A stretch of DNA of 20,438 nt, taken from an uncultured virus (IMG/VR IMGVR_UViG_3300030098_002223) (lineage: Duplodnaviria > Heunggongvirae > Uroviricota > Caudoviricetes). The notes beneath the pieces were generated by a model. That model saw only the letters and a program-made list of their open reading frames with translations. It was not told the origin of the DNA and ran no database searches. Shown here in pieces: positions 1 through 20,438 of the stretch; within the stretch, counting starts at the first letter, position 1; every line of letters starts with the position of its first letter. The position numbers and the translations under genes are program-made. The DNA lies in the IMG/VR virus record IMGVR_UViG_3300030098_002223, one strand, 5' to 3'.

Positions 1-163
1 TGAATATATTTATAATACCGCAGATTTAACGGATTTAACATCGTCAAAAACAAATACATGGTCTGCAAGAATGTTTGCTTATGACTATCATAACATTAGA
101 GGTAGTACATATAAAGAGGTAGCTTCTAGTAAAAATATTTCATGGAGGACTACGCCAGTATGA
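1..163 (+). CDS. Partial upstream ORF (3' end), probable virion protein
   Basis: Frame 2 is open from the window start (EYIYNTADL...SWRTTPV*). Its TGA at 161-163 overlaps the ATG at 160 (ATGA coupling). Confidence 0.7.
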   Translation, partial: EYIYNTADLTDLTSSKTNTWSARMFAYDYHNIRGSTYKEVASSKNISWRTTPV

Positions 164-3100
164 GTTTAGTATGGGAAGATAGTAATGACCCTTCTATTAG
201 TAGTGTTAATACGGAAAAAACAGCAACACTTACTTTTGATGATGGAGATGTAAGAGCTATTTATATTGACTGGGGTGATGGTACTAGTAATAAAAAGAAA
301 GAGGCTAATTATCAATGGGTAGAATTGACTGAACCAAAGTCAACTATTAGCGTATCACATACTTATAATAAAGTTGATACGTTTTATCCAGTAATACAAA
401 CTGTTAATTCTAAGGGGTTTGTTTCTAGATATTATAGTAGACCAGCTTCAAATACTGACTTAGTTCCATATAGTAGTAACTCAGCTATAGCTGGTGCTCA
501 GATTAATGACATAGCACCTAGTGCAATTATGAAAATTGAAAATACTGAAAATAATTCAGGTATAGATAATTCTATATTGCGTGAACAAGGTGCTAAACAA
601 TTGTATATTGCTATAGCTCCTACACTAACTCGAACTGAGTTAACAGGAACTATAAAACAAGTAACACTCTCAGTTGAAGGTGTGACTCATATTAATTCAT
701 TAGTACAGAATTCTACTGATGACACAGAAGCTCAGTTTGGTTTAGGTTCTATGTCTAAACTACAAACTTTAGAGTTTGATATAGATTTTACAACCGCAGC
801 TAACCAGTATGGTGTATACGATTTCTATGGCGAAGCAAATAGTAATACAGTAGGTTTATGGTCTCAAGTATTAAAGTTTACCTATGTGAGTTGTAAGGCT
901 ACAGGAACCACTGCGGCAGCTGTAGATACTGATTATACTACCAATGAAGTATTTAATAGATTAAAAATATTCTTGGTTACCAAAGCGGCCGATGGTAAAT
1001 ATTATCCTATTTCTTATGTTAGCGCTGGTTCACCGATAAAAATTGCTGATGACAGTACTAGATACAGTACTTTAGATATGGGACAAAGTAGGGCAGCAGC
1101 TTCTAATAAAACTATATCTAATTATAGATATGATAGTGGTAAAGGGTGGTTAAGCCCTATTAAGCAATGGGATTTAGAAACCATAGTAGGCACTACTAAG
1201 ACCTTGGGTTCTGGAACTAAGCAAACTTCTTCTATAGTAACACAACATTACTCTTATTTAATCAATCCTATTGGGTTGAACAATGTAGCAGCACAAGCCT
1301 TATTTGGCTCAGGTGGCGCTAACATATATCCTTGGTATAACCCACCCATTGGAGGAGCTACTACTTCAGGTAATCTCAGAGAAGACTCAGTAGGGCTCGA
1401 TGATTTTGGAAGGTTATATGACCAATATTATTGCACAAGAACTTCTGTGCAGGCTTCTTCTAACTCAGGTAGTTCGATTAATAGTAATCAACCAGAAGTA
1501 TTTAGAATATCTCCTGCACCAGATTGGTCTACACCACAGAGTATAACTGAAACTCCCGTGAGTGACCATACCTCTGCTATGTTAAATAATGGTAGTGGTA
1601 ATTCTTTTAAATTAAGTTCTGTTAATGCTGAAACTCAAAAGGATATTAAAAATGCAGACTCTTTAACGCAAGAAGCAGAATATTTATTATTAACGTTTGA
1701 TAGTAAAACTAATAAAATATTTTTTAATGCTACTAATTATACAAACGGATTACAATCTGGTTTAGATGGTTATACTAACAATAGTGGTTTAAAGGTAGCA
1801 GGTGTTGAGTATTTACATATAGATGAAAGTGGTACTAAAAAACAAAATGCTTATTGGAAAAATGTAGACTTTGTTGATACTACAAAAATATATAGAGAAA
1901 AAAGAAATACTAGTACTAAAAAATATAATAGTTTCCATACTTCATTTGCTAAATCTGGTTTTATTAGTTTTGATATGCCAAATGATTGGTCTAACACTTC
2001 TATTAAAAAGTTATGTGGTGGTCAATACAATACAGCTAGTGGTACATTTGCTAATTGTGTGGCTGCTGGCCAAGATGATGTGCTAGTAACTGGTACTGCT
2101 ACTAACGTGGCTGGTGTTTCTGGTTATGGTGATGGAATGGTTAAAGTAACTTTGTCTGCTGCTTCAGATAAAACTGCTATGCAAACTATTGGAACTGAGG
2201 ATGATGTAGGTGCTTATAAGTATGCTTTTATAGTTAAAGCTGGTACTGCTTCTGGTTCTATGTGGTGGATAGCAAGTGGTGGTTCTAATGGTTGGGATGA
2301 AGATACAGGTAACGGTATAATATGCCTTCAGGTGGGTAATACTGGTACTTCAGCCAGTAATGCTCAACTAGTGATGCCTGCTGGTACTATTACTGGTAGT
2401 GTGAGAAGGATAAATATATATGATGTTGTAGATGGTACTCCGAAAGTATTTCAGGATGGAGGGGCAGGAGGGGGTGCTGGTGGTGCTGGTGCTTCTACTA
2501 ATTGGAAATTGATGCCTGCTCAAAGTCAATATTATAAGATAGATAGTGGTGGTTCAGCTGCTAACGTATGGTTCCCTAATCAGTATAATTTAAGAAATGC
2601 TATATTTACAGGTTCTTCATGGGCAACAAATGATAAATATCTATTAAAAATAACTTTAAGTGGGCAAACAAACGCAGGCACAGTTGACCAACCATGTCCT
2701 GAATTATGGAATATATTTGATGCATCTAGCGCAGATACTACTATTATAAAATCCGTAGATGATTCAGCATATAATTTAAACTCGATACCTCTTACGAGTG
2801 ATATTAGTATGAGACGAAGTGGTGTTTATTATAGGGCTATTACTAGAAAAGGTAAAACTTTTATAGCTAAGACTGGAGTAGGATTAGAACAAGTAGGTTT
2901 TAGTAGTAAGGCACTTGGTGATGAAAATAGTTCAACGGCATTTGAAGACCATGGTCCGGGGACTATGTATGGTTATTTACATAAGGTGAGGAAATTACAA
3001 GAAGAAGGAGCTCCTATATATTGGGATGAGAAACAAAAAGATGGTACTTTTATTAGGTTATGGGGAGTTATAGCTAACTTAAATGAGACACGTTCTTCAG

Positions 3101-3234
3101 GTGGTCCAAGAGCTACAATGTCTTATACTTGTAACATGATAGTAAAAGATATTGCCCTACTTGATACTACTGGTAAACTGATGACTGGTAGATTCTCATT
3201 GGGAGGGGTAGTTGATGAAAAAGATTATTCCTGA
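160..3234 (+). CDS. Large virion/tail structural protein with N-terminal PKD-like domain
   Basis: PKD signature IDWGDG...SHTY...Y near the N-terminus; Ser/Thr/Gly/Asn-rich composition; Gly linker GGAGGGAGGAG; lies directly upstream of a hub-like gene. Start 160 preferred over 142 (GGAGG at 144-148 and ATGA overlap). Confidence 0.65.
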   Translation: MSLVWEDSNDPSISSVNTEKTATLTFDDGDVRAIYIDWGDGTSNKKKEANYQWVELTEPKSTISVSHTYNKVDTFYPVIQTVNSKGFVSRYYSRPASNTDLVPYSSNSAIAGAQINDIAPSAIMKIENTENNSGIDNSILREQGAKQLYIAIAPTLTRTELTGTIKQVTLSVEGVTHINSLVQNSTDDTEAQFGLGSMSKLQTLEFDIDFTTAANQYGVYDFYGEANSNTVGLWSQVLKFTYVSCKATGTTAAAVDTDYTTNEVFNRLKIFLVTKAADGKYYPISYVSAGSPIKIADDSTRYSTLDMGQSRAAASNKTISNYRYDSGKGWLSPIKQWDLETIVGTTKTLGSGTKQTSSIVTQHYSYLINPIGLNNVAAQALFGSGGANIYPWYNPPIGGATTSGNLREDSVGLDDFGRLYDQYYCTRTSVQASSNSGSSINSNQPEVFRISPAPDWSTPQSITETPVSDHTSAMLNNGSGNSFKLSSVNAETQKDIKNADSLTQEAEYLLLTFDSKTNKIFFNATNYTNGLQSGLDGYTNNSGLKVAGVEYLHIDESGTKKQNAYWKNVDFVDTTKIYREKRNTSTKKYNSFHTSFAKSGFISFDMPNDWSNTSIKKLCGGQYNTASGTFANCVAAGQDDVLVTGTATNVAGVSGYGDGMVKVTLSAASDKTAMQTIGTEDDVGAYKYAFIVKAGTASGSMWWIASGGSNGWDEDTGNGIICLQVGNTGTSASNAQLVMPAGTITGSVRRINIYDVVDGTPKVFQDGGAGGGAGGAGASTNWKLMPAQSQYYKIDSGGSAANVWFPNQYNLRNAIFTGSSWATNDKYLLKITLSGQTNAGTVDQPCPELWNIFDASSADTTIIKSVDDSAYNLNSIPLTSDISMRRSGVYYRAITRKGKTFIAKTGVGLEQVGFSSKALGDENSSTAFEDHGPGTMYGYLHKVRKLQEEGAPIYWDEKQKDGTFIRLWGVIANLNETRSSGGPRATMSYTCNMIVKDIALLDTTGKLMTGRFSLGGVVDEKDYS

Positions 3235-4264
3235 AATTAGGATTGAAGGTAAAGTAGTTCCTTTTACTAGGGGTGCTTATACTTCTACAGGTGGATTAAC
3301 TGCTGCAACTTTAGAATTTACTATACCACGTACATATGGTGGGTTTAAAAAATTATGGAATAAGGAGGTAACATTTTACCCACATGAGTATGATAACAAA
3401 CCTTTATTCAGAGGATATATAAAAAGATTAAAAGAAGATTTCAACCAAGTAACTATATATGCTCAGGATGTTATTGGTTATATGGTGTTAGGTGGAGATG
3501 AAGAAAAGGCTAAGGTTTCTTTAACTAATGATAGTAATATTGATGGTTTAACTATTGCTAATGCCATTAGAAAAGCTATAAAGTTAGCTAATCTTGATAG
3601 TAAAATAAAAACAGATTTTATAGGAGATACAAGTCCTTTAGTTTCTTCATCACAATCTATTATTAGAGGTACTAAGGGTGTAAAAGAAATTATCAAAGAA
3701 CTACTGGGAAGGGCTGTAGATAACTCAGGAGACATACCTCGTACTAATATAATAAAAGTTTTTGATGATGGTAGTAGTTCTCAGTTGGCTATAGAGTTAG
3801 AATCAGATTTAGATACTGCTGAGATTAAACATGTATTTAGTGAGTATGCAAATATTAATAATCTTAGAATAGTAAATAAAAAAATTCCTACTATAATTAT
3901 AGTAGAAGGAGATGGTGTTGTAGGGAAATTTGAACACGAGAGTGCAATAGAAGCTCTTGATAGAAACTACCTTGAAGTAAAAAATGACAACCTTAAATCA
4001 CCAGCAGAGTGTAGAGATTTTGCACAGAAAGTATTCAGAGCTAATTTAAATACACAATATGAATATAGTATATCTTCACATGAAGGATTATATCTTGTTG
4101 AAAATGATGTTATTAGAGTAGAAACTGCTGACCCTAAGTTTAGTGGTAATTATAGAGTTCGTGGTAAAAAAATAGCGTTTGGTCCTAACTCATTTACAGT
4201 AGGATTAAATATAAATAAAAAACCCCCAACCTTAGTTGAGTTTATAGCACAACAAGATAATTAA
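3215..4264 (+). CDS. Tail/baseplate hub-like protein (gpD/gp27/Tal-like)
   Basis: About 350 aa with a hub-type pattern (LEFTIP...LFRGYIKR...VTIYAQD; C-terminal DVIRV...SGNYRV...FTVGLNI). SD GGAGGGG at 3202-3208 before the ATG at 3215. Confidence 0.6.
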   Translation: MKKIIPEIRIEGKVVPFTRGAYTSTGGLTAATLEFTIPRTYGGFKKLWNKEVTFYPHEYDNKPLFRGYIKRLKEDFNQVTIYAQDVIGYMVLGGDEEKAKVSLTNDSNIDGLTIANAIRKAIKLANLDSKIKTDFIGDTSPLVSSSQSIIRGTKGVKEIIKELLGRAVDNSGDIPRTNIIKVFDDGSSSQLAIELESDLDTAEIKHVFSEYANINNLRIVNKKIPTIIIVEGDGVVGKFEHESAIEALDRNYLEVKNDNLKSPAECRDFAQKVFRANLNTQYEYSISSHEGLYLVENDVIRVETADPKFSGNYRVRGKKIAFGPNSFTVGLNINKKPPTLVEFIAQQDN

Positions 4265-4536
4265 GGAGTATTCATATTTGGTGGACCACGTGGGTTACCA
4301 ACGACACCATCATCTCTTCCATATGTAGGACAATAGTCTCCTGCTATACCACTACCACCAGAAGTTTCTGTTCCGCCGGGATTCATTGTTCTAACTGGTA
4401 CGGTACCTGCTGGCTGCATACCTCCGAACTCACCATCACCTACTTTAACTACAGAATCTATTCTACCTTCTGATGTCAGTCCTGCATCACGGCCCATTTT
4501 ACGACCGTAACCTGTAATATCTTTTTCGAATTCCAT
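4261..4536 (-). CDS. Small Gly/Pro-rich hypothetical protein
   Basis: 91-aa ORF with ATG start, packed against its neighbours; its stop overlaps the + strand stop in TTAA. Confidence 0.6.
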   Translation of the reverse strand: MEFEKDITGYGRKMGRDAGLTSEGRIDSVVKVGDGEFGGMQPAGTVPVRTMNPGGTETSGGSGIAGDYCPTYGRDDGVVGNPRGPPNMNTP

Positions 4537-4543
4537 ATTTAAT

Positions 4544-5011
4544 CTATGTAGAAGCTACAAAGACCTCCACATCAACAGCGTTTGAAGCTGGGTCTACTAT
4601 TACCTTTACTAGATTTTCTAATGTAGGGAAAGTAGGGGCTGTAGAATCATCGTCTGCTATTGCTAAAAGTGCAGTAGGACCAAAAATGTGACTTTCAGCT
4701 GCTCCTAGATTTATTGTGAATACAGTGTTTGTTGTTACATATCCTACTTTTACTGCGTTGGTATCATCTTTATTGGTTATTCTAAGATATTTTACATCAT
4801 CTACATCTAAGTCACCCGGTAAAACATTAACAGCACTAGCAAATTGAAGTACTGTAGTGTCAACGCCAGCAGGACATGTCACTATTCTTTTTAATAATTC
4901 TGTAACATTAGTTATTGTTCTGTAATTTACAGCTCCATTGTCACTACCGTTTATATTTATTTCTTCTTTAACTGTTAGAGTTAATGTTGCTGGGGTTATA
5001 CTCGTTGCCAT
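4544..5011 (-). CDS. Hypothetical beta-rich protein, possibly virion-associated
   Basis: 155 aa, Thr/Val/Ala-rich with alternating beta-strand patterns; operon-like spacing after the RNR gene. Confidence 0.6.
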   Translation of the reverse strand: MATSITPATLTLTVKEEININGSDNGAVNYRTITNVTELLKRIVTCPAGVDTTVLQFASAVNVLPGDLDVDDVKYLRITNKDDTNAVKVGYVTTNTVFTINLGAAESHIFGPTALLAIADDDSTAPTFPTLENLVKVIVDPASNAVDVEVFVAST

Positions 5012-5019
5012 ATTTCATC

Positions 5020-6885
5020 CTAAATTTCACATTTATCACCAACACAAGCATACTCAGATTTACCTTGAGTATTGTCTTGAGTCTCGTATTGGGACAATTG
5101 CTTATAATCAATTACGGGCTGAGCCTTTATAAGCCTTTCGTAGGTTCTGTGGTCAATTTCCTCATATGGAGCTAATTCATACTTTCCGCCCGAGTATGGC
5201 AGAAAAGACACTCCATTTATTATATCCCAGTTTTGGTACACCCAATTACCTACCTCAAACCATTCATCATCTCTAACATATACAGTCATACTAGCATTGT
5301 GTTCACACCAATTATGTTGTAGGTTCTTATAATGTTTCAACTGGTCTAGTGCTGTTACATCACTTCTAGTTATACACCCGTCAGGTGATTTGACTGGAAA
5401 TTCTAATACCCATGTACTAGCATCTTCCTTAGTTTGACCATTTTCTGGACTACATTTTACACCAGAATCTTTCATTAAATTAAATAATGGGTCACGAGCT
5501 GCTATTCTGTAACGACGGATGTAGTATTGAGAATATCTAGGGTGAACTCCAGACGCTGAGTCTACAAGCTGTGAAACTGTGCCCGATGGCTTTACACAAG
5601 TAGTTGCTGCTGGCATTTTAGTTCCTAATATACCTGATGCTTTGCGAGATATACGCAAAACACGGCTTTTAAGGGCTTTTAAAGCCTCCGATGTCAATAT
5701 GGAAGGGTTATCCATCTGACCAGTTAAACTAACGCCTAGAAGCGCTTCTACGTCACAATTCTTTTTCCACTCTTTTCTGAGGTATGGAAAATCTGTGAAC
5801 GAACTTTGTATAACACCAAGCCATGTTGCAGTCTCCACCTTGTCTAACAACGTATCAAGGTTATCGTCTTCTCTTACTACTACTTCCGAAAGGTTACAAA
5901 ATTGCATATCTCGTAACATTATTTCTCCACAAGGATTTGTACCTTGTATGAGTGGAGCGTAACGACGTGCAGGTGCTTTAGTTTGAGCTGAAGAAAGGTT
6001 AAATATACCTCTTTCTCCAGTACCTGATTTAGCTAATGCACCCCACTCTATAAGGAAATCAGCCGCTGAGGGCTTCTCTCTATAAATTGCACTATTATTA
6101 GCCATTGCCCTCTTAATAGGGAAAGGCCATTCTTTAGCATGTCTCATTTCTTTATCAGTTAAATCACTCAAAGATATCTGGGAGCTACGTCTTACACCCC
6201 CTACTACAACTATCTCTGCTATCTGGTTACAGATGTCATGAGCTTCTAATGTAGTTATCTTTCTACCTTGAGCGTTATGCATTGTTTCACGGATGAAATC
6301 GTGTAGTTTTACTAATGGTGCAGGACCAGACGCACGACCACCCATAGTCATAAGCCTAGCTCCTTCTCCTCTTATTTGAGAATAATCAAAATAAACATTC
6401 TGTCCTTTATATAAACTTCCCATTAATGTTTTCACTGAATCAGCCCATCCTGCTTTTGAATCATCAATAATGACTTTAGCATTACCTTGTGCTGATTTGA
6501 TAGTTGGTACTTCAGGTAACTTAGATACTTCCTCTTCTTCAACTGAGAAACCAAAACCAGTTCCACACATTAAAACATATAAACATTCTGCAAATGCATC
6601 AACTGAGTTAATTTTCGCAAAGGAGCAATTGTAAATACAAGTGTTGTCTGCTTTAGCTGCTGGGCCTGCTGCCCATAAAAATCTCATAGATGGCATTACT
6701 GCGAACTCCATCATATATTTTCTTATCTTGTTAATAGTTTTATCAGGTATATCTGGTCTTTCTGAAATTATAAAACCAATAAATCTTTCTATTGTTTCAG
6801 GCCAATCTTCTCGCCTGTTATCTTCTTCTAGCCAACGTGAATACGTTCTTTTATAAATAAATTCTGCTACTTCGTTTTTAAACAT
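5020..6885 (-). CDS. nrdJ: Class II (adenosylcobalamin-dependent) ribonucleotide reductase
   Basis: Motifs PSMRFLW, YNCSF, GTGFGFS, VVVGGVRRS, TNPCGE...FCNLSE, TCVKPSGTVSQL, EHNASMTV and C-terminal CVGDKCEI. Start 6885 has SD GGAGTGG and lies downstream of the predicted TSS. Confidence 0.93.
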   Translation of the reverse strand: MFKNEVAEFIYKRTYSRWLEEDNRREDWPETIERFIGFIISERPDIPDKTINKIRKYMMEFAVMPSMRFLWAAGPAAKADNTCIYNCSFAKINSVDAFAECLYVLMCGTGFGFSVEEEEVSKLPEVPTIKSAQGNAKVIIDDSKAGWADSVKTLMGSLYKGQNVYFDYSQIRGEGARLMTMGGRASGPAPLVKLHDFIRETMHNAQGRKITTLEAHDICNQIAEIVVVGGVRRSSQISLSDLTDKEMRHAKEWPFPIKRAMANNSAIYREKPSAADFLIEWGALAKSGTGERGIFNLSSAQTKAPARRYAPLIQGTNPCGEIMLRDMQFCNLSEVVVREDDNLDTLLDKVETATWLGVIQSSFTDFPYLRKEWKKNCDVEALLGVSLTGQMDNPSILTSEALKALKSRVLRISRKASGILGTKMPAATTCVKPSGTVSQLVDSASGVHPRYSQYYIRRYRIAARDPLFNLMKDSGVKCSPENGQTKEDASTWVLEFPVKSPDGCITRSDVTALDQLKHYKNLQHNWCEHNASMTVYVRDDEWFEVGNWVYQNWDIINGVSFLPYSGGKYELAPYEEIDHRTYERLIKAQPVIDYKQLSQYETQDNTQGKSEYACVGDKCEI

Positions 6886-6926
6886 TTTACCACTCCAATT
6901 GCGGTTCATTACTATAGTTTACGCTA

Positions 6927-6943
6927 CTATAAAAGCCTTTTTC
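6927..6943 (-). promoter_or_regulatory. Archaeal BRE-TATA promoter of nrdJ
   Basis: GAAAAAGGC-TTTTATAG on the minus strand in an intergenic gap about 40 nt upstream of the start codon. Confidence 0.6.
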
Positions 6944-7031
6944 TAATTTTTAAAATCTGTCAATACGCGCCGTGCGCAAGTGCAATTCTTTTTAGAATCA
7001 CACTTACAACGACTTAGTGAAGTTAATAAAC

Positions 7032-7250
7032 TCACACCTTTACAAATAAACCTTTGTCATCGAAATATCCATGACAACCGTTCTTTATATAAATTTCCTT
7101 ACCTTTGTGGTCAGGATGGGATGTTTTAGATTCATGAACTGCATATAATTTAGCCCAATAAGCTGAATCCTTTACTTCCTCTTTTACTTTTTCTTCTTTT
7201 ACTTCTTTCTTAGGCTCAGCCTTTTTTGTTTCTTTAGTTTTTTTAGCCAT
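7032..7250 (-). CDS. Small Lys/Glu-rich hypothetical protein
   Basis: 72 aa starting MAKKTKETKK; AAGGTGG SD upstream. Confidence 0.7.
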   Translation of the reverse strand: MAKKTKETKKAEPKKEVKEEKVKEEVKDSAYWAKLYAVHESKTSHPDHKGKEIYIKNGCHGYFDDKGLFVKV

Positions 7251-7252
7251 TA

Positions 7253-7375
7253 TTATTCCACCTTTCTTAATCTACCACCAATCATCATTCTTTTTGGTTC
7301 TTTTGGTAGTTCTTCTTTGACTTCTTCTTTGACTTCTTCTTTAACATCTTCTTTCTTAGCTGCTTTTTTAGCCAT
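7253..7375 (-). CDS. 40-aa Lys/Glu-rich micro-protein (not in ORF track)
   Basis: MAKKAAKKEDVKEEVKEEVKEELPKEPKRMMIGGRLRKVE*; GGTGAG SD upstream; fills the gap between its neighbours with 2-nt spacing on each side. Confidence 0.7.
   Translation of the reverse strand: MAKKAAKKEDVKEEVKEEVKEELPKEPKRMMIGGRLRKVE
7310..7345. repeat. 12-bp tandem repeat x3 encoding VKEE
   Basis: TTCTTCTTTGAC TTCTTCTTTGAC TTCTTCTTTAAC. Confidence 0.85.
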
Positions 7376-7377
7376 AC

Positions 7378-7725
7378 TTACTCACCGTCCTCTTCAATCT
7401 TAGCGAATTGTTCACCAATAATTGTACTCTTGACCATTTCGGTCTCAGCCCAAGGAACTATAGTGTCCTTTAGACCTGTAATGGAATCGGTTACACCGTT
7501 CCATGCGTATCCTGCTATCGTGTTAGGGTCGTCCCCTTCCTTGATATCTGCGTTCGGGACAACAGTGTCCCAATATCCGGAAAGTCCATTAGGGGTACAA
7601 ACAGTTCTAAATCCTACACATACACCAGTTGGGTCTACATTAGGGTAGACTTCGTAGCGTGCTACGTAGACATCTGCTTGACATCCTGCGTTTCCGGAAA
7701 CCTTTATAGTTAATATGCTTGCCAT
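7378..7725 (-). CDS. Hypothetical protein
   Basis: 115 aa; SD AGGTGA upstream; GC content above that of the flanks. Confidence 0.75.
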   Translation of the reverse strand: MASILTIKVSGNAGCQADVYVARYEVYPNVDPTGVCVGFRTVCTPNGLSGYWDTVVPNADIKEGDDPNTIAGYAWNGVTDSITGLKDTIVPWAETEMVKSTIIGEQFAKIEEDGE

Positions 7726-7756
7726 AATATTTCACCTTTTTTTGTCTTCGCCAATA

Positions 7757-7921
7757 TTATTTCTTACGTTTATATTTGCGTTTCGTTGCTTTCTTTTTAC
7801 CTTTAGATTTGACTTTCTTTGGGAGTTTGGAGCCTTTAGGCGTCTCCTTTTCCCATTTCTTCGCCATCTTTGGTTTGTTCTTGTACATCCAAGCTCTCTG
7901 CTTCTGACTCTTGAAGGGCAT
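7757..7921 (-). CDS. 54-aa basic micro-protein (MPFKS-type small viral protein; not in ORF track)
   Basis: MPFKSQKQRAWMYKNKPKMAKKWEKETPKGSKLPKKVKSKGKKKATKRKYKRKK*. The MPFKSxxQRxW start is recalled from small proteins of environmental phages (not searched). Confidence 0.7.
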   Translation of the reverse strand: MPFKSQKQRAWMYKNKPKMAKKWEKETPKGSKLPKKVKSKGKKKATKRKYKRKK

Positions 7922-8204
7922 CTTCTGATTCCTTTTGTAGTTTTTCTATATAAGCTTGCCAATCATGAACTAACTCTTGTTCTTCCATGAATGTATTGAC
8001 AATCTCTGCATTTTTTTGTAATGCTTCTTGCATTTGCATTGCTTGTTGTTCTGTCGCAGATAGTCTTTCACCCAATTGTCTGGTTTGTCCGACTAACCAA
8101 TTCAAGTTCTCACTTGTTTGAGCAGGTCCTTGACTTCTATCAAAATCCTTAACCCAAGCTTCGACATCGTTCATACGTTTCTCTAGTCTTTTTAATGTTG
8201 CCAT
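7836..8204 (-). CDS. Coiled-coil hypothetical protein
   Basis: 122 aa, Gln/Glu-rich heptads; SD AGGAG upstream. Confidence 0.75.
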   Translation of the reverse strand: MATLKRLEKRMNDVEAWVKDFDRSQGPAQTSENLNWLVGQTRQLGERLSATEQQAMQMQEALQKNAEIVNTFMEEQELVHDWQAYIEKLQKESEDALQESEAESLDVQEQTKDGEEMGKGDA

Positions 8205-8216
8205 TTTTCTTTACTC

Positions 8217-9296
8217 CTATGCACAGCTACATTTGTCTGTACATATTTTCATTTGTATTAACTTATCCTTTGAATACCTATTTAAAGCTTTCTCTCTCAT
8301 ATTTTGTATGATATGACCAGCTTTCTTAGGGTCATCAGTATACCAACCCCAGTCTCGACCGGGCTCGTTATAGATACTTTCAAATACAAAGTGAATGTCA
8401 GGGTTGGAGTATCCTGCGTTGATTAACTCCATACCAATTATTTTATTTTCTTCGTGGCTGCTATGTCCACGCTCTATATTACGCTCTATAAGCTCTGTTA
8501 TGCACCCCCTTAAGGGCATTATATAGTCATTCACTATAGAGCCACTGTGCTTAGTAGAGCTTATTGCTGTATTATTTATCTTATCTAAGAGCTTATTAAT
8601 GCTTAGAGATACATTATGCTTTATACCTTGTTCGTTACACATAAACTCCACAAAGTTTCTAAAAGCCTTTTTACTCTTAGTTGATTCAAACTCCTCAGTT
8701 CGAGGTCCATCCATAGCCATTGCGTACAATTCTTCTATAGATAGTTTCATTATTTCTTCTACACTAAACTGTGTACACCATACACCTGTGGGAGTTCCCT
8801 CAATTTTAGATATGTATTGTGTGTTAGGTATCCTTCTTAAGCATGCAACGCTGTTGTTGATACAAGCTTGGTCTAATGTTTTAAGTTTATAGGTTTCTTT
8901 TAAGTATGTTAAGTAATTTCTTAACATGTCTCTTTTCATAGTATCCAATAAGTCCACGTGGGAGAACAGGTCTATATTCATTTGAAAACCCTTCCCCCCT
9001 GTAAGATATATCCTTGGGATTATCTCTCTCGGCTTGCAGTATTGTCTTATAAATTTTCTTACGTCTCTTAGGCATTTGTTTACATCCTTTTCATCATCAA
9101 AGTCAAACCATATAGTATTTAACACTGCTGAATCATAATTTGTTTTTCCTTCTGTTCTATCTGTAGTATCGTCAAAAACAAATACACTAGTATAACAGTT
9201 CTTTTTACCATTGAATTCAGCTATCTTATCTTCTAGCTGTTCAACGTTATAGCATCTAGCTATTCTGGCTGGGATTCCGAATTCTCTGAAGTACAT
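8217..9296 (-). CDS. Archaeo-eukaryotic primase: PriS catalytic domain fused to a PriL-CTD/PriX-like domain
   Basis: YTSVF, motif I WFDFD, motif II-like TGGKGFQ, RRIPNT; C-terminal helical region GCI...SHEE...L..AG...F...ICTDKCSC resembles the PriL C-terminal domain. Confidence 0.8.
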   Translation of the reverse strand: MYFREFGIPARIARCYNVEQLEDKIAEFNGKKNCYTSVFVFDDTTDRTEGKTNYDSAVLNTIWFDFDDEKDVNKCLRDVRKFIRQYCKPREIIPRIYLTGGKGFQMNIDLFSHVDLLDTMKRDMLRNYLTYLKETYKLKTLDQACINNSVACLRRIPNTQYISKIEGTPTGVWCTQFSVEEIMKLSIEELYAMAMDGPRTEEFESTKSKKAFRNFVEFMCNEQGIKHNVSLSINKLLDKINNTAISSTKHSGSIVNDYIMPLRGCITELIERNIERGHSSHEENKIIGMELINAGYSNPDIHFVFESIYNEPGRDWGWYTDDPKKAGHIIQNMREKALNRYSKDKLIQMKICTDKCSCA

Positions 9297-9553
9297 GGTT
9301 CAAGTATCTCTATTGTTTGGCACCAATCTTTAGGTATCGCAAGGATATCTATACCATCGGTGTCAGACCAATGCTGTAGTAGTATTAAAGCTTTTGGGTC
9401 ATCTATTATTATTTCACCAATGGTCTCACAAACTGCTAAATGTTTTTCTGGATTTTTAGCATTGATAGTGTGAACTTTAATTTGTTGAGCTGCGTCTAAC
9501 CAAGTTACCTTAGCTAAAGGTCCTACTGCACCTATTCCTGCGTGATGGCCCAT
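9260..9553 (-). CDS. Small beta-barrel hypothetical protein
   Basis: Pattern VTWLDA...CETIG.II...AIP..W...I recalled from small phage proteins; overlaps both neighbours. Confidence 0.6.
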   Translation of the reverse strand: MGHHAGIGAVGPLAKVTWLDAAQQIKVHTINAKNPEKHLAVCETIGEIIIDDPKALILLQHWSDTDGIDILAIPKDWCQTIEILEPCTSENSESQPE

Positions 9554-9891
9554 TTTTTATAATCCTCAAATAATCCTGCAACAATATTTAAATCAATATC
9601 ATGTTGATAATATTTTGCATTAGGTGGTGTTTCGGATACCATTACAGGGTTGTATGGTTTTTCAAACAATACTCTGTCGTATGGTATCTGGTTATCTGCT
9701 AACCATTCTTTGGTGGCCATAACCCAATCTAACGAGTTAGGTCTTTTACACCATATAGTTATTTGATGGTCATTCTTTTTTAACCACAACATAAAATCTT
9801 TGACATTAGCCAAAGGGCGTGCTCTTTCTACTTCAATGTAGTCTTTACATGGAGTACAAATTACTCCATCCATTCCAAATACTAGATTCAT
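9532..9891 (-). CDS. Capless HAD-fold protein, probably catalytically degenerate
   Basis: LVFGMDGVIC (DxDGT-like), ITIWCKR, TKEWL...IPYDRVLFEKP as in capsule-phosphatase-like HADs. The nucleophile Asp is Gly and the DD motif IV is missing. Confidence 0.7.
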   Translation of the reverse strand: MNLVFGMDGVICTPCKDYIEVERARPLANVKDFMLWLKKNDHQITIWCKRPNSLDWVMATKEWLADNQIPYDRVLFEKPYNPVMVSETPPNAKYYQHDIDLNIVAGLFEDYKKWAITQE

Positions 9892-11375
9892 TTCAATTCC
9901 TCATTTATTTTAGATACCCAGTCAATCCATTTCTTACCTATAACTTCCCAGCTATAGTATTTTTTAGCATGTAATCTACCTGCCTTTCCTGCTGCTATTC
10001 TTTTATCTGGGTTATTAAAATAATAGTCAAGCGCTTCACATATAGCATTTTCCGAGGCTATGGCTCGTTGTGGGGCTGCTCTTGCAGGTGTGTCCCACCA
10101 CATATCTTTATAAGGTATTAATATACCTCTTTCGCAAATGTCTGATTCTTCTAAGTAATCTCTCCCATTAGGACCAGCATCATTTTGCTGACCACCTAAA
10201 GGAAACATAGGTACTTCTTCATTCTCAGCATCTTCACTTTTAACTAGTTCGTATCCTGTAGTATAGTTAGTTACACATATAGGAACTCCACATGACATAG
10301 CTTCTAACGTAGGTATACCAAATCCTTCACCGGCAGTAGGTAAAACAAATACATCCATACAATTATATAAATTAGCCATATCTTCCTCAGTGATTGCTTG
10401 TCCCATATCTAAAGTACCCATGAGAGGAGGTAGTAGGTATTCTTCCAAACCATATTGTGCAGCAAAGTCTGGGAATTTCCACCCCATAGCATCATTCCAA
10501 TCCATATGTAATATTAATTTAGTTTCATCAGATGTTAGTTTGTTCTTCTGTACAAACTGAGCATATCCTTTTATTAACCGAGGTATATTTTTTCTATGTT
10601 GGTTTCTTGCTACACAACCTACTATAAATGCATTAGGTTTATCCATATCTTTACCATACTTAGGTTTCATTATAGGTTTAAATAATTTAGTATCTACTCC
10701 ATGAGGGATGTAAGTTGTATCATAACCAAAATCTTTCTTTAAACCTTGTTGACCGTACTTAGACATAGCTACACCATAATCTATAGACTTCAACTGGTCA
10801 CCCCATGCTGGTATGGATGGTTCTCCATCATAAGGAATAATACAAGCTAACTTCCATGGAGGACCTCTAGCCATATCTTTATATGCTCTATTTAAGAGTT
10901 CTGTTCTTTCTTTTCTACTCAATATAACACCTTTATCATTGTACATTGGTAGTTGTACATGAGTCGGGTTTTTAGCATCAGTCATGTGTTTAAACATTTG
11001 AAAGTCTAAATGTCCTAAAATTAAATCTGGTCTAAAACCTTTTATCCATTGTGGGAAAGATTTTTCTCCAAATTTTTCTTGACCCGGAGCTATGATTGGT
11101 AAATTTTCAAATGTAACTACTTTCTCAGTTTGTCCTAAAGGCCAAGGAGTTTGCCATTTACTATGTACTGGGTTTTGACATCCCCCATATCCTATATGGT
11201 GACCTTCATTATGTAATATAGCTGCTATATTTTTAGTGTTGGTTCCAAACCCTGTTGGTGCCCATGGGCTATCAGACACTGGCATTATTCTCAACTTACC
11301 TTTTTTGGGTGTATCAAAGTCCATGTCTCCTAATCTTTTACCTACTGTATTCTCGTTATTACTTGCGAAATCCAT
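9888..11375 (-). CDS. GT-B fold glycosyltransferase (GT4-like)
   Basis: PTGFG, IPHGVD...F, VARNQHRKN, DVFVLPTAGEGFGIPTLEAMSCGVP, YSWEVI. Confidence 0.9.
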   Translation of the reverse strand: MDFASNNENTVGKRLGDMDFDTPKKGKLRIMPVSDSPWAPTGFGTNTKNIAAILHNEGHHIGYGGCQNPVHSKWQTPWPLGQTEKVVTFENLPIIAPGQEKFGEKSFPQWIKGFRPDLILGHLDFQMFKHMTDAKNPTHVQLPMYNDKGVILSRKERTELLNRAYKDMARGPPWKLACIIPYDGEPSIPAWGDQLKSIDYGVAMSKYGQQGLKKDFGYDTTYIPHGVDTKLFKPIMKPKYGKDMDKPNAFIVGCVARNQHRKNIPRLIKGYAQFVQKNKLTSDETKLILHMDWNDAMGWKFPDFAAQYGLEEYLLPPLMGTLDMGQAITEEDMANLYNCMDVFVLPTAGEGFGIPTLEAMSCGVPICVTNYTTGYELVKSEDAENEEVPMFPLGGQQNDAGPNGRDYLEESDICERGILIPYKDMWWDTPARAAPQRAIASENAICEALDYYFNNPDKRIAAGKAGRLHAKKYYSWEVIGKKWIDWVSKINEELK

Positions 11376-11390
11376 ATGTACCTCTCTGTT

Positions 11391-11585
11391 TTATTGCTTT
11401 ATAGCTATAATATCTTTTTTATTAACAATAACGGTACCCTTTTCACCGGTTAGATAGACAAAATTATCATCATCATTCGTTATCATTCCTCTTCCTACTT
11501 TCGTTCTTTCTTCTTCTCGCCAAACCACTTTGACTTCTGCGTCTGTCAAAAATGCAGACAAAGGTTTACTTTCTTTTTCATCCAT
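11391..11585 (-). CDS. Sm/Lsm/Hfq-like small protein
   Basis: 64 aa from MDEKESK: short helix, then VKVVW...GRGMITNDDDNFVYL...VIVNKKDIIAI, matching the Sm1/Sm2 strand layout. Confidence 0.55.
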   Translation of the reverse strand: MDEKESKPLSAFLTDAEVKVVWREEERTKVGRGMITNDDDNFVYLTGEKGTVIVNKKDIIAIKQ

Positions 11586-11596
11586 TATATCACTTC

Positions 11597-11630
11597 CCCC
11601 GAAGGGTAGGAGCAGCAAACGTGCTGTCCT
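11597..11630 (-). promoter_or_regulatory. Two-hairpin 5' leader of the Sm-like gene
   Basis: AGGA-CAGCA-cgtt-TGCTG-c-TCCT followed by CCC-TTCG-GGG; GC-rich in an AT-rich context. Confidence 0.5.
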
Positions 11631-11651
11631 TATTATTTATTACACTCCATA

Positions 11652-11668
11652 GTATTTAAAGATTTGCC
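11652..11668 (-). promoter_or_regulatory. Archaeal BRE-TATA promoter
   Basis: GGCAAATC-TTTAAATAC overlapping the HNH stop codon; predicted TSS near 11630. Confidence 0.55.
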
Positions 11669-12054
11669 CTAATATATGATATTACTTCTCTGAACTTATC
11701 CTCATCGTACTTACTTCTCCCCACGTTAGATATACGAGAACATATTACAATATTATCTTTAGTATAATCTTCTCCGCACTTAATTCTATCTACACTGAGA
11801 GCGAGTGGGTGCCAAGATACGTTAGTCCATTCTGGGTCCAATGGTATATCTAACCAATAACATTTACCACCTTGTTTATTATAGAAAATATCTTCTAAAT
11901 CCTCTGCATCAAAGTCTACCTTTTTAGGTATATAATTGGGTTTTAATTTCTTTTGCCCTGCATAACCTTTAGGACCATAGTCAGCACTCTTCTTGACATT
12001 ATAATATAATCTTCCAAATGGGTTACTATATTTTCTTGCTCCCATTATACCCAC
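11656..12054 (-). CDS. HNH-like (His-Me finger) endonuclease
   Basis: QGGKCYW...LSVDRI....YTKDNIVICS..SN...SK, the SxDR variant of HNH. Confidence 0.7.
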   Translation of the reverse strand: MGIMGARKYSNPFGRLYYNVKKSADYGPKGYAGQKKLKPNYIPKKVDFDAEDLEDIFYNKQGGKCYWLDIPLDPEWTNVSWHPLALSVDRIKCGEDYTKDNIVICSRISNVGRSKYDEDKFREVISYIRANL

Positions 12055-14279
12055 TCCGCTAATGTTTGTTGACTTTTATCCAAGAGGGTAATAGGTGGTT
12101 TCTTTTTAACCTTATCCTTTAGATTAAATTTTATCAATAGATTACTGATAGTATCCCAGTAATATGTTATGTCTATTTCTTCTATGGATGTAATAGTTTC
12201 TTTAAGTTTATATCCTTCCTTAGTCTTAGCATAAAAGTAAGTAGTACCAACTGAGGGGTCTATACCTATTTCTTTGCCTAGGTTAGATAATGTTACCGTC
12301 AAATCAGTATCTGATTTATATTCATCATACCCTCGGTTCATGCTTCTACGCATAATAAAGTCGTCTAACACATACTCATCAAGATTATATAACTTATCGA
12401 CAAAAGAACTTGTAACGGTGTTATTTAACCGAGCGTCAGATAATTTATCTAACACCTTATTATAGAATTTAGAGCGGCTCTTTGATTTAAATGTGCTTCC
12501 ATGCTTCGTAACACTACCATCCAAGTTACGCAATATATAATTACCAACTTGAATCCATACACCCTCATCATACTCATCCTTATCCATATCGATATGAACT
12601 GATTCACATTGACCGTTGAGTTTATATTCTAATAATTTACGCAATCTATTAGTTAACCATTGTTCGTCAACATCCACATTAGTATTAATCCCATCTGTAT
12701 GTACATATACCACAGCATCTTCTCCATATCTGCCACGGATGATATCGACGGCCGAAAGGATGAGGAACCGCGCCATCGCGGTGATAGTAATACCCACAGC
12801 CATATCACCGTAAGTAATGTAAGGATTAGCGTTTGCACCATAGAAAGTATTCACCATTATTTTAAGAGCATCGGACTTACTCTTGTCCTCTTTAGTCTTA
12901 CCAGCCTTATAAGGTTTTCGCATCTCTTTAAATGTAGAACACATATTATACAAACAACTATTCTCAGTTCTGTCAATTTTCACCATCAACCTTTTGTTAA
13001 CTTTATTATCAGGAACATAGAGGATTCCATCCTTAAACTCTATATCTGGGGTATACTCATCATAGCCCACAATTCTAGTCGTATCAGGCCCTAAGTTGAG
13101 AGCCATCGCTATAGAGGGGTAATACGAACTAAAATCTATTTTAAAGTTCTTAGCTTCAAAGCCCGGTCTATACAATTGAATGTGTGCAGCTTGGTAGTTG
13201 CCCTTATCAAATCTAAAAATTTGACTATGTCGCTCTTTGTTTCTATCAAGCGCTACTATGCCCTGCTCAAATAGAGCCCTGCCCTGTAGAATTTTCGTAA
13301 TGTAGCTACTGGGGGCGTTTATATAGGTCGCTAAGGGGACACAGAGAACCTCTGCTACGTATTGTATTTGTGGAAAGTAGTGGTTATACATAAACATTGT
13401 GCAGTCCACATCAGACAGAACGTAGTCTTCGATTTCTTGTAGCGAGTAGTCCATTAGGGTTTTGCTACCGAAGTCGAGCTCAATTGGATTGAGCCCAAAT
13501 GCTTGAGATACCTGCTTTAGACCACGAGGCAAGCCTGACAAAGAATAGTCCAGTCGTGCCCAGCGAAGGAGGTCGAGTATAACTCGGCCACCAGCTGCCA
13601 TCTTTAATTCACGTTGGTCCTTAGGGTCTTCATAGCCCCAGCTAGACCCATCTCGGTTGAGATGTTTTTTATATTGGGTTTCGTTTATATGATTATACCG
13701 AACTCTGTGTAGTATTTGTGGAATATCATAACCCACAAGATTCCACCCCGCAATAATATCAGGGTCATAGTCTTGTACAAAATTTGCGAAGTCCCATAAC
13801 AGTTGTTTATCATCTTGATTCTCATTATCCCATAGGAAGACTTTGCGCTCTCCGGTGGAACAGACAATGCCGATTGCTACGACAGGATATTTCTCTCCAA
13901 AAGGAAAGGTCCCATCGGGGGAGTGTGTTTCTATATCAAACACAAGGCATTTAACTTCTTTGTCGTTAGGGTAATCAGCAAAGAACTTAGGATGTTCTAT
14001 GCATAACCTTTCGAGTAAAGTTTCTCTTCCACCATCAAAGAGTGCGTGAGTAGGAATATGGTCCCTACCCGGTGTATATTCGTGCTTCTTTAGGTTGACA
14101 GTTTTATCAGAGCCTATAAGCTTCTTAGTCTCCCCTAAGTCATCCTCAGTATAGAAGTATGGTGTAAACGGAGACTTAACAGCCTCAGCTTGACCATTCC
14201 TATACATCTTGACCATCAAAGAATTATCTTTAAGGTTTATTGTGCGTTTGTTTATACTAGCAATAAGGGGAACTTTCAT
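12045..14279 (-). CDS. polB: Family B DNA polymerase with 3'-5' exonuclease and C-terminal PIP box
   Basis: ExoI FDIET, ExoII WN..GYD, ExoIII YVLSD, motif A DFSSYYPSI, motif B K..VNTFYG, motif C YVHTDG; ends QQTLAEWV (PCNA-interacting). Confidence 0.95.
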   Translation of the reverse strand: MKVPLIASINKRTINLKDNSLMVKMYRNGQAEAVKSPFTPYFYTEDDLGETKKLIGSDKTVNLKKHEYTPGRDHIPTHALFDGGRETLLERLCIEHPKFFADYPNDKEVKCLVFDIETHSPDGTFPFGEKYPVVAIGIVCSTGERKVFLWDNENQDDKQLLWDFANFVQDYDPDIIAGWNLVGYDIPQILHRVRYNHINETQYKKHLNRDGSSWGYEDPKDQRELKMAAGGRVILDLLRWARLDYSLSGLPRGLKQVSQAFGLNPIELDFGSKTLMDYSLQEIEDYVLSDVDCTMFMYNHYFPQIQYVAEVLCVPLATYINAPSSYITKILQGRALFEQGIVALDRNKERHSQIFRFDKGNYQAAHIQLYRPGFEAKNFKIDFSSYYPSIAMALNLGPDTTRIVGYDEYTPDIEFKDGILYVPDNKVNKRLMVKIDRTENSCLYNMCSTFKEMRKPYKAGKTKEDKSKSDALKIMVNTFYGANANPYITYGDMAVGITITAMARFLILSAVDIIRGRYGEDAVVYVHTDGINTNVDVDEQWLTNRLRKLLEYKLNGQCESVHIDMDKDEYDEGVWIQVGNYILRNLDGSVTKHGSTFKSKSRSKFYNKVLDKLSDARLNNTVTSSFVDKLYNLDEYVLDDFIMRRSMNRGYDEYKSDTDLTVTLSNLGKEIGIDPSVGTTYFYAKTKEGYKLKETITSIEEIDITYYWDTISNLLIKFNLKDKVKKKPPITLLDKSQQTLAEWV

Positions 14280-14521
14280 TCCACCCTCTTGATTTCATCT
14301 TCTTTTTTTATTTCCCACATCTTAATAAGAGAGTTAGCATCTTGTATAGCTTTACCCCATGCTCGATGTATTCGTGCAGCTGTATCATCGTCTCCTTTTA
14401 TCTCAGGTTCTAAATGAGCTGACATATCATAGTGGTAATCACTACACAATTTTAACATTTCAATCCACTGCTGTCTTTCGTCATCTGTGTTGACTGTGAG
14501 TTTTTTAATATCTACAGTCAT
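14276..14521 (-). CDS. Hypothetical helical protein
   Basis: 81 aa; TAATG and ATGA overlaps with its neighbours. Confidence 0.7.
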   Translation of the reverse strand: MTVDIKKLTVNTDDERQQWIEMLKLCSDYHYDMSAHLEPEIKGDDDTAARIHRAWGKAIQDANSLIKMWEIKKEDEIKRVE

Positions 14522-14841
14522 TAGTTCTCCTGATGGTAAGCTTCCATGTCTTCCTTAGACATTCTATTAAATAATTTATCCATATTATTTACCATCAACT
14601 CGGATAACTTTATATTATATACGTCACACAATCGTGTAAGATACCATAAAACGTCACCTAGTTCATCTATGATTAACTCTGTATTGTCTATTCTATCTCT
14701 TATCTCTTTTTTAAATGCTCCACCAACTTCACCGGCTTCATTCATTAAACCTATCATTAGGTATTCTTTTTCTCTACGTTTAGGATACTTCGCAGTTTTG
14801 CGAGTAAAATCCGTGTAGGTAGTTTCTATTCCTTTTACCAT
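14521..14841 (-). CDS. MazG-like nucleoside triphosphate pyrophosphohydrolase
   Basis: GLMNEAGEV...KK...DELGDVLWY...N..KL..R (ExxE...ExxD). Confidence 0.88.
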   Translation of the reverse strand: MVKGIETTYTDFTRKTAKYPKRREKEYLMIGLMNEAGEVGGAFKKEIRDRIDNTELIIDELGDVLWYLTRLCDVYNIKLSELMVNNMDKLFNRMSKEDMEAYHQEN

Positions 14842-15149
14842 ATGTTTAACTCCTCTGGTATTTTTGAGAGAATATTCTTTCTCTCAGTAGGGAGATAGCG
14901 GTATACTAAGTCTGCCTTTTGGTCGCTTTGTATGACCCACGGTTTAACTATAATTAAATCGTTCTCTCTACACCACATTCTTTTCTTCAGTTTACCACCG
15001 ATTCTAATCATGCGGGTTTTATTATCAGCACAGAGGGCTCTCATTCTAGAGCCACCTGTCATCTCAACTACAACAGCGAACATCTCATCTCGCTTAGGTA
15101 GTCTACTTCTTTTGAAAGTGTTCGTAGACTGTTTGGACTTCTTCGTCAT
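14835..15149 (-). CDS. eif1a: Archaeal translation initiation factor aIF-1A
   Basis: RLP...EMFAVV..M.GGSRM...C.D.KTR..RI.GK.KKRMW.RE.D..IV.PW......KAD..YRY; SD GGAG upstream. Confidence 0.93.
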   Translation of the reverse strand: MTKKSKQSTNTFKRSRLPKRDEMFAVVVEMTGGSRMRALCADNKTRMIRIGGKLKKRMWCRENDLIIVKPWVIQSDQKADLVYRYLPTERKNILSKIPEELNIW

Positions 15150-16575
15150 TGTAATCTCCTTCTGCGTTTAATAGAAAAGACTCATAGTCTTTAATCTTTG
15201 CATCTTTTGCGGTCTTGAATATTTTGTCATAATCTGCTGACTCTACTTCTACCGCACTCTTTGCTCTCTCACCCAGTTCAATATTGTTCCCAGTAAACGG
15301 GTCAACAATCTTAATACTGCTACAATTGCTCCTAATGTATTCATCAGATACTTCAGACCAATTCTCTCTAACAAACTCTTTTGTTTCTTCAATTAAATCA
15401 CTCCAATTTATTTTTGATACTGGTTCATTGATAAGAGGACTCTTGAAATATAAAGTTCTCTTACCATCATCTTCACTTTCTAAGAAACCAGTCATTAACA
15501 ATCCTGTTATTACTGGTCTCAGTTTGGTAAAGGGTAAACCTGCTGCTTTTGCAGCTTTTTTCATCTCTCCTTCAGACATCTTGACAGTGTCACTATCAGC
15601 GAAACCAAACTTATCTAACCTTGTGTCTGGAAATAATTTCAATATGTCAGTTCCATGACTTGGCATATGTAAACACTCTTCAACAAATGAGTTGAGATAT
15701 ATTCTCAGTCCAAGCCAGTTGTGTTTGGGTGACACTAAACCATAGGTTACACCATCTTTCTCTACTTTAGTTATTTCATTAGGATAAAATCTAGCTATTG
15801 CGTTGATTAACCTTAATAAATATTGAACCTTTGAACGAGATACGGGAAAGGCTGATGGTATAGCATCAAATAAGAATGGTGCACATGGGTTTTTTAACTC
15901 AGTTGCATCATCATCATCCCTTTCTCTAATAGCATCAAGAATATGTTCTTTCAACCCTTCTATTTCTTCATCACTCATAGAAGACATAGTTGTCTTTGGT
16001 AATGCTGAGTGCATTAGTTTATGTTTCAAGACTAGTTCTGTCTGCTTAACAGTTGGGTTAGTATGCATTATCATACATCTACGTTCTAACTCTGCATCAA
16101 ACATAGCTGAACCTTTGTCGTTCTCTACTGCAACTGCCATCAAAACATATTTAGGTTCTAACCATTGTGTGACTGAAGCTTTGATTGTTACATCTGTTTT
16201 CTTTCTGGTAGCTGTCCTACCGTCTGCCCAAGTCTTAATTATTTCCATTACACCCTCAGGTATCTTCTGTGCCTCCGGTATAGCTACAAATCTAGCATTG
16301 TTAATGGCTTCTTCATCATACCATATAGCTGTCTCAGACATATGTTCAACAGTATATATGTATTTATCAGGTAATAAGTTACCTATCGCTTCCATCAACA
16401 CAGTCTTACCTGTTCCACTATATGCTTTGATACAGAAATTAGTATCAGATAGTAAATAAGATAGGCTAGTAGTTAATGCTAATGCATCTTCTCCCAATAT
16501 AGGAAATAATGTTCCATCCTTCTTTTTTGCGTTGTGGAAATACCTCAACAAATCATATATTTCAAGTCTTTTCAT
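15103..16575 (-). CDS. AAA+ ATPase, MCM-like putative replicative helicase
   Basis: Walker A AYSGTGKT, Walker B-like FVAIPE, sensor region, arginine finger ELERR, helical lid and a possible C-terminal wHTH; located between SSB-like and polB genes. Confidence 0.65.
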   Translation of the reverse strand: MKRLEIYDLLRYFHNAKKKDGTLFPILGEDALALTTSLSYLLSDTNFCIKAYSGTGKTVLMEAIGNLLPDKYIYTVEHMSETAIWYDEEAINNARFVAIPEAQKIPEGVMEIIKTWADGRTATRKKTDVTIKASVTQWLEPKYVLMAVAVENDKGSAMFDAELERRCMIMHTNPTVKQTELVLKHKLMHSALPKTTMSSMSDEEIEGLKEHILDAIRERDDDDATELKNPCAPFLFDAIPSAFPVSRSKVQYLLRLINAIARFYPNEITKVEKDGVTYGLVSPKHNWLGLRIYLNSFVEECLHMPSHGTDILKLFPDTRLDKFGFADSDTVKMSEGEMKKAAKAAGLPFTKLRPVITGLLMTGFLESEDDGKRTLYFKSPLINEPVSKINWSDLIEETKEFVRENWSEVSDEYIRSNCSSIKIVDPFTGNNIELGERAKSAVEVESADYDKIFKTAKDAKIKDYESFLLNAEGDYNDEEVQTVYEHFQKK

Positions 16576-16678
16576 AATGTTCCTCTTCTTTTCTTAGTCT
16601 TTTCCAAAGAAAATATGCAAGGGCTACAATAGGCCCATCTAATATAAATATTATTGTTAAATAGTCTATTAAATCCAT
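16562..16678 (-). CDS. 38-aa single-pass membrane micro-protein (not in ORF track)
   Basis: MDLIDYLTIIFILDGPIVALAYFLWKRLRKEEEHYEKT*: hydrophobic stretch followed by KRLRK; overlaps both neighbours. Confidence 0.6.
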   Translation of the reverse strand: MDLIDYLTIIFILDGPIVALAYFLWKRLRKEEEHYEKT

Positions 16679-17340
16679 ACTTCCCTCGCATTTACTAGAT
16701 TGAGTATGTTGTGTTCACATAACTTGACTGCATACTTTTTAAGTTCCTTTTCTTCGATAGCTGGAAACCTATCCTTTAATAATAAAAATAAATCTATCAT
16801 TGTAATTGGTTGTCCGTCTTTGTCCTTTAGGAATTCAGCTACCTCTTCTGGTATAACCCATCTATATTTTTGTTCCTCACTGTTGGTTAAGTTAGGTCTA
16901 AACTTTTCCTCTACAAACATTTCATTGTCAGTTTTCTTTACAATATATCCATTAGTTTCTCTACCGAACGTAGTTGTAACCTTACCTTTCTCAAATTCAA
17001 AAACGAGGTCAGTAGGGTTTATTCCCTCTTCAATAAGCTGAGAGAATATTTTCTGGCACTCAGTATGAGAAGCGATAGTAAGTGTTAGGTGCTTCACTTC
17101 TTTCATTTCACTGATATATATTCCGTAAGTAAATTCATTAATCTTAGGTGTTCCATTCTTACAGAAGACACATTCTGCTTCTTTTGCCCAACACTTATTG
17201 CGTTTCTTTGTAGTAGGATTCCAATGTTTAACTCTATGTATAGGGGCTATAAAGGCAAACTGTCCCAAAGCTTTCATTGAGTCTAATAACCACACTCTCG
17301 AACTTCGGGGCGATTGTATCCAATCTTTGTATTCACTCAT
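16669..17340 (-). CDS. Putative Zn-binding ssDNA-binding protein (gp32-like)
   Basis: HW...KCW....CVFC (H-C-C-C Zn site) within OB-like strands; adjacent to the helicase-like gene. Confidence 0.5.
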   Translation of the reverse strand: MSEYKDWIQSPRSSRVWLLDSMKALGQFAFIAPIHRVKHWNPTTKKRNKCWAKEAECVFCKNGTPKINEFTYGIYISEMKEVKHLTLTIASHTECQKIFSQLIEEGINPTDLVFEFEKGKVTTTFGRETNGYIVKKTDNEMFVEEKFRPNLTNSEEQKYRWVIPEEVAEFLKDKDGQPITMIDLFLLLKDRFPAIEEKELKKYAVKLCEHNILNLVNAREVWI

Positions 17341-17699
17341 TCTATTTCTACTTTCTTAGCTGATGTCTTTTCTTTCTTTTCGATGGTCATATCGAGAATA
17401 CCATTGACCATAGTTGCTTTGACTGACTCTGGGTCTACTTCATAATTGAATGTTCTATCCCATGAAAAGTTCTTTCTATCAGACTTAGCGTTGATTGTAA
17501 CAGTTCTGTTACTAACTTCTATATCAACTTGGTCTTTATCTACTCCAGCTAACTCAGCTGTAATAGTTATAGTTCCATTCTCTTCGTTCATTTGAACATC
17601 GTTTCTATGTTGGTAACGTGGTGTGTTAGGAACCATCTCAATTTGGTCGAGTAAGTCCTGCCACATTTCCATCATATCTCTAGTTCTTCTGTCCCACAT
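17337..17699 (-). CDS. Small heat-shock protein (Hsp20/alpha-crystallin)
   Basis: ITAELAGVDKDQVDIEV...VDPESVKATMVNGILDMTIEK, with C-terminal VEI (IXI-type) motif. Confidence 0.92.
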   Translation of the reverse strand: MWDRRTRDMMEMWQDLLDQIEMVPNTPRYQHRNDVQMNEENGTITITAELAGVDKDQVDIEVSNRTVTINAKSDRKNFSWDRTFNYEVDPESVKATMVNGILDMTIEKKEKTSAKKVEIE

Positions 17700-17701
17700 A
17701 C

Positions 17702-17908
17702 TCAGTCCTCCACTGTTGGGGTTGATGTTCCATCAGTTCTCTTCATTAATCTGAAGTATGGTTTGTTGGAACCTTCTTTCCAATAGGTGTTTCTGAACAT
17801 AACGTATTCGTCTCCTCCCTCAGATTTACCTGAGTAGTATACGTTTCCGTTCTTATCTGTGTTCCGGAACAATCCGGCTTGTAGTTCTAAGCTAGTTTTT
17901 TCTGCCAT
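17702..17908 (-). CDS. Small beta protein, DUF736-like (possible nucleic-acid binding)
   Basis: GLFRNTDKNGNVYYSG...MFRN...KPYFRL; SD GGAGG upstream. Confidence 0.5.
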   Translation of the reverse strand: MAEKTSLELQAGLFRNTDKNGNVYYSGKSEGGDEYVMFRNTYWKEGSNKPYFRLMKRTDGTSTPTVED

Positions 17909-17925
17909 ATTTCTTTCCTCCTTTT

Positions 17926-18129
17926 TTATCCATGCATGTTGGTTGAGGATTGCATAGGTATCCCCTTGACATCAATCTCTAATAGTTTTTCACCATATGC
18001 TGAGATTAGTTTGTCTAATGTTTNNNNNNNNNNTAAAAGATGTGTCATCTTAGCGGCATCCATCTTAGCTGACATCAAATCAGCCGCCATATCAATATGC
18101 ATTGGTGGTTCAGAAGATGAATCTGTCAT
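17926..18129 (-). CDS. Hypothetical protein interrupted by an assembly gap
   Basis: ORF spans the N-run; SD GGAGGT upstream; true length uncertain. Confidence 0.5.
   Translation of the reverse strand: MTDSSSEPPMHIDMAADLMSAKMDAAKMTHLLXXXXTLDKLISAYGEKLLEIDVKGIPMQSSTNMHG
18024..18033. other. Assembly/scaffold gap (10 N)
   Basis: Run of ten N characters. Confidence 0.99.
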
Positions 18130-18376
18130 CGATGACCTCCAACTTAATTAATATTTTTCTTAGGTTCTTTATCATTCCTTGTGTCTCTCCGATTTTGTTT
18201 TCCAAATCATCAAAACGCTGAGACATCTTATCAATACGGGCTAAGATATCCTCCACGTTCTGAACAAAGGGAAACCAATCAGTTTCGTTTTGATACTTTT
18301 CGTTTCTTTTGCGAATCTCTTCCGCCCATCTTGTGTGGTGGTTTACTTCCGCCTTTCTGTCTTCTTCTATTGTCAT
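18110..18376 (-). CDS. Coiled-coil hypothetical protein
   Basis: 88 aa with heptad pattern (ILARIDKMSQRFDDLENKI). Confidence 0.7.
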   Translation of the reverse strand: MTIEEDRKAEVNHHTRWAEEIRKRNEKYQNETDWFPFVQNVEDILARIDKMSQRFDDLENKIGETQGMIKNLRKILIKLEVIDDRFIF

Positions 18377-18614
18377 TCTTTTGATTCCTTTTTAGTTGTT
18401 TCATGAGTATTTTGTTCTTACGTGGGTTCACATGATAACCCTGTCCTGTCCAACCGTCGACGTAATATCGAACGTATCCCATCCAATAGTCACGACAGTT
18501 TTCCTCAGTTGGTTCTAATCCTCTCATTATACATTTCTCTTTGAGGCGTTGAACCATCTTATTTGTTTTACCCTTAGCCCATATACGGTCAAAGGCTTCC
18601 CATCTCTCATTCAT
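18279..18614 (-). CDS. Hypothetical protein (3' end uncertain)
   Basis: Start MNERWEAF with SD GGAGGT and ATGA coupling; 98-nt overlap with the next gene. Confidence 0.6.
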   Translation of the reverse strand: MNERWEAFDRIWAKGKTNKMVQRLKEKCIMRGLEPTEENCRDYWMGYVRYYVDGWTGQGYHVNPRKNKILMKQLKRNQKNDNRRRQKGGSKPPHKMGGRDSQKKRKVSKRN

Positions 18615-18724
18615 ATCTGACCTCCAATAACTGTATAGCATTGTTGACAGTATGGGTTGCCGTTTATATCTCTATACCTGATATACTTAGGGTGTAAATT
18701 GCATTTACACAAACCACACTGCAT
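18611..18724 (-). CDS. 37-aa CxxC...CxxC zinc-finger micro-protein (not in ORF track)
   Basis: MQCGLCKCNLHPKYIRYRDINGNPYCQQCYTVIGGQI*; TGATG and ATGA couplings at both ends. Confidence 0.75.
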   Translation of the reverse strand: MQCGLCKCNLHPKYIRYRDINGNPYCQQCYTVIGGQI

Positions 18725-19056
18725 CATCCGAACATACTTCCTGTATATGAATCATGCTGAGGTGGTTGTGGTGCTTGTGGTGAGAAAACGTCTGGTGCAT
18801 TCTCTTTAGCTGATTTAACCATCAACTCTAATACCTTGACGTAAGCTAAGATGGCCATCTCTTGCCATTTTTCTAATTGGTATGTCTTAGATATTTTTTC
18901 TAAGTCTACACCTATCTTTAAAATGTCTATAGAGTCCATCGCCTTGACTAATATTTCCCATTGAAGTTGTTCTTCATCAGTCATAAGTTTAGCTACATTC
19001 AGTCCTTGCTTCTCATCTTTGGCGGCTTTCAAAAAGCCTTCTAATAGTTTATTCAT
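18724..19056 (-). CDS. Hypothetical helical protein with flexible tail ending SMFG
   Basis: 110 aa; GGAG upstream; Pro/Gln-rich linker before the C-terminus. Confidence 0.75.
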   Translation of the reverse strand: MNKLLEGFLKAAKDEKQGLNVAKLMTDEEQLQWEILVKAMDSIDILKIGVDLEKISKTYQLEKWQEMAILAYVKVLELMVKSAKENAPDVFSPQAPQPPQHDSYTGSMFG

Positions 19057-19057
19057 T

Positions 19058-19366
19058 TTACTCCGACACTACCAATCTATCTAATCTATAAGAACGTGGT
19101 CTTTGTGTAAACTGAGAAGTATACTGTTTTAAGTTATACCTATTATCTTTACCCACAACATAGAAGTGTCCTTTGGAAGATATATGTATATCTTCGGGTA
19201 AGATTTTCCTTACAGACTCAGAGTCTCTTTCATGTTTCCATGAATTAAACTCGAATTGAGTTCTGTTGACAGGGTTGTATCTGATACTTACCTGCTTGTG
19301 CTTTCCTGTCTTCTGATAGTGCTTGACAGCATCCATCAAAAGATTGATTTGTTGATTTCTATCCAT
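19058..19366 (-). CDS. Stand-alone WYL-domain protein
   Basis: VSIRY...RKILPEDI....HFYVVG.D...RSYRLDRL matches the WYL consensus; SD AGGTGA before the ATG at 19366. Confidence 0.75.
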   Translation of the reverse strand: MDRNQQINLLMDAVKHYQKTGKHKQVSIRYNPVNRTQFEFNSWKHERDSESVRKILPEDIHISSKGHFYVVGKDNRYNLKQYTSQFTQRPRSYRLDRLVVSE

Positions 19367-19393
19367 TTTAATCACCTTGTTGAATCTCCATAA

Positions 19394-19492
19394 CTACTGA
19401 GTATATAAAGCTTTCGCTATCCATACTGAGAGTTGTAAACTGAGAACCTTTATCTGGTCTCTTATAGGAATTTCTAATGGGATTATATCCAT
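19394..19492 (-). CDS. Possible 32-aa micro-protein
   Basis: MDIIPLEIPIRDQIKVLSLQLSVWIAKALYTQ*; TAATG coupling to the upstream ORF; overlaps the promoter. Confidence 0.35.
   Translation of the reverse strand: MDIIPLEIPIRDQIKVLSLQLSVWIAKALYTQ
19401..19417 (-). promoter_or_regulatory. Consensus archaeal BRE-TATA promoter
   Basis: GCGAAAGC-TTTATATAC; predicted TSS near 19379, just before the SD of the WYL gene. Confidence 0.7.
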
Positions 19493-19584
19493 TATTCCTT
19501 GTAGGGTGTGCAGTGAACACACCTCTTTTTGCCATCATATGTCCATACGAAAGCGTTTCTTAAACATCTGTTGCATTCTGTCAT
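19492..19584 (-). CDS. 30-aa CxxC...CxxC zinc-ribbon micro-protein (not in ORF track)
   Basis: MTECNRCLRNAFVWTYDGKKRCVHCTPYKE*; starts 2 nt after the upstream stop. Confidence 0.65.
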   Translation of the reverse strand: MTECNRCLRNAFVWTYDGKKRCVHCTPYKE

Positions 19585-19586
19585 AC

Positions 19587-19838
19587 TTATTTAAACCACA
19601 AATAATATGCGATTACCCCTAAACACAATAGATTACCGATTGTATATAAAATTATTGTCTTCATATTTATATCATTTTTCTTTTTTGGTATCTTCTTAGT
19701 TGTTTTTACTGTGAAATGAGGTATTGCTCCCCAACACTCGTCGCATAAGTATGCTTTGAGATGTGGTTCTTCACTTGTATAATGAGTGTGACATCTATTA
19801 CAGTTATGCCACATCACTTTGTAATAATTAGGCTTCAC
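19587..19838 (-). CDS. Zinc-finger protein with C-terminal membrane anchor
   Basis: CNRC...CDEC followed by a hydrophobic helix IILYTIGNLLCLGVIAYYLWF; the true start may be the ATG at 19814. Confidence 0.65.
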   Translation of the reverse strand: MKPNYYKVMWHNCNRCHTHYTSEEPHLKAYLCDECWGAIPHFTVKTTKKIPKKKNDINMKTIILYTIGNLLCLGVIAYYLWFK

Positions 19839-20433
19839 TTACTTTCTTAGCTACAGCCATGTATTTTTCTACAGCCATAAGGATAGGTGGTTGTAACTCT
19901 TTTGGTATATAATCTATCCCATCCATGCCGTTGTCTAAATCTTGATAAAAGATTTCTAAGTATGCACTAAAGTTATCTGTGATGTAGTGATAACCATTAG
20001 CAACATCTTCATCATAATCTCTTATAAAGTTAATAACTTGAAATGCTCTACCCAATGCTCTGGCGTGTATCTCACAGCGTGGGTGACATCCTAATATCTT
20101 TGACATCATCATACCAACTGACTCAGCTGAGCCTTTACAGTAATCTAACATAGATACAATGGTGTGCTCTTTCTTTATCATATCTTGATACATACTTATG
20201 TGAAAGTCTGAGAGCCATTCACCTTCGAACTGATACTTGTCACTCACTTCGTAGAATTGTTCTATAACTTCTCTCCAATGTTTGAAATCATGTAGAGTCT
20301 TCTCTCCTTCAACCATCTCATCACATACTCTAAGGTATGCATATAGTTTGTATATATCTTCTTTGATATCATCTGGCCACGCACTCATACACTCAAAGAA
20401 TGTAGTGCTGTATTCTTCCATTATCTCTTTCAT
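19828..20433 (-). CDS. Phytoene/squalene synthase family (head-to-head trans-isoprenyl diphosphate synthase)
   Basis: YSTTFF, LYAYLRVCDEMVE, YC..SAESVG.MM, ARALGRAFQVINFIRDYDED..NG..YI. The start may lie beyond the window edge. Confidence 0.88.
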   Translation of the reverse strand: MKEIMEEYSTTFFECMSAWPDDIKEDIYKLYAYLRVCDEMVEGEKTLHDFKHWREVIEQFYEVSDKYQFEGEWLSDFHISMYQDMIKKEHTIVSMLDYCKGSAESVGMMMSKILGCHPRCEIHARALGRAFQVINFIRDYDEDVANGYHYITDNFSAYLEIFYQDLDNGMDGIDYIPKELQPPILMAVEKYMAVAKKVSEA

Positions 20434-20438
20434 AGTTT

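Follow-up and report, generated by a model that had tools for sequence, protein, structure and literature searches.

The stretch of DNA analysed here (the window; 20,438 nucleotides, IMG/VR record IMGVR_UViG_3300030098_002223) carries a gene for the archaeal translation initiation factor aIF-1A, which lies between the genes for an AAA+-type ATPase and a MazG-like pyrophosphatase (Table 1). The reading frame starts with ATG and contains no internal stop. Its product exceeds the cut-offs of the Pfam model eIF-1a (PF01176; 57.9 bits, cut-off 30.2) and of the NCBIfam model NF003084 IF-1A (106.6, cut-off 91) and misses that of the equivalog (same-function) model TIGR00523 (88.2, cut-off 102.9). The best solved relative by sequence is the aIF-1A of M. 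jannaschii (1JT8, E 7e-23). PHROGs contained no family for the viral protein, and a tblastn search with it against GenBank phages gave no match. The initial annotation had described an intact aIF-1A with its own Shine-Dalgarno (SD) site which overlaps both neighbouring genes. This description holds, the overlaps being 47 nt with the upstream ATPase gene and 7 nt with the MazG gene.

Table 1. Features of the aIF-1A gene block in the window.
Feature	Position	Strand	Remarks
Conserved 64-aa protein, predicted Hfq/Sm-like fold	11391..11585	-	Model search; aIF-1A gene block
Family B DNA polymerase (PolB)	12045..14279	-	Same gene block as aIF-1A
MazG-like pyrophosphatase	14521..14841	-	PF03819, phrog_229; its ATG lies within the last two codons (Ile-Trp) of aIF-1A
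aIF-1A gene, 104 aa	14835..15149	-	OB fold between a basic N-terminal arm and a short helical C-terminal part; acidic tail absent
SD of the MazG gene	14850..14855	-	Within the final codons of aIF-1A
AAA+-type ATPase, 490 aa, probable replicative helicase	15103..16575	-	phrog_12057, motifs, Atlas lead PF27228, which suggest the helicase role
SD of aIF-1A	15156..15161	-	AAGGAG, 6-nt spacer to ATG; within the ATPase coding sequence
Near-frozen synonymous stretch in the ATPase gene	15247..15333	-	Possibly structured RNA; not tied to aIF-1A

The upstream gene had been called helicase-like, a label which its Walker A and arginine-finger-like motifs, weak AAA matches under the cut-off and the Atlas lead, present on 10-25% of the cluster members, make plausible and which is held back by the failure to find a solved relative. 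On the other side of aIF-1A, the codons of the terminal Ile-Trp hold the MazG start, so that their conservation was given no weight as a sign of function. The model of the highly conserved 64-aa protein found mostly Hfq/Sm chains among its top matches (M. jannaschii Hfq at rank 2, E 0.018, TM 0.73) and no structural match at E ≤ 0.001. The block also holds genes for an Hsp20 and a glycosyltransferase. The Hsp20 (17337-17699), which scores best, though under the cut-off, with the archaeal NCBIfam model, is more variable than the genes around it and could be used as a second host marker. Elsewhere in the window lie a B12-dependent ribonucleotide reductase gene (5020-6909) and a squalene/phytoene synthase-like gene (19828-20433, minus strand; PF00494, 88.3 bits), the latter being found in many relatives and in some of them beside MazG. 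A CobT-like VWA gene occurs in relatives (L001:181-1983). A short run of N near 18020 falls into the ORF 17926-18129, and the matching stretch of the nearest record, G001, is 57 bases longer than the window. A scan for sigma-70 promoters stayed at chance level (62 sites against 56.9 +/- 7.3), with a model which does not suit archaea.

The viral setting is well documented by related records. G001 (63,147 bp, 90% complete) contains 100% of the window's sampled 31-mers and encodes terminase, portal, major head, tail-fibre and tape-measure proteins, by which it belongs to the Caudoviricetes; a search of GenBank phages with its major capsid protein gave no match. The gene set is shared by five relatives of 54-81 kb, each of which encodes one aIF-1A without stops. 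In two (G002, G004) the first 100 bases reappear later in the record, which fits their completeness estimate of 100%. Records of the group contain zero or one tRNA; G003 (L117) has a tRNA-Glu at 1226-1298 and, just above the gathering score, a manA RNA motif at 714-899, neither of which was found in G001.

We looked for signs that the locus is cellular, chimeric or decayed, and they were not borne out. One bacterial bin of GTDB, assigned to Maricaulis, does have a copy (L093), but this contig also carries the viral ATPase at 84% identity and is therefore a misbinned viral contig. An independent contig (L016) shows the same gene order and a 100% identical aIF-1A protein. When 185,579 species genomes were scanned with the motifs of the clade, zero archaeal genomes matched, the only matches being L093 and one weak bacterial match of 27 residues. 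A neutral passenger is contradicted by the dN/dS of 0.067 for the core of the protein (residues 17-90, outside the overlaps), which is similar to that of PolB and the ATPase. Host DNA, a chimera or a passenger gene is thus largely refuted as an explanation and can hardly hold; the aIF-1A locus is neither a host fragment nor a chimera, and the gene is integrated, intact, in the viral replication block, as had been proposed. Database entries of this clade can mislead, one of them being filed under Maricaulis: MAL10741.1, 'IF-1A [Maricaulis sp.]', clusters with the viral proteins and is very probably labelled wrongly.

Comparison of the flanking sequences showed a constant gene order. Among 92 loci from viral and metagenome contigs, some of which are one contig present in two collections, the ATPase stands to the left of aIF-1A in 85 and MazG to its right in 86. 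The remaining loci end within 144 bp of aIF-1A, and wherever a related locus has sufficient flank, the gene order is ATPase-aIF1A-MazG. A search of viral contigs seeded with the ATPase yielded 45 loci, of which 43 could be evaluated, two being without usable downstream flank; aIF-1A lies directly downstream of the ATPase in 37 of the 43 and is absent there in six. Five records without aIF-1A near PolB or the ATPase had no copy elsewhere within sequences that are 12-81% complete. Together with the six loci they indicate that the gene is dispensable in some lineages. In a tree of the ATPase (36 of the 45 loci), the root of which was set by us on the long central branch, both branches of the deepest split include members with aIF-1A, a distribution that is explained by two changes. 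The gene therefore appears to be ancestral in the group, with two apparent losses.

Distances of aIF-1A and ATPase are correlated across 32 loci (Spearman 0.74), while PolB identity within the lineage falls to 47%. The median dN/dS of the whole aIF-1A is 0.140 (81 distinct sequences, 1101 pairs), and those of the neighbours are 0.091 (MazG), 0.106 (ATPase) and 0.093 (PolB); all values derive from pairs with dS 0.1-1.5, which are not independent, and from at most 45 sequences for the long genes. A stop flagged in the aIF-1A of L111 arose where the alignment ran upstream of an intact 98-aa gene. A different history is suggested for L195, the aIF-1A of which is at a distance of about 50% from that of relatives with an ATPase distance of 25% and groups weakly with proteins of Marine Group III (MGIII; 85/74, 65/80); it may be a fresh capture from a host. 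L195 (11427-11762) and L192 lie on one 31-kb contig, where two distinct ATPase loci run in opposite directions and a host-like aIF-1A accompanies one of them and not the other; this contig may be a chimeric assembly of two viruses. Altogether, aIF-1A is an old, conserved, near-core gene of a marine lineage of archaeal tailed viruses that apparently has no name.

The conserved Trp and the basic face of aIF1A touch rRNA, and the structure of the aIF1A-aIF5B interface, which measures 329 Å2, has been solved. In the predicted model of the viral protein (pLDDT 82.6) an OB fold is followed by a helical C-terminal part. Its best Foldseek match is P. abyssi aIF1A (4MNO; E 4e-10, TM 0.76, rmsd 2.2 Å) and the next is the same factor on the 30S subunit (7ZAI). 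Within the beta2-beta3 loop, C40 and D42 are invariant in 121 of 121 viral proteins; a loop with strictly conserved Cys and Asp is described in the accessible sections of Kazan et al. (PMC9226500) as the aIF5B contact of archaeal aIF1A. The Gly after the loop Asp is replaced by Asn in the window's protein and in 38 of the 121. Equally invariant (121/121) are R46, R49, K55, W59, D64, R84 and Y85. Position 51 is Gly in all 121 close viral relatives, which form the sub-clade of the window, and mostly Pro in archaeal rows. The sequence alignment to P. abyssi ends at query residue 95, and the aIF5B-contacting residue of the C-terminal helix there is E103. With the archaeal factors (PF01176; 4MNO, 7ZAI, 1JT8) the viral form thus shares the OB fold with its short helical end, the C-x-D loop, the basic face with the Trp and the lack of the eukaryote-type acidic DIDDI tail; it differs from them in being virus-encoded, in forming a clade of its own, in being more basic (net charge +13, pI 10.3), in Gly 51 and in staying under the TIGR00523 cut-off.

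Archaeal aIF1A sits in the 30S A site and has a role in start-codon selection and in the work with aIF5B, according to the available portions of two studies (PMC7531240, PMC9226500). We consider it very probable that the viral protein acts on the ribosome. Its place between an ATPase and a polymerase gene might alternatively be explained by a repurposed OB fold which serves the viral replisome as a helper binding single-stranded nucleic acids. The fixed position in the replication block, the strong basicity and the fact that PCNA and RadA were not detected in five of five records agree with such a role, but the protein has kept both the residues of the aIF5B-contact loop and the helical C-terminal part, neither of which a plain ssDNA binder needs. 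Moreover, since the block also holds Hsp20, the glycosyltransferase and the Hfq-like gene, position tells more about timing than about function. We therefore regard a replisome helper as very improbable.

Phylogenetic comparison with cellular factors bears on the origin of the gene. Only proteins of the viral type appear among the best 120 homologues of the viral aIF-1A. Three trees unite the viral proteins in a single long-stem clade (support 98; 98/98 with one long unnamed branch inside; 99/90), which is nested in no host clade and stands on the side of MGII, MGIII and other Thermoplasmatota-like proteins (93/88, 83/92). These trees are based on about 100 columns with mostly unnamed cellular rows, and 18 of 64 rows were left out of one of them. 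The phylogeny called for in the initial annotation hence yields a distinct old viral clade beside the Thermoplasmatota, with no single donor clade recovered. Names in the nearest cellular clade are 'Marine Group III euryarchaeote' (two proteins) and 'Ca. Poseidoniales archaeon' (three), and three proteins of another clade, characterised by long acidic tails, bear the name Poseidoniaceae; the labels MGIII and MGII rest on these eight named database proteins. A reading of the virus as a magrovirus of MGII was dropped as unproven, as the nearest cellular clade carries MGIII names.

Several characters connect the viral proteins, which are 45-54% identical to the MGIII-type reference, with MGIII aIF1A (OIR19046.1, MDC0161355.1). 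By BLOSUM score, 14 of 18 viral rows match MGIII best, and not one matches MGII best. The motif Pro-Tyr-x-Pro-[Lys/Arg]-x-Glu is found in 119/119 MGIII-type and in six of seven deep-branching viral proteins and in 0/119 of the MGII type; among 149 representatives it occurs in six, including four that are viral-like or of the MGIII type. The last conserved Pro motif is followed by eight residues both in the viral proteins (median) and in all 119 MGIII-type proteins, whereas the tail of the MGII type comprises 57-264 residues (median 112, 119 proteins). Unlike the MGIII factors, the viral proteins have no acidic N-terminal extension, and their loop before the last strand is, in the alignments, one residue longer than in MGIII and MGII; an MGII loop length taken from a pattern count proved to be a matching artefact and was replaced by the alignments. 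The pairing of the viral clade with MGIII has a support of 34/77 in one tree and is not recovered in the other. AU tests reject neither MGIII (4.9 log units, p 0.35) nor MGII (10.0, p 0.23) as its sister. The gene had been called a strong host marker; because the trees leave both groups possible as donor, this is overstated. Sequence comparison points to a donor on the Thermoplasmatota side and leans towards MGIII. As host, MGIII has about an even chance, while MGII on the one hand and another Thermoplasmatota or other archaeon on the other are each considerably less probable.

SD-led, overlapping genes are common in these viruses: an SD of at least 5 nt precedes 124 of 301 conserved viral genes, compared with 9% of control sites. 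The glycine codon which forms the SD of aIF-1A is GGA in 79 of 81 related ATPase genes, and at the other 15 conserved glycine columns of the ATPase GGA accounts for 1-62%, two columns being equally fixed for another codon. The ATPase gene contains a further conserved element, the near-frozen stretch of Table 1. A multi-loop fold with many G-U-tolerant changes is predicted for its sense strand, with compensatory change in only two of 19 predicted pairs. No Rfam match was obtained for this stretch and no conserved overlapping ORF is evident in it. As an autoregulatory RNA of aIF-1A it was rejected, since it is kept in L187, L192 and L233, which are without aIF-1A, and missing in deep members which carry the gene.

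The drift from the cellular factors, as seen in Gly 51, in the charge of +13 against +7 in MGIII-type proteins and in the TIGR00523 shortfall, could mean a changed job. The viral factor might bind the A site, displace the host factor and change initiation. If the host is MGII, the tail-less and more basic copy would remove whatever the acidic tail recruits or regulates; alternatively, start-codon checking might be relaxed in favour of coupled, SD-led viral genes. The contrast between the MGII-type tail and the short viral end, the higher viral charge, the fixed Pro-to-Gly change, the frequency of strong SDs, the Hfq/Sm-like gene in the same block and the AU result for MGII can all be brought into line with such a takeover. 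However, the MGIII-type factor is itself tail-less, so that the missing viral tail needs no special story, and it is MGIII, never MGII, that the viral rows match best. aIF1A is not known to select mRNAs. We hold a takeover of this kind, in any of its forms, to be unlikely.

It is also conceivable that the host destroys, modifies or sequesters its own aIF1A, or idles its ribosomes, upon infection, and that the diverged viral copy, alongside MazG, escapes this shutdown or shields the decoding site. We know of no archaeal defence that targets aIF1A or idles ribosomes in this way. A divergence of about 50% from host factors with a fixed core fits escape, and aIF-1A is coupled in 86 of 92 loci to the gene for MazG, a protein which the accessible text of PMC8651126 interprets as counter-defence in archaeal tailed viruses. 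The two genes do part company, though: the deepest-branching members have aIF-1A without MazG beside it, and some members without aIF-1A keep MazG. A counter-defence function is accordingly improbable in our estimation, more so than a takeover.

The initial annotation had considered initiation factors familiar from giant eukaryotic viruses and some large phages and not known as typical of archaeal tailed viruses. The first part stands. IF1 of huge phages, for which the sections available of Al-Shayeb et al. (PMC7162821) propose that it redirects or sustains host translation, and the eIF1A of giant viruses are likewise universal A-site initiation factors carried by viruses. Those viruses have very large genomes with many translation genes; here we find 54-81 kb, one archaeal-type initiation factor, zero or one tRNA and a fixed gene order. 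On the second part, there is a survey of archaeal proviruses, the available part of which names 'translation initiation factor IF1' in one phrase among the genes of five of them (PMC13573593). Archaeal tailed viruses also carry L21e, Trm112 and tRNAs (PMC8651126, sections at hand). These Caudoviricetes resemble ours in having host-derived translation components, but in the available parts of both sources the cases are sporadic, whereas aIF-1A is ancestral and near-core across the present lineage. A pattern scan of IMG/VR, broad enough for the MGIII form, returned 40 loci, 33 of this group and seven weaker; four of the seven were translated and gave eukaryote-type proteins with acidic tails, three of them from giant-virus bins. 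Such pattern-seeded scans can miss other archaeal viruses with aIF-1A. BFVD matches comprised giant-virus eIF1A and an 'IF-1A' of Virus NIOZ-UU159 (E 4e-3), and viral proteins make up 100% and 57% of the two top Atlas clusters, which shows that automatic annotations of the viral aIF-1A exist.

Among the closest described systems are also the magroviruses (Magrovirales) and Adrikavirales of Poseidoniales, which share with the present group a marine habitat, the head-tail form, a block of morphogenesis genes, a replication block with PolB and probable Poseidoniia hosts. Magrovirus genomes are larger, at roughly 100 kb, and groups A-C have a sliding clamp and RadA in all genomes (PMC5434244, available text); PF00705 and PF08423 had no match in our five records, and according to the accessible part of that study, clamp and RadA were found there only by profile-profile search. 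A chaperonin gene, common and not universal in magroviruses (38 of 58 genomes in the sections available of PMC5332604), was found in none of our five records, four of which are 96-100% complete. The accessible text of both magrovirus papers contains no initiation factor. aIF-1A is not mentioned in the accessible parts of PMC11706807, PMC10160649, PMC8651126, PMC5474096, PMC5628999 and PMC13465236, the figure maps of which could label the gene, nor in the whole text of PMC13108676 or the text supplements of several related papers. In this literature we found no published description of aIF-1A as a near-core gene of an archaeal tailed-virus lineage, a statement on which the supplement of PMC13573593, a source at hand in part, may bear. 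Virus-encoded IF1/eIF1A is thus already known; its archaeal, ancestral, small-genome form was not found in print.

Purifying selection, the invariant loop residues, the fold match, the synteny and the presence in 37 of 43 loci together favour the reading that the viral protein is a working A-site factor which is produced together with the replication proteins and supplements initiation; on balance, we think this probable. The ancestor of the marine head-tail virus group would have taken aIF-1A from a Thermoplasmatota archaeon, most likely from the MGIII side of Poseidoniia, and the gene would then have been inherited mostly vertically between the probable helicase gene and the MazG and PolB genes. 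The factor would be translated from the SD-led, translationally coupled message of the replication genes, bind the host 30S A site like the cellular factor and cooperate with the aIF1, aIF2 and aIF5B of the host in selecting start codons and joining the subunits. Initiation would thereby be kept running while host gene expression falls. As a general supplement, it would not pick out viral mRNAs, which would gain because they are abundant and SD-led. During infection by an unrelated haloarchaeal virus, host aIF1A, aIF1 and aIF5B are sustained or modestly up while most translation genes are down (bioRxiv 10.64898/2026.09.13.751334, accessible part). In the available portion of a P. abyssi study, subunit joining was not clearly slowed without aIF1A (PMC9226500), so that a benefit of additional supply is not self-evident.

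A bolder proposal can be attached to these data. In an undescribed, widespread family of marine tailed viruses of MGIII, or of its MGII sisters, the ancestral aIF-1A may have been tuned, through its more basic charge and its fixed substitutions, to out-compete the host factor and, together with the Hfq/Sm-like chaperone, to re-program ribosomes toward coupled, SD-led viral messages. We rate this proposal as unlikely, slightly more so than the takeover in general; if true, it would mean that viruses of Archaea take over translation by way of an initiation factor. Takeover of translation by archaeal viruses is, to our knowledge, barely described. The viral aIF-1A, being small, soluble and naturally varied, can be introduced into archaeal initiation assays and depletion strains that are already available, so that the question can be addressed even though the host is uncultured. 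The gene, moreover, draws attention to a marine virus group of diverse sequence without match to the GenBank phage records searched and hints at MGIII hosts, for which no described virus group was found in the literature searched. The findings suggest that this marine virus group, which most likely infects uncultured archaea of the ocean, props up or steers the protein synthesis of its hosts.
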